A program made the position numbers and the translations under genes. This document shows positions 1-64,000 of a DNA stretch of 64,000 bases, in pieces. Below the pieces are notes generated by a model. The model saw only the letters and a program-made list of their open reading frames with translations. It did not search any database and was not told the origin of the DNA. The stretch is taken from the IMG/VR virus record IMGVR_UViG_3300022752_000054, positions 9,431 through 73,430 of that record, one strand, 5' to 3'. Within the stretch, counting starts at the first letter, position 1, and every line of letters starts with the position of its first letter. This DNA is from a virus.

Positions 1-45
1 TGGAAAAATTCACATTCAGGATTTCAACATCAAAGATCCAGAACA

Positions 46-255
46 ATGGAAGGTTATCCAGTGAAAACCGGTGATTTGCTTAGAAACAAACAACCAGGTA
101 CCACCCACATCACCGGGTTGATCCTAGAAATTTTTCCAAATGGAACTGTGAGGAACAAAGCACAACAAACACTCACAAAAATGTTATGGAGTGATGGGCA
201 CCAAACCGTGGAATTCTTGGAAGATCTAAAGGAATACTATGAGGTTATCCAGTGA
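46..255 (+). CDS. small hypothetical protein, KxGDLV (SH3/KOW-like) array member
   Basis: VKTGDLL...GLILEI motif; overlaps the next gene (GTGA). Confidence 0.7.
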   Translation: MEGYPVKTGDLLRNKQPGTTHITGLILEIFPNGTVRNKAQQTLTKMLWSDGHQTVEFLEDLKEYYEVIQ

Positions 256-467
256 GTTTCATTGGTAAATTGGTTAGAATGGATCTTCCTCCACCTCATC
301 CTCACTATGGTGAAACCGGTGTGATTATCCGGGTAAGGAAACCAACCGGTGGAACCGGAGATGGTTATCGTGGATCCAGGATTCTATATGATATCCTGTG
401 TGAGGGGGAGATATTAGAGGATCAACTATATGAATACTTTGTTGAAGTGGATATGAGGGAGTGGTGA
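252..467 (+). CDS. small hypothetical protein, array member
   Basis: IGKLVR...GVIIRV pattern; coupled start/stop. Confidence 0.7.
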   Translation: MSFIGKLVRMDLPPPHPHYGETGVIIRVRKPTGGTGDGYRGSRILYDILCEGEILEDQLYEYFVEVDMREW

Positions 468-661
468 GAAATATTCGCATTGGTGAATTATACCACTGTA
501 GGTGGATGGAATGGGATGAAGATATCCTTGAGGTTTGTTTGGTGATTGGAAAAGAAAAAATCTACCATGGGTTTGAGAATCCTTACCAATACACGGTGTT
601 GAGATCCAATGGAAAACTTCATCATCTTCATTCCAATGGAATTGGAGAGGAAATCAGGTGA
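461..661 (+). CDS. small hypothetical protein, array member
   Basis: IRIGELY motif; overlaps neighbouring genes. Confidence 0.7.
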   Translation: MVRNIRIGELYHCRWMEWDEDILEVCLVIGKEKIYHGFENPYQYTVLRSNGKLHHLHSNGIGEEIR

Positions 662-894
662 AGGTAGGTGATCTTGTTCGCACTCATATGTTTGGTGATC
701 ATGTATTCCTTGGTATTGTATTGGATATCCAACCAATGAAGGATGTTTACAAGGATTCACGCCGTGGTGAGAGAATGAATTCGGTAAAGATACTATGGGA
801 AAAACCTGTACCTGGTTGGTTGGGTGAAGGAAGAATTTGTGAAGTAACTGATTCAATTCTTCAGGTGGTGGAACCGGAGGAATTAGGTGAGTGA
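658..894 (+). CDS. small hypothetical protein, MKVGDLV family
   Basis: MKVGDLVR...LGIVLD. Confidence 0.75.
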   Translation: MKVGDLVRTHMFGDHVFLGIVLDIQPMKDVYKDSRRGERMNSVKILWEKPVPGWLGEGRICEVTDSILQVVEPEELGE

Positions 895-1084
895 TAAACA
901 CCGCGGATTTTTACCTGGAGATCAGGTGAAGGTGGTTAATCCCTGGTACACCAGGAAACCCCCACAACTCGGTGTTGTTATCGAGGTGGTTCCTAGTGGT
1001 GGTGTGGTTAATTCTAACAGGATAAAATTGGTGGTTCCTGAAGGAATTACCTGGAGATGGGATCATGAGTGCGAGAGAATTTGA
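887..1084 (+). CDS. small hypothetical protein, array member
   Basis: PGDQVKV...LGVVIE. Confidence 0.7.
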   Translation: MSDKHRGFLPGDQVKVVNPWYTRKPPQLGVVIEVVPSGGVVNSNRIKLVVPEGITWRWDHECERI

Positions 1085-1295
1085 GTTAGGTTCTCTGGTG
1101 AAATTGACCAGAACCTATATTCAACACCCATCCAAACCTGTTCTTGGTATCCTGCTTGAATATGAAAAGTTTGATGATAACAATGGGGCCTTTGGAAAGG
1201 TTTCAAAAATAAAACTATTGTTATCCAATGGAATTTCCAAAGATTATTTCCTGTTCAAGGAGGATGAATTGGAGGTGGTTGGTGAAGGTAGGTGA
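1065..1295 (+). CDS. small hypothetical protein, array member
   Basis: ELGSLVKL...LGILLE. Confidence 0.7.
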   Translation: MSAREFELGSLVKLTRTYIQHPSKPVLGILLEYEKFDDNNGAFGKVSKIKLLLSNGISKDYFLFKEDELEVVGEGR

Positions 1296-1477
1296 GTTAT
1301 ACCGTGTTTGGAAATTTGAGGAGGAATACCTGGTTGGGATGTACCTTGGGGCCCGGGAGGGAGAAGGTAACCGGGGAACTTTTGTTTCCGAAGTTCTATA
1401 GGTTCCTAACCTTGAATGGTGAGGTTATGGATGTTGATTTGAATAACAAATTGGTTTATGGTAGTGAGAAATTGTGA
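1282..1477 (+). pseudogene. MKVGELY family gene with an apparent +1 frameshift at GGGG 1348-1351
   Basis: GTG at 1282 reads MKVGELYRVWKFEEEYLVGMYLG; the family-like continuation (PGREKVTG..FYRFLTLNG) is in the +1 frame. Confidence 0.55.
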
Positions 1478-1659
1478 GTATTGGTTCAATATCCCCAGGT
1501 GATTTGGTGATTCATTCCTATGGAATTCCAATGATCGGTATGGTGTTGGAGGTTAGGGGTGAATTTCCTTGGAGTTACCGAGTGGTGTGGAATTCAGGGG
1601 AGATAAAGGATTGTGAGATGGGTACCGTGAGGAGAGTATGGTGTTATGAAGGTAGGTGA
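1474..1659 (+). CDS. small hypothetical protein, array member
   Basis: SPGDLVI...IGMVLE...YRVVW. Confidence 0.7.
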   Translation: MSIGSISPGDLVIHSYGIPMIGMVLEVRGEFPWSYRVVWNSGEIKDCEMGTVRRVWCYEGR

Positions 1660-1894
1660 TTTGGTTACCCCAGATCCCCGGGGATGTACCGATAGGGGTT
1701 TACATGTTTACCCATTTTGGGGTTCCAAGGATACCGGAATACCGGTACCGGTGGGAAGTTGGAAGTTGGGTGAGGTTGGTGTGATACTGGAATCACTTGA
1801 GGTTCAAGGTGGAAATGGTTGTAAGGTGTTGTGTGGTGGTGTTTCAGGTTGGGTTTACCTATGTTACCTGAAAATTGTGGATGATGAAAAGTAA
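1646..1894 (+). CDS. small hypothetical protein, MKVGDLV family
   Basis: MKVGDLVT...GVILE. Confidence 0.75.
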   Translation: MKVGDLVTPDPRGCTDRGLHVYPFWGSKDTGIPVPVGSWKLGEVGVILESLEVQGGNGCKVLCGGVSGWVYLCYLKIVDDEK

Positions 1895-1981
1895 AATGAG
1901 GTTTTACTTTGGTGTAGGAAAGGTAACCCCAGGGATATTTTTGTGAGGAAGAGGAGTACCTCAGGAATATGGCCTTTGGAT

Positions 1982-2164
1982 ATGATCACCGGTGATTTGG
2001 TGTTGCGTGAGGATTTTGATGGGAGAAATATATTGATTTTTATGGGATGGGTGGATAGAAACAAATACCATGCCATGATTTATGATTATCAGGGTTATAG
2101 GTCTTTTTGGTTTAACCCGAATTATTCGATGGAGAAATGGTGGATTATAAACCCGATAGAATAA
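1982..2164 (+). CDS. small hypothetical protein, array member
   Basis: MITGDLVL start chosen inside ORF 1943..2164. Confidence 0.6.
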   Translation: MITGDLVLREDFDGRNILIFMGWVDRNKYHAMIYDYQGYRSFWFNPNYSMEKWWIINPIE

Positions 2165-2349
2165 CCGTTGGTGATCTGGTGAATTGGTATGAGAAGGAAC
2201 TTGGGGCCAGTGTTACCGGTTTGGTTTTGGGGGTGAAACCCCATACATTTTATCCGGAAGTTGATACATATTCGATTCTGGATCTTGAAGGTTTGAAGAG
2301 GGAGATACATTCCTCGGTGTGGCCGGAGTATAGGATTTTGAATCGATGA
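2137..2349 (+). CDS. small hypothetical protein, array member
   Basis: ITVGDLVNW...GLVLG. Confidence 0.7.
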   Translation: MVDYKPDRITVGDLVNWYEKELGASVTGLVLGVKPHTFYPEVDTYSILDLEGLKREIHSSVWPEYRILNR

Positions 2350-2591
2350 AGAATGTGTGGAATAGTAGTGATAATGGGGGAAATCCACCTGAGGGGTTGG
2401 ATGAAAAGGTGAGGAAGGGTGATCTGGTTAGGTTTACCCATTTTCCTTCATTTAATGGTTTTGTGGGGATTTACCTGGGTGTTGAGGATAATGGTGATGG
2501 TAGATCCAAGTGGAAGTTTGCTACCGATAAGGGAATGGAATGGGTGGATCCAAAGGGGTTGTCACATTACCGGGTGGATTTGGTGGATTGA
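2346..2591 (+). CDS. small hypothetical protein, array member
   Basis: VRKGDLVRF...VGIYLG. Confidence 0.7.
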   Translation: MKNVWNSSDNGGNPPEGLDEKVRKGDLVRFTHFPSFNGFVGIYLGVEDNGDGRSKWKFATDKGMEWVDPKGLSHYRVDLVD

Positions 2592-2592
2592 A

Positions 2593-4137
2593 TCAAGCGA
2601 TGTTGTAACGATTCATCAAATAAGCTTCTATCGCAGCCCGACCAGCTTCAGGTAAGGTTCCGCTGAATATGAGAAGCTCCGCCTGTGATGATTCAAAGTG
2701 CCAAACATCTTGCCACAATGAACCAATTCGAAAGTGCGATGGATTAGAAGTACCAGCACCCACTAGTGTTGTGGGCCCTGACACTGAAGAACCGTTAATC
2801 CATGCTTCACAATTAGTGCCGGAAGATCCTGTACGCCAATTGACTGTGAATACTAGGGGCACATTGTCTGTAGGTCGTGTAAATGATAGGGTTGGTGTGA
2901 CCCCAGATCTCACAATACCTATAGGCGGATTACCGTCCGGACCCCATGCCGCTAGACCGTAAGTATTCGTGAGCTGGTTGGGGCTCATATCCCACACGCC
3001 CTTGCTGGCGCCTGTCGTTCGGGACGCAAAGACATGGAACACAGTGTAACCGACATCCGACGCATCATCAAGATTCCAGATAGTTCCTGTCATGTACTGC
3101 GGGGAGCCTGAGAATCTCCATGTGTCATAGTTTCCAAATGTACCACCTGTATTTGTTTCTATGGTTGGATAATAGGTATTTCCATTACTTTGCCCAAGAT
3201 GCCTACCATTGCCGCTCTTGTCGTTTATGACGGTTACATAAGAGCCATCGAGCGTAACATTGTCAGATCGATACCAAGATAAAAGATAATTCGACCAAGT
3301 GATTGGTGCTTCTGGCGTAGGTTGGCTGACAGATTTCACCTTAAATCCACTACCACTTCCCTTGCTTATAAAGCTTCCTACAATTTTCACGGGTGTTATC
3401 GGTATTCCATACTTGTTAGCAAGGTATCTCTCGATCCTTCCGCGGGTGACTTCATTGTGGGTGGTATTGAAAACAAGCACTTCAGCCACAGCTCCTGTCC
3501 AGCGTTCTGTCGCCGCTGTAGCAGGACGACCAATCGTGATCTCTGCAACAGGATTGCTAATGTTAGGAACACCAGACTGTCCCATATTCGACCCGGCGGC
3601 ACTGACTCCATCAAGATATGACACAGCCTCAGTTACGTTAGCACCTGTAACATATGGATATGAGAATATAAAAGACTGATTCGCAGAAACTGAACGTGCT
3701 AGTGTACCAATTCCACCGTTCTCAAATATCATGCCGCCGTAGTATCCTGCACCCATTCTGGCGCCTGTATATGCATTAGATCCCCATGTGAACATGTCAG
3801 CCGTTGATGATGCACCACTCCAATAACCTACAACATATGTAGTGCACGCAGAAGATCCTACAGGAAGTCCCGTGGGGTTGGATCGATAGTTGGAATCGTT
3901 ACCGTCATATGTGACAGAAGGCATGCCATTTAGCAATGCGTCGGATGAATTATAGATAGGAGCACTTTCATAATTGTCCAAGTCATTATTATTCGGAGAA
4001 TCGTCGGGCCAATTAGTCACCGTTGCCCCGTTGCTCAAAGCCAATGAGTCAGCCTTGTACCAAGCGACAAGATCGGGCATGCCGGTAGGATCTAAAGGAG
4101 AAACTGACAATCCTTGATTTTTCAATTTAAGCGCCAT
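2593..4137 (-). CDS. putative virion fibre/adhesin with two LamG/concanavalin-A-like domains
   Basis: Two repeats of 'WYxAD...V..W.DxSxN.N.L ... AEVLVF...R..IE.YL..KY.I'. Confidence 0.7.
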   Translation of the reverse strand: MALKLKNQGLSVSPLDPTGMPDLVAWYKADSLALSNGATVTNWPDDSPNNNDLDNYESAPIYNSSDALLNGMPSVTYDGNDSNYRSNPTGLPVGSSACTTYVVGYWSGASSTADMFTWGSNAYTGARMGAGYYGGMIFENGGIGTLARSVSANQSFIFSYPYVTGANVTEAVSYLDGVSAAGSNMGQSGVPNISNPVAEITIGRPATAATERWTGAVAEVLVFNTTHNEVTRGRIERYLANKYGIPITPVKIVGSFISKGSGSGFKVKSVSQPTPEAPITWSNYLLSWYRSDNVTLDGSYVTVINDKSGNGRHLGQSNGNTYYPTIETNTGGTFGNYDTWRFSGSPQYMTGTIWNLDDASDVGYTVFHVFASRTTGASKGVWDMSPNQLTNTYGLAAWGPDGNPPIGIVRSGVTPTLSFTRPTDNVPLVFTVNWRTGSSGTNCEAWINGSSVSGPTTLVGAGTSNPSHFRIGSLWQDVWHFESSQAELLIFSGTLPEAGRAAIEAYLMNRYNIA

Positions 4138-4197
4138 ACCCGTCTAAATATCCTTCCTCGTGTAAATCGTATAGTTTCTGTTGTAGTGTATAGAGCG

Positions 4198-5196
4198 ATG
4201 AGCGGAATTTTACCTCTAATCGGCCTGATAGGCTCCACACTTCTTTCAGTTTGGGCTGCATTCAAATACCTGTTGACATCATCTTATCGGCTTGAGGATG
4301 GTGTGTCGAAGCTTCTCCTGTCGCGTATACGAAAAGAAAAGCCCCTATCCTGGATGTTCGGCGGAGAACATGTAACACCACCACGATTCCCTGAACTGTG
4401 GGAAGGCTTCCTGTTATTGGATAAAATTCCCCTGTATTTCCACCGCAACGAGAGGTTGATGACCGCCGGCTGGAAATCAAAGGAATCGGTGTCAACCCTG
4501 TCGTTCTTCAGGTGGAATAGATCACAGGTGGATAGGTTGCTTGTCCATGTGAACACAGGTGAATCGATACAGGTTTCTGCTTTGACTCCCCACGGAACCG
4601 ATAGGCTTGGTGAACTTGAGCCCGGGGGTGAAGGTGAGTTGTACCTGAATCCTGGAAGTTATGAAGACGTTGAGGAGGATGTGAAGAGAGTTTTGGCAGG
4701 CGAATTGAACAAGACCAGCGCTCTTCTCTATGGATCTCCGGGAAATGGAAAGACGCGATTCGTTCGTTACCTATCAAAGAAGTATTCGTTGCCAATCAAT
4801 GTTGTCTACCTTCTTCCGGACTACAACAACCTTGACATCAGTCTCATGTTCTCCAATATTCCTCAACGATCAATCGTTCTTCTCGAGGACTTCGACAACC
4901 TGTTCGACGGTCGGAAGTGCACCATTCCAAACGACCAGATAAAGTTCACTTTTGATTCGATCATCAACGCCCTCGATGGGGTACACAACGATTATCGCCA
5001 GGTGGCGTTCATCATGACCGTGAATGATATTGGAAAGGTGGATGACAGCATCAAGGAGAGGCCATCAAGATTTAAATTTGTCAAGGAATTTGGTCCGCCT
5101 AATATCGATGTGAGGGAGAGAATCTTGGGTGATAGGAACCTTGCTATCATTGCTGAAGGATTATCATTAGATAAGGTGGTTCATTTTAAAAATTAA
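4198..5196 (+). CDS. membrane-anchored AAA+ ATPase (BCS1-like)
   Basis: N-terminal hydrophobic helix, LLYGSPGNGKT Walker A, VLLEDFD Walker B, INALDG, RPSRF; start placed after a GTGTAAA promoter. Confidence 0.75.
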   Translation: MSGILPLIGLIGSTLLSVWAAFKYLLTSSYRLEDGVSKLLLSRIRKEKPLSWMFGGEHVTPPRFPELWEGFLLLDKIPLYFHRNERLMTAGWKSKESVSTLSFFRWNRSQVDRLLVHVNTGESIQVSALTPHGTDRLGELEPGGEGELYLNPGSYEDVEEDVKRVLAGELNKTSALLYGSPGNGKTRFVRYLSKKYSLPINVVYLLPDYNNLDISLMFSNIPQRSIVLLEDFDNLFDGRKCTIPNDQIKFTFDSIINALDGVHNDYRQVAFIMTVNDIGKVDDSIKERPSRFKFVKEFGPPNIDVRERILGDRNLAIIAEGLSLDKVVHFKN

Positions 5197-5240
5197 AAAG
5201 AAGACATTTGTAAATGTGATTGATATTTAGGCTGCAATAT

Positions 5241-5588
5241 ATGAGAAAAGTTAATAAGCCTTGGGGTTACGAATTGATCTGGGCAGAAAATCCAAAATAT
5301 CTTGGTAAGATTCTTTACGTCATGGCTGGTAAACGTTTATCCTTGCAATACCACAAAGTGAAGGATGAAACAATCATGGTGAAGAAAGGCACCATGAAGC
5401 TAGAGTTTGGAAATTCGAAGACCGGTCTCCAAGAGATTGAAATGAATGAAGGAGACTCCTTCCACATCTCGCCCGGGCTTCTTCACAGAATGGCTGCCGT
5501 CACTGACTGCGAAGTCATCGAGGTCTCGACTTCCGAGCTAGCAGACGTAGTCAGAGTAGAAGATGATCATGGTCGCGTGAAACCCTGA
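5241..5588 (+). CDS. cupin-domain protein (mannose-6-phosphate isomerase type II C-terminal-like)
   Basis: KPWGYE, LSLQYH..KDET, PG..HR, EVST. Confidence 0.8.
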   Translation: MRKVNKPWGYELIWAENPKYLGKILYVMAGKRLSLQYHKVKDETIMVKKGTMKLEFGNSKTGLQEIEMNEGDSFHISPGLLHRMAAVTDCEVIEVSTSELADVVRVEDDHGRVKP

Positions 5589-7136
5589 TCACTGGTCTTC
5601 GAACCACGAGATTGAAAAAGTTGCTTCAGAACTTAGTTTATTCGTCTTTGCTGCGATCGTCAATGTCTCACCACTCGTGAGGAAGAAGTTTTCTGCTTGT
5701 ATAGTCAAGATGGTAGCCTCGTTCGAACCAACTATGAAGCTTTTGACGAGTTGAGTATTAGGTCCGATGCTTATCGAAGTCGCAGACAGATCAGCTGCTG
5801 CTATCGATTTGTTTGTATCAACGTGTTGAAAGTTGACAGGGCCTCCGAGCACGGCATTCTTGTATACATAGACTTCCGTCAAAATTGTACTCGCGGCGTT
5901 GCCCGTATCAGTACCGACCGATATGTTGAAAAGATCTATCTCGCCGTAGTTACATTGACCCAGGAAGTTTCTGTTGGCACGTATGGTCAACACAGGTGTG
6001 AGCGTGGTGTCAAGATCAAGTGCTGCGCCGACGCGAGCAGAACCCGTAGCAAATGCTGGTCCTATGTTACGAATCACCAATCCTTCAGCGAAAACTCCTG
6101 CTGAAGCACCTTTGATGGTGACAGGTGTAGCCAACGATCCGCTGTTGTAGACACCCCACTTGGCGGTCATCTGGGGATTTCTGAGGACTGTGGTGGTCCT
6201 ACTGTTGGCGTTCTTTATCATGTGGCACCCAGCCAACAGGCCCGTTTCGGAGTTCTCCACCGCAAAGAATGCATTGCCGAACCCGAGATACTGGAAGCCG
6301 ACGGAGTAAACATTTCCATACCTCGGGTTCAAGGCAAATCTCGATTCACCGGTTCCATCCATTTTATCAATGTTCCACTGGGACTGTGAGATGAATGTCT
6401 CGATTGGTAGTTCTCCCGTTTGAACCACCGCTGTTGTGGCTATCTGAGTTGCTCCGTTGAACAGAGAAAAAGTTCCTCCTACGGGCCCTGGGCGTCTCGA
6501 TACGAAGAAGACGGTTCCATCGATGGATTCTGCATCCCAGCCTGAACCGACCTGTGAGTAATCTGCCTGTGATAATTGGTAAGAAGTCTGGTTGTTTGAA
6601 CTTCCACCATTTATCGCGACAGTTCTTGAGGCCCCTCCGAGGGTGACCGTGATGGTGGCAGCTCCGGCTGGTGGGGTGGTGATGGAGAAGCTTCTGATCT
6701 CCCGCTTGGATCTCTCGCGGTGCAGTATGCCGAACTCGCTGTTCCGTTGAGCGAAGAAGTAACCGGTCTCTTCGTTACCGATTCCTGCCAGCTGAAGCGT
6801 GTCGGGTGCGCCTGGATCGAAGATCGCCGTCATCCTACACATGGAGCCCTGTCCAGGGCGATACTTGAGACTTCGAGACAGCCTCACCTCGGCGGATCCT
6901 GATGTAGATGTTCCTGAAGAGCTCGTCATGATTCCCAGCGAAGCGGTCACGAATGCACCAGCCCCAGCTGACGATGTGGTCCATTGTACTGGATTTACGG
7001 TATAGATGAACGCAGCCTGAGCCGTGGGGTGCGCTTCGGACACAAGGGGAGAACCGAAAGGTCCGACGGCATTCGCATTGATGCTTCCCTCGCTGGCAAA
7101 TAAAGATTTCTTACCAATCGTCGTAAATCCTGACAT
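5589..7136 (-). CDS. putative phage structural protein
   Basis: 515-aa S/T/G-rich beta protein with YRPGQG, QSQWNID and YLGFG motifs typical of large-phage virion proteins. Confidence 0.6.
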   Translation of the reverse strand: MSGFTTIGKKSLFASEGSINANAVGPFGSPLVSEAHPTAQAAFIYTVNPVQWTTSSAGAGAFVTASLGIMTSSSGTSTSGSAEVRLSRSLKYRPGQGSMCRMTAIFDPGAPDTLQLAGIGNEETGYFFAQRNSEFGILHRERSKREIRSFSITTPPAGAATITVTLGGASRTVAINGGSSNNQTSYQLSQADYSQVGSGWDAESIDGTVFFVSRRPGPVGGTFSLFNGATQIATTAVVQTGELPIETFISQSQWNIDKMDGTGESRFALNPRYGNVYSVGFQYLGFGNAFFAVENSETGLLAGCHMIKNANSRTTTVLRNPQMTAKWGVYNSGSLATPVTIKGASAGVFAEGLVIRNIGPAFATGSARVGAALDLDTTLTPVLTIRANRNFLGQCNYGEIDLFNISVGTDTGNAASTILTEVYVYKNAVLGGPVNFQHVDTNKSIAAADLSATSISIGPNTQLVKSFIVGSNEATILTIQAENFFLTSGETLTIAAKTNKLSSEATFSISWFEDQ

Positions 7137-7189
7137 ATTTCTCCCCTAACAAAAATCTTGTAGTATAATTAGGTAAGGGATCATAAAAT

Positions 7190-7582
7190 ATGTCGCTAAG
7201 TTGGCCACAGAATGGAGAGTATTACGCACCAGCCTACCAGGTATCGGCGTTACCCTATCTGTCCTCATCAATTATATCTGTCGGGAACGTGCACAAGTAT
7301 GAGTTCCCCTACGTCACCAAGTTCATCAACATTGTTAATAGAGGTGCCAATATCGGTGACAAAATTGCCCTGGCGTTTACCGAAAACGGCCTCCGGACAG
7401 GAAACTACATAACTCTCGACCAAGGCGTCGCCATCGATCAAGAGATCAGGACTTCCGTGCTCTTCATCTCAGGATCCGATGGAACAAACATCGACTATCA
7501 GATCTTCTGCGGGCTCACGACGATCCCAACCAAAAACTTCTTGACGCTCACCGGTTCCAACGGGCACTCAGGCGTCGGCTGA
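7190..7582 (+). CDS. hypothetical virion protein; paralog of 16570..16974
   Basis: Shared YQVS.LP, P.VTK.I, FTENG, CxLTTI, LTGS...GVG. Confidence 0.65.
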   Translation: MSLSWPQNGEYYAPAYQVSALPYLSSSIISVGNVHKYEFPYVTKFINIVNRGANIGDKIALAFTENGLRTGNYITLDQGVAIDQEIRTSVLFISGSDGTNIDYQIFCGLTTIPTKNFLTLTGSNGHSGVG

Positions 7583-7701
7583 TCTCAACAGAAAAATAAT
7601 TGAGCGACGGCGTGTAAAACACTCTGACCCTAGGTTACTATAGGATCATCAAACAACGGAGGAAACGAAAACAAAAGGTTGAGTTTGCAGATTGAATGTT
7701 T

Positions 7702-8013
7702 CCGCCTCTAGCTCAATAGGTCAGAGCAGTGCGCTTAAAGGTTCATAATACTAAACAGTAAAATGCATGTATTATGAATCAGGGCTGCCGGATGAAACAC
7801 TCCGGTATAACTTGACAAATTCGGGGAACGCTAAGTGGGGAAACTCATATGCCAATCCCGAGCCAAGCCTGGTAAAACAGGAAGGTGTAGAGACTAGACG
7901 TCAAGCCCGAGAGGGAAGGGATAGTCCAGACCACAAACAACGTAAGTTGGCGATGAAAATCGCAGTGGAACTGCATAACGCAAAGTGTTACGGTTCAAGT
8001 CCGTAGGGGCGGA
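7702..8013 (+). tRNA. tRNA(CAU), probably Ile2, interrupted by a group I intron after U33
   Basis: Exon 1 7702-7735 (CCGCCTC TA GCTC...GAGC A GTGCG CT) and exon 2 7974-8013 (CAT AA CGCA...GGTTCAAGTCC..GGGGCGG A) rejoin into a cloverleaf; C4-G69/C5-G68 pairs, no fMet C1:A72 mismatch. Confidence 0.85.
7736..7973 (+). ncRNA. group I self-splicing intron (238 nt, no ORF)
   Basis: P AAATTCGGGGAA, Q AATCCCGAGCC, R GTAGAGACTAGACG, S GAAGGGATAGTCCA; 5' exon ends in U and the intron ends in G. Confidence 0.88.
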
Positions 8014-8020
8014 CAAATAT

Positions 8021-8060
8021 AAGGAATCTTTAGACTAATCCTCTAAAGGTTCCTTTTTTT
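8021..8060 (+). terminator. intrinsic terminator
   Basis: AAGGAATCTTTAGA-loop-TCTAAAGGTTCCTT followed by a T-run. Confidence 0.8.
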
Positions 8061-8113
8061 ATTGCTTCGATTTCATCCTTCATGATAATCTTTAATTTCT
8101 TGGGAAAACTTTT

Positions 8114-8812
8114 TCATTTGGCTTTGTCTCTGTCTGTTGCACAACCCTTTACTTCTACGTAGAGTTTTAATGAATCTATGTAGAAGTCAGGAAAATATTT
8201 CCTCTGGCCTTCCCAATCATACTCAAAGTATTCTAGGCATCTTTGTGGGTTCAATCCTTCATTTTTAGCCCAATCATAAAATATTATTTCCCACGTGCTG
8301 TCAAATCTCACGCCATCTATTGTTACTTTTTTAGCACGAAAACGATTTAAGTTTGAATAAGATTCCGGGTGTTCTTCAACTGCTTTCTTCATGTAAGCGC
8401 GTATCTGATCTTTTCTTTCTTGCGAATATTGCCGACCAGACAATTTCTTTCTTAATTTCTCTTTTGTTTCTTCGGTGATTGGATTCCTGATTCTACGCGG
8501 ATTGTCTGGACATTGTGATTCATGACACATGAGACTTAAGAAAGAAGATTTGAACTTCCCAAGATCACAATCTTTTTGGCAGAATTTACATAAGAATTTT
8601 TGAGTCTCTGTGCACTCTTTTCTTCTCTCTTTGACCGCTTTTCTCTTTAAGGTTATCGGGGAAGCTTCTCCACCCACATATTTTCCTTTTCTAGAAGGAA
8701 TTTTCAAGTTCTTGCTTCTGTTAGGATTTGATTCACACCAAGCTTCATGAATCCTCAGCGACATTAGGTTCGGCTTCTTCGATTCTTTCCCGCAATATTG
8801 ACAATGATGCAT
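8114..8812 (-). CDS. free-standing homing endonuclease-like protein (Zn fingers, NUMOD3-like, PD-(D/E)xK)
   Basis: Two CxxC..H..C repeats, EETKEKLR, DSTWE...YFPDFY...YVEVKG. Confidence 0.75.
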   Translation of the reverse strand: MHHCQYCGKESKKPNLMSLRIHEAWCESNPNRSKNLKIPSRKGKYVGGEASPITLKRKAVKERRKECTETQKFLCKFCQKDCDLGKFKSSFLSLMCHESQCPDNPRRIRNPITEETKEKLRKKLSGRQYSQERKDQIRAYMKKAVEEHPESYSNLNRFRAKKVTIDGVRFDSTWEIIFYDWAKNEGLNPQRCLEYFEYDWEGQRKYFPDFYIDSLKLYVEVKGCATDRDKAK

Positions 8813-8923
8813 AATGATATAAGTATCAGCTACTCTTACCAATTGAGCTTTTCCACAAATAAAAAACCGGCCCGAGATTTCTCCCAGGCCGGTCATGTTA
8901 GGTACGATTATGTGGTCAAATCA

Positions 8924-9436
8924 TCATGATGGTCCGCCGCCGAAGCCACCACCACCGAAGCCTCCACCACCGCCGCTAAGCACTCCGACAGCGATCTTGA
9001 AGGTCACGCCGGAGACAGTTGCGATAAAGTAATAATAAGTTGCCGGTCCCATTACGGCTGAATAAGTGCTGCCGTATGAAGCAGCGAAGTTTATGTCGCC
9101 GAGGGTGAGTGGCACGTTTCCGCTGGCTATTTGAGAGACAGCGTTGTAAGAAGCATCTGAAGTTGATATCGTGTATGCTTGAGATGCATATGTTGATGTC
9201 AACGAATTGAATGCTGCAGATGAGTTCTGGAATACAACGTCGCCACCTTCGTTGACCGTTGTTGTTTCGGTTCCGCCTCCAAACATTGCCGGTCTGGTCC
9301 AAGATACCGCCTCGCCACCACCACCACCACCGCCGCCAAGCGGAGCAGTTCCAGCGGCCATTGAGCCACCAGATCCGGTGAACTTGATTTGTTGCCCAGC
9401 TGTGTGATTTTCTGTTTTCTTGTATTTAATGGCCAT
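8924..9436 (-). CDS. Gly-rich putative virion appendage protein
   Basis: MAI..IKFTGSGGS + poly-G N-terminus resembling 13836..14771; GGAG SD upstream. Confidence 0.55.
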   Translation of the reverse strand: MAIKYKKTENHTAGQQIKFTGSGGSMAAGTAPLGGGGGGGGEAVSWTRPAMFGGGTETTTVNEGGDVVFQNSSAAFNSLTSTYASQAYTISTSDASYNAVSQIASGNVPLTLGDINFAASYGSTYSAVMGPATYYYFIATVSGVTFKIAVGVLSGGGGGFGGGGFGGGPS

Positions 9437-9522
9437 AAAGATCTCCTGATCGAACGCGATGTCGAGCGTCCGACGCAAATATAATTATGTAATCTTTAGT
9501 AGAATCGTTGTAATATAGAATC

Positions 9523-12500
9523 ATGTTCCGAAAATTCGAAATTGTTTTTTCGATGGTTCTGTTCGTTGTTGCAGGAGTCTACTCTACCGCTCGAGCCCAA
9601 TTCACGCCGCCGCTTGATTCCAAAGTGAAGATTCCAAATGTGCTGTTGTTAATCGACACGAGCGGATCAATGACATGGTCCCTTGACGGTGGCAACGCGG
9701 ACTGCAAGGACACTTTAAATCCCAAGAAAGCCAGGTACACGATTCTAGGCGAGGTCCTTACGGGAACCGTGGACGATTTGGATTGTTGGTCTGGGATCGA
9801 TCCCTTGAGCCTTGGAACATCTGCTGTTCCACTCATGTCTAATTCAGAGAGACATCAACCAGGTGGACAGAATTGTGTTCCTACATTAAACCTTGATGTT
9901 GATATCATTAATTCTCTCAAGGCACAACCCTTTGGTTGGCCTTACGAGGCGGCCGATAAAGACAACTCATCCGCCATCACTTACTGCGGTGCTAAGACAT
10001 CGTCGAGGTTCACACGTTGTTTCAACGCTTCGACGTGGGGTACCCGTGACGTGTGCAACAAGGCTAACATCGGTTGGAACCAGGCTGCCGATGGTTTGCT
10101 TGACACCTATGGATCCAAGATTCGTTTTGGAATGATGTCATTTGATTCACTCGTGTGGTCAGGATACTCCACGGCTGATTTCTATTCCAATAAAACGATG
10201 GCATGGTGGACTCCTGAGACCGGTGGAACTGTAACATACACGTATGATCCCCTGTGCCGAAACAACACGATGGGTCACTATTGCTTCCTATATTATTTCC
10301 CATACATGTACTATGACGTGGCTGAATGGTCGTATTGGCATGGAACCGGTACCACGTTGAGTTCTACATGGCTCACAGGAACTAGATCGGCCACGTTGTT
10401 TCCTTCCACAGCTATCGTAGGTGGGATGTACTCGTTGGCTTCATCAGATATTGGTGCCAGGAATTCCCGAGCTTTGCCCCACAAGGGAAGACTGATTGGA
10501 TTCGGACATCCGGATGCAGTTGCTACTGATACGGTTGCACACAACGAAATGGTGCAGGATTCTATCCTTGGTTTGTCGATGAACCTAGAACATAATACTC
10601 CTCTTGCAGCTCTAATGAGGGATGCCTATGAGTTCATTTCAAACGATGTTTCTACCAACGGTGTGACCATTCCCCATCCAACGACTTCAGCACCTACGCT
10701 CACCACAATTGGACCTCAAACTGATGTTTATTTTTCCAATGCTGCCCGTTGTAGAGACACACTAGTGATTCTTGTGACAGATGGTGAGCCTACAGGAGAT
10801 TTGAACGACAGGATGTCGTACTGGGCAGGAAAGCTCGCTGTCGAACAGGATGTCAAGACGATCGTGTTCGGCATTGGATTGGAGACAGCAAGGTGGAAAC
10901 CTAATTCTACAATCCTCTCCAAGAAGTGTAGCGATCTAGTTCCTGCTGATTACAGTTCTGTTTCGACAGGAACTTCGATCTGTACTCGTGATGGATTGAA
11001 CTGGAAGTACGCGGACAATCCACTGTTCACTTCCGGACTTACATCCACCGATAGATCTGCCATTCGTGCCTGTTGCAACCTTCTTGAGACCGCGATCCTT
11101 GGAGATCCAACAAATTCCTACGGACAGGTTCCGTACTTCCCCAACGATCAGGCTCAACTCAAGCAAACCCTTGATACGATCCTCAAATCAATCGCAGGAA
11201 CAACAGTAAGCAGAACTGTTCCGGTCTTCGCCAATATCTCTTCAACCTTTCAATCAGGTAACGCCCCAGCTTCATACTATGAACTACGATCAGCTCTCAT
11301 TCCTGCCTCAAAACCCACCAGTGGAACCCTCGAGCGGGTGAGGTATGCCTGCGATAATTCATCCGAACCTGTTCGACAAAACATCGAAGAGATCAAGGGG
11401 GATCAATTCCACAAGAACCTCGATGCTACATCTGTCAGGCCTCGAAAGTTCATTACTGTTGTTCCGTTGAAGGTTGGAAATGTTGTAAAACCAATGTGGA
11501 CCATCAGGCCTTCCACCGTTGTTGAGGATCAACTAATGGGATCTCCTGCAACTTCAGGAAACTTTGTCAGGTTGGATGGAACATCACCCGATCTTACAGC
11601 ACCATATCAATCTGATTTTGGTGTTACGATCGATAATTTATCTTCCACTATCACAGCCTTGGGCGGAACATATCCGAAAGGATCAGAACTGTTGAACCTT
11701 TCGTCGACCGATGCCTCCACATGTCTGAGCCAGGTTGGTACCAACACATTAGAAGAATGTGCTAAAAGAGTGCTGCAGTGGTACGGAGGAAGTTCTCAGG
11801 TATACCCTCTGTCAAATGGCAACATGTCACCTTCACGAGATCCAAACGTTTGTGGTGGTTGGGACAAGTGCGGTCCGCTAGGAGCAATCTTCAGGTCCAA
11901 TCCCGTGATTGTTGAACCGCCCACACCCAATGCAGCTGAGCAATCATTCTCATCCAATAAACCATCGGGCGCTCAATCATTCTACCAACAACAACGAACT
12001 CGTCCAACGATGCTGTATTCCCAAACGATCGATGGAATCCTACACGCATTTGTCATGTCCAAGAATGCTGCCCTTCCTGATCCATACGGAAACGTATCCA
12101 CGGTGGATTCTCTGGAGAACAACGAGCTATGGAGCTTCATTCCTCCCGCGATCCTTCCACAGATCTGGCCTAACTTCAAGACAGAGGCTCGATTGTTGGA
12201 TGGACCTCTCACAGTTGGAAACGTTGTGTTCAGCAGGAACATGACTCAGACTTCCGAGGGTGCAACAGATCTCTCAGGGTTCAGAACTGTGTTGGTTGGT
12301 TCATCCGGTTACGGAGACTCAGGATTCTACTATGCGATGGATGTCACCAATCCGATGGAACCACGGTTCCTGTGGCAGCTCGTCAACTCATCGGGTGGAA
12401 ACGCGTTGTTCGGAAAGGTCTTACCGGGAGCCGCAATCACAACGCTAAAGATCAAGGATCCAAAGGATGGAATCATCAAACAGGTCGGTGTTGCAATCCT

Positions 12501-13767
12501 TCCAGGAGGAAGAGATCCAGGTACACCCACGGTCACAATGTCTCGTAGGATCTTTTCTACATCACGTTCACCAATCTTCTCATGGAACGGGCAGTATTAT
12601 CCGCGTGCCCTGATCAGAAGCTGGGGCGCAAAGGTACCTTCTCGATCGTTGACCATCGTTGAGCTAGAGACGGGTAGAATCATCGCCCGCATGGCAGGCG
12701 AATGGGGTGATAACCCAGGAAAGACATCGACAGTAACATGCTCAGGCGGTCCCAGCGGAGCTGATGCAACAACTTGTGGTTTATCACCGAGTGTCATCGT
12801 GAATCCGACTCGTGTTAGCTTTGATTCGCCCCTAACAGGAACACCAGTGGCATTTCCATCCGGTGTTGCACAAACATCCACACGGGTATACGTTGGTGAT
12901 GCAGACGGTGTTGTTTGGCGTGTCAACATGATCGACCCAGAACCTCTAAAGTGGACTGCAGAGATTGCATGGGATGCCTACAATCACTCTTCTGTCCCTA
13001 ATAATTCTCTAAAACTATCCTATGTTGTCAATGGAATCAATTCAGGAAACCCTTTAAACCTATCCACAACATCACTGTCAGCTGCTACAATGGGCCAGCC
13101 TATCGAACAACAACCAATTATTTCCGTAGATTCTCGAGGAGTTCTAACTGTGACGCTGACAACAGGCGATGGAGAATCTTTCAACACCGTTTCTCCAGGA
13201 ACTCTCAACTTCCTTACAACATTTGTTGATGGTTTGAACACAAGTGGTACGGCATTCGAGCCAATCATCAATGCCACACAAGGTATTTCAATGGTGTTTA
13301 CCGACGGTGGAAGGGTGACAGGACCCCCTACGCTCTTCGATGGTAAACTATTCTTCAGTTACTTCTCGCCTCAAACGGCGACAGTTTGCACCTCAGGTAA
13401 AAGTGGTTGGTGCGCCGTTGATTTCCTGAATGGTAACAACTCAACTCCAATGGCTGTCATGGATGTGGATCCGTTTCTTCCAGGTAACGATCGTTGCACC
13501 ACATTCCAGAACGGTGAGGTCGTCTTCGGTCTTGCAATCAATGCTGTTCCATCCTGCGTTCAAACGGAGGACAACTTCAACGATCAGTGGTTGGCAGGTC
13601 AATACAACAGTTATTCATCTTCGAAAGGTATGAACTACCAACTCGTGATGCAGACAAGCCAAGGTGGAACATCTGAGAATGGTTCAACAATCAACTCCAC
13701 ACGAATCGCTCTTCCTCCGCCCCGAGCGAAGTCTCGACTACAATCATGGGTCTCCGTGATGCAGTGA
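9523..13767 (+). CDS. pilY1: PilY1/PilC-like type IV pilus tip adhesin (signal peptide, vWA, beta-propeller)
   Basis: Signal peptide; PNVLLLIDTSGSM MIDAS; TPLA, ILVTDGEP; LGAIFRSNP, DGILHAF, ELWSFIP, LDGP, YAMDVTNP..P.FLW, YVGDADG.VWR. Confidence 0.85.
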   Translation: MFRKFEIVFSMVLFVVAGVYSTARAQFTPPLDSKVKIPNVLLLIDTSGSMTWSLDGGNADCKDTLNPKKARYTILGEVLTGTVDDLDCWSGIDPLSLGTSAVPLMSNSERHQPGGQNCVPTLNLDVDIINSLKAQPFGWPYEAADKDNSSAITYCGAKTSSRFTRCFNASTWGTRDVCNKANIGWNQAADGLLDTYGSKIRFGMMSFDSLVWSGYSTADFYSNKTMAWWTPETGGTVTYTYDPLCRNNTMGHYCFLYYFPYMYYDVAEWSYWHGTGTTLSSTWLTGTRSATLFPSTAIVGGMYSLASSDIGARNSRALPHKGRLIGFGHPDAVATDTVAHNEMVQDSILGLSMNLEHNTPLAALMRDAYEFISNDVSTNGVTIPHPTTSAPTLTTIGPQTDVYFSNAARCRDTLVILVTDGEPTGDLNDRMSYWAGKLAVEQDVKTIVFGIGLETARWKPNSTILSKKCSDLVPADYSSVSTGTSICTRDGLNWKYADNPLFTSGLTSTDRSAIRACCNLLETAILGDPTNSYGQVPYFPNDQAQLKQTLDTILKSIAGTTVSRTVPVFANISSTFQSGNAPASYYELRSALIPASKPTSGTLERVRYACDNSSEPVRQNIEEIKGDQFHKNLDATSVRPRKFITVVPLKVGNVVKPMWTIRPSTVVEDQLMGSPATSGNFVRLDGTSPDLTAPYQSDFGVTIDNLSSTITALGGTYPKGSELLNLSSTDASTCLSQVGTNTLEECAKRVLQWYGGSSQVYPLSNGNMSPSRDPNVCGGWDKCGPLGAIFRSNPVIVEPPTPNAAEQSFSSNKPSGAQSFYQQQRTRPTMLYSQTIDGILHAFVMSKNAALPDPYGNVSTVDSLENNELWSFIPPAILPQIWPNFKTEARLLDGPLTVGNVVFSRNMTQTSEGATDLSGFRTVLVGSSGYGDSGFYYAMDVTNPMEPRFLWQLVNSSGGNALFGKVLPGAAITTLKIKDPKDGIIKQVGVAILPGGRDPGTPTVTMSRRIFSTSRSPIFSWNGQYYPRALIRSWGAKVPSRSLTIVELETGRIIARMAGEWGDNPGKTSTVTCSGGPSGADATTCGLSPSVIVNPTRVSFDSPLTGTPVAFPSGVAQTSTRVYVGDADGVVWRVNMIDPEPLKWTAEIAWDAYNHSSVPNNSLKLSYVVNGINSGNPLNLSTTSLSAATMGQPIEQQPIISVDSRGVLTVTLTTGDGESFNTVSPGTLNFLTTFVDGLNTSGTAFEPIINATQGISMVFTDGGRVTGPPTLFDGKLFFSYFSPQTATVCTSGKSGWCAVDFLNGNNSTPMAVMDVDPFLPGNDRCTTFQNGEVVFGLAINAVPSCVQTEDNFNDQWLAGQYNSYSSSKGMNYQLVMQTSQGGTSENGSTINSTRIALPPPRAKSRLQSWVSVMQ

Positions 13768-13775
13768 GCCAAATA

Positions 13776-13810
13776 AAAACGACCGGGAGTTTTAGTTCCC
13801 GGTCGAAAAA
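13776..13810. terminator. bidirectional terminator
   Basis: CGACCGGGA-loop-TCCCGGTCG hairpin between convergent genes. Confidence 0.7.
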
Positions 13811-13835
13811 CTAGGTTAAGTTTTTAGTGTGTAAA

Positions 13836-14771
13836 TCAAACAGCGATTCCATGCTTGGCAGAGAGGTATGCCAATACTTGATTTCTCTCTGATGCTGTAT
13901 GTTGTGTCTTGTAGAGAATTATTTCAGCTATTCTACCGCTGAAACCGTGAGCAATTCTTCCGTCGTAACCCATAAAGCCTCTTTCACCAGCTAGACCGCC
14001 GAGCACGATTTCAGTATTACCTGCGCTTGGCAAATTCATGGTAGTTGTGGATGTCGAATTTGAAATCACTCCGGAAGAAGAACCATTTATCAAGTACTCT
14101 GAATTCTGTAATTGTTCTCCTGATCCGATTATGAATGAAGTAATTTTTGCGTCTGTATTTGCTTGGTACAGATCGCTACCACCCCCTGTGAAGTTTGTAT
14201 CTGAGACCCAGTTTGCAGTTCCGCTACTATTCTGAGGTGACCCTGCCGCCCAACCGTTGACGCCATTTGTATCAGCACCACCCCATGTAATTAATCTATT
14301 GTATGTTTGACCGATAGATATAACTGGTTGCATAGCAAAGGGTATTGCCAAATCTGGTTTGAAAACTGCATACAATGATATTGGATCAGAGCCTGCTGGA
14401 ATGTTTCCTGCTGTAGGATCTCCTGCGAAATACATTGAGAATCCCACAGGGTAATATGGGTCTCCTCCGCGAACGTGATCAAATTTTACTGATTTTTTAC
14501 CGTTAAAATAAGTTCCTGTTGTATCTAATCTTGGTTTCCAGTCGCCGCCATAATTGTATGGACTTAGATTGTTTCCATTTCCGCTCTTATCAGTCCAGCT
14601 AGTGATGTCTGAATCATCTGCTTGCATGATATCTTCTGCATCATACCAGGCTGACATTAGTGTCATCGGAGGCGCTCCGCCTCCGCCTCCGCCTGATGAA
14701 GCAATGCTTAAGCTTCCTCCCGTTCCGCTAAATTTGATGGATCCTCCGGATCCTTTTGTCACTATGGCCAT
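13836..14771 (-). CDS. LamG/ConA-like domain virion fibre protein
   Basis: WYDAED..WTDKSGNGNNL...GRIAEIILY...YLSAKHGI; same domain type as 2593..4137. Confidence 0.7.
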   Translation of the reverse strand: MAIVTKGSGGSIKFSGTGGSLSIASSGGGGGGAPPMTLMSAWYDAEDIMQADDSDITSWTDKSGNGNNLSPYNYGGDWKPRLDTTGTYFNGKKSVKFDHVRGGDPYYPVGFSMYFAGDPTAGNIPAGSDPISLYAVFKPDLAIPFAMQPVISIGQTYNRLITWGGADTNGVNGWAAGSPQNSSGTANWVSDTNFTGGGSDLYQANTDAKITSFIIGSGEQLQNSEYLINGSSSGVISNSTSTTTMNLPSAGNTEIVLGGLAGERGFMGYDGRIAHGFSGRIAEIILYKTQHTASERNQVLAYLSAKHGIAV

Positions 14772-14934
14772 AAAATCTCCTTCTGAACAGTATAAACTCT
14801 GTTCAGTCAATCATAAATATCGTAATTGATTTATATTATAGTTGATTTTTGCATATTACCTGGTTGATCGAGATAATTCTTCGCAAAATAAGCCTGTGAA
14901 AACCTCATCTCAATTATGTTAGTATTATCAAACC

Positions 14935-15543
14935 ATGATCAGGTTCCTTGGAAAGCTGCCTCGCAAGTGTGTGGTTGCCTTCAGCGGTGGTGTTGATTCC
15001 GTGGCAGTGACTGATTTTCTTCTCAACGGAAAGCGTGATGTTCACCTGGCATTTTTTCACCATGGAACTGTGACATCCGATGAGGCAGAGAAGTTTGCAA
15101 AGGAATTCGCCAGGGAGAGGAACCTCAACTTATCCATCGGGCGGATCAGCAATGAAAAGTCACCGGGTGAATCCATGGAGGAATACTGGCGGAACGAGAG
15201 GTATCGATTCCTTTCCATGTACAATTTCCCGGTGATTACTGCACATCACCTTGGAGATGCCGTGGAGACATGGATCTTCAATTCTCTGCACGGAAATCCC
15301 CGAATCTTGCCTTATCAGAGGAACAACATCATCAGGCCTTTCCTTATCACCCCTAAGTCTGAGTTGATTGATTGGGCTAAAAGGAAAGGATTGAAGTGGA
15401 TGGAGGATGAATCCAACAACGATCTGAAGTACATGAGGAACCTGATCAGGCACAAGATCGTCCCTGAGGCAATGGTGATTAATCCTGGTCTTGACAAGGT
15501 TGTAAAGAAGATGTATATTAAGGAAGAGATGAAAGAGGGGTAA
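14935..15543 (+). CDS. tilS: tRNA(Ile)-lysidine synthetase, minimal catalytic domain
   Basis: SGGVDS PP-loop, HHG, E.YWRNERY, TAHH.GD..ET, IRP, EDESN, RN.IRH. Confidence 0.88.
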   Translation: MIRFLGKLPRKCVVAFSGGVDSVAVTDFLLNGKRDVHLAFFHHGTVTSDEAEKFAKEFARERNLNLSIGRISNEKSPGESMEEYWRNERYRFLSMYNFPVITAHHLGDAVETWIFNSLHGNPRILPYQRNNIIRPFLITPKSELIDWAKRKGLKWMEDESNNDLKYMRNLIRHKIVPEAMVINPGLDKVVKKMYIKEEMKEG

Positions 15544-15546
15544 ACT

Positions 15547-15798
15547 ATGGAAATGTTTAGAAAATCCACGTGGATTGAGTTGCGAGTTCCGCCTCCTGCA
15601 GCTGGGATAGTTTTCATCCACGTTGCAAGGCCTGATCGACCATTAATGATAACGGATATCCTAGAGGATGAGATACAACGCGTAGACGTGGCAGGCGTCA
15701 CGGCACCTTGGGGGTCCATCGAAGATTGGCGAGATGAGGTTCGCCATAGAAATATAGAGATTGTTTATGACCCAAAGCATTACATTCAAAAAAGGTGA
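15547..15798 (+). CDS. hypothetical protein
   Basis: ORF with SD, in operon. Confidence 0.55.
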   Translation: MEMFRKSTWIELRVPPPAAGIVFIHVARPDRPLMITDILEDEIQRVDVAGVTAPWGSIEDWRDEVRHRNIEIVYDPKHYIQKR

Positions 15799-16003
15799 TT
15801 TGGTTCTCTACGATAAGTTTGGATCTTATCATGAGTCAGTATCCCCCTCTGTCTTCATTGACGATTTTGCTGTAGGAATTATTCTTGAAATCGTAGAGGA
15901 AAAAAGTGGGGGTGTTGACAACGCTTTCGCAGAGATCATGAAGGAAGATGGGTCAAAAGGTTTCTTTTCTTTATCTTACCTAAATTCGTTCGAACAGCCA
16001 TAA
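15767..16003 (+). CDS. small KGDLV-family protein
   Basis: FKKGDLVL...VGIILE. Confidence 0.6.
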   Translation: MTQSITFKKGDLVLYDKFGSYHESVSPSVFIDDFAVGIILEIVEEKSGGVDNAFAEIMKEDGSKGFFSLSYLNSFEQP

Positions 16004-16015
16004 AAAGGAAATTTG

Positions 16016-16591
16016 ATGAGTGACTTGAAAAATCCGTCGTGGCCGCAGGGACAGTTCGATCATAGGAATGTCATCGATTATTACAAATATTGGGAGCATG
16101 ATGCGATCCTAGCCGACCAAGACAAGAACAGGTGCCGTTTGAAAATCGTGGCTGAGAATTTTGGAAATGACTTCAACATCTCAACCGTCGTGAGATCTTC
16201 CAACGCTTTCTTGTGTAATGAAGTGATCATCGTTGGTCGAAGACGCTGGGATCGCCGCGGAGCTTGCGGAACGCATAATTACGAGCACGTAAACTATGAA
16301 GAGAATATTGGGAGCGTCATTTCCAAGCATCCGAATCATAGAGTGGTCGTGCTAGATAATGTTCCAGGAGCCTCTTCGATTTATGACTATAAATGGCATG
16401 AAGATACATTGCTTGTTTTAGGACAAGAATCAATTGGGGTATCTCCTGAATCGATGGTGGCGGCCCACGATGTGATCTACATCCCGCAGTGGGGTTCTGT
16501 TAGATCGTTGAACGTTGGATCAGCCGCCACAGTAGCCATGGCGTTTTATCGAGGGCAGTGGGGTAAAGATCAGCCGACACCGTCCCAATAA
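16016..16591 (+). CDS. SpoU/TrmH-family RNA 2'-O-methyltransferase
   Basis: N..T.VRS, LVLGQESIGV, IPQWGSVRSLNV. Confidence 0.85.
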   Translation: MSDLKNPSWPQGQFDHRNVIDYYKYWEHDAILADQDKNRCRLKIVAENFGNDFNISTVVRSSNAFLCNEVIIVGRRRWDRRGACGTHNYEHVNYEENIGSVISKHPNHRVVVLDNVPGASSIYDYKWHEDTLLVLGQESIGVSPESMVAAHDVIYIPQWGSVRSLNVGSAATVAMAFYRGQWGKDQPTPSQ

Positions 16592-16974
16592 TTGGACCCG
16601 TCGACGGAACCGGTTAGAATTGGCATGAACCTTCCATCAATCGTGGTTAACGCGCAATAAATGCTGTATGTATATGCGCCTGAAGCATTTGCTCTAACGA
16701 ATATTTCTTTCACTCTTGCATCAAGGGTTATAGTCTGACCACCATTTACTAATACGTAATTTGTTCCATTAATTCCATTCTCAGTAAATCCAACCCTGAT
16801 TCTATTGGTGGCCGTCGTGTCGGTATTCACGAAAGTTATACTTTTAGTGACTTTTGGTAAAGAGTACTTGGCGACGATTACTCCGCTCGTGGCAGCTGTA
16901 ACTGTCCATGGCAAACCTGAAGTTTGAAATTCTGGTGTGCTAAAAAAGCCTGAACTTGGATTATTAAGTGACAT
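16570..16974 (-). CDS. hypothetical virion protein; paralog of 7190..7582
   Basis: FQTSGLPW, PKVTKSI, FTENG, CALTTI, LTGS..GVG. Confidence 0.65.
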   Translation of the reverse strand: MSLNNPSSGFFSTPEFQTSGLPWTVTAATSGVIVAKYSLPKVTKSITFVNTDTTATNRIRVGFTENGINGTNYVLVNGGQTITLDARVKEIFVRANASGAYTYSIYCALTTIDGRFMPILTGSVDGSNYWDGVG

Positions 16975-17020
16975 AATTTCTCATTATATGTATAATGGGA
17001 GCGAGTAAACGGAAGCTAAA

Positions 17021-17386
17021 ATGAAAGTATTGGTTCTAAACGATTCTGAGAGTGAGTTTCTTACAATTGCAGCGCACCACGAAAATTCTGATGTGTTTCA
17101 CGCACACCGTTACCTACAATTTTTACAGCAGATGGATGGACAAGATTGGGACATCGTGTACCTCGATGATGACCTTTCTTCTACAGCTGAACCTGATTCC
17201 TGGTTCGACGGTAACGGGTTCAAGAGACTTTACGATGGCATTCACGCCGCAAGGGCGATAGCTACGTTGGCTGAAATTGGGAAGAACCCCACGAAGCGAG
17301 TCATCATTTCTTCGGCCTCCACCGCCGCGAGCAAAATGCTACAGATTTTATCTGACGTCGGAGTAAACGTCACAAAAAGTACTTGA
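17021..17386 (+). CDS. receiver-like domain protein (cyclic-phosphate-processing receiver type)
   Basis: KVLVLND...DIVYLDDDL...G..AA...IISS; resembles the 'LDHDL' receiver family. Confidence 0.55.
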   Translation: MKVLVLNDSESEFLTIAAHHENSDVFHAHRYLQFLQQMDGQDWDIVYLDDDLSSTAEPDSWFDGNGFKRLYDGIHAARAIATLAEIGKNPTKRVIISSASTAASKMLQILSDVGVNVTKST

Positions 17387-17422
17387 GTTTGAACAAAGAA
17401 TCTTACATTGATTAATTTAGCA

Positions 17423-17929
17423 ATGATGAAAATTACATCTTCACAAAAGTTGTTTCTACATAACGTTCTTTTTCACTATCTCACCCTTCCAGATGTCAGC
17501 GTCAGAACTCAAGATAAAGTTGAAGAGATCATGCAAATTCTTGAAAATGAACTCATTCATCATGATCATGAAGATGATGATTTAGATGACGAACAAAATG
17601 AAAACGTAAAAGTAGAACTTCACCCTTACGATGAAGAAGTTTCTGCATGGAATTTGATGGATTTGCCTCCTTGCAGGGTAAAAACGCCCCGTGGCGAATC
17701 TGGTAATCTATCTTTCTTCGGTGATGACGAGGATCTTCGATTTGATGTCATCGATGACGACGGCACAGTCATCGATGACGGAGAAAAAGTATTGCAGATT
17801 GTCCGCCGTGGTAAAGAGATTGCACTTCTTAATGAAGATGGTGATGAAAAGACCTTTCAAGTCGCAAAATTCCCGAAGGAGTGGACTAGCTTACTTAAGG
17901 CTAACGTAATTCATGGTGTGGTGGATTGA
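17423..17929 (+). CDS. acidic hypothetical protein
   Basis: Long ORF; start uncertain. Confidence 0.6.
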   Translation: MMKITSSQKLFLHNVLFHYLTLPDVSVRTQDKVEEIMQILENELIHHDHEDDDLDDEQNENVKVELHPYDEEVSAWNLMDLPPCRVKTPRGESGNLSFFGDDEDLRFDVIDDDGTVIDDGEKVLQIVRRGKEIALLNEDGDEKTFQVAKFPKEWTSLLKANVIHGVVD

Positions 17930-18249
17930 GTATGATGTTACAGCTATCACCTCAAGAATTGCTTGACTTATATAAAGCCGTATTACTTTCGAACGACTCT
18001 GTTTCACGTCATGATATTCTCATGAAAATAGAGCATATAATGCTTTCTTCGTTAGAAAATTCTTGGCAAAAAACCGTAACGACAGGGTTTGATAAATGGT
18101 TAAAGTCTGAGACAAACAAGATTAAAGATCTAGAAGACGAGATTAAGAAAATAAATGAATCAATACCTAGGGAAGAATTAATTAAAAAATTTGTGCCTGC
18201 TTCTTCCTCAAGAAATAAGCAAAAAGGAAGACCGAGAAAAAACAAATGA
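17926..18249 (+). CDS. hypothetical protein
   Basis: Coupled ORF with C-terminal KGRPRK. Confidence 0.55.
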   Translation: MSMMLQLSPQELLDLYKAVLLSNDSVSRHDILMKIEHIMLSSLENSWQKTVTTGFDKWLKSETNKIKDLEDEIKKINESIPREELIKKFVPASSSRNKQKGRPRKNK

Positions 18250-18338
18250 TTCAGGGGCCAAAATAGTTTCGACGAAGTTCTAATGCCAAATGACACAGGC
18301 CCAAGTGAACGAGTATCAGCATACTTATATAAAAATAT

Positions 18339-18941
18339 ATGAACATCATTAAAGACATCTCAAAGCGTTTAGAAAAAGTCGAGCTGCGTTACAGCCCGGT
18401 GATCATCAGGGTGAATAAATTTGACGAGGAGGCCGCTGAAAAGTTCTCCAACCAAATGTCGGCCGCTCAGTCCACGGGTCAAACGATGATCCCCGTGGTC
18501 ATAGACTCTTATGGGGGTCAAGTCTACTCTCTCATGTCCATGATCGCAAACATTAAGGCTTCAAACATTCCGGTGGCAACAATCGTCGAAGGTAAGGCTA
18601 TGTCATGCGGAGCTTTGTTATTCAGTTATGGTGCTTCTGGATATCGCTTCATGGATAAACATGCAACCATCATGATCCATGACGTCTCCAGTGGTGCGCG
18701 CGGCAAGATCGAAGAGATCAAGGCCGACGCAAAAGAAGGTGACAGGTTGAATCAGCTTGTGTATAGAGAAATGGCCGCAAATTGTGGTAAAGAACCTGAA
18801 TTCTTTTTGAAGCAAATTCATGATAGGTCACACGCCGACTGGTATTTGGACGCAGAAGAAGCCCAATCGATCGGTCTGGCAAACCATTTACGAGTTCCTA
18901 GCCTCAAGGTGAAGGTCGACGTGTCTTATAGCTTTGAGTGA
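18339..18941 (+). CDS. clpP: ClpP-like protease subunit
   Basis: IDSYGG.V, G.AMSCG catalytic Ser, IMIH, DWYL.AEEA..GL. Confidence 0.85.
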   Translation: MNIIKDISKRLEKVELRYSPVIIRVNKFDEEAAEKFSNQMSAAQSTGQTMIPVVIDSYGGQVYSLMSMIANIKASNIPVATIVEGKAMSCGALLFSYGASGYRFMDKHATIMIHDVSSGARGKIEEIKADAKEGDRLNQLVYREMAANCGKEPEFFLKQIHDRSHADWYLDAEEAQSIGLANHLRVPSLKVKVDVSYSFE

Positions 18942-19021
18942 TCAAACAATTATAATTCGTTGGCGATTTTAAGCCATAATTATTCTTGTGGGACATCTAC
19001 AGATGTCTCTGAGGAGTAATT

Positions 19022-20149
19022 ATGGCTATAAATTTTAATGGTGTGAGAATAAAACCCGCATCTGGTGGTGCAGGTGGCGGAGTTTCTTGGCCTGGTGATG
19101 GAACTAAGTTGCTATCCGGTGACGGTTCACAGGTTATTGTTGGTGATGGTTTGACTTTGTCTGCCGGAACATTATCATCTAGTGGATCAGTTGGACCTCA
19201 AGGTCCTCAAGGTCCTCAAGGTCCTCAAGGTCCTCAAGGTCCTCAAGGTGCTACAGGTGCTACAGGTGCTACAGGTGCTACAGGTGCTACAGGTGCTACA
19301 GGTGCTACAGGTGCTACAGGTGCTACAGGTGCTACAGGGTCTTCGGGATCTACATATATAGCAACGGTAGGAGACTCAACAGTTTCTTTGCTTCTTCACA
19401 TGAATGGAGCAAACAACAGCACAACATTTACCGACAATTCTTATACACCAAAAGCTGCCACGGTTAGTGGCAATGCAAAGATTAGTACAACCGATAGCAA
19501 ATTTGGCGGGTCTAGCGGATATTTTGATGGAAATGGCGACTATTTCTATTATTCGTATAATAACGATTTCAACTTAAGTACAGGAGATTTTACGATAGAA
19601 GGTTGGGTAAACCCCAGCTCTCTTGCATCTCAAATGTGTCCAATTGCAAAACATCAAACTACCATTTCTCAAGATTGGCAATTTTATATTATAAACTCTA
19701 CGACAATTGGCTTTGCTGCATCTGGTCTTGTGACGAGAACGGTTCCAACGATAACAACGGGAACCTGGTATCACTTTGCCGTAGTAAAACTCTCAGGTAA
19801 CACATCCATCTATTGGAATGGTATTAGACAAGGAGCAACTTTTGCCAATGTACCAACTAATTCCGTAGCTGCAGTTGTAATTGGCGCTGACAGATTGAAT
19901 GCTATTCAATATCCATTTCACGGATATATCGATGAAATTAGAGTCAGCAAAGGTATCGCAAGATATTCTACTGATTTCACACCTTCTGCAACAGCTTTCG
20001 CAAATCCAGATGGCTCGGCTGAACTGCCTGCCGCCCCTGCAGTAGGAAATGTCGTTTACTCCGACACGGGAATCTACGTTTGCTCTAGTGCTTCTCCTGT
20101 TGTTTGGAAAAAATTTGACGGAGCACCAACACAAACTATAACAATCTAG
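19022..20149 (+). CDS. collagen-repeat + LamG tail/capsid fibre protein
   Basis: (GPQ)n(GAT)n; [36 protein letters not shown]. Confidence 0.85.
19193..19336 (+). repeat. 9-bp tandem repeats (GGTCCTCAA)n(GGTGCTACA)n encoding collagen triplets
   Basis: Near-perfect 9-mers read directly from the sequence. Confidence 0.9.
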
Positions 20150-20165
20150 TCGTTAAACACAACAA

Positions 20166-20209
20166 AAACTATTCAGGACCTCGGCCTTTCAACCTTGGTC
20201 CTGAATTTT
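20166..20209 (+). terminator. intrinsic terminator, near-identical copy at about 21298-21343
   Basis: ATTCAGGACC...GGTCCTGAAT followed by a T-run. Confidence 0.8.
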
Positions 20210-20282
20210 ATTAATGACTAATTCATTAATTATGTCATATTTATTCTTAAGAGATGTCTACAGATGTCTCTGAGGAGTAATT

Positions 20283-21284
20283 ATGGCTATAAATTTTAAT
20301 GGTGTGAGAATAAAACCCGCATCTGGTGGTGCAGGGGGCGGTGTTTCCTGGCCCGGGGATGGAACAAAGCTTCTAGCTGGTGACGGTTCGCAGGTCGTTG
20401 TTGGCGATGGTCTGGATTTGTCTGCGGGTACGCTAACTGCAGGTGGTTGGCAGACAGTTTTAGATATAGACTTTACAACTCAAGCTGCGCAGACTTTCAG
20501 CACTGACGGCACGTACACGATCGCCGGAAAAACTTTTACTAAAGGAAATTCTTCAGCTGATTCAACCGCGGCCGCGTTGGTTCCTTCTGAAGGATTGAAG
20601 TTCATGCCTAATGCTGGTTCTGACTACAACGGATCTACACGTGGCATGCCATACCTGTGGACTCCGTTGAACGGAATACTGCCAGCAGATCTTGCGTACA
20701 GCTGGAGTAGCAGGATTAGATTGTATGTTTCGTTGGGATCTAATAATATCAGCGCAAATTTCGACAATTTCGTTCTTGGACTTGACACAAATTCAACGAC
20801 TTGGGGGATCATCATAAAATTGGGTTATGGCACTGGTGGTACAAATCCAACTACTGCTATGTTTTGGGACATAAATGGTACGGGTGGTAGCGTTGCTGGT
20901 AACGGAACTACATTCTTGAATGGTTCAAACTCTTACTCACTGGGTGCAGGTGGGATAAGAACTTTTTGTTTTGAATTTGGGTCGGTGAACAATTCGGGAC
21001 CTGCCTTTACAAATGTAATGGAGTATAGAAACGGAAGCATGAATCCTGGTGATGCATTTCCTTCCATAAAAACATTCTCTCCTGGTCTATCTTGCAGTCT
21101 TAGAAATTATGCACAATTGCAAGATTGGTCTAGCACAGCACAAGGGTTTAATTCACATGGAAGCCCTTACATGAGTGGTGGACCTTGGGAATCTTTAGGA
21201 ATTTTACTTGGCATGCAGAGAGCAGGAGGAACAGCCGGCTTGCATGGTAGATATCAAAGAGTCAGACTAGACGTGCTAGTATAA
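20283..21284 (+). CDS. fibre/receptor-binding protein sharing its N-terminal ~53 aa with 19022..20149
   Basis: Near-identical [31 protein letters not shown]... head with an unrelated C-terminus. Confidence 0.75.
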   Translation: MAINFNGVRIKPASGGAGGGVSWPGDGTKLLAGDGSQVVVGDGLDLSAGTLTAGGWQTVLDIDFTTQAAQTFSTDGTYTIAGKTFTKGNSSADSTAAALVPSEGLKFMPNAGSDYNGSTRGMPYLWTPLNGILPADLAYSWSSRIRLYVSLGSNNISANFDNFVLGLDTNSTTWGIIIKLGYGTGGTNPTTAMFWDINGTGGSVAGNGTTFLNGSNSYSLGAGGIRTFCFEFGSVNNSGPAFTNVMEYRNGSMNPGDAFPSIKTFSPGLSCSLRNYAQLQDWSSTAQGFNSHGSPYMSGGPWESLGILLGMQRAGGTAGLHGRYQRVRLDVLV

Positions 21285-21400
21285 TTAAAAATCATTTAAA
21301 ACTATTCAGGACCTCGGCCTTTCGACCTTGGTCCTGAATTTTTATTTATTTGCGTTTGTGCAACATCAAATAATTATTGAAAGAATATTCTTGATGTCTC

Positions 21401-23335
21401 TCAAGCGTCACGCCACAAATTATTTGAAGCATACACAAGAATCTCTTCTGCGCTTTCGGCGGTGTATCCATGATCCTTGATGAGTGTTGCCACCATCTCA
21501 TTGTACTTTTCCTTCTGCTCCTCGTCACGAGTTTTGCTCTTGGTCACGACTCTAGCAAGTGATTTGACCGATGAGATGAGGAATGATTCAATGGCCTCAC
21601 GGAGTGGTTCATAAGAACGGAATCCGACCTTTTCGCCTCGACGCATTTTGGCGAACATGTAGGCGGCAACGTCAGATCGGAATCCGTCGCGTGCGGAGCC
21701 GCTGATACCAATTTGCTCCTCAATTGAAGCCATGAATTGCTCGTCTGGCTTTCTCTCTTCTTTTGTGACGCGATCCTTGAGCTTAACGCGTGTGGTATAA
21801 GCCTCTGCATTGTCAAGGTAAGTGTCGAAGAGGGATTGAGCCTGTTCCTCGTAGGCGGAAATGAATGCCTTTGCGATCTCGTTCTCGAGGATCTTAAGGT
21901 ATTCTTCACGAACTGTCTTCTGGAGAATTTCAAGGCACTTTGTCTTGAATGTCTCATCGTTGATCTGCTCTTTCACCATCTTGGTTAATGACTCAATGAC
22001 AGAAACCGGCGTGATCATTCCTTTGTCGGATGCTGTGAGGGCATTATCCAACGCTTTGGTGATGAAGCGCGTGGAGATTCCATCCATACCCTCGTGTTTT
22101 GCTTCCTCACGAAGGTCTTTAATGTCGACCTTACGAACGCGACCTTTCTCTAAGACGTCCTCGCCGTTATAGATCTTCATTTTCGTCAACAAATCGCATT
22201 TAGCCGAGGGTTTCAGGCGGCTCATGACTGAGAACATTGAAGCAACCTTGAGGGTGTGCGGTGCGATATGCGCTTTGAAGTCCGACTTACCGAGCATCTT
22301 TTCGTAGATCTTCTGTTCCTGATCAACTTCAAGGCAGTAAGGAACTGCGATCTTGACGATGCGGTCCATGATAGCCTCATTGGTGTGCTCCGACTGGAAT
22401 CGGTTCCACTCAGCCTCGTTGCAGTGGGCGAGAATGACGCCGTCGAAGTGAAGCATGTCCGATTTACCAGGTGATGGAACCCTCTTCTCCTGTGTGGCGG
22501 TGATGATGGTGTGGAGGAACTCGATCTCATTCTTGAAGACCTCGACCAGCTCCACGATGCCACGGTTGCCCACGTTGAATGCACCTGTGAGTGAGAGTGC
22601 TCGTGGATCATCCTCTGCGTATTTGTCAAGCTTAGAGATATCCACCGAGCCGATGAGGACAGAAACGTCCTGACTGTTGGCATCCATTGGAGGAACAGCA
22701 GCTACGCCTCTCCGTCCCCTCTGAGAGAACGTGGTCTCCTCGACCTCAAAATCCTCATACTTACCGCCATAATCGTTGAGGAGCTTGTGACGTGCAACGG
22801 GAGAGATATCTCCATCAATCTTCACGTTGAGTGCCTTCTCAAATTCCGAACGAAGAGAACGTGGGACGAGTTGTAGGGGCTCACCACGATGAGGATCTCC
22901 CTTGAGGTGATAGTACTTCTTGCCTTCGAGCGCACGTTTAATGTGCTCTGTTAATGCTGATTTACCAGCTCCGACTGGTCCCATTAAGAGTAGAACCTGG
23001 CGAGATTCCTCACCCTTGTGTGCTGCTGAAGACAGGAACGACATGATCTTGTCAATGACCGTCTCCATTCCGAAGAACTCACCCTCAAAGTACTTGTGGA
23101 CTTTAACGGCGTCGCCGTCAAACACCTTGAACTTGCGTGAGTCTGAGTCAGGCATCACGTAGGAACCGTGCTCCTCGATGGCCTCATAGAGCCTGCGATG
23201 CGCCGATTTTACTATTGATGGTTCCTTTTCGACGAGGTCGACGTAATCCATAAGATTACCAGAGAACTTTTTTGTTTTGGATGACTCTTCTCGAGCCGTT
23301 TGAATTTGTTTGAGTAGTTGCTTCTTGACGCTCAT
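21401..23335 (-). CDS. prkA: PrkA/YeaG AAA+ serine protein kinase
   Basis: FFGME, LLLMGPVGAGKS, DIS.L..Y.EDDPRA, GNRG.VE.VE.FK, HIAPH, EGM.GISTRF. Confidence 0.92.
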   Translation of the reverse strand: MSVKKQLLKQIQTAREESSKTKKFSGNLMDYVDLVEKEPSIVKSAHRRLYEAIEEHGSYVMPDSDSRKFKVFDGDAVKVHKYFEGEFFGMETVIDKIMSFLSSAAHKGEESRQVLLLMGPVGAGKSALTEHIKRALEGKKYYHLKGDPHRGEPLQLVPRSLRSEFEKALNVKIDGDISPVARHKLLNDYGGKYEDFEVEETTFSQRGRRGVAAVPPMDANSQDVSVLIGSVDISKLDKYAEDDPRALSLTGAFNVGNRGIVELVEVFKNEIEFLHTIITATQEKRVPSPGKSDMLHFDGVILAHCNEAEWNRFQSEHTNEAIMDRIVKIAVPYCLEVDQEQKIYEKMLGKSDFKAHIAPHTLKVASMFSVMSRLKPSAKCDLLTKMKIYNGEDVLEKGRVRKVDIKDLREEAKHEGMDGISTRFITKALDNALTASDKGMITPVSVIESLTKMVKEQINDETFKTKCLEILQKTVREEYLKILENEIAKAFISAYEEQAQSLFDTYLDNAEAYTTRVKLKDRVTKEERKPDEQFMASIEEQIGISGSARDGFRSDVAAYMFAKMRRGEKVGFRSYEPLREAIESFLISSVKSLARVVTKSKTRDEEQKEKYNEMVATLIKDHGYTAESAEEILVYASNNLWRDA

Positions 23336-23368
23336 GTTGTTATGTATACCTCTCCCTGCTCCAGTGTA

Positions 23369-24679
23369 TCAAATCTCCCAAGTTTCATCTTCAATAATTG
23401 TGAAGAATTTCACGTCGCTACCCCACAGAGTCTTGACGTGTTCCACGACTTTATTGGCATGGCTTAATTCTAGATCTCGACCATCATGTTCATGTTTGAT
23501 GATCAATGTACCATCTCTCTTTACGTCATCCACAAAGACAGCTGGAATGGATCCACCTGCCACTTGGTTGACGAGATCTTTCTTCACCTCTTCCCACCCT
23601 AAGTCATCTGAAACTTCATCGACTGTAATTCCCTCGTGGCGCTTCGATGAATATGTGAAGAGATTGAGATCCACGCAGTCCTCTTCCGTGAGATATTGGC
23701 GGAGGAAAGAAGCGTCATGGCATGTCTCTCTTGCGATGAAGCACTCTTCGATGCCATGCCTCTCCTTAATCTTCTGGAATAGATGGAAGCCTAAGTGATA
23801 AGGATTGATCGCTCCCACGTGTGGTCTGACCACTTGGTTGTGCATTTTGATAAAAGGTAGATGCATACCATCAGGTAGGTCCAACTCATGACACATGGTG
23901 TAGTGCCAGTAGGAAGCCCATCCTTCGTTCATGACCTTCGTTTGTATCTGTGGCCAGAAGTACTGGCCTTCGTCACGGCAAACGTCAATGATGTCGCGTT
24001 TCCAATCAGGCATCTTACCGTGTTCCGAGATGAAACCTAATAGATCATAATCAGGTTCTAGCGGAATTCTATTGACATCGAAATTCTTATATTCATTTTT
24101 CTTGTCGTTGTTCATCAGTTCGACGTATTCGGCTCTGAGCTCTGCATGAGTCCTGCGGGTTTGTCCGTACTTCGTCGTCTGGAACTGTATTGCGTGACAG
24201 GAGTCTATCACCTCTTCCACGTTTTCCACACCGATGTTGGGATTCTCAATGTAAGATTGGATTCTCTTCTTCGCCGCTCTGAACCGAGGCACAACTGTCT
24301 CAGGTCGTGTGGCCTTGAACATCCTGTTGTTCTTAAAGAAATCGCTATGTCCGACGCAATGCGCCATGATGAGGATCTGCAGGTATAGTGGATTCTCACG
24401 CATGAGGTAAGCGATCGATGGATCACTGTTGATGATTAATTCATACGGCAAACCTTCCATACCTAGGTTATAACGGTGGAATGTTTGTTCGAACGTTTTA
24501 CCATAGGACCAATGATCGAAGTGTGTAGGAAGACCATGATAGGCCATGGCACCGATCATTGAATAATAATCGAGAGTTTCATAGGCAATCTCAAACCAAT
24601 CGAGATTGTGACCCTTGGCCAACTTGCAGATCTTATCATCCCATTCTGCCAATGTATCTAATGTGTAATCCATTTTCAT
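23369..24679 (-). CDS. spoVR: SpoVR/YcgB family protein
   Basis: HWSYGK, YELIINSDP..AYL, AH..GH.DFFKNN, YFWPQ.QTK.MNEGWASYWH, NPY.LG. Confidence 0.92.
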   Translation of the reverse strand: MKMDYTLDTLAEWDDKICKLAKGHNLDWFEIAYETLDYYSMIGAMAYHGLPTHFDHWSYGKTFEQTFHRYNLGMEGLPYELIINSDPSIAYLMRENPLYLQILIMAHCVGHSDFFKNNRMFKATRPETVVPRFRAAKKRIQSYIENPNIGVENVEEVIDSCHAIQFQTTKYGQTRRTHAELRAEYVELMNNDKKNEYKNFDVNRIPLEPDYDLLGFISEHGKMPDWKRDIIDVCRDEGQYFWPQIQTKVMNEGWASYWHYTMCHELDLPDGMHLPFIKMHNQVVRPHVGAINPYHLGFHLFQKIKERHGIEECFIARETCHDASFLRQYLTEEDCVDLNLFTYSSKRHEGITVDEVSDDLGWEEVKKDLVNQVAGGSIPAVFVDDVKRDGTLIIKHEHDGRDLELSHANKVVEHVKTLWGSDVKFFTIIEDETWEI

Positions 24680-25848
24680 CCTTTGGTCAAAGACACGCCT
24701 GTACCACCCATCAATGTTCTAAAAGCAGGCCATACGTCTGCCTTCTCTACCACCCTAACGGTCTTTAATTTTGGTCCGACGAGAGGTTGCATCGTTGTAT
24801 GGAGCTTGTCTTGATTGTAATACCTTTCAGGTTCAATCTCGCAGTAACCGTACAGCTGACAGATGTCTTTTAGTTCACGGGCGAGACCTATGAACTTCTC
24901 ATTGTCCGACGAGAAGTTATCACCGTCGGACGCCTGAAACGTGTAGATGTTCCATGATGACGGATGAAATCGTTTACTTATCTCTTGTAACGTCAACTCC
25001 AAAGCGCTGGATGCGATCGTTCCTCCGCTGGTGGCTTCGGTAAAGAATTCTTTCTCTTCGACCACCCTCGCCTCGGTGTCGTGTGTGATGAAAACGACCT
25101 CAACCGTTTCGTACTTGGATCTAATGAACTGGTAGAGCAAGAAGAAGAAGGATCTTGCTAGGAACTTCTTGTCTTGCGTCATTGACCCGCTGACGTCCAT
25201 CAAGAAAAATATGACTGCGTTGGTGCAAGGTTTCGGCGTGACCTTGAAGTGTCTGTACCTCAAATCGTCTTCGTGGAAAGAGAAGGTCTCTCCTTCTTCG
25301 GCCTTCTCAGGATCAAATCCTGCCGCCTTCATTCTCTTGATTCGAGCGATTGCAGACTTCTTCTTGTCTAGGCGTGGAAGAATACCATCGGTGCGATATC
25401 CATTCCTTTTCAGCTTGTCAGCTGATATGTTTGATAGTTGACGTCTCTGCAACTCGGGAAGTTGTAGTTCAGCGAAGAGATACTCTGCGAGTTCTTCTAA
25501 CGTGATCTCAACATCGTAATACTCTTCTCCTTTTTTGTCGCTGGCTTTTTGAGGTTTTCCTTGACCTTGTTGCTGTCCCTCACCTATCTTTTGGCCACGT
25601 TTAACGTCTTTACCTGGAGCTGATCCAACTTGCTTGTTGCCGTTATTGTCGCCATAGACGAACTTGTATTCCTTAATTCCCCTGACAGGAACCCTGAATT
25701 TTTTCTTACCGTCTTGGCCTATGATGCTTTCATCTGCAACGATGTGATGGATTCCATCTCGAATTGCCTTCTCAATTTTCTGTTTGTGACGACGTCGATC
25801 GGAGGCAGATCGATCAGCGATTGTCTTATGTTCCTTAAAGATCGACAT
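24676..25848 (-). CDS. yeaH: YeaH/YhbH (DUF444) vWA-like protein
   Basis: D..RH, MDVSGSM, FITHDTEA, SGGT..SSA, WNIY.FQ.SDGDN. Confidence 0.92.
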   Translation of the reverse strand: MSIFKEHKTIADRSASDRRRHKQKIEKAIRDGIHHIVADESIIGQDGKKKFRVPVRGIKEYKFVYGDNNGNKQVGSAPGKDVKRGQKIGEGQQQGQGKPQKASDKKGEEYYDVEITLEELAEYLFAELQLPELQRRQLSNISADKLKRNGYRTDGILPRLDKKKSAIARIKRMKAAGFDPEKAEEGETFSFHEDDLRYRHFKVTPKPCTNAVIFFLMDVSGSMTQDKKFLARSFFFLLYQFIRSKYETVEVVFITHDTEARVVEEKEFFTEATSGGTIASSALELTLQEISKRFHPSSWNIYTFQASDGDNFSSDNEKFIGLARELKDICQLYGYCEIEPERYYNQDKLHTTMQPLVGPKLKTVRVVEKADVWPAFRTLMGGTGVSLTKG

Positions 25849-25880
25849 AGTTTTTATTATACTTCATTAAGAGGTTATTT

Positions 25881-26552
25881 TTAACCCAAACGTTCTCTTT
25901 CAAATCTTTCGACACCAGCCTTCGAGATTCGTGCCAATAGCGAATTAACGTCTACGGTTTTATCCTTAAGACTTTCAACGAAGTTATCGTGATTCAATAA
26001 TAACTTTTGAAAGATGGAATTTTCATTTCCTTTCGGGAAATACGCATTATCAAGTACGGGGTCTCCTAACCACTGTCCTGTTTCTTTATCGCGACTCCAA
26101 TTTCTGACTTTACAGTCATCAGAGTCATCTTCAGGAGTGGCCTTTTTCTCATCATCTACGTAGAAATTGTCAAGAGCTGTTTTTTTACGAGAACCTTGTT
26201 TGCTCCACCCTTTTACAGCGTCATCGGTAAGCGAGTTTCTATCAGGTATGAGTGGTCCTCCGACTGCAGCGAACATTGCAGGATATAAAACGCCTCCGTA
26301 TCCACGACCACCTGCCATCTTAATTTCCCACGCCCCTGCGCAACGTTGCTTAGGCTTTTGAGCTGCGATGTATCCAACTACCGCTTGAGAAACGTCGTCT
26401 GCGTCTGGTTCGATTTTAGAAGGATAATACAACGTAATTGCCTTCATCCCCCAATCGCTTGCGTCTTCATAGAACCCTGCTAATTCTTCCGTAGGAGAAC
26501 TAACTTCCATTAACACTTGTCTGATGAATCTTCTAAGCTGTGTTTCTGACAT
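25881..26552 (-). CDS. leader-tagged putative internal virion protein, GNAT-like paralog 1
   Basis: LRRFIRQVLME leader; C.GAW..GRGYG..LY, DR.S.T..A...W, TP.D..DDC. Confidence 0.6.
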   Translation of the reverse strand: MSETQLRRFIRQVLMEVSSPTEELAGFYEDASDWGMKAITLYYPSKIEPDADDVSQAVVGYIAAQKPKQRCAGAWEIKMAGGRGYGGVLYPAMFAAVGGPLIPDRNSLTDDAVKGWSKQGSRKKTALDNFYVDDEKKATPEDDSDDCKVRNWSRDKETGQWLGDPVLDNAYFPKGNENSIFQKLLLNHDNFVESLKDKTVDVNSLLARISKAGVERFERERLG

Positions 26553-26627
26553 CCATGTGTAAATATACAAACTGTTGTGGTAATCTTTCAAAAGAAAGCA
26601 TAAAAGCTCGTAAGGAGGGTTGTTCTA

Positions 26628-27455
26628 GTGCCTGAAGGTCCTGAGCTTCGTCATTCAAGAGATCTTTTACGTGAGATTTTGCTCAACAAACGCGTCAGAA
26701 AGTTCGAAGTAGTTGGTGGTAGATATATTAAGAAACCAGTCGAAGGATTGTCCGGATTTTTGCGAGACAATGAAGCCAATTCCTATGTTATCGAATCCAT
26801 CGACACCAAAGGCAAATTCATGTGGTGGAAGATGGGTCCCTGGAGGTTATGGTGTACCTACGGCATGTCGGGCCAATGGACCACTACACCTCCAGATAGA
26901 AACACTGCCGTTATACTCTCATACGGTGACGATCCGAAGAGCATCGGATTTCACGACGTTCGTAGGTTCGGCACGTTAAAATTCGTCAAAGATGAAAGAG
27001 AACATAGGAAGAAGTTGGAGAGTCTTGGACCTGATGTTCTCGGAGACGATGTATTACCACCAGAAATATTCGCAAAAAGAATGCTGAGTAAACCTAACAG
27101 GACGATTTGTGAGGCCCTCATGGACCAATCTGTGGTGGCTGGGATAGGAAATTACCTTCGCGCGGAACTCCTGTTTTCTTGTGGTATCGACCCATGGCGT
27201 AACGTGACGGACATTTCATCTCAGGAGTATGTGAGGTTGTGTGAGGAATCAGTGAGGATCTCTCGTCAGTCCTACTCATCTCAGGGAGCCTCCATCAAGA
27301 CCTATAGAGACGTGAACGGATCGACAGGAACATCTCAATTTTCTTTCAAGGTGTACGCTAGGTCCAAATGTCCCAAGGGTCATGAAATTAACAATGAACG
27401 TGATGGCGGGGGAAGGATGGTTCACTGGTGTCCACAATGTCAACCGGCACGGTGA
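26628..27455 (+). CDS. mutM: Fpg/Nei DNA glycosylase
   Basis: N-terminal PEGPE, KGK, GMSG, D.RRFG, LGPD, DQ..VAGIGNY, C-terminal CPQCQ finger. Confidence 0.9.
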   Translation: MPEGPELRHSRDLLREILLNKRVRKFEVVGGRYIKKPVEGLSGFLRDNEANSYVIESIDTKGKFMWWKMGPWRLWCTYGMSGQWTTTPPDRNTAVILSYGDDPKSIGFHDVRRFGTLKFVKDEREHRKKLESLGPDVLGDDVLPPEIFAKRMLSKPNRTICEALMDQSVVAGIGNYLRAELLFSCGIDPWRNVTDISSQEYVRLCEESVRISRQSYSSQGASIKTYRDVNGSTGTSQFSFKVYARSKCPKGHEINNERDGGGRMVHWCPQCQPAR

Positions 27456-27487
27456 AAAGTCCCTATCTTTCATGTTATGTTAGATCC

Positions 27488-27826
27488 ATGCTAAGAGAAT
27501 GTGTGGAGTGTAGCTGCATGTTCGATACAAATTCGCCTGCGAAGATTCGTGCCGGTGGCCGAGTCAACACGTGCCCGGAGTGTTCGGTAGAATCTACGGT
27601 GAAATACCTGGGATTGGCCAACGGCGACGGCAAACAGGCTTCTGTCACCGTTCTTGCTTTTGACTCTACTGCTGATCGCGAAAAGTACTCATCATTTTAC
27701 AGGAACAACGCAGGATACCATAAGGGCAAGAGCTGTCAATTAGGATCTCATCTGTCCACTGATCCAGGTGTAAGATTCAAGACGATCACTCAATCTTCGG
27801 CAACTAATCACAAAGGAAGAATGTAA
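27488..27826 (+). CDS. Zn-ribbon hypothetical protein
   Basis: CxxC...CxxC; leaderless-type promoter upstream. Confidence 0.65.
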   Translation: MLRECVECSCMFDTNSPAKIRAGGRVNTCPECSVESTVKYLGLANGDGKQASVTVLAFDSTADREKYSSFYRNNAGYHKGKSCQLGSHLSTDPGVRFKTITQSSATNHKGRM

Positions 27827-28056
27827 TGACTTTAAAGGCAGCTGTGTCACTCGCTTTTTTGACAGCTTTGGCATTCGTTGGTTTCAAATCGTTCTCAAAT
27901 CCCGATTCAGCGATGATAGGTATGACCATCCTTTGTTATGGCTGGGTGGCTACGCAAATAATCGCTGAAGGATTTGTTGCGATTATTTGGCTTACTTTTA
28001 AACGAATTATCGAAAAAACGTTAGATCAAAATCCTGATGACCATGACGAAAGCTGA
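27826..28056 (+). CDS. small membrane protein
   Basis: Two hydrophobic segments. Confidence 0.6.
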   Translation: MTLKAAVSLAFLTALAFVGFKSFSNPDSAMIGMTILCYGWVATQIIAEGFVAIIWLTFKRIIEKTLDQNPDDHDES

Positions 28057-28418
28057 TAATTATTGATAAGAAAATGATGAGCGCAGCTGAGACCAGCGAG
28101 CCTGACGAAATTCTTCAAGATTTGCGGAAAATCAGCATGCCGTGTCATCTTCCTCAAAATAAACCCATTGTTGGTGATATAGTTCGCTGGATTTACGAAT
28201 GGGTTGAAGATCCTCTATACGGATCTCTCTACATTGTCGCTGGATTTCATGCTGAAGTTCAAGACATCGCCGTCGTTAGAGTCTTGAATAACCCCTTTGA
28301 AGTTCGAGAATTTCACGTGTCTCAATTAGAAATAGTCTCTAACAAATCTACGTCTTAAGCCCCAGAGTCGCCAGGAATATTCCGATTCCTACGAGAAGGA
28401 ACAAGATGCCTGCCAACA

Positions 28419-28835
28419 TCACTTTTCTTTCAGAATTTCTTTTATAAATTCTCTGACGATCGTTTCACCAATGTCCAACGTCTTTGGATAACCCTTTTCG
28501 CCTGGGCGTTTTGGACGTTTCCCAGCCTTTCGTCGTGCGTGGATGTTGGCCCATAACCCTCTTTTCTTCTTTTTACGACCTTCAAAAACGCCACTTGGCT
28601 GTTGAGTCTCATCATGAGATTCGTACTCTATATATGCGAAAGCATCGTTCAAATCGTTGTATGCTCGAGTGATCTTGTATTGTATCCAGCCTGGGATTTC
28701 ATCATTTTCTCCCATCACTTCTAACATCATATCAGCCATTTCTGATATTCTGTGGAGTTGTGCGACGGCCATGTAACCTTCATGGTCTTCTTCTCCACCA
28801 TTCCAGTCTTTACCAAAAGATTCATCGTTCATCAT
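28419..28835 (-). CDS. hypothetical virion-associated protein
   Basis: MA..QL..I....W.Q.KIT and GLWANIHA..K.G.RP motifs; C-terminal IVREFIKE. Confidence 0.6.
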   Translation of the reverse strand: MMNDESFGKDWNGGEEDHEGYMAVAQLHRISEMADMMLEVMGENDEIPGWIQYKITRAYNDLNDAFAYIEYESHDETQQPSGVFEGRKKKKRGLWANIHARRKAGKRPKRPGEKGYPKTLDIGETIVREFIKEILKEK

Positions 28836-28895
28836 GACAATATGTATTCAAAATTCTTAAAGATGACGAGATAAATCCATATATAGAATTTGCGT

Positions 28896-29075
28896 ATGAA
28901 ATTACGATTACTCGAACTTCGCAAAATAATCAGAAAAATAATTGAGGAAGAAGCGTGGATGCCTGGTCGTTGGATGGGTTCCGCGAACGATCCTTTGGAC
29001 GCAGAGGAACTAGAGATGTTGGGATCGCAAGGTTTCATCGAGGAAGATCTCGAAGATGAAAACGATCAAGATTAG
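28896..29075 (+). CDS. leader-tagged small protein
   Basis: MKLRLLELRKIIRKIIEE. Confidence 0.6.
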   Translation: MKLRLLELRKIIRKIIEEEAWMPGRWMGSANDPLDAEELEMLGSQGFIEEDLEDENDQD

Positions 29076-29361
29076 CCTAAGAGAGTTGCGGAGGATCATC
29101 AGAAAATTACTTCAGGAGGGTCCATCAGGCCCTGGAGTGACAGCTGACCCTACCGAAAAATCTGGATTTTATCCCTATGAAATCGACAGAGGCGTTGACG
29201 TGCAGGGCTATTGGTATAGATCCCCAGGTCGTTCTCCAGGCTCTGACGGAGATCCCGGTCGTCCCGCTGACGCTGCTGAGTACATCGGATTTAAGACCAA
29301 GGGAGCAACTCCTGAAGATGCTGCGGAGGCCGCCGCGCCAAAAGAAGTTACCGCAACGTAG
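29056..29361 (+). CDS. leader-tagged small protein
   Basis: ISLRELRRIIRKLLQE. Confidence 0.65.
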   Translation: MKTIKISLRELRRIIRKLLQEGPSGPGVTADPTEKSGFYPYEIDRGVDVQGYWYRSPGRSPGSDGDPGRPADAAEYIGFKTKGATPEDAAEAAAPKEVTAT

Positions 29362-29408
29362 TTTATCGTGATACGATATAGTTATCGTAAGAATACCAAG
29401 GATTTCAA

Positions 29409-29807
29409 ATGCAAGTTACCATAGGCGTTTTAAGAGAAATAATAAGTGAAGCCTTCATATTGATGGAAGCTGGTGTTTTCGAGGATTACGAACTCAACTT
29501 GGAAGAAATCAGCCTCTTGTCAGAAGCAGAGTACAAAGGCCGCGAAGTTCAGCTTGGAAAACCGATGAAAGGTGACGTGAAGAAATACAAGGTGTACGTC
29601 AAGGACAAGAAAACAGGAAATGTGAAGAAAGTAAATTTCGGAGACCCCAATATGGAAATACGCAGGGACAATCCGAAAGCTCGTAAATCTTTCAGGGCAC
29701 GCCATGGTTGCGGCACTTCCAGGGCTTCTGATAGGACAAAAGCTGCTTTTTGGAGCTGCAGAATGTGGTCTAGAAAGCCAGTTTCAAAGATCTTAAAAGG
29801 AAAATGA
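29409..29807 (+). CDS. leader-tagged basic protein of a conserved phage family
   Basis: LREIISE leader; KKYKVYV..KKVNFGD..ARKSFRARH.C..FWSC..W. Confidence 0.7.
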   Translation: MQVTIGVLREIISEAFILMEAGVFEDYELNLEEISLLSEAEYKGREVQLGKPMKGDVKKYKVYVKDKKTGNVKKVNFGDPNMEIRRDNPKARKSFRARHGCGTSRASDRTKAAFWSCRMWSRKPVSKILKGK

Positions 29808-29893
29808 TTTAATTGAATACAGTGTAAACAATACATGAACGTGATATATTCTTCACATCAGCCGTACTTTCGGTTGACAAGGTTAAAGAAAAA

Positions 29894-30154
29894 ATGATCA
29901 AGAATACTATCGCATTGTTCACCGCCGCCGCCGTCGCTCTTGCTGCTTGTGGTGATGATTCAGGTTCGACTGGTACTGGCACCGGTGGAGCCGGTGGTGC
30001 TGGTCAAGGTGGTGCAGTTACTTCGACGGGCGGTGCGCCCGGAACTGGTGGTGCAGGAGTCGGTGGCGTTGCAACGGGAGGAGCACCTGGCGTCGGTGGC
30101 GCAGGTGGTACAACAGTCACGACTGGTACAGGTGGCGCAGGCGGCGGCGTCTGA
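29894..30154 (+). CDS. Gly/Thr-rich lipoprotein
   Basis: Signal peptide with LAAC lipobox, then GDD and GGAG repeats; own promoter and terminator. Confidence 0.75.
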   Translation: MIKNTIALFTAAAVALAACGDDSGSTGTGTGGAGGAGQGGAVTSTGGAPGTGGAGVGGVATGGAPGVGGAGGTTVTTGTGGAGGGV

Positions 30155-30175
30155 TTTAAACTTAAAAAATAATTA

Positions 30176-30210
30176 AAAGCTGTGGAGGAATATTCCTCCA
30201 CAGCTTTTTT
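30176..30210. terminator. intrinsic terminator
   Basis: AAAAGCTGTGGAGGAA TA TTCCTCCACAGCTTTTTT. Confidence 0.85.
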
Positions 30211-30233
30211 ATTTACTCGAGATAAGTATTGAC

Positions 30234-30461
30234 GTGAATTCTGACGAAAAAGCATTAAGAATTTTAATAAATGAATTTGTGAAAGAATATTCTTCTCGTG
30301 CAGGATCTCATCCAGAAGAGAGCTATCACGAGGATCTGCTAGATGATCCTGCTTATAAAGCAGATAGCGTCTACGTTCCTAATGATGTAAAGGGTAAGAT
30401 AAACAAGTGGGCAGAAGACATGGGTCTGAAATCTAAGAAAAGTAAAAAGGAAACTAAGTAA
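30234..30461 (+). CDS. leader-tagged small protein
   Basis: ALRILINEFVKE. Confidence 0.6.
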   Translation: MNSDEKALRILINEFVKEYSSRAGSHPEESYHEDLLDDPAYKADSVYVPNDVKGKINKWAEDMGLKSKKSKKETK

Positions 30462-30802
30462 TGCAACAGAGCGAGAAGCGTTTGAGAAAACTCATTAGAG
30501 AGTTTCTAGAAGCAGCCAATTTAAATGAGATGTCCGCGAAAGGTCTCAAGAAGACCAGCTTTGAAGAAATACAAAAGAAGTTTCCAAGGTTCGCCGAGAT
30601 GCTTCAGGCAAAATACAAACAATCTGAACTAGCATCAGCATCATTCGCAATACAAGGTTCAGGAAGTATGTTTGGATTTGGAACAAAAGTTCCAATGATG
30701 GTCACTAAAGGTTATGATGATCCTGTTGTCCTGTGGCAAGACGATTTCCTAAAATACAATGGTAGCGAGACGTTGGCTGATGCAGTAAGAAATGCTCAGT
30801 AA
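30461..30802 (+). CDS. leader-tagged small protein
   Basis: RLRKLIREFLE...LNE. Confidence 0.65.
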   Translation: MQQSEKRLRKLIREFLEAANLNEMSAKGLKKTSFEEIQKKFPRFAEMLQAKYKQSELASASFAIQGSGSMFGFGTKVPMMVTKGYDDPVVLWQDDFLKYNGSETLADAVRNAQ

Positions 30803-30866
30803 ACCCAGAAATTTAAATGGGTATCATCGAATGACAGGCTAATGATGGAATGGAAGAAAAGGTAAT

Positions 30867-31016
30867 ATGTGTTATAGAAGACGTTGCGATATTTGCAACA
30901 AGCTGACATATGGAGGTTGCGGAAAACACGTTGAATATGTGCTGGCTGATGTGCCGCAAGAAGACAGGTGCCAAGGGCATGGTATCGTTCAAAGTGATGA
31001 AGAAGATTCAGATTAA
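30867..31016 (+). CDS. 49-aa Cys-rich protein (not in the ORF track)
   Basis: MCYRRRCDICNKLTYGGCGKHVEYVLADVPQEDRC: MC..C..C.K.T..GCG.H.E..L..VP...RC pattern. Confidence 0.7.
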   Translation: MCYRRRCDICNKLTYGGCGKHVEYVLADVPQEDRCQGHGIVQSDEEDSD

Positions 31017-31333
31017 TAAGGTTCAGGGCAACCTAGATTTATGATGTTCTGTATTGGATCACAAAAAACCTGAATTTCTATCATATACTTCACACCATCT
31101 TTTTCAAGAATTAAATACGTGTCAACTGGACATGGTCCACCAAAGCTTTTGTCGTCGTGATCATCTTTTGTTACAGGTTCTGGTTTTTGATCATGATTTT
31201 TCGGAAGCTGAGAGATCTCAGTGGATTCTTCGTCGGCCATTTCTTCGCTTTCTTCAAAAGAAGAATCGTTGCCGACACAACCAGATAAGGTCACGCAAAA
31301 AAAACATACCGCATTCAGGAAACGTAAGTTCAT
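31013..31333 (-). CDS. putative lipoprotein
   Basis: Hydrophobic N-terminus with LSGC lipobox; acidic body. Confidence 0.6.
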   Translation of the reverse strand: MNLRFLNAVCFFCVTLSGCVGNDSSFEESEEMADEESTEISQLPKNHDQKPEPVTKDDHDDKSFGGPCPVDTYLILEKDGVKYMIEIQVFCDPIQNIINLGCPEPY

Positions 31334-31410
31334 AATGAACCCCCTGCCGTATAATAATAGTTATAGAAAAAACAAAGGTTTTTTAGATAATTTTACAAGA
31401 TAGAGAACAA

Positions 31411-31782
31411 ATGCCATACAAGATACGCAAACAAAAATGTAAGCAGAGTGACGGAGATTCTGGCGGTTACGTGCTTTCCTATACTGATAAAAAAGGTAAA
31501 AAGCACAGGGCTTGTCATACATCTAAAAAGAAAGCCAGGGGTCAAATAGCTGCCATAGAGGCTGAAGGTACAAAGATGAATAACGAAGATAGTCTTTTGG
31601 AGTTAAGAGCTTTTATTAGAGATGTTGTGAAAGAAGAACTACATGCAGAGGGATCGCAAGAAGATTTAGACAAAGACGATGACGGAGATAAAGATTTTGC
31701 TGACGTTTTGATATCCAGAATGATGGCAGGCGGGCTGTCCAAGAAAAAAGCAATAAAAAAGTCTAGGAAATACGATTCTTAA
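31411..31782 (+). CDS. hypothetical virion protein
   Basis: MPYKI...CH.SKKKA..QIAAIE, internal LRAFIRDVVKEEL, DLDKDDDGDKDFAD. Confidence 0.65.
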   Translation: MPYKIRKQKCKQSDGDSGGYVLSYTDKKGKKHRACHTSKKKARGQIAAIEAEGTKMNNEDSLLELRAFIRDVVKEELHAEGSQEDLDKDDDGDKDFADVLISRMMAGGLSKKKAIKKSRKYDS

Positions 31783-31899
31783 TCGTATTTCCATTAAATC
31801 TTTTCATTTTTTGTACGTCTCAATTTGAGCTTAGTTGTGAATAAAACTTCACAACCACCGTAAAAAAGGTGTTCATAAAAGTGATAAAACGTTCATAAG

Positions 31900-32232
31900 A
31901 TGAACTTAATAATCGATAATTATAGATCAATGAATTTAGGCTCGAAAGAGCCAGCACGAAAATATAGTATGAAGACAAGGGGAAACTCAAATATTCCGAT
32001 TAGCGAATGCACTGAGTTTACCATGCATATTTCTCAAAAAACAGAATTCGCGAATTCAAAGCAAAAACTTGTTGATTACACTGAACACAAGTTAAGAAAA
32101 TACATTGAAAAGATCAGAGACAAACAACAAGAATTAATCTTAAACGTTATGTTGGTCGATTATGTCAAAGGTAATATAGCCGTTGCTTGGAGAAAAGGAC
32201 AACCCGTGTACGTGAATGTTACAAAAGGATAA
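31900..32232 (+). CDS. hypothetical protein
   Basis: ORF with DY..G.IAVAW..GQP; start uncertain. Confidence 0.55.
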   Translation: MNLIIDNYRSMNLGSKEPARKYSMKTRGNSNIPISECTEFTMHISQKTEFANSKQKLVDYTEHKLRKYIEKIRDKQQELILNVMLVDYVKGNIAVAWRKGQPVYVNVTKG

Positions 32233-32271
32233 AATCCTGTACAAATACGTCAGTGAGCTTACTATATTACC

Positions 32272-33894
32272 ATGTCTTTTGAACCCCAATCTCTGAAGTC
32301 TAATAGTCGCGTCTTGTTTTCTAGCGATGCAAGAAAGAAATTATACGCTGGTCTTAGTATAGCAGCTGAAGCTGTCAGTTGTACTTTGGGTCCAAATGGA
32401 AAAACAGTTTTAATTCAAAATGGGAATGATTCTCCGATTATCACTAAAGATGGTGTGACGGTCAGCAAGTCTATAAGATTAGATGACCCAGTAGAGATGA
32501 TGGGAGTAAGACTTTTGAGAGAAGCTGCGTCTCAAACCAACGATACGGCTGGTGATGGAACAACCACCTCTACTGTTCTTACTCACGCTTTAGTAAAAAA
32601 TGGGTTAAATTTGCTAGAGGCAGGTTACAACGCAAAAAAGCTTGTAGAAGGAATGGATATTGCGATAAGGTTAGTAACAGATGCTGTTGTTTCTCAAGCC
32701 CATCCGGTTGAAACAGCTGAAGAAATTGCGCAAATTGGTACCATTTCAGCTAATGGTGACAAGAAAATAGGAGAGCTAATTTCAGCTGCAATGGAAAAAG
32801 TTGGAAGAGATGGAATCATTACTGTAGAGGATGCTAAAGGAATGGCAACCACTCTTGACGTGGTTGACGGAATGCAGTTTGACAGGGGTTATTTAAGCCC
32901 TTACTTCGTTACGAATAACGAAAAGATGCATGCTTCTTATAATGATGCATATGTTCTAGTTACAGATAAAAAAATATCTGCATTAAAGGATCTTATTCCT
33001 ATTCTTGAAGCAGTGGTAAACTCTAGAAAACCTCTTCTCATCATTGCTGATGATGTTGATGGGGAAGCATTACAAGGATTAGTTCTTAACAGGGTAAAAT
33101 CTCAATTACCAGTTGTCGCCATTAAATCTCCTGGATTTGGAACTTCAAAAGATGAATACATCATTGATATTTCAAAGCTGACAGGAGCTAAACTGATTTC
33201 TAGCTCTACTGGTTTGTCTCTGGACAAGGTAAAACTAACGGATTTAGGAATTGCAAAGAAGTTTGTGGTCGATGCAAAGACCACAACCATCGTTGGTCCC
33301 TCATCTGCAAGAGAGCAGGTTCAAGAACACGTTTCTGATCTAAAAGAGAGGCTTAGCGACGTAACAATAAGCTCTCTTGAAATGAACAACCTTCGAACCA
33401 GGATCGCTCGTCTTGCTTCTGGAGTTGCTGTCGTCCGAGTCGGCGGCGCGACCGAGATGGAAATGATTGAACGTAAATATAGAATAGAAGATGCTCTTCA
33501 TGCAACACGTGCGGCAACAGAAGAAGGAATAATTCCAGGCGGAGGAACGGCTTTATACACGGCCTCAATAGCTGCTAGAAAAGCTACAAAAAATGTTTCT
33601 TATGAAAGAGATGTTTTGGCTGGAATTGAAATGGTTTTTAAATCTTGTGTAGAACCACTAAGAAGAATTGCTCATAATAGTGGCAAGTCACCAGATGTCA
33701 TTGAAGAATGTATGAGTAAGAATGTCAATAGTAACTTCGGATATGATGCTTCTTCAGGAGAGTTTGTCGATCTTGTGGCAGCTGGTATTATCGATCCTGT
33801 CAAAGTTACTAAAATGGCTCTTAAGAATTCTTCTTCAGTTGCTAGACTATTTTTAACTTTGGACGCTGTCTTGGTCAATGGAGAAACTGCTTGA
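32272..33894 (+). CDS. groL: chaperonin GroEL
   Basis: TLGPNG, ITKDGVTV, AGDGTTT, GMQFDRGYLSPYF, RIEDAL.ATRAA.EEGI.PGGG, GIIDP.KV. Confidence 0.95.
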   Translation: MSFEPQSLKSNSRVLFSSDARKKLYAGLSIAAEAVSCTLGPNGKTVLIQNGNDSPIITKDGVTVSKSIRLDDPVEMMGVRLLREAASQTNDTAGDGTTTSTVLTHALVKNGLNLLEAGYNAKKLVEGMDIAIRLVTDAVVSQAHPVETAEEIAQIGTISANGDKKIGELISAAMEKVGRDGIITVEDAKGMATTLDVVDGMQFDRGYLSPYFVTNNEKMHASYNDAYVLVTDKKISALKDLIPILEAVVNSRKPLLIIADDVDGEALQGLVLNRVKSQLPVVAIKSPGFGTSKDEYIIDISKLTGAKLISSSTGLSLDKVKLTDLGIAKKFVVDAKTTTIVGPSSAREQVQEHVSDLKERLSDVTISSLEMNNLRTRIARLASGVAVVRVGGATEMEMIERKYRIEDALHATRAATEEGIIPGGGTALYTASIAARKATKNVSYERDVLAGIEMVFKSCVEPLRRIAHNSGKSPDVIEECMSKNVNSNFGYDASSGEFVDLVAAGIIDPVKVTKMALKNSSSVARLFLTLDAVLVNGETA

Positions 33895-34109
33895 TTTTAC
33901 CTAGATTTTCCAAGGGAGACCTTGTCAAATTTAAAATGAAAAGTCCTGAAAAAAATGGTATTGTTATAGACGTACATCGTTCTAATTCATGTAAAAGCAA
34001 GCACGTCGAGCACATGTCCAACAGCTATTCTCAAGTCTACTATGTTCTTGTAGATGGAATTTCAGTTGAAGGACCATATTTTTTTGACGAGTTATTGAGG
34101 GTGGTTTGA
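33891..34109 (+). CDS. small KGDLV-family protein
   Basis: FSKGDLVK...GIVID...YYVL. Confidence 0.6.
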   Translation: MILPRFSKGDLVKFKMKSPEKNGIVIDVHRSNSCKSKHVEHMSNSYSQVYYVLVDGISVEGPYFFDELLRVV

Positions 34110-34495
34110 AAAATCATGCAAGGATTTCTTCATCTGGAAAAGTAGAAGAGATTATCTTACCCAGATACATGTCATCTCTATGTGAGGAAGAAATTCTAGT
34201 AATAAAAGAAAAAATGAGAAAGAATGTGATAATTGCTTGTGGTTATCACCATTCGTCTAGGCGAATCGTTGTCCTGAAAGAAGATTCTAACGTTTTGGAA
34301 TTGATCCCTGAAGATTTTTTTGGTATGAATTTAACGATTCTACGAGCGGCTCCTATAAAATCTGGGTCTAAAATTGAAATCACCACATCCAAGACTTTTA
34401 TAGAAGTTGATTCAAGAGATGTCATTAATGCATCTAACTGCATCGACATGTCGAAATTGGAAATAGATATGATACATGAAAATAACGTTATCTGA
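34106..34495 (+). CDS. hypothetical protein
   Basis: Coupled ORF. Confidence 0.5.
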   Translation: MKNHARISSSGKVEEIILPRYMSSLCEEEILVIKEKMRKNVIIACGYHHSSRRIVVLKEDSNVLELIPEDFFGMNLTILRAAPIKSGSKIEITTSKTFIEVDSRDVINASNCIDMSKLEIDMIHENNVI

Positions 34496-34691
34496 ATTAA
34501 GAAAGATTATAAGAGAAGAAGTTGAAAGAAATTTACGCTGGTCTGCAGGATACTTTGGAGGAGATTTAAGTAGTCCTCAAAAGGGAATAAACTACGTGCC
34601 ACTCCAAGGGTTGGGAAGTTCGACAGAAGAAAAAAATAAAATAGAAAATTATGAAGAAGAAGAAGAACTCGAAAGAGACACCACAGATTGA
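34476..34691 (+). CDS. leader-tagged small protein
   Basis: MKITLSELRKIIREEVE. Confidence 0.7.
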   Translation: MKITLSELRKIIREEVERNLRWSAGYFGGDLSSPQKGINYVPLQGLGSSTEEKNKIENYEEEEELERDTTD

Positions 34692-34902
34692 AAGAGAAGA
34701 TAGTCTAGAGCTCACAGGAACTGTTGAAGAGGCGTTGCCTGGCACTCTATTTAAGGTGAAAACCACGACGGGTCAGACTGTGCTAGCAACGTTGTCAGGA
34801 AAACTACGACAAAATCACATTGTAGTGTTACCAGGCGACGATGTAACGGTCGAAGTTTCAATCTATGACACCACAAGAGGTCGAATCTCGTGGCGCAGAT
34901 GA
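34651..34902 (+). CDS. infA: translation initiation factor IF-1
   Basis: GTVEEALPGT.FKV....LA.LSGKLRQN.I.VLPGD.V.VE.S.YD.TRGRI.WR. Confidence 0.93.
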   Translation: MKKKKNSKETPQIEREDSLELTGTVEEALPGTLFKVKTTTGQTVLATLSGKLRQNHIVVLPGDDVTVEVSIYDTTRGRISWRR

Positions 34903-35084
34903 ATGGGAGAATGAAATGATCCAATGGGCGCTTGAACATCCTTATCTCTTTTTTACCATGTTTTTGTTCTCGCTCGTAACGATGGTAAGCATCACAGCGG
35001 AAATTAGCAACTCTATAACATTATGTTTTGCTAAGAACAGAATAGAAAAAGAAAAGTCTGCCAAGGAATCCTAGTTATAAGCAT

Positions 35085-35372
35085 ATGAAAAACAAAATCT
35101 TGAGAGAGTATATTAAAGAAACGATTAGAGAGGTGTTAGAAGGACCTCACATTAGCAATGTACTTTCTCAAGATTTAACTTCAAGAGAACAGCTGGGTTC
35201 TATTGCAGATCCTGAAGATGAAAAGATTATATCTCATCTTTCAGAACCAGAAGTAGATCTTGAAGATTGTTATGGGCCTGTTCCACCAACTTCAGATGAT
35301 GTAGGCGTCTTTCCAGACATGTATACGAAAGATTATCATGTGATTCCACATAGCCCGATATACAGGTCATGA
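35085..35372 (+). CDS. leader-tagged small protein
   Basis: ILREYIKETIREVLE. Confidence 0.65.
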   Translation: MKNKILREYIKETIREVLEGPHISNVLSQDLTSREQLGSIADPEDEKIISHLSEPEVDLEDCYGPVPPTSDDVGVFPDMYTKDYHVIPHSPIYRS

Positions 35373-35707
35373 ATACTTTTAAGCATGCCTTTAATGTCTT
35401 TTTTGCTATCGTCAGAGAAAAATCTAAGGCGCTTAGAAGAGACAAACTATGGCCGATGGTTAGAGCAGCGCATTTAGAATCCAATGATTCTTGTGCAGCA
35501 TGTGGAAAGAAAAAGAAAATACAAGTTCATCATATAATTCCAGTGCACATTGATCCTTCTTTCGAACTAGATAGCGAAAATTTGATCACTTTATGCATGG
35601 ATCAATACGAATGCCATTTGAACGTAGGTCATAAAGGTTCATGGCGTAATCACAATCCTAATGTAAGAAAAGATGCTCAAGATTTCTACTTAAAGTTAAA
35701 AACATGA
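35369..35707 (+). CDS. HNH endonuclease
   Basis: CAACG...VHHIIP.....NLITLC...CH...GH. Confidence 0.85.
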   Translation: MNTFKHAFNVFFAIVREKSKALRRDKLWPMVRAAHLESNDSCAACGKKKKIQVHHIIPVHIDPSFELDSENLITLCMDQYECHLNVGHKGSWRNHNPNVRKDAQDFYLKLKT

Positions 35708-35866
35708 AAAAATCAGAAAAAGATCTGTATTCGTCGATCGTAGAAAAAACCGCTTCTGGCATTTCTCTTAAAATTAAAGAAGAGCAAAGAAAAGATGCTC
35801 TTTCACTCGTTGATCAAGAACTGTGTTATTGGAGTCTAGATTACGATCACATTTGCTCTTACTAGA

Positions 35867-36292
35867 TCAACCGATCATATTCCACATAATGTTATATACA
35901 TCATGTTGCTTAATCAACATGTTGAAAACTCCTGTATTTTCTCCACCCAGCAAAAACCCAAGAGCTACATTAGAAGATCCATCGATATCAATAATTTTCT
36001 TATCAAGAACTATCCCTAATCCCAATGACATATTTGGAATTGAATGATAAGGTTCCCAAGCACCATCATTCAAAGGTTTCCATATTATGCTTCTATCTGG
36101 AAGTATGGGATCTCCGTTCTTTGCGCAACCGATAATCAATAACTTGTCATAATCTGTCGGGCTTTTATCAAAAAAGCCCCAACAACCAAGCGAGGGTGAC
36201 CACACCCTCGCTGAGTTTTTTTCTTTTGCAAAAAATTCTTTTGCAATTCTTTCTATAAGTTCAAGTCCGCAAACTTCATGTAATCCTGGCAC
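35867..36292 (-). CDS. hypothetical protein
   Basis: 141-aa ORF. Confidence 0.45.
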   Translation of the reverse strand: MPGLHEVCGLELIERIAKEFFAKEKNSARVWSPSLGCWGFFDKSPTDYDKLLIIGCAKNGDPILPDRSIIWKPLNDGAWEPYHSIPNMSLGLGIVLDKKIIDIDGSSNVALGFLLGGENTGVFNMLIKQHDVYNIMWNMIG

Positions 36293-36417
36293 GGTTGCCT
36301 TTGGAAAAGTAAGTACAATGTCCTGAATCGTTGGAATAAATAATCTTGTATATAACTTAATAGTTTTCGATTGGAAGATTTTTCCGAATTATTCAGGCCA
36401 TCATACATAACTATGTA

Positions 36418-36879
36418 TCAACATCCGCCAGACTTCGTGCAACGTTTTTCAACTAAAGTCTTCATACCACCACACTTACCTGATGCATATGCACCGAGAG
36501 CTGGTCGAAGACCTCCGCAGGTTTTATTTAATGAACGAATCACGCCCAGTCCTGCTTTGAAGCCTGCCACTGCCGAAGAACGTAGCTTATCGCAAGACAC
36601 GCCTCCTGTTCTTGGCATTACTTGCATAATTCCGCAAGATCGACCACCATCGCCCAACGCGTCATGCTTCCATGATGATTCCCAGTATGACCAAGCAATG
36701 AGAAGTTTACCTAACTTTTCTTTCGCGGCTTTCGGGTCATTGGACAATTCAGGGTATAGTTCGGTCGCATCCACGTCTGCAATAACTACAGAGATGGCAT
36801 CAACTGCTGTTCGAGCCCTTGTCTCTGCTCCACCACCCGAAAGCGTAAGAGCGAGGGCAATAAGTGCTTCTTTCAACAT
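36418..36879 (-). CDS. secreted lytic transglycosylase/lysozyme-like protein
   Basis: Signal peptide; WESSW...A.GD.G.S.G.MQV; AL.AY.SG. Confidence 0.7.
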   Translation of the reverse strand: MLKEALIALALTLSGGGAETRARTAVDAISVVIADVDATELYPELSNDPKAAKEKLGKLLIAWSYWESSWKHDALGDGGRSCGIMQVMPRTGGVSCDKLRSSAVAGFKAGLGVIRSLNKTCGGLRPALGAYASGKCGGMKTLVEKRCTKSGGC

Positions 36880-37032
36880 ATCATGTCTACCTTTCTAATT
36901 CGTCAGCGAATATTCAAGACGCTGCCTCCTTAAATATGGAGGTTGCTCAAATGTAATCAACTTAAGTACGTTGTATTCCGTTCACATGTTTAATCTGAAT
37001 AAAACTTTTAGAAGTAGAATATAATTAATGTC

Positions 37033-37329
37033 ATGAGTTCACCTGGAAAAGTAACGGAAAATCTTCTCAGGAAATTGATAAGAGAAATCATATTAGAGAA
37101 GAAAAAGCCGGGCGGAGGAATTACAAAAATAGGGGCAAAAAAGATTGTAGATCCTAGTTCAGCTGACATAGAAATTAGGAATGCTCTTGCAGACGAGCAA
37201 GGATCCGTTTCTGACGCTGCTGAAACATTAGATGTCTCTACAAGAACTCTTTACAATTATATCGACGATGACTCTAGACTGAAGAGAGTAAAAGACAAAT
37301 TTGAAAAAAATGACGAAAAGAACAAGTGA
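37033..37329 (+). CDS. leader-tagged HTH (Fis-like) DNA-binding protein
   Basis: LLRKLIREIILE; NAL....GSVSDAAETLDVSTRTLYNY. Confidence 0.75.
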   Translation: MSSPGKVTENLLRKLIREIILEKKKPGGGITKIGAKKIVDPSSADIEIRNALADEQGSVSDAAETLDVSTRTLYNYIDDDSRLKRVKDKFEKNDEKNK

Positions 37330-37336
37330 GTCATAC

Positions 37337-38167
37337 ATGAAAAGAAACAACTACGTTCTAGAGAAAATCTACAAAAGACTCTTAAAAGAGGCTGAAGAAG
37401 ATAAGCAGCTTTCAGCTCAGCAAATAGATTACGCAAAAAAAATCGCTGAAAAACTTGCGAGTGCTGCCAAAAAAGACGTAGGTCTTCTAACTGAAAAATA
37501 TGGAGATACGGGAATTGCAATAGTCCTATATAAAACAAACGTATTTGTTGGTAATGTGTTAGCCAGTTTAAACACAGAAGAAGGTAGGGGAGGAGACACA
37601 CAGGCCATAGCTGATGCCACTGAAAATAGCATCGTTGGCATGATTGTTATAGACAAAGCATCTGATAGGTGTAATGACGCGATGGTCGTCAAATATGTCT
37701 TTGCAAAAGAGAAGTATGGACCATTATTGTACATAATAGCTATGCAATTCTCGCCTTCAGGTAGGATTATATCTGACAGAACAGCGGTAAGCGATGACGC
37801 GAGACCAATGTACGTTACCCTAGGCCAACGTGGCGATATTGAGAAAAAAGCATTGGATGACAATCTTCTTCCAATGCACAAACGCCTGACGCCTGACGAT
37901 CCATCTGACGATTGCGAAGTCTGGAACCACAAAGGACAACGTCCTGAAGCAGAGTTCCTTGATTACTCATACGGCGGTGCTTCCATCGACATTAACAAAC
38001 TGAAGAATCACCACAAAGAATCTATGGAGATGCTGAACAGATACGTGCAGAAGTATCTCGGGTGGTCTCCAGACTTTGCGGCTGACTATCTGTCAAAAGT
38101 GGCATCTATGCTGTTTATGAGAATTTACCACGCAATGCCGATATCAAAAAGAGGATTAAAAAATTAA
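37337..38167 (+). CDS. putative internal virion protein, GNAT-like paralog 2
   Basis: RCNDA..V....KYGPLLY...SP.G.I.SDR..VS..A, TPDDPSDDC, FLDYSY. Confidence 0.6.
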   Translation: MKRNNYVLEKIYKRLLKEAEEDKQLSAQQIDYAKKIAEKLASAAKKDVGLLTEKYGDTGIAIVLYKTNVFVGNVLASLNTEEGRGGDTQAIADATENSIVGMIVIDKASDRCNDAMVVKYVFAKEKYGPLLYIIAMQFSPSGRIISDRTAVSDDARPMYVTLGQRGDIEKKALDDNLLPMHKRLTPDDPSDDCEVWNHKGQRPEAEFLDYSYGGASIDINKLKNHHKESMEMLNRYVQKYLGWSPDFAADYLSKVASMLFMRIYHAMPISKRGLKN

Positions 38168-38178
38168 AAGTTAAAGAG

Positions 38179-38481
38179 TCATAGCTTCCAATCTTTTCTC
38201 CTTAATTTTAACCATTCAATGGGAAATTGACCACAAGAATCTACCCATTCCCTCACGTTGGATAAAAATTCATCCTCCCAACCTTCTGTTTTCGACTTTT
38301 CTCTTAGTTGATCCATCAGTTGCCACAGGGCTGAAATTTCTTCACTACTCCAGGCAGTGGGATCTGCAATTTCATTTTTTAATCGCATAGAATATGTAGG
38401 ATCCCACGATTTGCTATAGCGAGCAAACGGCAAAATGCAGCTTTTTAATCGATGACATTGCGCGTTCTTACTGCGATTCAT
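38179..38481 (-). CDS. hypothetical protein
   Basis: ORF. Confidence 0.45.
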   Translation of the reverse strand: MNRSKNAQCHRLKSCILPFARYSKSWDPTYSMRLKNEIADPTAWSSEEISALWQLMDQLREKSKTEGWEDEFLSNVREWVDSCGQFPIEWLKLRRKDWKL

Positions 38482-38492
38482 ACATATTCTTT

Positions 38493-38717
38493 ATGAAGAT
38501 TCGTAAGACATCCAAGCAAAATGCTAGAGAACCCTCATATAAAGATCTTCACGACGCGTGGTGGTGCATCTACAACGCTCTTAAACACATAAAACCAAAC
38601 ATCGTAAGAGATTATTTCGTGCGAATCACATTCGAATCTCTGCTGGAACAGTGTAACTGGAAAATAGAAGAATGGAACGAACTAACTTTGTTAGCAAAGA
38701 AAAAAGGCCTTGAATAA
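38493..38717 (+). CDS. hypothetical protein
   Basis: ORF ending at a hairpin. Confidence 0.5.
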   Translation: MKIRKTSKQNAREPSYKDLHDAWWCIYNALKHIKPNIVRDYFVRITFESLLEQCNWKIEEWNELTLLAKKKGLE

Positions 38718-38751
38718 AAATTCAAGGCCTTTGGACGTTAGGATTTATCTT

Positions 38752-39318
38752 TTAATCGACGCCAGCAGCTTTTCTCGCTTCGAACAAGTCACGAACCGCA
38801 GACAATAGTTTACTCTCGTATAATTCTACTGGAGGATTTTTCGTCCAGTATGGAACTTGCTGACTGTCTTCATCCTTATCTCCATAATTGTTCAGACAGA
38901 AGATAGATTCAGGAAACATGTCTGTCGTTGGCAATTCGACTTTTTCCCAAACGATCTGAGGTCTACAGACTTTCCCGCTTTCAGATTCCAAAAACGACAC
39001 TTTTAGATCCCACCTCCAGGGACGAATTGAAGAATTTGAGCATTGATCGACGAATTGCTTGACCCACTCTTCCGTGGTATCAAGATACTGAGCAACTTTT
39101 GCGATCCAAATGTCTGGTGGTGGGATCCAAAAGGTGTCATATTCGTTACCTTCTTTTCTCGTTTCAAAGTACCAAAGGACGCACATTGCAGGAGAAAATT
39201 CTTTCTTATCCCAGTTCGCCCATCTCACCCGAGTCGTCACTTTGCATGCGTCTCGAGTTCCGACGCCCTTTGAATTAACCCATTGACACGCTTCCATGAT
39301 ACGATCTAGTCGTTCCAT
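38752..39318 (-). CDS. hypothetical protein
   Basis: 188-aa Trp-rich ORF behind a GTGAAA-type leaderless promoter. Confidence 0.6.
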   Translation of the reverse strand: MERLDRIMEACQWVNSKGVGTRDACKVTTRVRWANWDKKEFSPAMCVLWYFETRKEGNEYDTFWIPPPDIWIAKVAQYLDTTEEWVKQFVDQCSNSSIRPWRWDLKVSFLESESGKVCRPQIVWEKVELPTTDMFPESIFCLNNYGDKDEDSQQVPYWTKNPPVELYESKLLSAVRDLFEARKAAGVD

Positions 39319-39375
39319 GGAATTTATCTTACACCATTTGATCTCTTTATTTCACGACAACAAAAAACGTGATAC

Positions 39376-39888
39376 TCATGCTGGGTTGATTATCAGATAA
39401 GAAACTGTGTCAGAATCTCCTGCGGCGTTCGAAACCACCGTAAAACTACCATTGGATTTCGAAGACACCAAAGGCGCGCCAGCTGGGTATGTCGCGGACT
39501 GTTTCGTCAAAAAAACCATGGAAGAAGTTTTTGCAAGGGCGTTGGTTATCGTGACGGGATTGCTTCCACTTAATATCAATGTACCCATTGGAACATTAGA
39601 ACCACTGCTCAACGATATTTCCCCAGTTACCAATAGAGAACCCGTCACGATTAGAGATCCAACATCATCGATGATGAAGTCTCCACCAGTCATCGAAAAA
39701 GAACCAGTCATCTCAAAAGCCATCGAAGAATCGCCAGTTATTTCGAGCGGACCATCTATTGTTGTTGATCCTGAAACCGCAAGAGAACCAGAAACAACAA
39801 CGCTAGTAAATGTAACGTTGTCCGCTAAATCATCAGACGTTATTGTCCCGTCCTGTATCTGACCGCCCCTTATCTGTGTTCTCGTCAT
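39376..39888 (-). CDS. putative virion structural/fibre protein
   Basis: TQIRGGQIQDGTIT..DL; repeated V(S/T)GSL. Confidence 0.65.
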   Translation of the reverse strand: MTRTQIRGGQIQDGTITSDDLADNVTFTSVVVSGSLAVSGSTTIDGPLEITGDSSMAFEMTGSFSMTGGDFIIDDVGSLIVTGSLLVTGEISLSSGSNVPMGTLILSGSNPVTITNALAKTSSMVFLTKQSATYPAGAPLVSSKSNGSFTVVSNAAGDSDTVSYLIINPA

Positions 39889-39950
39889 TTTCTCACAATA
39901 ATTATATGCTTCAAAGTATTTGATAATTATATAGACGAGACAAGGTAAAA

Positions 39951-40649
39951 ATGAAGATCAGGTTATCACAGTTAAGAAAAATTATAAGAGAAGAAATCGC
40001 AAAACCTGCTCTGCTAGAAAACCTTGACGATCTCATAACTTCTGATATGGCCGCTGTTGTCTCCGACACGGGAACTTCTCGCACGGCCGTCGTTTATAAC
40101 GTCGATGCATTAATAACGGCCCTTGGCCGCCGGCGGCTTGACACTTTCAAGGTTGTAGGAATCGTTCAGATATCTGAACCTCGTGGGGCTCCTTGTAGAG
40201 GAGCTTGGATGATTCGCGGCATCACAGGACCTGGAAAGATTATGTACGGTCTTGCGTACGCCATGTCGCCTACAGGACTCGTAGTCCCAGATCGATCGAG
40301 CGTGTCACCATCGGCCACCGCTGCGTGGAAGAAATATTCATCAAAAGTAGGTCCAGACAAGATGTTACCTCTTGACGATGCCAGTCATCCGAAACCTGGG
40401 ACTGACCCTCATCACGATAAACATCACACAGAAGACCCCAACGATGATTGCTTCACGTCACACGATGAAGAGTTTCTCAACGCTGCGTACAAGGGTCCTG
40501 GGGGAGAAGCAGCGCTTCTCGATCGTTTGACCAATAATCACGAAAGAGCGTTGAAGATGATCGATCCCTCGGGCCACCGGCGAGAAGAGATAGAGTCAGA
40601 AATTCGCGACGCGGGATTCATGGCTTTCGACATTGCAATGGATTTTTAA
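39951..40649 (+). CDS. leader-tagged putative internal virion protein, GNAT-like paralog 3
   Basis: MKIRLSQLRKIIREE; PC.GAW.I....GPGK.MYG..YA.SP.GL..DR.S...A..AW; DP.DDC; FLN.AY. Confidence 0.7.
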   Translation: MKIRLSQLRKIIREEIAKPALLENLDDLITSDMAAVVSDTGTSRTAVVYNVDALITALGRRRLDTFKVVGIVQISEPRGAPCRGAWMIRGITGPGKIMYGLAYAMSPTGLVVPDRSSVSPSATAAWKKYSSKVGPDKMLPLDDASHPKPGTDPHHDKHHTEDPNDDCFTSHDEEFLNAAYKGPGGEAALLDRLTNNHERALKMIDPSGHRREEIESEIRDAGFMAFDIAMDF

Positions 40650-40674
40650 GATTCGCTATACGCAATATACACTC

Positions 40675-41181
40675 TCAACGACGCCTAGAACCCATGGAAA
40701 GATTTCCTGGGGCTGAGGCGTCCCACTTCTTCCCGCTACCCATAGCACCAGGACCACCACCCATCCCGAATCCAACGGGACCTGCTGAGTTGATTCCCAT
40801 GCCAGATCCAGAATGCATTCCAACATATGGACTAGATCCGTGAACGCCTGATGTGACGCCTCGAACGCTCTTCAGCGGTTTGCGGCCGACGAATTTGAAC
40901 CCCAGCCCTTCTAGTTCATCACGGATTTTATCCACTGTTGCTTGAGAAGCAGACGACACTTGAACCCTTGAACGAGACACATCTTTCTGGTCCACGTTAC
41001 GTGCCAGCGCCTGAAGCTCAACGAAGTTGTACTCAAACTCTTCATTGTCCAACTTCATGTCTGCGAACAACTCGACGTTCTTGAACTCAGGTTGACCTTG
41101 CAGATCCTCGATCTGCTCCTCCACATCATCTTCTAAAACTTCACGAATAATCTGTCTTAAATCGTCTAATCGTATTTGCAT
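40675..41181 (-). CDS. leader-tagged hypothetical protein
   Basis: MQIRLDDLRQIIREVLE with GGAG SD. Confidence 0.65.
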   Translation of the reverse strand: MQIRLDDLRQIIREVLEDDVEEQIEDLQGQPEFKNVELFADMKLDNEEFEYNFVELQALARNVDQKDVSRSRVQVSSASQATVDKIRDELEGLGFKFVGRKPLKSVRGVTSGVHGSSPYVGMHSGSGMGINSAGPVGFGMGGGPGAMGSGKKWDASAPGNLSMGSRRR

Positions 41182-41191
41182 GTTGTCTCCA

Positions 41192-41872
41192 TCACCACGC
41201 GGCCCTGTAACGAGTCCTCCAATAAGATAGACCGGCCGTGTCCAAGGCTTTCTCCACTTCATCACGTGACAGAATACCGCTCTTTGTCACCCTAGCGATC
41301 ACAGCTTCATGGTTGTCATTCATCGTCTCTAAGACGCTCATCTCCCAACCTTGTGCCTCATAGGCGTAGTTGAGGAAATCGTCCTTCAGGACGGCACAGT
41401 CATCCGCGGGGTCAGGAGTCTCAGGTTCAGTGACATTGTCTAACTTCTTCTTGCCACGGGTTCCTTTTGCAGACATGTTGCGCCAGGCAGAGACCGCGAC
41501 GTTCGTCATGGAATCACGATCGGAGATCAAGAGACCGGAGGGAGATAAAGCATATCCGATGCCATACATCAGCTTGCCAGGACCAGCGATGGAAGCAATC
41601 ATCATCGCATCCCAACAAGGATCCTTCGGTTTCACCACCTGGACCCAACCGACCATATACTTTTTCAACTTCGCCATCAGTTCAGGCGACCGGTCAACAA
41701 CATCACCAGGCAACTTACGCATCATGTTCTCAATGGGCATTGGATGATATACCACCACCTTGGCGCCACCATCATCTTCAGTCAACATCGCAGCAAGCTC
41801 GTCGGTGTTGAGACTCGCCCCTTCGGCTGCCTCGCGAATAATCCGCCGTAATTCATCCAACCGTATCTTCAT
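41192..41872 (-). CDS. leader-tagged putative internal virion protein, GNAT-like paralog 4
   Basis: MKIRLDELRRIIRE; close paralog of 39951..40649. Confidence 0.7.
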   Translation of the reverse strand: MKIRLDELRRIIREAAEGASLNTDELAAMLTEDDGGAKVVVYHPMPIENMMRKLPGDVVDRSPELMAKLKKYMVGWVQVVKPKDPCWDAMMIASIAGPGKLMYGIGYALSPSGLLISDRDSMTNVAVSAWRNMSAKGTRGKKKLDNVTEPETPDPADDCAVLKDDFLNYAYEAQGWEMSVLETMNDNHEAVIARVTKSGILSRDEVEKALDTAGLSYWRTRYRAAW

Positions 41873-41978
41873 ACCATTTATCTCGAATATTCGTGTATAA
41901 CTATACGCCTCACGCGGGAAGATAAATTAAGATCTACTTTGCAGGTATCATCGACGGATCTCACAATAAATATGTCCC

Positions 41979-43043
41979 ATGAAGATACGCCTCGGAGAAC
42001 TCAGAAGAATCATTAGAGAAGCAGCGGAAGGCAGCGGACCACTGGAGAGCAGGACCTACGTGGAGATAGGATGGCAGAGCCCAGCGATAAACTTCGATGG
42101 GACTCCCATCTGGAATTCCGGGTTCCGCAACAAGGCAAACCCAGGAGAATCGTTGTCCGACTTCATGACGAGACACACCCTGGAAAATCCTGAACACTAC
42201 CCTTATGACGGTGAGGAAGAGCTCGGGGTCCACTTCTGGCTCGTCACCATGAAGGACAAACCGGACGTCCACCCAGGTTACGTTGAGGCGTATGAGAGGG
42301 AGATAAAATGGACGGACCGCCAGAAGCAAAACGTGCTCAGCATGATCCGCAAGAGGGTCCAAAAGACGCAGAGCATGAGAGCCTCAGGAGCTGACAAGCT
42401 TCCACCTGAAGGTGGAGAGGACGACGCCTACGGGAAATACGCATTCGCAGGGGACGGAAGACGACAGGACGCACCGGATGAGGACGACACAGAGAAGGAA
42501 AAGAAGTTCTTCAGCGACATCTATAATGTCATATGGGGAATCCCCGGAAGTTCCTTCGATGGGGAAACAATGCAGACCTACAGGGACCTGCTGGGATCAG
42601 GGAAGTACAAGAAGGCACTCGACGACGTCACACCATCGAAGTCTGCGGGATCGATAACCAAGGCCTACAGGGGGATGTACGTCGACGAGGTGTGGCTCAG
42701 GGAAGCATTGGGCCTTGACGAATCAGAACCACTACCGGCCAAGGGATCGTCACAGGTCAACTACACCTACAAGTCCAAGTACGCCGGCGTGTCGTCGTGG
42801 TCCTGGGACAAGAGCATCGCAGAAGACTCTGCCGAACCGGACCCAGAGGCGGAGAAACAAGGCAAGGTCTACAGCGTCGTGATGCACGCACCCGCCTCTC
42901 TCGACGGACCCAACACCTTCGTCCACGTCACCAAGCTGATGTACACCCTCATCAAACCTCAGTTCTCAAACGAGAGGGAATCCATCGGAGTGGGAGACAT
43001 CACCGTGGATCGGATCGAATGGAAGAAGGCGGGAAGGAACTAA
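41979..43043 (+). CDS. leader-tagged putative ADP-ribosyltransferase (R-S-ExE type)
   Basis: MKIRLGELRRIIRE leader; AYRGM...VSSWS.D..IA...NERE motifs. Confidence 0.6.
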   Translation: MKIRLGELRRIIREAAEGSGPLESRTYVEIGWQSPAINFDGTPIWNSGFRNKANPGESLSDFMTRHTLENPEHYPYDGEEELGVHFWLVTMKDKPDVHPGYVEAYEREIKWTDRQKQNVLSMIRKRVQKTQSMRASGADKLPPEGGEDDAYGKYAFAGDGRRQDAPDEDDTEKEKKFFSDIYNVIWGIPGSSFDGETMQTYRDLLGSGKYKKALDDVTPSKSAGSITKAYRGMYVDEVWLREALGLDESEPLPAKGSSQVNYTYKSKYAGVSSWSWDKSIAEDSAEPDPEAEKQGKVYSVVMHAPASLDGPNTFVHVTKLMYTLIKPQFSNERESIGVGDITVDRIEWKKAGRN

Positions 43044-43134
43044 TCCCACGAGCGCAAGACAAATTCCAGAAAGTCTGCAACCCTCCATAATACATATAGA
43101 CGACCCCCACGACGGGAGAAAGACAAACACCCAC

Positions 43135-43389
43135 ATGAAACTGACAGCAACACAACTAAAGAAGATCATAGCAGAAGAAGTACAGAAGGCCCACAAACTT
43201 CAGGAAGCCAACCCAATGATGATGAGCCCACGATATCCAGCCCGTGACAAAGTCAGGCTGAGCGTCACCTTCTTCGCCTCAGGCGACAAAATAATGGCGA
43301 ACTGGAAAGACTCCATGTACGTCGAAGAGAACGAAGGATCGCTTGACGACCTCCTGGACTACGTCCACACAGAACTAGAAGTGGATTGA
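43135..43389 (+). CDS. leader-tagged small protein
   Basis: MKLTATQLKKIIAEEV...LQE. Confidence 0.7.
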   Translation: MKLTATQLKKIIAEEVQKAHKLQEANPMMMSPRYPARDKVRLSVTFFASGDKIMANWKDSMYVEENEGSLDDLLDYVHTELEVD

Positions 43390-43422
43390 TACCCCAACAA
43401 CGTACTCACCGGGAGAAGACAA

Positions 43423-43719
43423 ATGAAACTCACAGCAACCCAACTAAGATCAATCATCAGAGAAGAAGTGAAGAGAACAAAGAGACTCCACGAGGCCCCG
43501 GAACTGGATGCAGGCCTCATCAAACAAGACATGGTCTCAATCCTCAACGCGTACGAAGGCCTCAACGATCACCTCTCTGGGGATCTAGAAGACGGGTCGT
43601 TCGAAGAACTAATGCGCGACATCTTCAGCGCCAAGAGCCTCCTCGAAGACCTCCTCGACAACGCAGAAGAACTGCGCGGCCTCCACGGCTCCAACAAGTC
43701 CCCCACAGGATACTACTGA
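43423..43719 (+). CDS. leader-tagged small protein
   Basis: MKLTATQLRSIIREEV...LHE; upstream region duplicated from the previous gene. Confidence 0.7.
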   Translation: MKLTATQLRSIIREEVKRTKRLHEAPELDAGLIKQDMVSILNAYEGLNDHLSGDLEDGSFEELMRDIFSAKSLLEDLLDNAEELRGLHGSNKSPTGYY

Positions 43720-44185
43720 ACCACGCAACCAATCTCCCACCTCCCACCGACCCCGCAGCGGACCCTACATCCCTCCGGGGTCGACGTGCATCTACTACAC
43801 GGACACACCACCCACGCTGCCCTCTCCTACCACCCTCCACCACTCCCTACCACCTGCCTCCACTCTATGCTGCAAATGCCACCCCACGAGCGAGGACAAG
43901 TGGACACAATCTCGAGTGCCTCTGGTGAGTCAGGAGGGCAGCTGATCTGCAAATGTGCCCTGGCGGGTGCGGGATGTGCAGGAGTTGCTAGTGACCTCTT
44001 GGCGCGTTATCCCAGACGAACCCCGCTCTGAGGCCCTGTGTGCCCCCATGCTCACCCATGACCCTTTCGGTCTGCTTGCTCCGGTGGTGGACAGTTGCCC
44101 GTCGCCCGCCGCGGCCTCTCGTCGCTCGTGAAGAGGGGTGGTCCTCTTGTCATCGCGATGACGTGTGCCCCCATGCGTCGTGGTG

Positions 44186-44413
44186 TCAGGTTCGGTCTGC
44201 TTTTCGTGCTAGTCGACATGAGCCGTTGTGTATCCAGGCCGTGCCGCCGGAGGGTAGGATGATGTTGAGGTAGAAGTCGTGGGCTGCGATGACGAGAGCG
44301 GAGGTGTAGTCCCACCCCGAGGTGGGCGCGCCGACGGGGGCTGAGTAGGCGGATGGGTAGAGGGGGGTGTGGGGTGCTAGGGCGATGAGGTCTCCTCGTT
44401 CGATTTTGATCAT
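44186..44413 (-). CDS. small GDL-family hypothetical protein
   Basis: IERGDLI... pattern. Confidence 0.5.
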   Translation of the reverse strand: MIKIERGDLIALAPHTPLYPSAYSAPVGAPTSGWDYTSALVIAAHDFYLNIILPSGGTAWIHNGSCRLARKADRT

Positions 44414-44422
44414 GGGGTGCAA

Positions 44423-44623
44423 CTAGTTGCAAGGTGGGGTCAGTTCGTCGAGGTGGATGAGGTCGTGGGCAGCTTCCCAGCGGAGGCCTGATGGAAAGAG
44501 GACCTGAGTGTCAGTCAGCGCGTGGTTGAGGTCCTGTTGGACGACGACGCCGTGATCGATCACCTTGTTGTCCCAATTGATCTTGGCGACGAGGGAACCT
44601 GCCGCGAAGTGTCGTATCTTCAT
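44423..44623 (-). CDS. small hypothetical protein
   Basis: MKIRHFAAGSLV...GVVV; GGAG SD. Confidence 0.55.
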   Translation of the reverse strand: MKIRHFAAGSLVAKINWDNKVIDHGVVVQQDLNHALTDTQVLFPSGLRWEAAHDLIHLDELTPPCN

Positions 44624-44820
44624 GTCTCCCCGCTCGAGTGGACTGTGAAGGTGGGTGCCCATTCCCAGAAGGTGTCCCCGTGTGGGGAGAGGACGTGGAC
44701 CATCGTGTCTGATCCATTGGGTGATTCCACCTTGATGACCGGGTAGACCGCCGATCGATCTCGTTCGTTCCAGGTCAGTACGCCGTGGCGGAAGGTGACC
44801 ATGTCTCCCACGCGGATCAT
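44620..44820 (-). CDS. small VGD-family hypothetical protein
   Basis: MIRVGDMV; coupled to the upstream stop (ATGA). Confidence 0.6.
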   Translation of the reverse strand: MIRVGDMVTFRHGVLTWNERDRSAVYPVIKVESPNGSDTMVHVLSPHGDTFWEWAPTFTVHSSGET

Positions 44821-46124
44821 CGCCAGGCTCCGGACTTGGGGGTCGTGGGATCGAGGGAGATGGTGATCTCGTTGGTGGGGAACTCCAGCTTGTGGCCGGG
44901 GGAGATGACCCAACCGCGCTTGACTCGGGAGGGGCCGGGGGCGGAGCACTCACCGTCGGTCATGATGAGCATGCCGTCCCACTTGCCCCGGTTCTTCGGG
45001 TCGTTGACGATCTTGGTGGGGGCGTTGAAGTCAGTTCCACCGCCTCGGACCCGCTTGGCGTCCACGTTGCTGCCCTTCTTCCATTCGAAGGCATCGCGGA
45101 GGTCTGCTGCGCAGTCGAAGGGGAGGATGGTGACCGAGACCTTCTTCGTGAGGGTGGCGAGTTCGTTGAAGAAGAGGGCGAGCTGGCGGTCATCCACGCT
45201 TCCGGATTGGTCGATGGCGATGAGGAGCTTGGCTACGTAGCCGCGCTTCGTGCCGGGGTGGATGTAGGGGAAGCGCTTGTTGATGCGCTTGATGGTGGTG
45301 GTGCGTTCACCGCGGGCGATGTTGCCGATGAATTGGCGGAGAACGTTGCGCCAGTCGACGAGCTTGCTGACCGAGCGGCGGATCTCCTCACGTAGCTCCG
45401 AGGGGATGTTGCCCCAGCCGTTGGCCTGGGAGTCGGCGTGCTTCGTGGCCTTCTCCACCATGCCGTTGACCTTGGAGGCGACCATCTCCTTCTGTTCGTC
45501 GGTCAGCTCATCCCAGGCCGAGTGGTCGTCGAAGGAGTCGAGGCCGCCGAAGGGGTCACCGTCGGGGTGAGGGGTGCCCTTGGCGTTGTCACCCTTCTTG
45601 CGTTCCTCCTCAACCTTGTCCTTGAGCTTCTCGAAGTACCACTCCGAGGATTGCCCCTTGGGGAAGTCAGCGATGAGTTGGGCGATGGGCATGGCGGCTT
45701 TCTCCTCCGCCGTCCACTCGCGACCTTCGGGACCGGCAGGGAAGACGCCTGGCATGAGGCAACCGGCCGGCAGTGTCATGTTGCTGTGGCCGCTGATGAT
45801 CGAGTTGATGGCGAGGTCCGTCGCCACGTTCCACATCTTCGCCGGCTTCTTGCGGCGGGTCGTGAGGTGGCAGAAGATGAGGTGGTAGAACTCGTGGGTG
45901 AGGACGCCACGGATCTCCTGGTCGCTCATCGGCCGGAAGAACTCAGGGTTCCAGTACAGGGTGATGTCGTCGAACTCCGGGTCGAAGGCCACCGCCGCCG
46001 TGGGCATGTCGAGGGTGGGCGTCTTCCGGATGTGCCGGCTCAGTTCCGCAAAGAACGGCGTGTCCTGGAGGAACGAGATGAGGTGCCGGTCCAGGTTGAA
46101 GTCTGTGTCCGTGTGGCTGAACAT
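44817..46124 (-). CDS. metallopeptidase + vWA domain protein (DUF2201-like, MoxR partner)
   Basis: HEFYH, WN.A.D.AIN, W...LR.F, IAIDQSGS, GGGTDF, TDG. Confidence 0.85.
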   Translation of the reverse strand: MFSHTDTDFNLDRHLISFLQDTPFFAELSRHIRKTPTLDMPTAAVAFDPEFDDITLYWNPEFFRPMSDQEIRGVLTHEFYHLIFCHLTTRRKKPAKMWNVATDLAINSIISGHSNMTLPAGCLMPGVFPAGPEGREWTAEEKAAMPIAQLIADFPKGQSSEWYFEKLKDKVEEERKKGDNAKGTPHPDGDPFGGLDSFDDHSAWDELTDEQKEMVASKVNGMVEKATKHADSQANGWGNIPSELREEIRRSVSKLVDWRNVLRQFIGNIARGERTTTIKRINKRFPYIHPGTKRGYVAKLLIAIDQSGSVDDRQLALFFNELATLTKKVSVTILPFDCAADLRDAFEWKKGSNVDAKRVRGGGTDFNAPTKIVNDPKNRGKWDGMLIMTDGECSAPGPSRVKRGWVISPGHKLEFPTNEITISLDPTTPKSGAWR

Positions 46125-46370
46125 AGATACATCCTATCACGGGTGGTGTATACTTTGCACCGGTCCCGAAAAAAAATCTCAAGAGAAAGATAGTTATATT
46201 GGTGAAGGGCCTCAGGTCATCCGAGTCGTGGAGGACGTTTCTTGCAGGATTCCTGTTGGGGTACCTGGCAGCGTGGGGGTTCCACTGGGCCACCACCTTC
46301 TACGCGGGGGGTGTACCTACCCATCATCACATTCCGGGTCTCACCCCTGAGCCACCGGCCGTGGAGCGCC

Positions 46371-46631
46371 ATGGACGATAAATCCTGCAAGAAGTGTGCG
46401 GAACGGGAGGAGGCGTGGGACATGCTCTTCCAGGTGAAGGATATGTTGGCATCCGTAGACACCATGATCTATCAGGCCACCGAGGCAGGATTGGACCAAG
46501 GTCGCATCGTAGGACTCCTTGAGGCCGCCACGGCCCTGGAAAAAGCCGGATATGGGGAACTTGGCGCGATTATTCGTAAGTTGGTCCAGGAGGACGTGAT
46601 GATCCTCGGGAAGCACGACGGAGAAGCCTAA
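46371..46631 (+). CDS. hypothetical protein
   Basis: GGAG SD before MDDKSCKKC. Confidence 0.5.
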   Translation: MDDKSCKKCAEREEAWDMLFQVKDMLASVDTMIYQATEAGLDQGRIVGLLEAATALEKAGYGELGAIIRKLVQEDVMILGKHDGEA

Positions 46632-46828
46632 AGTCCTGACAGGTTCTCGAACGTTTCCGAGACCCGTCCCATCATGGACACCGCGTCGACGAGGCTCATG
46701 ATCCGGCTTTCTTCTCCGACCTTCACGTGGATTCGTCCGTGATTCGAGACAGAGAAGACGAGATCGCCCAGTTCGTAGGCGGTGGTCCAACGTTCGAGGC
46801 GGGAGGCTAGATCGATGACTTTGAACAT
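46628..46828 (-). CDS. hypothetical protein
   Basis: ORF behind a GTGTAA promoter. Confidence 0.55.
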   Translation of the reverse strand: MFKVIDLASRLERWTTAYELGDLVFSVSNHGRIHVKVGEESRIMSLVDAVSMMGRVSETFENLSGL

Positions 46829-46941
46829 GGTGTCAGGGTATCATGTTCTGACAGGACATTACACTGAGAATTTTAATTTTCTACCCTTCATCCACCCATC
46901 TTCTAGATAGACCTGAGTACAAAAAGTGTTACCGCTCTTCG

Positions 46942-47029
46942 CGGAGAAGGAGAGATTCGAACTCCCGGTGGGCTTTCACCCACGACGGTTTTCTAAACCG
47001 TTGCTTTACAACCACTCAGCCACTTCTCC
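46942..47029 (-). tRNA. tRNA-Ser(AGA)
   Basis: GGAGAAG acceptor, ACGGT-TTAGAAA-ACCGT anticodon arm, long variable arm, G73. Confidence 0.88.
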
Positions 47030-47035
47030 AAATAT

Positions 47036-47644
47036 TTACTCGTACAACTCAATAAAGTTTTGTCCATATTTCATGACAACATAGTCCAATATAGGCCGCA
47101 TGTCATCTTCGTACAAAACTTTAATATCGGGATTTGATTTAATTTTTTCTTCCCATTGAGGAGTCTTATATCCTTTTATCTCGACTAGAGAATCTTCTAC
47201 CAAGAAATCCGGGATATAATTCTTGTCTTTACCTTCCCATGTATATGATCTTTTTTCTAGATTCCTGACAATGCTAATTCCCTTGTCAAGACAATAGATA
47301 ACATAAGCTAATTCCCAGCTGCTGTCACAAAAAAATCCTTTATACCATCCTTTTTTACCTCGACCTGAACCTTTAATGTAACCTCCTAAATTTCTTTTCT
47401 TTGCTAGTTCAGATAATTTTTGTTTGAATTCTTCTGAATGTTTGCAACCCTTTAATCCCTTTAACCCCTTGTTCCAAGATTTAAATCCGGTTTTACCTTT
47501 ATTCCAAGGTACGCTTCCTTTTTGTGCACCAGCTTTTTCAGAATGAATAAATTTTACTTTTTCTGGATTTAATTTGCAACGCATTTGGTGCGCCACAAGA
47601 GAACCTCTATTATTGATTTCTTTGCTGCAGAATTTACAATTCAT
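47036..47644 (-). CDS. homing endonuclease-like protein (Zn finger, NUMOD3, PD-(D/E)xK)
   Basis: PWNKG repeats, HSEEFKQKLS, DSSWE, YIPDF, VEIKGY. Confidence 0.8.
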   Translation of the reverse strand: MNCKFCSKEINNRGSLVAHQMRCKLNPEKVKFIHSEKAGAQKGSVPWNKGKTGFKSWNKGLKGLKGCKHSEEFKQKLSELAKKRNLGGYIKGSGRGKKGWYKGFFCDSSWELAYVIYCLDKGISIVRNLEKRSYTWEGKDKNYIPDFLVEDSLVEIKGYKTPQWEEKIKSNPDIKVLYEDDMRPILDYVVMKYGQNFIELYE

Positions 47645-47702
47645 GCTTTAATTATAAAGCAAAAATTAAGACTGTAACATTAAACCAATTTTCTTTGTGC
47701 GG

Positions 47703-47774
47703 AGCCCCCGACTGGAATCGAACCAGCTTTCTCCTCATTACAAGTGAGGTGCATGACCATTATGCTACAGAGGC
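47703..47774 (-). tRNA. tRNA-Thr(TGT)
   Basis: Cloverleaf, CCTCA-CTTGTAA-TGAGG. Confidence 0.9.
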
Positions 47775-47780
47775 GTATAG

Positions 47781-47855
47781 TGGACCTGGACGGGATCGAA
47801 CCGACGAAACCTCCTGAATGCAAATCAGGCGCTCTCCCAACTGAGCTACAGGCCC
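47781..47855 (-). tRNA. tRNA-Ala(TGC)
   Basis: Cloverleaf, G3:U70, TTTGCAT loop. Confidence 0.9.
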
Positions 47856-47890
47856 AACATGTCATATATATTCTGTTGTCAAGAATTTTG

Positions 47891-47972
47891 TGGGGCATGA
47901 TGGACTCGAACCACCGAAGTCTTTGACAGCTGATTTACAGTCAGCCCCCTTTGCCGCTCGGGACAATACCCC
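47891..47972 (-). tRNA. tRNA-Tyr(GTA)
   Basis: GCTGA-CTGTAAA-TCAGC, long variable arm. Confidence 0.9.
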
Positions 47973-47975
47973 ATG

Positions 47976-48050
47976 TGGAGCGGGGTACCGGTAACGATCC
48001 GGTCTTTCAGGCTTGGAAAGCCCGTGCACATCCACCTATACCAACCCCGC
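47976..48050 (-). tRNA. tRNA-Gly(TCC)
   Basis: GCGGGGT acceptor, TTTCCAA loop, U73, CCA. Confidence 0.88.
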
Positions 48051-48072
48051 ATGATTTTTACTATACTTTGTG

Positions 48073-48636
48073 TTACGTACTTTGTACAGATTTTCTTTGA
48101 AATGTTTTGATTTCTGGAAAGTACTTTTTCATGACTCTTCTTACATGAGTGTGAGAACAATTCATAGAAGAAGATAATTTTGATATCCACCCAAAATGGG
48201 TAAGATCAACTTCTTTGATTGCTTGTTTCCATATAACTAATTGTTTGTCAGACAACGCGTTCCATCCGCCACCAACTTTCCCTGCTTTAGAAGCGATGTT
48301 TGAAAGAATTTCAGATGTTTTCTTTTCTCCATACTTCTTTAGTGTTCTTGAATGAATAGACGTCCATCTTCCAGCATCTTTTGCGTCTTGCCAATTGTCC
48401 TTTGGCGTTCCCCAATAGAGATGAACTGGGTTTGAACAATGTGGATTGTTACACGCGTGGCAAACATAAATGTTTCTATTTCCTATAGTTGTTTTTAGGA
48501 AGTGTGCCAACAATCCTCTGAAAAGCCTAGAGTCTCCTCCTATTTCTATGCATTCTTCATGCAGTTTGAGATGCAATCTTCTCTCTTCACGAGAGAGTTT
48601 CATGTGTTCGTGAATGTCTACAAATTCTTGTTTCAT
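48073..48636 (-). CDS. HNH homing endonuclease
   Basis: VCHACNNPHCSNP.HL.WGT.KDN..D. Confidence 0.85.
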   Translation of the reverse strand: MKQEFVDIHEHMKLSREERRLHLKLHEECIEIGGDSRLFRGLLAHFLKTTIGNRNIYVCHACNNPHCSNPVHLYWGTPKDNWQDAKDAGRWTSIHSRTLKKYGEKKTSEILSNIASKAGKVGGGWNALSDKQLVIWKQAIKEVDLTHFGWISKLSSSMNCSHTHVRRVMKKYFPEIKTFQRKSVQST

Positions 48637-48681
48637 TTGAACCTACAACATATATATATTGCAAGTTCGAATTTGTATCGG

Positions 48682-48756
48682 TGGCTGGGGAACAGGGACT
48701 CGAACCCCAATTCGCGGATTCAAAGTCCGCTGTCCTAACCATTGAACGATTCCCCA
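48682..48756 (-). tRNA. tRNA-Gln(TTG)
   Basis: TGGGGAA acceptor, CTTTGAA loop, CCA. Confidence 0.9.
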
Positions 48757-48761
48757 ATCAG

Positions 48762-48835
48762 CGTCCTTGAGAGGGCTCGAACCTCTGGCCGGGTGCTTAG
48801 AAGGCACCTGCTCTATCCAACTGAGCTACAAGGAC
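48762..48835 (-). tRNA. tRNA-Arg(TCT)
   Basis: GGATA D-loop (A20), CTTCTAA loop. Confidence 0.9.
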
Positions 48836-48840
48836 ATGGG

Positions 48841-48912
48841 CTCCGGGGGTTGGGATCGAACCAACGACCGGGCGGTTAACAGCCGCCAGCTCTGCCACTG
48901 AGCTACCCCGGA
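48841..48912 (-). tRNA. tRNA-Asn(GTT)
   Basis: TCCGGGG acceptor, CTGTTAA loop. Confidence 0.9.
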
Positions 48913-48955
48913 AAAACCTCCACCCCGACCTGCAGGGTGGAGGCAGTCACAGCAA

Positions 48956-49207
48956 TCAGCGACGACGCGTTGGGCGCTCTACTGGTCGAACCTCCGCGAA
49001 GTAGGCTGAGTAACCGTCTGGGCGTCGATAGTTGATGTTTGACGCGCATGACTGCGCCTCCTCGCGGGTGTCGAATGTCGTGGCCTCATCGAACGTACCC
49101 CAGACGCCCTGAACTCGACCACTGTACGTTGGCCGGGTAAGGAAGCGGCGGCTGTTGGCCTCACGAACGACGTATGCTGTGATTGTGTTGTTGCTCTTGT
49201 TTGTCAT
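48956..49207 (-). CDS. hypothetical protein
   Basis: ORF behind a leaderless-type promoter. Confidence 0.6.
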   Translation of the reverse strand: MTNKSNNTITAYVVREANSRRFLTRPTYSGRVQGVWGTFDEATTFDTREEAQSCASNINYRRPDGYSAYFAEVRPVERPTRRR

Positions 49208-49409
49208 GGTCTTTATTCTACTCTTTCTTTTTTTGTTTTACAAGCGTGCCATGCAACTAGTTGCACGACGAAATCTTTTTGGAAGGTGGTTACTACCCCG
49301 ATGTGTGGCCCGGGGATTCACCTGCATATAACATGAGCTTTCCCTGCGACGCCAGGGTCCACAGCTGCAATATATAATCTAAGTCTCCTGGATGCGTCGG
49401 TCTAGGAGA

Positions 49410-49485
49410 TGGTGGGTCCGGTGGGGTACGATCCCACAACTTATCGCTTAAAAGGCGACTACTCTACCAATTGAGTTACGGACCC
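49410..49485 (-). tRNA. tRNA-Lys(TTT)
   Basis: GGGTCCG acceptor, CTTTTAA loop, CCA. Confidence 0.9.
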
Positions 49486-49495
49486 GTAACAGTAA

Positions 49496-49705
49496 TCAAT
49501 CTTCCGACCAAGAGATGACTTCGGTCAGAGAATTGAGAACCTCTTTTTCAATTTCTGATTTGATCGTATCGCTGCTCGGAGATTCAGTATACTTGAACGC
49601 TCGATTCCATCCTCGATGGATTCCATCCTCCACCGCACGAGAGATAACCACGTATGTGTTGATCTTCAGTTCTGCATGCGGTCGAAGTCTTCTTGTGAGC
49701 TTCAT
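49496..49705 (-). CDS. hypothetical protein
   Basis: AVE.G...GW.RA.K motif; start placed downstream of the tRNA. Confidence 0.6.
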   Translation of the reverse strand: MKLTRRLRPHAELKINTYVVISRAVEDGIHRGWNRAFKYTESPSSDTIKSEIEKEVLNSLTEVISWSED

Positions 49706-49712
49706 TGTTGCG

Positions 49713-49788
49713 TGGTGCCTACCGTGGGATTCGAACCCACCCTGTATCGATTTTGAGTCGACTGCCTCTGCCACTGGGCTACGTAGGC
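49713..49788 (-). tRNA. tRNA-Leu(CAA) with a short variable region
   Basis: GTCGA-CTCAAAA-TCGAT, 5-nt variable region, A73, CCA. Confidence 0.82.
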
Positions 49789-49831
49789 GTGTTGTTTGGA
49801 TGTTCTTAATCTACCCCATCGGGGTATCTTT

Positions 49832-50320
49832 TTACACCACTCGAATCATGTTAGGATCGTCGAGGAGATATTTGTTCTGACCGACGAGGACCGTGCGGAA
49901 AGCACGATCGACAACGTTACCTTCGATGTGCGAAGAGCCTGCCGAGCGCTTCATCTTGACGGTGGTCATGCCGAGGTACACTGCAAATGTTCCTTGAGGA
50001 AGTTGCTCACCGCCAGGGATGTTTGCATACGTCACCGGCCCTCGCATGGTCAGAATGGGCGTTCCTTCTGATTTCTTCAAGACAGGAAGCGGGAAGCCAG
50101 GAGATGACACTACCTTGGCCGCTGTGGCGAAGGTAATGGGCGATCCTTGGTTGATCTCGTCCCACGCCACCCGAGCGGCATCGCTCATTGGAGGTTCAAG
50201 GTAGAACCATGGCTCATTGGTCACGCGAGCGATGCCGCTCGGGCGTGGGCGTCGAGGAGCCTTCTTGACCGCGGGTGTCGCAGACGGATTGGTCCACGTG
50301 ATCTTCGGCCTGGGCTTCAT
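49832..50320 (-). CDS. hypothetical protein
   Basis: ORF behind a GTGTAAAG promoter. Confidence 0.6.
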   Translation of the reverse strand: MKPRPKITWTNPSATPAVKKAPRRPRPSGIARVTNEPWFYLEPPMSDAARVAWDEINQGSPITFATAAKVVSSPGFPLPVLKKSEGTPILTMRGPVTYANIPGGEQLPQGTFAVYLGMTTVKMKRSAGSSHIEGNVVDRAFRTVLVGQNKYLLDDPNMIRVV

Positions 50321-50359
50321 GGTCCAATGGTATCCTATTGGACTTTGACTTTACACTGG

Positions 50360-50983
50360 TCAATCTTTTTTCTTGGGTTTCATGCCTTTAGACTTCATGT
50401 AGGCCGCGAGGATGACATCACGTTTTTTCTGGGGGGCAGAGGCCCATTGCCATAGGATGGAATTCTCGATATTTTTCAGGCGTCCTTCTAGGTCCCCTGC
50501 GACCTTCTCCAGTCTGGTCACCGCCGCCATGGATGCCTCAGGTAGGTCCATGCCTAGCTCTAGTGCGACGGCCACGATCTCGTCGATGGACCCGTCCGCC
50601 ATGGCTGCTGCAGCCCGCCTGTAGAGTTCCGACTTGGCTACATCTCCACCGGTCTTGTCAGGGTGGGTGGCGACGGCGATCTTCTTCCAAAGAGCTTTTA
50701 TTTCGTCTGGGATTTCTGGATCTTCACGCGTCGGAAGATCGGGTTCAGAGGTATGATCCCCTTCGGTCCGATCTTCGACGACGGTTGTGGCAGGGCTGGG
50801 AGGCGCAGGCGAAGCTGGTTGTTCAGGAGGTTCTTCTGTGTCAGCTACTTTCGAAAGTTCTTCCATGAACTGTTTGGTGATGTCGTCCATCGTTTCTTCG
50901 TGGTCTTCGATTTCGAGGCGAAGATGTTCCACCTTCAACGTCAGGCTTTTCCACTTGCGTTTGCCGTTGCCCTTCATGGGCAT
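50360..50983 (-). CDS. J-domain-like (HPD) co-chaperone
   Basis: IKALWKKIAVATHPDKTGGD....Y. Confidence 0.7.
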   Translation of the reverse strand: MPMKGNGKRKWKSLTLKVEHLRLEIEDHEETMDDITKQFMEELSKVADTEEPPEQPASPAPPSPATTVVEDRTEGDHTSEPDLPTREDPEIPDEIKALWKKIAVATHPDKTGGDVAKSELYRRAAAAMADGSIDEIVAVALELGMDLPEASMAAVTRLEKVAGDLEGRLKNIENSILWQWASAPQKKRDVILAAYMKSKGMKPKKKD

Positions 50984-51005
50984 AAATATTCATGAAAGAA
51001 TTATT

Positions 51006-51566
51006 CTAGGGGTGGCTCTCGAAATCTGGGTCTTTTAGAGCCCACCGCATGTAAGACTTGATGAACTTTGATTTCAGTTCATTCCAACGCATATCGTTGA
51101 TCTCTATGTTCAATTTCTTGGCGAGCTTGCGACCTCTGTGCCATGCCTCAAATTCTTCTTCGATGACAGCACAACGGTGGATGAACTTGCCCTTGACTGC
51201 TGGGTCATAAATCGAAGGGTAGCCTAAGGTGAACCTTGGATTGGTCATCCCGTCGCCTGATCCTACGAGGAGGTGACCACACTCGTGGAGGAGGATGAAG
51301 AGTTGGTTCTCGTATGATTGAGTGGAGTTGACGTAAATCTTTTTTTCGTCAGACACGAAGGATCCTGCTTCACGTCTGTTCGTAAATTCTACTTCTATTT
51401 TTCGGGAGGCACACCATGCGACAACGAGGTTTAAACTCGCAGAGGATGTTATATCTACATCCAAACGGGCCCGAGCCTTGGGCTCGGTGGCAGGATCCTT
51501 TGACCTCTGCTTTTCATACCGGGCCCAGGCTCGTTCCTCCCAGAGTCCGCGCTGGAAGGATGGCAT
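51006..51566 (-). CDS. Zn metallopeptidase (ImmA/IrrE-like)
   Basis: LLHECGH...EEE.EAW..G. Confidence 0.7.
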   Translation of the reverse strand: MPSFQRGLWEERAWARYEKQRSKDPATEPKARARLDVDITSSASLNLVVAWCASRKIEVEFTNRREAGSFVSDEKKIYVNSTQSYENQLFILLHECGHLLVGSGDGMTNPRFTLGYPSIYDPAVKGKFIHRCAVIEEEFEAWHRGRKLAKKLNIEINDMRWNELKSKFIKSYMRWALKDPDFESHP

Positions 51567-51570
51567 GTGT

Positions 51571-52689
51571 TCACTTCTTCTTCTTCGGCGTCGTTACCGA
51601 CTTCGTCTCTGCCGGGGTGAGGGCCTTGGCAGCCTCTCCCTTGTCGACCCCGAAGACCGAGAGGATGTGGTTGACACACCACTTGTGGACCGACTTGGCG
51701 AGCTCGAGGTTGTTGACCCCGCCGGCCGTGAGCTTCGACCAGGCCGCCACTCGGAGCTCCGCGGGGAGGTCACCCATGAAGTCTCGGAGGTTGGCACCTT
51801 GGTTGTCGTCGAGAACCTTCAGGTTCTTCGTGACGTAGTCGGCCACCTTCTCGATGGATACGTTGAGCTTCTCCTGACCGAGCTTGGCGATCTTCGACTT
51901 GACCTTAGCGTAGCCCTCGATGATCTCCTCACCGGTGACCTGAGCGTCGATGGTCTTGACGTAGCCGTGGAAGGCAATGGTCGCCTCCGTGCCGACGTAA
52001 CCGAGGCACATCGGGTAGAAGAGGGCGTCATCCGGGAGGTCCGCGACCCCGTTGGAGACCAGAGCGTGGGACAGACGCTCCCAGCTGCGGCGGCTGGGGG
52101 AGACGGCCGAGGCCTCGCCACCCTTGGGCGGGTCGAGCCACTTCTCGTTGCCGGCGATGAAGGTGATGATGTTCTCGTGGATGGCCCCGGACTCCTTGGC
52201 CCAAGTGAGCCAGTCCTGCGTGTCCGGCGTCAGGTCGATGGCCCAGAAGCGATCGAGGAGTGCAGGGTCCATCTCGTTGACCGAGTAGGCCGCCGAGGAG
52301 TTGATGGCCGCGTAGACTCGGGTCTGCGGGTGGAGCTTCCAGCCGTTGAGCTCACGATCCAGGACGACCTGGAAGGCGGCCTGCATGACCTCGGGAGTGG
52401 CGCGGTTGAGCTCGTCGAGGAACAGGGCCACCGGCTTCTTGCAGGCGTTCTTGTACCACTCCGGCGGGTTGAACCGCGTGACCTCGCCGTCCGTGGACGG
52501 GAGACCGATCATGTCGCCTTCGCTCATCTGTGAGAGGCGGCGGTCGATGACCTCGAGACCGAAGCCCTTGGCCACCTGGCGGACGACCTGGGACTTACCG
52601 ATGCCGTGGTTACCACGGAGGAGGACCGAGGTCTCCACGGGGAGCTTGGAGGAGACCTTGAGGAACGTGCGGACGGACATGGTGGTCAT
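51571..52689 (-). CDS. MoxR-like AAA+ ATPase
   Basis: GNHGIGKS, D.IGLP, LFLDELNRA, MDPALLDRF, PSRRSWE. Confidence 0.88.
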   Translation of the reverse strand: MTTMSVRTFLKVSSKLPVETSVLLRGNHGIGKSQVVRQVAKGFGLEVIDRRLSQMSEGDMIGLPSTDGEVTRFNPPEWYKNACKKPVALFLDELNRATPEVMQAAFQVVLDRELNGWKLHPQTRVYAAINSSAAYSVNEMDPALLDRFWAIDLTPDTQDWLTWAKESGAIHENIITFIAGNEKWLDPPKGGEASAVSPSRRSWERLSHALVSNGVADLPDDALFYPMCLGYVGTEATIAFHGYVKTIDAQVTGEEIIEGYAKVKSKIAKLGQEKLNVSIEKVADYVTKNLKVLDDNQGANLRDFMGDLPAELRVAAWSKLTAGGVNNLELAKSVHKWCVNHILSVFGVDKGEAAKALTPAETKSVTTPKKKK

Positions 52690-52817
52690 TGCGTTGTTTC
52701 CTTGTTAGGAGGTATGGTTAGATACTACCAGGATGTCTGCGGACTTTGCACAGCTTCTCAAAAAAAGTTTCGACGAAGGGGTCCAGTCTGGATGAGGACC
52801 CCAGGTCGAGATGGTGG

Positions 52818-53495
52818 TCACCCCACGGCTGCGACGGGAGATGACTCGTTCGAGAGGGGCTCTTGGATCTGGAGGACCTCAACATCGCTGGTGAATAGGT
52901 ACACGGGACGCTTGGCACCGGGGACGTTGACGTAACACCGAATCCGCTGTGCACGATCGACCGTACCGAACTTGCCGACGAACCGTGGATCACCACCAAT
53001 GATGCGGACCTTGGCACCTGCCACGACTCGCTGGCCGAGGGCTCGTTCCGTGGCCTTCGCCCTGTTGAAGTGCTGGAGGTGGAGCGCAAGGGCCATCGTC
53101 TGCTCTGCAGAGAAGTTCGTCGTTGCCTCGTCGAACAAGCGCTGAACCTCGTTCTGCATCGCAGGCAACTTTGCCGCAGCCGTCTCGATCTTCTTCATGT
53201 GGACGGGCTTCTTACCTGAAGTTGCTTCTGCCTTCTCCTCGCGGCGCTTCTGGCGCTCTGCGTCACGGACCGCCTTTGCTGCCTCGCGCGCCGCCTTCAG
53301 AGCCTCTGTCTTCTGCGACTTCACGACCTCGGGGTGCGTTTCCTTCTTTACCTTAGGCTGCTTCGCAGGTGCATCGGCCTCTGTGGCGGGTGCCTCACTT
53401 GCCTGGCGAGCTGCCTTGCGGGCCTTGGCTGCCGCGAGAGCCTTGTCGATGGCCGAGAGCTTCGTGTCGAGGTTCGTGTCATTCGTGGTCTGCAT
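52818..53495 (-). CDS. Ala/Lys-rich protein with a C-terminal SH3/KOW-like domain
   Basis: AK-rich N-terminus; GAKVRIIGG..GKFGTV. Confidence 0.65.
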   Translation of the reverse strand: MQTTNDTNLDTKLSAIDKALAAAKARKAARQASEAPATEADAPAKQPKVKKETHPEVVKSQKTEALKAAREAAKAVRDAERQKRREEKAEATSGKKPVHMKKIETAAAKLPAMQNEVQRLFDEATTNFSAEQTMALALHLQHFNRAKATERALGQRVVAGAKVRIIGGDPRFVGKFGTVDRAQRIRCYVNVPGAKRPVYLFTSDVEVLQIQEPLSNESSPVAAVG

Positions 53496-53602
53496 GTTGT
53501 AATCCTTTCCGTGGGTTAGGCTGTTTGCCTGTTGATGTTTCTGTTATACCTTGTTGGCCGGGAACTTTACACTGACGTTTTTTTTATTTTTCTTCCGAGA
53601 AT

Positions 53603-53812
53603 TCAGCTGGGTTTGTTACGGTCAGACAGGAGGCGTTTCGCCTCACCTGCTCCTGCTTTCAATCCTCCGCTGGCGCCTGCGCTGAGAGCTCCGATCTTGG
53701 TCTTGATTCCCAGCAGGAACATCTTGAACTTCAAGAACGCCAGCTGAACGTAGGTCTTGGTGACGAGCGGGATGTAGAAGAACAACCAGATGAGACGTTT
53801 GAGAAACTGCAT
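53603..53812 (-). CDS. small hypothetical protein
   Basis: Hydrophobic/basic 69-aa ORF. Confidence 0.45.
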   Translation of the reverse strand: MQFLKRLIWLFFYIPLVTKTYVQLAFLKFKMFLLGIKTKIGALSAGASGGLKAGAGEAKRLLSDRNKPS

Positions 53813-53886
53813 GAAGTTTTTTCTTGCTGGAGGAATGTTGTAACTAGTTGCAATGAAAGGGGTAGGTTACCCTACCCCGTGGATGA

Positions 53887-54651
53887 TCAGTCGTTGTAGC
53901 TGATGACTCCCTTCTCGTAGAGTCCCTTCTTCTCGAGGCCGAGGATGAAGGTCTTGCCGGAGCAACCGAACCGGTTCTTCTGCACCTCGAAGAGGCGCTC
54001 ACCGAAGGTCTCAGAGTTCTTCTTGTCGTCGATGTAGAGGTGGGCGTGGGCATCCACCGTGTGCTTGATCTGTTGCTTGCCGGCGAACTCGCCACCCTTG
54101 GTGACCTGGCCGATGATGATGGCCACACCGAACGTCTCCTTGCACCAGTTGGTGATCATCTCCGTGGCGCGAACCTGGCTCATCGAGTTGGTGAAGCCGT
54201 CCTTGTACTTGCCGTCGTCCAGCGTCTGGAGCGAATCAACGACGATGAAGACCTGCTTACCGGGGTTCTTCTTGCGCAGCTCATCGCCGTGTTTGAGGAT
54301 GTCCGAGACGAGAGTGTCCTGGCCGGCGACGAAGCCGTTCTTCATCTCGAGGCGTTTGGCCACCTTACGAACCTGGAAGAGCGACTCCTCGCCGGTGTTG
54401 AAGAGGCAGATGTTGCCGGCGCCAGTGATGGCATCCGCGAGCTGAAGGCTGAGCGTCGTCTTGCCGGCGCCGGGGGTACCGGTGAAGAGGAGGGCCGTGG
54501 AAGGCGTCATGCCCTCACCACCCATGGCATCGTCGAAGAACTTGACGCCGGTGCGAACCGTGCGCTCGAGCTGGGCGGGGACCTCGAGGTCGAGGATGTT
54601 GGTGCCGTTCTTCCAGGACTTGAGGCCGACGTTCATCTTCATCTGCGACAT
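53887..54651 (-). CDS. RadA/Sms-like ATPase (RecA core only)
   Basis: GTPGAGKTT, GEES..QV, VDSLQT, GQVTK.G.FAG, H.VD, KNRFG. Confidence 0.85.
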   Translation of the reverse strand: MSQMKMNVGLKSWKNGTNILDLEVPAQLERTVRTGVKFFDDAMGGEGMTPSTALLFTGTPGAGKTTLSLQLADAITGAGNICLFNTGEESLFQVRKVAKRLEMKNGFVAGQDTLVSDILKHGDELRKKNPGKQVFIVVDSLQTLDDGKYKDGFTNSMSQVRATEMITNWCKETFGVAIIIGQVTKGGEFAGKQQIKHTVDAHAHLYIDDKKNSETFGERLFEVQKNRFGCSGKTFILGLEKKGLYEKGVISYND

Positions 54652-54740
54652 GGCGTTCTCCTTGGTGGCTGGCTTCCGAACCAGCCGATAGATCAGTTAT
54701 ACCAGGATTCGTCTGAGCTTTGCACCGCGCCGATGCAATT

Positions 54741-54956
54741 TCAGAAGTGTTTGTAGACGATGTCGGACGCGATGTCCTGATCGAGGCCTTCGTCGACGAG
54801 GTACATCTCGACGCTGAAGAGGTCGTCGGTCCGTCCGAAGAGCTTCTTGAGACCGCGGACCCCTGAGTCGAAGAGCTTTGCGTCGACCGTACGGCCGGCC
54901 GCGTCCATGGACTTGACGATCATCTGACCGGCGGAGAGCTTGGTGTCGTTCTTCAT
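54741..54956 (-). CDS. small early hypothetical protein
   Basis: ATG 6 nt after the TATACT of a GTGCAAAG promoter. Confidence 0.65.
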   Translation of the reverse strand: MKNDTKLSAGQMIVKSMDAAGRTVDAKLFDSGVRGLKKLFGRTDDLFSVEMYLVDEGLDQDIASDIVYKHF

Positions 54957-55000
54957 GGTCCTAGTATATCCTTTCGACGAGGAACTTTGCACTGGGCGGA

Positions 55001-55014
55001 TGCAACTAGTTGCA
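55001..55014. promoter_or_regulatory. 14-bp palindrome TGCAACTAGTTGCA (putative operator)
   Basis: Perfect copies also at 44418 and 49252; one-mismatch copies at 53839 and 63270. Confidence 0.7.
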
Positions 55015-55085
55015 AACCACATTGGACCCCTGGAATTGATAGGTAATCTCCTCCAGGGGTGGGAGGGGCAGAAGCCCCCGATAGG

Positions 55086-55301
55086 TCAGGCGACCGAGTG
55101 CGTCTCGATCGTGACGTAGTGGCCGGACTTGGCCGTCCATGAGTGGCCACGGCCGGGCTTGTACTCGTGGGAGGCGACGTCCTCATCCGTCTCCATGTAG
55201 TTCTTGGCTGCCGCGAGGGCAGCGGCCTCCGTGGCGTGGACGGAGACGAGGTTGTGCGAGGCGTAGTGCTCACCGGCGAAGACGATGTAGACCTTGTCCA
55301 T
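55086..55301 (-). CDS. small early hypothetical protein
   Basis: KVYIV.....V.V.AT...A; leaderless-type promoter. Confidence 0.65.
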   Translation of the reverse strand: MDKVYIVFAGEHYASHNLVSVHATEAAALAAAKNYMETDEDVASHEYKPGRGHSWTAKSGHYVTIETHSVA

Positions 55302-55403
55302 GTTCCTATCCTACCCTTTCAGCTACGAACTTTGCACTGTGTGGAGAACTTTTTTCCCCGCGGCGATGCGGGGGCGGGCCGAGGGCACCCGCCCCGAGGG
55401 GGC

Positions 55404-55610
55404 TCACTGAGCCGGGGTGAAGGTGCCTTGGTTGACGTAGAGCCCCTCGAGAGCCTCGACGTCGTACAGGTTGAAGAGCTTGTCGTGGTACTTCTTGTCG
55501 GGCATGAAGACGACCTCACCGCGCTCGGTGGTGACGTAGCCCGACATGGTGCCCATCTTGGGGAGCTGGGGGTGAACGAAGGTGCCCTTGGTCTTGGTGG
55601 CGTTGTTCAT
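55404..55610 (-). CDS. small early hypothetical protein
   Basis: Leaderless-type promoter. Confidence 0.65.
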   Translation of the reverse strand: MNNATKTKGTFVHPQLPKMGTMSGYVTTERGEVVFMPDKKYHDKLFNLYDVEALEGLYVNQGTFTPAQ

Positions 55611-55837
55611 GGTCTTATATTACCCTTTCCGCTGTGAACTTTGCACTTTTGCGAGAACTTTTTTCTTTTTTCTTTCTTTACCTTGCCGCTCCGTTCCTTT
55701 CCATGGTTCTAATATAACGCGTGGCGGCCGTGCTTTGCACTTTGCTCGCGCTTTTTTCTGCGAAAGTAACTTTCAACAAGAGCGGTACTTGTGCACAACC
55801 GCCGGGGCAAATAAGGGGCACGGCCGCCGTAGGCTCA

Positions 55838-55914
55838 GGATGCCTTTGGAGGGCTTTTCTCGAGTCGAATGAGGTTACCCCTTGGCTCATGGTGAGGCCT
55901 CTCCAAGGGCATCC
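55838..55914. repeat. dyad element copy A (17-bp arms, 18-nt spacers, central GGTTACC)
   Basis: GGATGCCTTTGGAGGGC-N18-GGTTACC-N18-CCTCTCCAAGGGCATCC at the point where transcription diverges. Confidence 0.75.
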
Positions 55915-55978
55915 TGGCTCTTTCACAAATTGTGTGAGGGCGGTGCAAAGTCGCTACCGAGTTTGGTATATTGGAACC

Positions 55979-56278
55979 ATGGAACACGTCAAGGTCGCCA
56001 GCAAGTTCGTCGTCCAATACGCTCGCCTCATCGAGATCGACCGTGGTGGCCGTCCGCGCTACTCAGAGTCGAAGGTCCTCGCGGTGGCAGGCTCGCTTGC
56101 AGGGGCCCGTGAGCTGGCAGCGGCAGCCGTCCTTCCGAGCGACGATGCTCAGATCCTCGAGGTCTTCGACCCGATCGTCGTGCCAGGTGCCTACGTCAAG
56201 TTCCTCGACCCCAAGGTTCATCCGGTGGTGGAGCCCAAGGCTCCGCGCGAGGCGCGGAAGGTCCGCAAGGCCGCCTGA
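55979..56278 (+). CDS. early hypothetical protein
   Basis: GTGCAAAG...TATATT-N6-ATG. Confidence 0.65.
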   Translation: MEHVKVASKFVVQYARLIEIDRGGRPRYSESKVLAVAGSLAGARELAAAAVLPSDDAQILEVFDPIVVPGAYVKFLDPKVHPVVEPKAPREARKVRKAA

Positions 56279-56293
56279 AAATCTGCGGGGATA

Positions 56294-56332
56294 GTGCAAA
56301 GTTCGACTAGGAAAGGGTATACTAAGGTCATG
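56294..56332 (+). promoter_or_regulatory. early promoter GTGCAAAG-N16-TATACT-N6-ATG (leaderless); representative of about 20 copies
   Basis: Near-identical copy at 56579-56617; similar sites before most genes in 46-62 kb. Confidence 0.8.
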
Positions 56333-56578
56333 GACATCCAGAGCATCTCTCCCTCGCAGGTGGTCAAGGCGTACGTCGGCAAGATCGGCTGCATGTGCGG
56401 CTGCAAAGGTAAGTACTACGGCCACACCGCCGGCGGCGAGATCGATCGGGTCGACCCGAAGATGGTGACCAAGATCCTCCGGACCATCCAGGCCAACGAG
56501 GGGAAGGTCGAGGTGGATGACGACATCCTTGCCTACGAGGACAAGGGCAAGTCATGGGTCGTCTACCTCTCGGCCTGA
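56330..56578 (+). CDS. early hypothetical protein (Y.GK.GC.CGC.G.Y motif)
   Basis: Cys motif; leaderless start. Confidence 0.7.
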   Translation: MDIQSISPSQVVKAYVGKIGCMCGCKGKYYGHTAGGEIDRVDPKMVTKILRTIQANEGKVEVDDDILAYEDKGKSWVVYLSA

Positions 56579-56614
56579 GTGCAAAGTTCGTAGAGGAAAG
56601 GGTATACTAAGGCC

Positions 56615-56830
56615 ATGAAGAACATCATCACGCTCCTCAACGACGGCGAGACCTTCACCTCCGCGGAGGGCACCTCGGTCTGCTTCCTGTCCGACGCCGA
56701 CGTGGATGCCCTGGCCTCGGGCGAGCACACCATCGACGAGCTGGTCGCTGCGGTGGGTCGCCGGCGGTACGACCTGACCAACCCGGCTCACCTCCGGGCC
56801 TTGGCGGACCGGCTCGAAAAGAGCCGGTGA
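56615..56830 (+). CDS. early hypothetical protein
   Basis: LNDGET motif; leaderless start. Confidence 0.7.
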   Translation: MKNIITLLNDGETFTSAEGTSVCFLSDADVDALASGEHTIDELVAAVGRRRYDLTNPAHLRALADRLEKSR

Positions 56831-56868
56831 GCGGTGCAAAGTCGACCTCGAACCCGGTGGGTGGAACC

Positions 56869-57099
56869 ATGAATCTCGAGGAGTTCCTGCGGTTGGCCTT
56901 GGAGCCCTGTGGTCGTAGCCAACGGCCCGGTCAGGCTTTCATGAACTCTGTGTTCTCCTTGAACCAACATCTCTACCGGGACCTCTTGTCCCTTGGGCTA
57001 GATGCCTTCTACGACGATTCCAAGATGTGGGCGGCCGTGGAGTGGATCACGCGGAACGCAGAAAGTTACTTCCCGTTGCAAAGTTCACACCAGAAGTGA
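56869..57099 (+). CDS. early hypothetical protein
   Basis: QR.GQA.MN...D.FYDD. Confidence 0.65.
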   Translation: MNLEEFLRLALEPCGRSQRPGQAFMNSVFSLNQHLYRDLLSLGLDAFYDDSKMWAAVEWITRNAESYFPLQSSHQK

Positions 57100-57111
57100 T
57101 AGGGTAGAACC

Positions 57112-57390
57112 ATGATCAATCTGTTCATCGGGTGGGGCGTTTCGGCCTTGTTGGGTAGCGGAACTCTCTACCTCATCATCATGGTCTTCGCGTTGGCCTT
57201 CCCGCGGCTCTTTCGGGTGGGCTACTGGCTCTTAATGTTGCCCATCATGTCGTTAGGGCCTGCGATCCTTGGTTGGCTCTTCTTCGGTTTCTTCCTCGGT
57301 TGGAACACCGCCACTTTCATGTTAACTCTCGCAGGTGGCACGGCCTTCGGGGTTGCCTTTTGCCTCTGGTCGGATCCGAAACAAGATTGA
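57112..57390 (+). CDS. membrane protein
   Basis: Three hydrophobic segments. Confidence 0.65.
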   Translation: MINLFIGWGVSALLGSGTLYLIIMVFALAFPRLFRVGYWLLMLPIMSLGPAILGWLFFGFFLGWNTATFMLTLAGGTAFGVAFCLWSDPKQD

Positions 57391-57399
57391 GGATAAGCC

Positions 57400-57618
57400 A
57401 TGAACTCTCGACTCAAAGAAGCATTGCTGTTCTACATCAAGGGAACGCTGACAGACCCCGCTGGGGTGGATGAGATGGTGATGTTGGCTTTGTACAAACT
57501 TCGCGGCGAGTCAACTGACATGGGCCTTCGTCAAGACCTCGACGCACTGATCGCTCGAGTCGAGAAGAGAGGCGAAAGGTACCATTTGGCATCTCCCGAA
57601 CGGATGAGCGTGGCTTAA
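57400..57618 (+). CDS. hypothetical protein
   Basis: GAGGA SD. Confidence 0.6.
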   Translation: MNSRLKEALLFYIKGTLTDPAGVDEMVMLALYKLRGESTDMGLRQDLDALIARVEKRGERYHLASPERMSVA

Positions 57619-57752
57619 TGGCTACCTTGGCCTTGAAGCTCATCTGCTGCTTCGTGATGGCTGTGCTCTTCCCCTTGGGTGTTGTAGCCACCCTGGACAA
57701 CAAATAGTTCGTGGCAGTGCAAAGTTCCAGCTTGACGTGATAGGATCTAATC

Positions 57753-58364
57753 ATGAACGACGACACCATCCTGCCGCCCCCGTTCGAGGAACCCGAGTTC
57801 GAGTCGATCTCCTCGATCCTTGCGAACGAGGCGAAAGAGAAGGCCCGCCTCGCGCAGAAGCCCATCATTGACCTCCTTGAGGATGCCATCGAGATGGACG
57901 AGGACGGCGTGCCCGTGTTCACGATCCCTCCAGGCGAGCGAGTCATCATCGAGCGCGTGGCCTCTGTTCTTCCTGGGAAGCAGTGGCTCGACACGAAGGT
58001 GTACACAGTGGAGACCATCGACGGAGTCACCGGTAACTTGATGCTCTGGGACGACGCCGGCAAGTGCCATGCCATGTCGAACTACCTCACCGCGCCCAAG
58101 GTTGGCTACCGGTTCAAGGTCCCGCCGGCCAAGGGTGGTTTGCAGATTCAGGGTCGTAAGCGTGGTCGGCCCCGTAAGGTGGTGCCCCTTGGCCAGGAGA
58201 AGCCGGTGGAACCTGTCCAACTGGATGAAAATGGTCAACCGATTAAGAAGAAGCGTGGTCGCCCGCCGGGGACCAAGAACCGACCGAAGGAGGTCGTGGT
58301 TGCGGAACGTAAGGCCACGGCAGAGATGAAGGCCAAGAAGAAAGCAAAACGTAAGAAGGCCTGA
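57753..58364 (+). CDS. AT-hook-containing putative DNA-binding protein
   Basis: Acidic N-terminus; RKRGRPRK and KKRGRPPG hooks; basic tail. Confidence 0.7.
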   Translation: MNDDTILPPPFEEPEFESISSILANEAKEKARLAQKPIIDLLEDAIEMDEDGVPVFTIPPGERVIIERVASVLPGKQWLDTKVYTVETIDGVTGNLMLWDDAGKCHAMSNYLTAPKVGYRFKVPPAKGGLQIQGRKRGRPRKVVPLGQEKPVEPVQLDENGQPIKKKRGRPPGTKNRPKEVVVAERKATAEMKAKKKAKRKKA

Positions 58365-58371
58365 TGGCCAT

Positions 58372-58448
58372 GCCGCCGTATCCCCTCGGTTTCCTAAACC
58401 GTTGAAAGGGTAGCCGGATGCACGTGGGTTCGAATCCCTCCGGCGGTG
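58372..58448 (+). tRNA. non-canonical tRNA-Arg(CCT)-like gene lacking a normal D-arm
   Basis: GCCGCCG/CGGCGGT acceptor, GTGGG-TTCGAAT-CCCTC T-arm, CGGT-TTCCTAA-ACCG anticodon arm only 8 nt after the acceptor strand. Confidence 0.7.
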
Positions 58449-58481
58449 CAAAGTTAACCTCAAACAAGGTAAGGTAGAACC

Positions 58482-59324
58482 ATGGACACGCAAGAGACGC
58501 TTCAACGGGCAGCCCAGCTATTGCGAGTAGCTGACGCACTCATCATCACGGCTGGAGCAGGAATGGGGGTGGATAGCGGTCTGCCCGATTTCCGAGGAGA
58601 TGAAGGTTTCTGGAATGCTTATCCGGCGTACAAGCATCTTGGTCTCACCTTCTCCGACATGGCCAACCCGAGGTGGTTTGAGGAGAATCCGGCGTTGGCA
58701 TGGGGATTCTACGGACACCGGCTCAATCTGTACCGCGCTACACAACCTCATGCAGGATTCGATGTCCTGAAGCGTCTTGCTCGAGGCATGAAGTATGGTG
58801 CCTTCGTCTTCACGTCTAACGTGGATGGTGCCTTCCAGAAGGCTGGTTTCGACCCCGATCGTATCGTGGAATGCCATGGATCCATCCATCACGTCCAGTG
58901 TACAAAGGGATGTGGCATCGGCATTCTGCCTGCAGAACGTGTTAAGATCGATGTGGATTCCAAGACGTTTGAGGCCCAGAGTCCGCTACCCGTCTGCCCG
59001 CGCTGCGGAGAGCTCTTGAGGCCAAACATCCTGATGTTTGGCGATCCGGGATGGAATTTCTCTCGTGCCGATGAGCAAGACGAGAGGATGACGGAGTGGG
59101 TCCGGACCTTAGCAGATCGTCATGTCGCAACCGTTGTCATCGAGTTGGGCGCAGGCAAACATATCCCCAGCGTGCGGGCGAAGAGTTCTTTGTTGTCAAA
59201 CAAACTCAATGCTCCACTCATTCGCATCAATACTCGAGATTCCGATGGTTTCCCCAATACGTTGTCGTTGCCGATGAAGGCAAAAGAGGCTCTCATCGAA
59301 CTGGAAATCTTGTCAAAATCTTAA
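58482..59324 (+). CDS. Sir2/CobB-family NAD-dependent deacylase
   Basis: GAGMGVDSGLPDFRG, TSNVDG, ECHGS, CxxC..CPRC, RPNILMF, GAG..IP.VR. Confidence 0.9.
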   Translation: MDTQETLQRAAQLLRVADALIITAGAGMGVDSGLPDFRGDEGFWNAYPAYKHLGLTFSDMANPRWFEENPALAWGFYGHRLNLYRATQPHAGFDVLKRLARGMKYGAFVFTSNVDGAFQKAGFDPDRIVECHGSIHHVQCTKGCGIGILPAERVKIDVDSKTFEAQSPLPVCPRCGELLRPNILMFGDPGWNFSRADEQDERMTEWVRTLADRHVATVVIELGAGKHIPSVRAKSSLLSNKLNAPLIRINTRDSDGFPNTLSLPMKAKEALIELEILSKS

Positions 59325-59415
59325 CACCACGCTGTGCAAACCTTAGACCCATCGTGATATACTGATTTCAACGCTGGCCGCTAACCACAACCTCTTGACC
59401 TTGAAAGAAAAAGAA

Positions 59416-59607
59416 ATGAGCAACGAGAACAGCAACATCAGCACGGACACCTGCGACGACTGCGGACGACATGGCCCCGGGACACGTTACGTGCAGGACG
59501 ACTCGACGACATACTTCATCTGCATGTCGTGTGGGCCAAAGCAATTCGAAAAGACCGCACGTCGGGACATCGACTCATGGCTGGCAGGAGGTGACTTCGG
59601 GGGATGA
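59416..59607 (+). CDS. small Zn-finger protein
   Basis: CDDC...CMSC. Confidence 0.55.
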   Translation: MSNENSNISTDTCDDCGRHGPGTRYVQDDSTTYFICMSCGPKQFEKTARRDIDSWLAGGDFGG

Positions 59608-59858
59608 GCTGGAATTACCGAGTTGTCCGCAAGATCCTTTCGGGCGAAGGATATTCCACGACTCAGTACGGGATCCATGAGGTCTACTACGATGACGATC
59701 ACGTACCGACTTCGTGTACCGTCAACCCTGTCACCCCTTATGGCGAGTCCGAGGAGGAGTTGGCCCAAGACGTGCGGCATTACGCCTCGGCCTTGGAGAA
59801 GCCGGTTCTCGATTACGATTCGATCGGTGCAAAGCCGAATTCGAACGTGATAGAGTAG
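59604..59858 (+). CDS. hypothetical protein (WNYRV..IHEVYY family)
   Basis: Motif shared with 60811..61071. Confidence 0.7.
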   Translation: MSWNYRVVRKILSGEGYSTTQYGIHEVYYDDDHVPTSCTVNPVTPYGESEEELAQDVRHYASALEKPVLDYDSIGAKPNSNVIE

Positions 59859-59862
59859 AACT

Positions 59863-59997
59863 ATGAAGAACAAGAGGAAGCAAAACCCGATCGTCGTGGC
59901 CATGACCCTTCGTCACGCCACGACGACAACCCGTATGAAGGACCGTCGCCAACGCCGTCCGAAGGACGCCCGCCACAAGGAGGACTGGTACAAGTAG
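59863..59997 (+). CDS. 44-aa basic protein (not in the ORF track)
   Basis: MKNKRKQNPIVVAMTLRH...KDRRQRRPK; leaderless-type promoter directly upstream. Confidence 0.6.
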   Translation: MKNKRKQNPIVVAMTLRHATTTTRMKDRRQRRPKDARHKEDWYK

Positions 59998-60041
59998 ACC
60001 CAACGGGTTTACCATTGTGGTAGTGGGGGTACATTACCGCA

Positions 60042-60314
60042 ATGGCACGAAAGAAGAAGCAAGAGGCACAAGACAAGCAAGCCTCGATAGTTGAGATCCA
60101 AATACCGGAAGCAAAGATGATTCCTGCAAATCAAGTGGTGCCTGGACAGATCGTCAAAATTCCAGACGGCGAGTTTCACAAGGTCGTATCTGTGGATCCC
60201 ATCCTCGACCCGTCTCATCCTCAGCTCTGGGCTAATGAAGTCATTGCCAGGGTACAAGACGGCGGGGGAACGAAGCTGGTGATCCTCAAGGGACGAGTCG
60301 AACTGGCGGCTTGA
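60042..60314 (+). CDS. hypothetical protein
   Basis: ORF. Confidence 0.55.
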   Translation: MARKKKQEAQDKQASIVEIQIPEAKMIPANQVVPGQIVKIPDGEFHKVVSVDPILDPSHPQLWANEVIARVQDGGGTKLVILKGRVELAA

Positions 60315-60325
60315 TCCTGATGCAT

Positions 60326-60404
60326 GGATGACCCAGGAGAGGTTTTTAACAAATCGTGGAAGGTTACCAAGGGGCGGCTTTCTTCAACCTTTCCTGGGTC
60401 ATCC
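60326..60404. repeat. dyad element copy B (79 bp)
   Basis: GGATGACCCAGGAGAGG-N19-GGTTACC-N19-CCTTTCCTGGGTCATCC. Confidence 0.8.
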
Positions 60405-60446
60405 TCAGGCAGTGTAAAGTCTCAAGGAAAGTGATATATTAAGACC

Positions 60447-60725
60447 ATGACAGAGGTTCTTGAATCGATTCCGATCGATCCCGTTGTGGAACACCCGACG
60501 GACGACGTCGCCTCGGGACCACTTCTTGAGATCATGTTCGAAGGAGTTTGGATCCTGGCGGAGGAGGACGTGTTCGGGTGTTGGACTGGGTTGCGACGGA
60601 AGAATGGTGATGAGGTCCACGGTCCGATCTATCCTCTCGGAGGTAAGACGTTCTACACAGGCGCAAGGGTCTGTGGATGTAAGGCGTGTCAAGAACACGT
60701 GGAGGCGAAGTTCAAGAAGAATTGA
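60447..60725 (+). CDS. hypothetical protein
   Basis: F..WTG.RR.NG....GP.Y motif; leaderless-type promoter. Confidence 0.65.
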   Translation: MTEVLESIPIDPVVEHPTDDVASGPLLEIMFEGVWILAEEDVFGCWTGLRRKNGDEVHGPIYPLGGKTFYTGARVCGCKACQEHVEAKFKKN

Positions 60726-60810
60726 TTATGGACGAGATGACATTCGGCGACAAGGTTCTGGCTGTTCTCACCATCGGTGTCGTGCTGGTGGTCTTTGCGA
60801 TGGAGTTGAA

Positions 60811-61071
60811 ATGAAATCAGACCAACGCATCGTGAGGCAGATCCTTCCATCAGGTGCCACCTACGATGGTATCTACGAGGTTTACTACGATGAGGAAGGT
60901 AGACCTACATCCAGGGCCACTCAACTGTCTACTCTCCTCGCCCCAACAACAAAGGCTCTTGTCGTAGGACTGAGCGACATGAGACGGGCTTTTGATCGAC
61001 CTATCTTGCTCGAGGTGAACGATGAACAAGGAAGATTCGTAGAGATATCTACACAAGGAGACATGACATGA
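60811..61071 (+). CDS. hypothetical protein, paralog of 59604..59858
   Basis: RIVR...GIYEVYYD.EG.PTS. Confidence 0.6.
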   Translation: MKSDQRIVRQILPSGATYDGIYEVYYDEEGRPTSRATQLSTLLAPTTKALVVGLSDMRRAFDRPILLEVNDEQGRFVEISTQGDMT

Positions 61072-61289
61072 CGACATTCTACAACCAAGAAAAAGCAGCG
61101 CTGCTCCAGGCTTTCGTTGCAATCCTCAATGATGCAGAGGCCATCCTAGACAAGATCGAAGCCCTTGACATCACGCACAAAGGAGAACCTGATCACGATC
61201 ATCTGGCTCTGAACGATCTGGTGTCCGACGCCATCGAACTCGCGGAGGGGCTACGCGACGCCGCAGACAGCGTCAAAGAAGGAATCTAA
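61068..61289 (+). CDS. acidic hypothetical protein
   Basis: GGAG SD. Confidence 0.6.
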   Translation: MTTFYNQEKAALLQAFVAILNDAEAILDKIEALDITHKGEPDHDHLALNDLVSDAIELAEGLRDAADSVKEGI

Positions 61290-61297
61290 CCAAGCGG

Positions 61298-61516
61298 TTG
61301 GAAGATACCTTAGACCTACATGGGGTGTCTCATGAGGATGCTTCTGAAATGGTCCACAGGTTCATCAACGATCATTGGGTAGAAGGATGGACCCTTCACG
61401 TCATCACCGGACAATCTGAGAAGATGAAGTCCATCGTCCGGAAAGTCCTGTTCATGTATCAAGTCGATTGGGTTGAGGATGGATGGAATCCTGGGAACAT
61501 CAAGATTTTTACGTGA
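61298..61516 (+). CDS. stand-alone Smr-domain protein
   Basis: LDLHG..H.DA...V..FI.....VITG.S..M...V....N.G. Confidence 0.8.
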   Translation: MEDTLDLHGVSHEDASEMVHRFINDHWVEGWTLHVITGQSEKMKSIVRKVLFMYQVDWVEDGWNPGNIKIFT

Positions 61517-61556
61517 GGTGGTGCAAAGTCACCATCTTAAATGGTAGAGTAGAACC

Positions 61557-61769
61557 ATGATGATCTTACCTGTCGATCATGTCGATCTAACATACTACTC
61601 ACCTTCTCATTTGAGATCAATCGGCGAGGCCTTGGTCGACCGATTGAAGAAAGGGAAGGTTGAGCTTGCAGGTCTTGATCAAGCAGCGTTGACAGCTGCT
61701 CGAGCGGGAATTCCTACGTCTCGTGACATCATTCGTCTGAAGGAAGCCTGCAGACTCGCGGGTGTGTAG
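61557..61769 (+). CDS. hypothetical protein
   Basis: Leaderless-type promoter. Confidence 0.55.
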   Translation: MMILPVDHVDLTYYSPSHLRSIGEALVDRLKKGKVELAGLDQAALTAARAGIPTSRDIIRLKEACRLAGV

Positions 61770-61771
61770 TC

Positions 61772-62029
61772 ATGGCGTGGATTGACGACCACAGGATCGT
61801 GTTCATCTTCAGGACGGCCATGGAGTCGCTGAACCGCGGTGACGAGGCTTCTGCTCAATTCTACCTACGACAACTACCTCCTGAACAGATGGAATACGTT
61901 TGGGGTCTCGTTGCCGCAGCTACAGGACGACCTATCGAATCTCTGCGCAAGCCGTGGTGGAAACGACATTTCAAACTTCTTTTTTGCGCGATACTGGCTA
62001 CAATCATCATTTTTTACTTAATCTTGTGA
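61772..62029 (+). CDS. hypothetical protein with a C-terminal TM helix
   Basis: Hydrophobic C-terminus. Confidence 0.55.
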   Translation: MAWIDDHRIVFIFRTAMESLNRGDEASAQFYLRQLPPEQMEYVWGLVAAATGRPIESLRKPWWKRHFKLLFCAILATIIIFYLIL

Positions 62030-62036
62030 GGACAAC

Positions 62037-62258
62037 ATGACCAACGATGAATTCAACGACCTGATCACAAGACTTCGTGACTCTGCGACACCCATTCATC
62101 TGCGCGAAGAGGTCATCACGGCTCTCAAACATCAACGTCAGATGTTGGAGGACATCTACCTTGGAGCCAGGAACGGTCTACATACAACTCCAGAGCATCT
62201 TGCTGGAGTGGCTCTGGGCAAGGCTGGTTACGGTGCGTTGAGTGACATGGGATTCTGA
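62037..62258 (+). CDS. hypothetical protein
   Basis: GAGGA SD. Confidence 0.55.
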   Translation: MTNDEFNDLITRLRDSATPIHLREEVITALKHQRQMLEDIYLGARNGLHTTPEHLAGVALGKAGYGALSDMGF

Positions 62259-62716
62259 AATGCAGAAGTTGATTCCATGCTGGGTGATTCGTACACGAAA
62301 TGGTGCCCGTAACGGTCAAGCGTTCGTCTACTGGAATCCGAATGAGGGATGGGTGTACGATCCAATGTTGGCAACCCGCTACGTAGACGAGACTTCTGCC
62401 CAAAGTTCAATTGAGAAATATGCCTCGGAAGGCCTATGGCCAACAGAAAACGTGTCGGCTGTGCAAATCTTTACGACATCATGATACATTACGATTGGGT
62501 CCACGAATTGGCCATGGTGATAGCACCATTCTGGTTCGAATCCAGGTGGATCCTCTGGGATGCAGGTCGTGGTTTACCTGTAATCCTGACCAAGCAATCT
62601 TTCGATTGCGGTCATAAGCGGCAAGAAGGACTGCCACGACAGGAAGCTGCCGATAATGCAGGTGAACGGAGGGCCTACTACCTCCATAGTAACTAACCCC
62701 GGGTTTCGGAGAAACG

Positions 62717-63061
62717 ATGTACAATGATTCGATCCTCAAAATGAAATTGCAGATCGAGTTCCTAAACAAAGGGGTCGTACCTCTTGCGTGGCGCCAGGAC
62801 GTTGGCGCTCCTACGCATTTCGACATCAACAAGATCCTTGTTGGGTTTCCTCCGGATGAGGCACGAAAGATGAAGCGCAAGTTCCGCAAGCTATGGAGGA
62901 AATTGGCTGAGCACAGTTTGAAACGTCCAGGAAAAAACTCTCGTCGGAGGCTCACTAGCATGGGATACGGCGAGACGATTCCATCTCGTAAGTCGAAGAA
63001 CTTCCGCAAGTCCGATGTCCTTGTCGCATTGCAACGAAAAGTTAGCTCGAAGTCCAAATGA
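62717..63061 (+). CDS. basic hypothetical protein
   Basis: EARKMKRKFRKLWR. Confidence 0.6.
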   Translation: MYNDSILKMKLQIEFLNKGVVPLAWRQDVGAPTHFDINKILVGFPPDEARKMKRKFRKLWRKLAEHSLKRPGKNSRRRLTSMGYGETIPSRKSKNFRKSDVLVALQRKVSSKSK

Positions 63062-63311
63062 AATCGCTTGATAATGCAAAATTCCAATGGAATAGGTTAC
63101 AAACGACATGATGACGCTTGAAGATATGCACGCCGCGGCAGAGCTACTGAGAAAGTACGCTACGGCCGTGGAGACGAAGTTGTACTGGAACATGTCGACC
63201 AGCGAAGCGAAGGCAGAGATCAAGGAGGCCAAACGTCTAGCTTCTATCTTGGATGATGAAGCTATTGTGTGCAACTAGTTACACGCACGTGTACACGGGA
63301 GCGGTTTTTAA

Positions 63312-63698
63312 ATGAAACGTTCTGACACAGAGATGTTGCTGATGGCCGCTGGTGCAGGCCTTCGTAAGTCAGACCTTCGTGCCTTCCGCCTCGGAGCGGT
63401 GGGCATCAGGAACGATGGTATCCTTGTCTCCGCTTCCAATGGACCTGCTCCATTCCCCCATCCGGATGCACATGCCGAGGCGCGGTTGACGATGAAGCTG
63501 ACTCCCGGGTCTGAGATCTGGGTGGCACGTGTTCGGAAGGATGGAACCCTTGGTATCGCCCGGCCTTGTCCCCGGTGCATGGTGCGTATCCGGGCCGCCG
63601 GGGTATCTCGAGTGGCCTACACGATTTCAGATATAGAACATGGAGTGATCCATTTGCACTCCGGTGGTGAAGTAATGAAGCCGATGAGAGGGCGATGA
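63312..63698 (+). CDS. Zn-dependent cytidine/nucleotide deaminase-fold protein
   Basis: LGAV....N...HAE...PCPRC...I..AGV.RV.Y. Confidence 0.85.
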   Translation: MKRSDTEMLLMAAGAGLRKSDLRAFRLGAVGIRNDGILVSASNGPAPFPHPDAHAEARLTMKLTPGSEIWVARVRKDGTLGIARPCPRCMVRIRAAGVSRVAYTISDIEHGVIHLHSGGEVMKPMRGR

Positions 63699-63890
63699 AG
63701 CATGCGTGTCAAGAGAACGAAAGAAGGCAAACGTGTGACGCATGAGATGTCGCACAGGGAGAAGCTTCACTACGATCCTCACCTTGACGTGTACTGGATC
63801 GTGACGTTGTTGCCTGACGGGACGCAACACATCGGGTCCCCATTTGCCGTCAGTGCCCTGGACGATCTCTACACCAGGTCCTGGGCCTGA

Positions 63891-63969
63891 GGATGACCCA
63901 GGAGAGGCTACCGTGGGGTCGGATGGGGTAACCTAGGTCCGGCATTCCCCGACCTCTCCTGGGTCATCC
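63891..63969. repeat. dyad element copy C (79 bp, core inverted relative to copy B)
   Basis: GGATGACCCAGGAGAGG-N19-GGTAACC-N19-CCTCTCCTGGGTCATCC. Confidence 0.8.
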
Positions 63970-64000
63970 CAGGGGATCGCGAAAAAAAGCGCGACCGTCA

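Follow-up and report, generated by a model that had tools for sequence, protein, structure and literature searches.

To our knowledge, the connectivity of the cytoplasmic-type tRNA cloverleaf is regarded as near-universal, and the exceptions either lack whole arms, as in mitochondria, or have stems of altered length, as in tRNA-Sec and allo-tRNAs. In the red alga Cyanidioschyzon merolae, tRNA genes are circularly permuted and the normal tRNA is restored by processing. Y RNAs are longer and have a Ro-binding helix where the anticodon arm would be. D-armless mitochondrial tRNAs, such as mammalian tRNA-Ser(AGY) and the minimal tRNAs of nematodes and mites, are described as functional in the relevant sections of PMC7609411 and PMC4013460. 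Here we report on a rearranged tRNA-Arg(CCU) gene of 77 nt from a giant phage, recognized by sequence inspection at positions 58372–58448 (+ strand) of a 64,000-nt stretch of IMG/VR record IMGVR_UViG_3300022752_000054 (hereafter, the window), and on phage genes with the same architecture.

Compared with canonical tRNA-Arg (RF00005), the gene has the same 7-bp acceptor stem, a 5-bp T stem with a TTCGANT loop, a 7-nt anticodon loop, an Arg anticodon, G73 and a GG-A motif resembling G18-G19-A20; its anticodon arm has U33 and a purine at 37, with U-U as the first stem pair. Unlike the canonical molecule, it has no 5′ D hairpin: a D-stem-like helix (S1) spans the anticodon arm and a D-loop-like motif lies 3′ of it. 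The absence of a D hairpin 5′ of the anticodon arm is shared with the D-armless mitochondrial tRNAs, but these have lost their D-arm elements, whereas the phage family keeps S1, the GG motif and the identity nucleotide in displaced positions, shows no reduction of the acceptor and T arms, and comes from bacteriophages. The allo-tRNAs and tRNA-Sec-like 8/4 and 9/3 tRNAs are likewise unusual in shape, come from metagenomes and phage tRNA clusters, and escape standard tools, as described in parts of PMC5389517; they have an altered acceptor/T split with the D arm in place, whereas the phage family is 7/5 with the D arm rewired. The order of segments departs from the textbook in both the C. merolae genes and the phage gene, but the latter starts with the 5′ strand of the acceptor and ends with its 3′ strand, and the encoded RNA appears to have its final topology. 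The YrlA module of bacterial Y RNA also has counterparts of the tRNA acceptor, T and D parts without forming a normal cloverleaf (sections of PMC4201824 and bioRxiv 10.1101/312249); unlike it, the phage family has a 7-nt anticodon loop and a triplet that tracks identity nucleotides. Finally, phage tRNAs whose altered anticodon loops let them evade anticodon nucleases are variants departing from host tRNAs and point to a possible selective reason, but the changes described in the sections available of PMC10264068, PMC11464382 and PMC11555353 are point changes in a normal cloverleaf.

A first-pass annotation of the window had reported a 7-bp acceptor stem, a TTCGAAT T loop, a TT-CCT-AA anticodon loop, a short spacer and a long 3′ segment, and each of these is present where it had been placed. 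All parts lie on the + strand. The 5′ strand of the acceptor stem, GCCGCCG (58372–58378), pairs with CGGCGGT (58441–58447) over 7 bp including G1-U72, and is followed by the connector TAT (58379–58381), equivalent to U8-A9-U10. In the family the TA of this connector is invariant and T10 occurs in 99 of 100 unique sequences; positions 8–10 were free in the search pattern, so this conservation is unforced. Next come the S1 5′ strand CCC (58382–58384), whose partner is GGG (58408–58410), and a lone C (58385; family column C 76, G 23 of 100) that joins S1 to the anticodon stem and would correspond to position 26; the whole spacer between acceptor stem and anticodon stem is TATCCCCT. The anticodon arm (58386–58402), delimited by Rfam alignment and family covariation, has the stem TCGGT/ACCGT with a first U-U pair and the loop TTCCTAA (58391–58397), with the anticodon CCT at 58393–58395. 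The 22-nt stretch downstream of the anticodon stem (58402–58423) includes the TGAAA bulge (58403–58407) on the 3′ side between anticodon stem and S1, the S1 3′ strand and a 13-nt single-stranded linker, TAGCCGGATGCAC (58411–58423), which holds a D-loop-like A-R-Y-Y-G-G-A motif and runs directly into the T stem. In the window, A after the GG of this motif occurs together with the CCT anticodon and G73. A conserved hairpin within the linker (GC...GC in the window) was considered and rejected, as it cannot be formed in the third gene of contig L052 or in most members. The T arm (58424–58440; Rfam alignment, family pairing 98.8%) consists of the stem GTGGG/CCCTC with one U-U and the loop TTCGAAT; the U-U, at 54:68, is common to the near relatives L052 no. 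1, L092 and L194. The acceptor 3′ strand is followed by the discriminator G (58448) and then by CAA, so that CCA is not encoded. The codon AGG makes up 17.2% of the Arg codons in 58 crude open reading frames of the window.

Genes with this architecture were collected by two pattern scans of IMG/VR, which combined gave at least 192 distinct sequences in at least 224 loci. The first scan yielded at least 120 loci; 116 of its 124 matches passed a filter for acceptor-stem and T-stem pairing (S1 and the anticodon stem were not part of the filter) and represent 100 unique sequences, with the anticodons TCT (39), ACG (30), TCG (17), CCT (11), CCG (1), GCG (1) and GAT (1) among the matches listed. The 8 matches that failed comprise four that are seemingly unrelated (L054, L066, L101 and L129) and four with the architecture, three having fewer than 6 acceptor pairs (L075, L079 and L155) and one having 3 T-stem pairs (L086). 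The second scan, in which a nucleotide other than A was required after GG, yielded at least 119 loci; 112 of 118 matches passed, giving 92 unique sequences with the anticodons TAT (70), GAT (13), CAT (8) and TAC (1) among the matches listed, and the 6 that failed were left out of the counts. GAAA, TA, the GG motif and TTCGA were fixed by the scan patterns, and pairing of the acceptor and T stems by the script; none of these features can be counted as conserved. For the same reason the invariance of GAAA in the scan is uninformative, and members found by a model without the pattern vary at the bulge, which reads GGAA or AGTA or is absent.

A covariance model of the family (R1) scored the window copy at 80.8 bits, a match that is partly by construction since this copy is in the seed alignment, and canonical tRNAs at no more than 27 bits. 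Ten other members reached 54–91 bits (three from L052, four from Streptomyces phage Mildred21 and one each from EGole, L097 and L121), and 100 further matches 78–96 bits. Members outside the seed scored 80.4, 88.5 and 78.6 (Mildred21) and 75.1 (EGole), and the filter-failed L075, L079 and L086 reached 80–87 bits. A gene on the 309-kb phage contig L052 differs from the window gene at 3 positions and is followed by two further genes of the same architecture with the anticodons TCG and TCT; CCA follows each of the genes, which are set in a cluster of 20 tRNAs called by ARAGORN. Other tRNAs are present in 96 of 113 family loci, and 10 or more in 45 of 113. Cultured carriers include Streptomyces, Microbacterium and crAss-like phages, in which the genes are almost always unannotated. 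Homologs of the same architecture, whose absence had been named in the first-pass annotation as a sign of a decayed pseudogene, are thus abundant. In the open-access literature, no description of this architecture was found, and none is given in the sections available of PMC7609411, PMC5389517, PMC10732093 and PMC10690425. As far as its available text goes, PMC10690425 lists candidate RNAs from IMG/VR that overlap ARAGORN calls, one of them a tRNA-Arg, under the term 'tRNA or tRNA-like'; the candidate overlapping tRNA-Arg may belong to the present family.

Helix S1 (columns 11–13/37–39), which closes around the anticodon arm, shows full complementarity in 160 of 161 three-bp cases, in 19 sequence types. 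Shuffles gave 47.6 such cases on average and never more than 62; over all paired cells, 96.7% are paired versus 65.1% in shuffles, with 0 of 500 shuffles as high, although the family sequences are related and these figures overstate independence. Sliding of the partners lowers pairing to 33–44%. The search for compensatory changes, proposed with the first-pass annotation, revealed changes on both sides in 21 of 21 pairs. The S1 cells are 100% paired; the acceptor columns 1–7/70–76 are 99.2% paired with compensatory changes in 7 of 7 pairs, and the anticodon-stem columns 16–19/27–30 covary. Pair 15:31 is non-standard in 55 of 101 sequences, which makes the U-U of the window at this place a family trait. 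The anticodon loop has an invariant U33-like T and A37-like A. After S1 the family layout is U-A, R-N-N-G-G-N ... Y, with the T stem immediately next; the R (58413) and Y (58423) covary in the manner of a 15:48 pair (A:U 166, G:C 20, G:U 3, A:C 3) and are G and C in the window.

That the 3′ segment pairs back had been suggested for CCCT/AGGG and for TATCC/GGATG. The CCC/GGG part holds and covaries in the family; the TATCC/GGATG pairing, although possible in the window sequence, was rejected for lack of covariation, as it is paired in 76.2% of cells, equal to shuffles, with 0 compensatory pairs. Folding of the 101-sequence alignment by RNAalifold recovered the acceptor stem, the T arm and an anticodon stem of 4 bp, and S1 was missing from the prediction; support for S1 comes from pair counts and not from energy. 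The single-sequence fold of the 77-nt RNA was no stabler than shuffles (z of −1.19) and its minimum free energy structure differs from the proposed one, a result that is uninformative for this RNA.

The nucleotide after GG is coupled to the anticodon. Among the matches listed, it is A in 99 of 100 sequences with Arg anticodons, and U together with an Ile-type anticodon and discriminator A in 91 of 92; within the second scan, U after GG and discriminator A are each found in 92 of the 92 sequences listed. The bacterial identity sets, as given in Table 1 and the section on arginine identity of PMC9976931, are A/G73, A20, C35 and U/G36 for Arg, and A73, U20 and others for Ile. The split into A with Arg and U with Ile is what the bacterial ArgRS and IleRS identity rules predict. 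The anticodons of rearranged and canonical Arg tRNAs were also compared within loci. In only 2 of 47 loci holding both types is an anticodon common to the two; shuffling predicts 14.1 (sd 2.9), and none of 2000 shuffles gave so small a number. In Mildred21, for example, the annotated canonical Arg tRNA is for cct only, and the rearranged members have TCT, TCG and ACG. The two types of Arg tRNA carry complementary anticodons.

The expectation that standard scanners would miss or misclassify such a gene was borne out. ARAGORN called 2 of 116 family matches and did not call the window gene, which is also not listed by Rfam at the gathering threshold. In a local Rfam search it matched RF00005 at 27.1 bits (E of 7e-4; cut-off 29), and in the alignment it has 4 nt in place of 15 D-arm model positions and an 18-nt insertion in the variable region. 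Seven other members scored 25.2–36.5 bits against RF00005, 5 of them above 29. GenBank labels members as tRNA-Phe(gaa), tRNA-Leu(UUA) or tRNA-OTHER, or leaves them without a label. With the genes absent or mislabelled in the cultured-phage records examined, analyses of phage tRNA repertoires and codon usage undercount decoders of Arg and Ile.

The allele and its flanks are present in contigs from runs of three studies. Runs X1 and X2 gave contigs across 58250–58600 with 0 differences each (one of them possibly the source sample), and in run X4 two overlapping contigs cover the allele. In an RNA library (run X16), a single contig of 151 nt, at depth 2, spans 58356–58506; it may come from carried-over DNA and is too weak for a claim of transcription. 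In 11 of 11 syntenic loci (L002–L005 from IMG/VR, and L010–L014, L025 and L032 from metagenomes), the same pair of genes flanks a canonical tRNA-Arg(cct) of 74 nt; at least two of these loci probably stem from a single contig. Compared with L004, the window has 18 differences in the bin that begins at 58300 and 31 in the one that begins at 58400, versus 0–12 in those starting at 57400–58200 and 58500–59700. The flanks are identical right to the gene ends; the window and its syntenic relatives differ inside the gene body only, with the exchanged part at 58377–58443 (+ strand), and the canonical gene of the relatives has the same 3′ flank, likewise without CCA. In the window, a canonical tRNA-Arg(CCU) has therefore been swapped for a rearranged gene at the same position and with the same anticodon. 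The ends of the acceptor stem, common to both tRNA types, may be the borders of the exchange. The rearranged copy is present in 1 of 12 syntenic loci, the window itself, which makes it a recent arrival with an unproven benefit at this locus. Megablast of 57000–60000 against cultured phages gave no match; an exact scan of IMG/VR with the 26-nt stretch from anticodon to linker gave 0 matches; the relatives differ there by at least one base.

Taken together, we consider it likely that the window element is a real tRNA-Arg gene with the anticodon CCU, for codon AGG, in a widespread phage family with a rewired core. Its acceptor, T and anticodon arms are ordinary, and the D hairpin is absent between position 9 and the anticodon arm. 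The three nucleotides after U8-A9-U10 pair with three nucleotides 3′ of the anticodon arm to form S1, which would stack on the anticodon arm in the manner of a canonical D stem. Its 5′ strand CCC would take the role of the 3′ strand of the canonical D stem (positions 23–25), and its 3′ strand GGG that of the 5′ strand. As S1 is followed by A-R-Y-Y-G-G-A and then by the T stem, the D-stem 5′ strand and the D loop would both lie 3′ of the anticodon arm. An alternative wiring of this kind, with the D loop supplied from the variable position, had been put forward from the window alone, and it is supported by the number of sequences with the same architecture, the pairing of S1, the 15:48-like covariation and the identity coupling. 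The canonical tertiary contacts (U8 with the A14-like base, the R15:Y48-like pair, and G18/G19 with the T loop) would then form and allow the L shape, charging by ArgRS and reading of AGG. The host ArgRS would charge the tRNA via the A20-like base, C35, U36 and G73, after which AGG would be decoded. The U-U pairs in the anticodon and T stems, the absence of CCA and the sub-threshold Rfam score of the window copy are points against this reading, as are its isolated occurrence among the syntenic loci, the single-sequence fold and the RNAalifold prediction that lacks S1.

Alternatively, the RNA could be a tRNA mimic acting outside translation, either as a decoy that draws off a host anticodon nuclease or some other defence factor or enzyme that binds tRNA, or as a regulator. 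The action of phage tRNAs against tRNA-targeting defences is an established theme, according to the sections available of PMC10264068, PMC11555353 and PMC11464382; the odd core might block use by the ribosome or EF-Tu while the anticodon arm stays as bait, and the carrier Mildred21 has genes for an RNA ligase, a polynucleotide kinase and a Ro-like protein as well. We nevertheless find a mimic unlikely. A decoy would be expected beside the working tRNA that it protects, yet anticodons are rarely common to the two types at a locus, and in the window the rearranged gene took the place of the canonical one. Moreover, the synthetase identity positions (the 20-like base and 73) track the anticodon, which points to charging, and 65 of the 100 Arg-type genes include the CCA end.

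Some carriers encode the RNA ligase, polynucleotide kinase and Ro-like protein with which a precursor might be cut and rejoined into a normal cloverleaf, as for permuted or split tRNA genes, or with which the RNA might act as a Y-RNA-like partner of Ro60; bacterial Y RNAs do mimic tRNAs (sections of PMC4201824). Both variants are very improbable. The acceptor strands are in normal order, so that restoring a cloverleaf would take a transposition, with cutting and ligation at two sites each, and the encoded fold already satisfies every covarying pair. As to a Ro partner, the local Rfam search with E up to 10 gave no match to a Y-RNA family, and the 7-nt anticodon loop keeps its U33-like T and A37-like A throughout the family. 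An origin of the gene by decay or scrambling of the ancestral tRNA-Arg(CCU), leaving a pseudogene or a recombination scar, is scarcely credible: it would account for the sub-threshold Rfam score, the two U-U mismatches, the missing CCA and the single occurrence among 12 syntenic loci, but the interior is a near copy of the gene in the unrelated L052 contig and not a degraded canonical gene, the family model scores it highly with all helices covarying, and both U-U pairs are traits of the family or subfamily. An assembly chimera, conceivable for a window from a metagenome-derived virus record, has a negligible chance, as the same junctions occur in contigs of runs from three studies, which refutes it unless all share one source.

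Returning to the reading of the family as working tRNAs, a bolder extension, which we consider rather unlikely, is that phages developed and spread a second tRNA topology for Arg and Ile, which would be charged by the host ArgRS and IleRS and used on ribosomes, and whose altered core would be a poor substrate for host tRNA-cleaving defences or for tRNA-destroying enzymes of phages; a core of this kind would explain the swap of the canonical tRNA-Arg(CCU) in the window. If the rewired fold is correct, more than one chain topology can lead to the L shape, and the family would reveal, as an experiment made by nature, which tRNA features are truly required by ArgRS, IleRS, RNase P, the CCA-adding enzyme, EF-Tu, modification enzymes and the ribosome; it would also be a source of new scaffolds for orthogonal tRNAs. 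The cultured carriers among phages of laboratory Streptomyces and Microbacterium strains open the family to direct experiment.

The sequence at 58372-58448 (+) was found as the first-pass annotation had read it, a 77-nt gene for a tRNA-Arg(CCU) with the D-arm pieces 3' of the anticodon arm. The gene and the stop codon of the preceding ORF (57753-58364) are 7 nt apart; no Pfam family was found for the encoded protein, whose tail is basic and AT-hook-like. Downstream, the gene ends 33 nt before the ATG of a Sir2-family ORF at 58482-59324 (+) (Pfam PF02146, SIR2, E 9.5e-23). The IMG/VR record behind the window has 73,430 bases and is 23% complete (CheckV), and the window therefore originates from a jumbo phage. 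Ten canonical tRNAs (Ser, Thr, Ala, Tyr, Gly, Gln, Arg(tct), Asn, Lys and Leu; ARAGORN) are present at 46941-49788 on the minus strand, some spaced by gaps of 500-670 nt; no rearranged member was detected in this cluster with R1, a covariance model of the rearranged family built here. The element itself was not called by ARAGORN and was absent from the Rfam matches at gathering threshold. In a local search it aligned end to end with the Rfam tRNA model (27.1 bits versus a cut-off of 29), with the D arm deleted and 18 nt inserted in the variable region. Directly after the gene, a ~40-nt intergenic leader (58444-58484) terminates with the following gene's ATG; similar stretches, which appeared as short matches when the window was compared with its relatives by blastn, lie near 56824-56871, 57074-57114 and 61520-61563. 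This repeated leader stands upstream of several other plus-strand genes in the window, for which it probably acts as a common promoter or ribosome-binding leader.

In the 77-nt numbering (window coordinate = 58371 + n), the acceptor stem (1-7 with 70-76) is followed by U A U (8-10), a 3-bp helix termed S1 (11-13 with 37-39), one nucleotide (14), the anticodon stem (15-19 with 27-31) and loop (20-26), N-G-A-A-A (32-36), a single-stranded linker starting U-A-R-Y-Y-G-G-N (40-52), the T stem (53-57 with 65-69) and the discriminator (77). In an alignment of 101 sequences, standard pairs occupied 96.7% of the cells versus 65.1% in shuffles (0 of 500 as high) and 33-44% in a partner-sliding control; all 21 pairs had changes on both sides, and S1 was 100% paired. 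S1 and the anticodon stem were outside every filter, and among the matches listed from both pattern scans (see below) a three-bp S1 was fully complementary in 160 of 161 cases, with 19 sequence types (shuffle control: mean 47.6, maximum 62). It was not predicted by RNAalifold. GAAA, TA, the GG motif and TTCGA were forced by the scan patterns, and the acceptor and T stems by the filter script, and their constancy is not evidence of conservation. In members found by the covariance model without a pattern, GAAA was variable or absent and the topology unchanged. A second sub-type lacks the GAAA bulge (Streptomyces phage Mildred21, 86379-86453; L121:785-860; L097:14212-14288); all three have the anticodon TCT and score 54-58 bits with R1, and in the first two the enclosing helix is seemingly 4 bp with a bulged G.

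We infer a fold in which two D-arm elements, the 5' strand of the stem and the loop, have been shifted to the 3' side of the anticodon arm. The 5' strand of S1 continues into that of the anticodon stem and would therefore stand in for the D-stem 3' strand (23-25, U10 corresponding to 22). The S1 3' strand is followed by A-R-Y-Y-G-G-N, the same order as that after the D-stem 5' strand in canonical tRNA (A14, R15, Y16, Y17, G18, G19, N20). At the end of the linker, adjoining the T stem, stands a pyrimidine that shows covariation with the R15-like base (A:U 166, G:C 20, G:U 3 and A:C 3 among the matches listed; Fisher 4e-21, a figure that ignores the kinship of the sequences), as expected of the canonical 15:48 Levitt pair. 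Counting S1 with its U-U cap, the anticodon stem and one or two layers between them, the stack would have about ten layers, matching the canonical D stem, 26 and anticodon stem. Speculatively, the order could have arisen if part of the gene was duplicated in tandem and two deletions followed.

When IMG/VR was scanned with a 26-nt stretch, a copy with 3 differences turned up in an unrelated phage contig of 309 kb (L052). It heads a tandem of three genes with the same layout, all missed by ARAGORN. Their anticodons are CCT, TCG and TCT, each gene is followed by CCA, and the three lie at one margin of a cluster of 20 tRNAs; at 8156-8251 (-) in the tRNA cluster of this contig, ARAGORN reported a 96-nt 'tRNA-???' with the four-base anticodon gttc. 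A degenerate pattern from these three genes matched at least 120 IMG/VR loci, and contigs >100 kb accounted for 26 of 80 among the matches listed. Of the 124 matches listed, 116 had both a T stem and, at a distance of exactly 32 nt upstream, a 7-bp acceptor stem; 2 of these 116 overlapped an ARAGORN call. The Rfam tRNA model gave 25.2-36.5 bits for eight members (three under 29), and R1 54-96 bits for members and 27 or less for canonical tRNAs. No description of a rearranged-core tRNA family was found in the literature searched; a survey of structured RNAs in IMG/VR from 2023 (PMC10690425) mentions one candidate overlapping tRNA-Arg, which may belong to this family.

If the base after GG corresponds to position 20, it should obey synthetase identity rules, which in bacteria are, for Arg, A20, C35, U/G36 and A/G73 and, for Ile, U20 and A73 (PMC9976931). 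In the first scan, with A fixed after GG and the anticodon free, the 116 passing matches listed comprised 100 distinct sequences, 99 with Arg anticodons (discriminators: G 50, A 38, U 11). With any base but A allowed after GG, a second scan yielded at least 119 loci; 112 of the 118 matches listed passed, and all 92 distinct sequences among them had U after GG and discriminator A, with anticodons TAT (70), GAT (13), CAT (8) and TAC (1). GGA was kept in 8/8 Arg members found without a pattern, and both cultured-phage Ile(GAT) members had GGU. The rearranged RNAs are thus predicted to be read by ArgRS and IleRS, since the coupling of this base with the anticodon would otherwise be hard to explain. 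One 151-nt contig from an RNA library covered the window's gene, weakly (depth 2).

A search with both flanking proteins gave four IMG/VR contigs, and a Sir2 alignment search 42 metagenome loci, of which 7 were syntenic. At exactly the element's place, 11/11 syntenic loci (some probably one contig present in two collections) carried a canonical 74-nt tRNA-Arg(cct) (ARAGORN), even where the Sir2 protein was only 79% identical, and the pairing of tRNA slot and downstream Sir2-family gene was kept in all syntenic relatives. The window and its closest relative have 0-12 differences per 100 nt around the tRNA gene versus 18 and 31 in the two bins holding it; the acceptor pair 6:67 is C-G in the window and U-A in the relatives. 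A chimeric origin of the window allele was rejected, because contigs of runs from three studies (one run may be the source sample) carry it with its flanks. As the flanks are identical to those of the relatives up to the tRNA's first and last bases and the differences are concentrated in the gene, the comparison indicates a recent replacement confined to the gene body, by a foreign one of the same anticodon. In one lake run with the window allele, two further contigs contained copies in other contexts, which differed from it by 7 and 10 bases.

Among cultured phages, the Arg type occurs in 47 records, 44 of Streptomyces phages (both examined were Samistivirus) and 3 of Microbacterium phages, A3Wally included, and the Ile type in 77 Streptomyces phage records and one crAss-like Kehishuvirus. 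Nearly all listed matches have no annotation; the four members in Mildred21 are unannotated (two), tRNA-OTHER or tRNA-Phe(gaa), and the GAT member of phage EGole is labelled tRNA-Leu(UUA). Rearranged genes with notable neighbours lie at 73703-79 and 91367-442 in Mildred21 and 75265-341 in EGole: in both phages a tRNA nucleotidyltransferase gene precedes the start of Ile(GAT) by ~15 nt, and in Mildred21 the end of an HNH endonuclease gene is separated by 2 nt from Arg(TCG), which follows it. Mildred21 further has genes for a Ro-like protein, an RNA ligase and a polynucleotide kinase. Among 185,579 species genomes, a stricter pattern matched only 10 loci, nine on MAG contigs and one in an isolate of Achromobacter; 5 of them lie within dense arrays of 13-19 ARAGORN tRNAs. 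In arrays also holding rearranged Arg tRNAs, ARAGORN called a 'tRNA-Stop(tta)' (MAG contig L193) and two-base-anticodon oddities (L189 and MAG contig L192).

Rearranged and canonical tRNA-Arg occurred together in 47 loci among the matches listed and shared an anticodon in only 2, versus 14.1 (sd 2.9) in shuffles, 0 of 2000 being as low, a comparison in which the relatedness of the loci overstates independence. In the 34-kb tRNA region examined of Mildred21, cct is the only annotated canonical Arg tRNA, and the rearranged Arg members have TCT, TCG and ACG. Besides the rearranged Arg(CCT), the window phage carries a canonical Arg(tct) at 48761-48835; of the Arg codons in 58 crude ORFs of the window, 17.2% are AGG and 23.7% AGA. 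Escape from tRNA-targeting defences is an attractive candidate reason why phages may keep the rearranged form.
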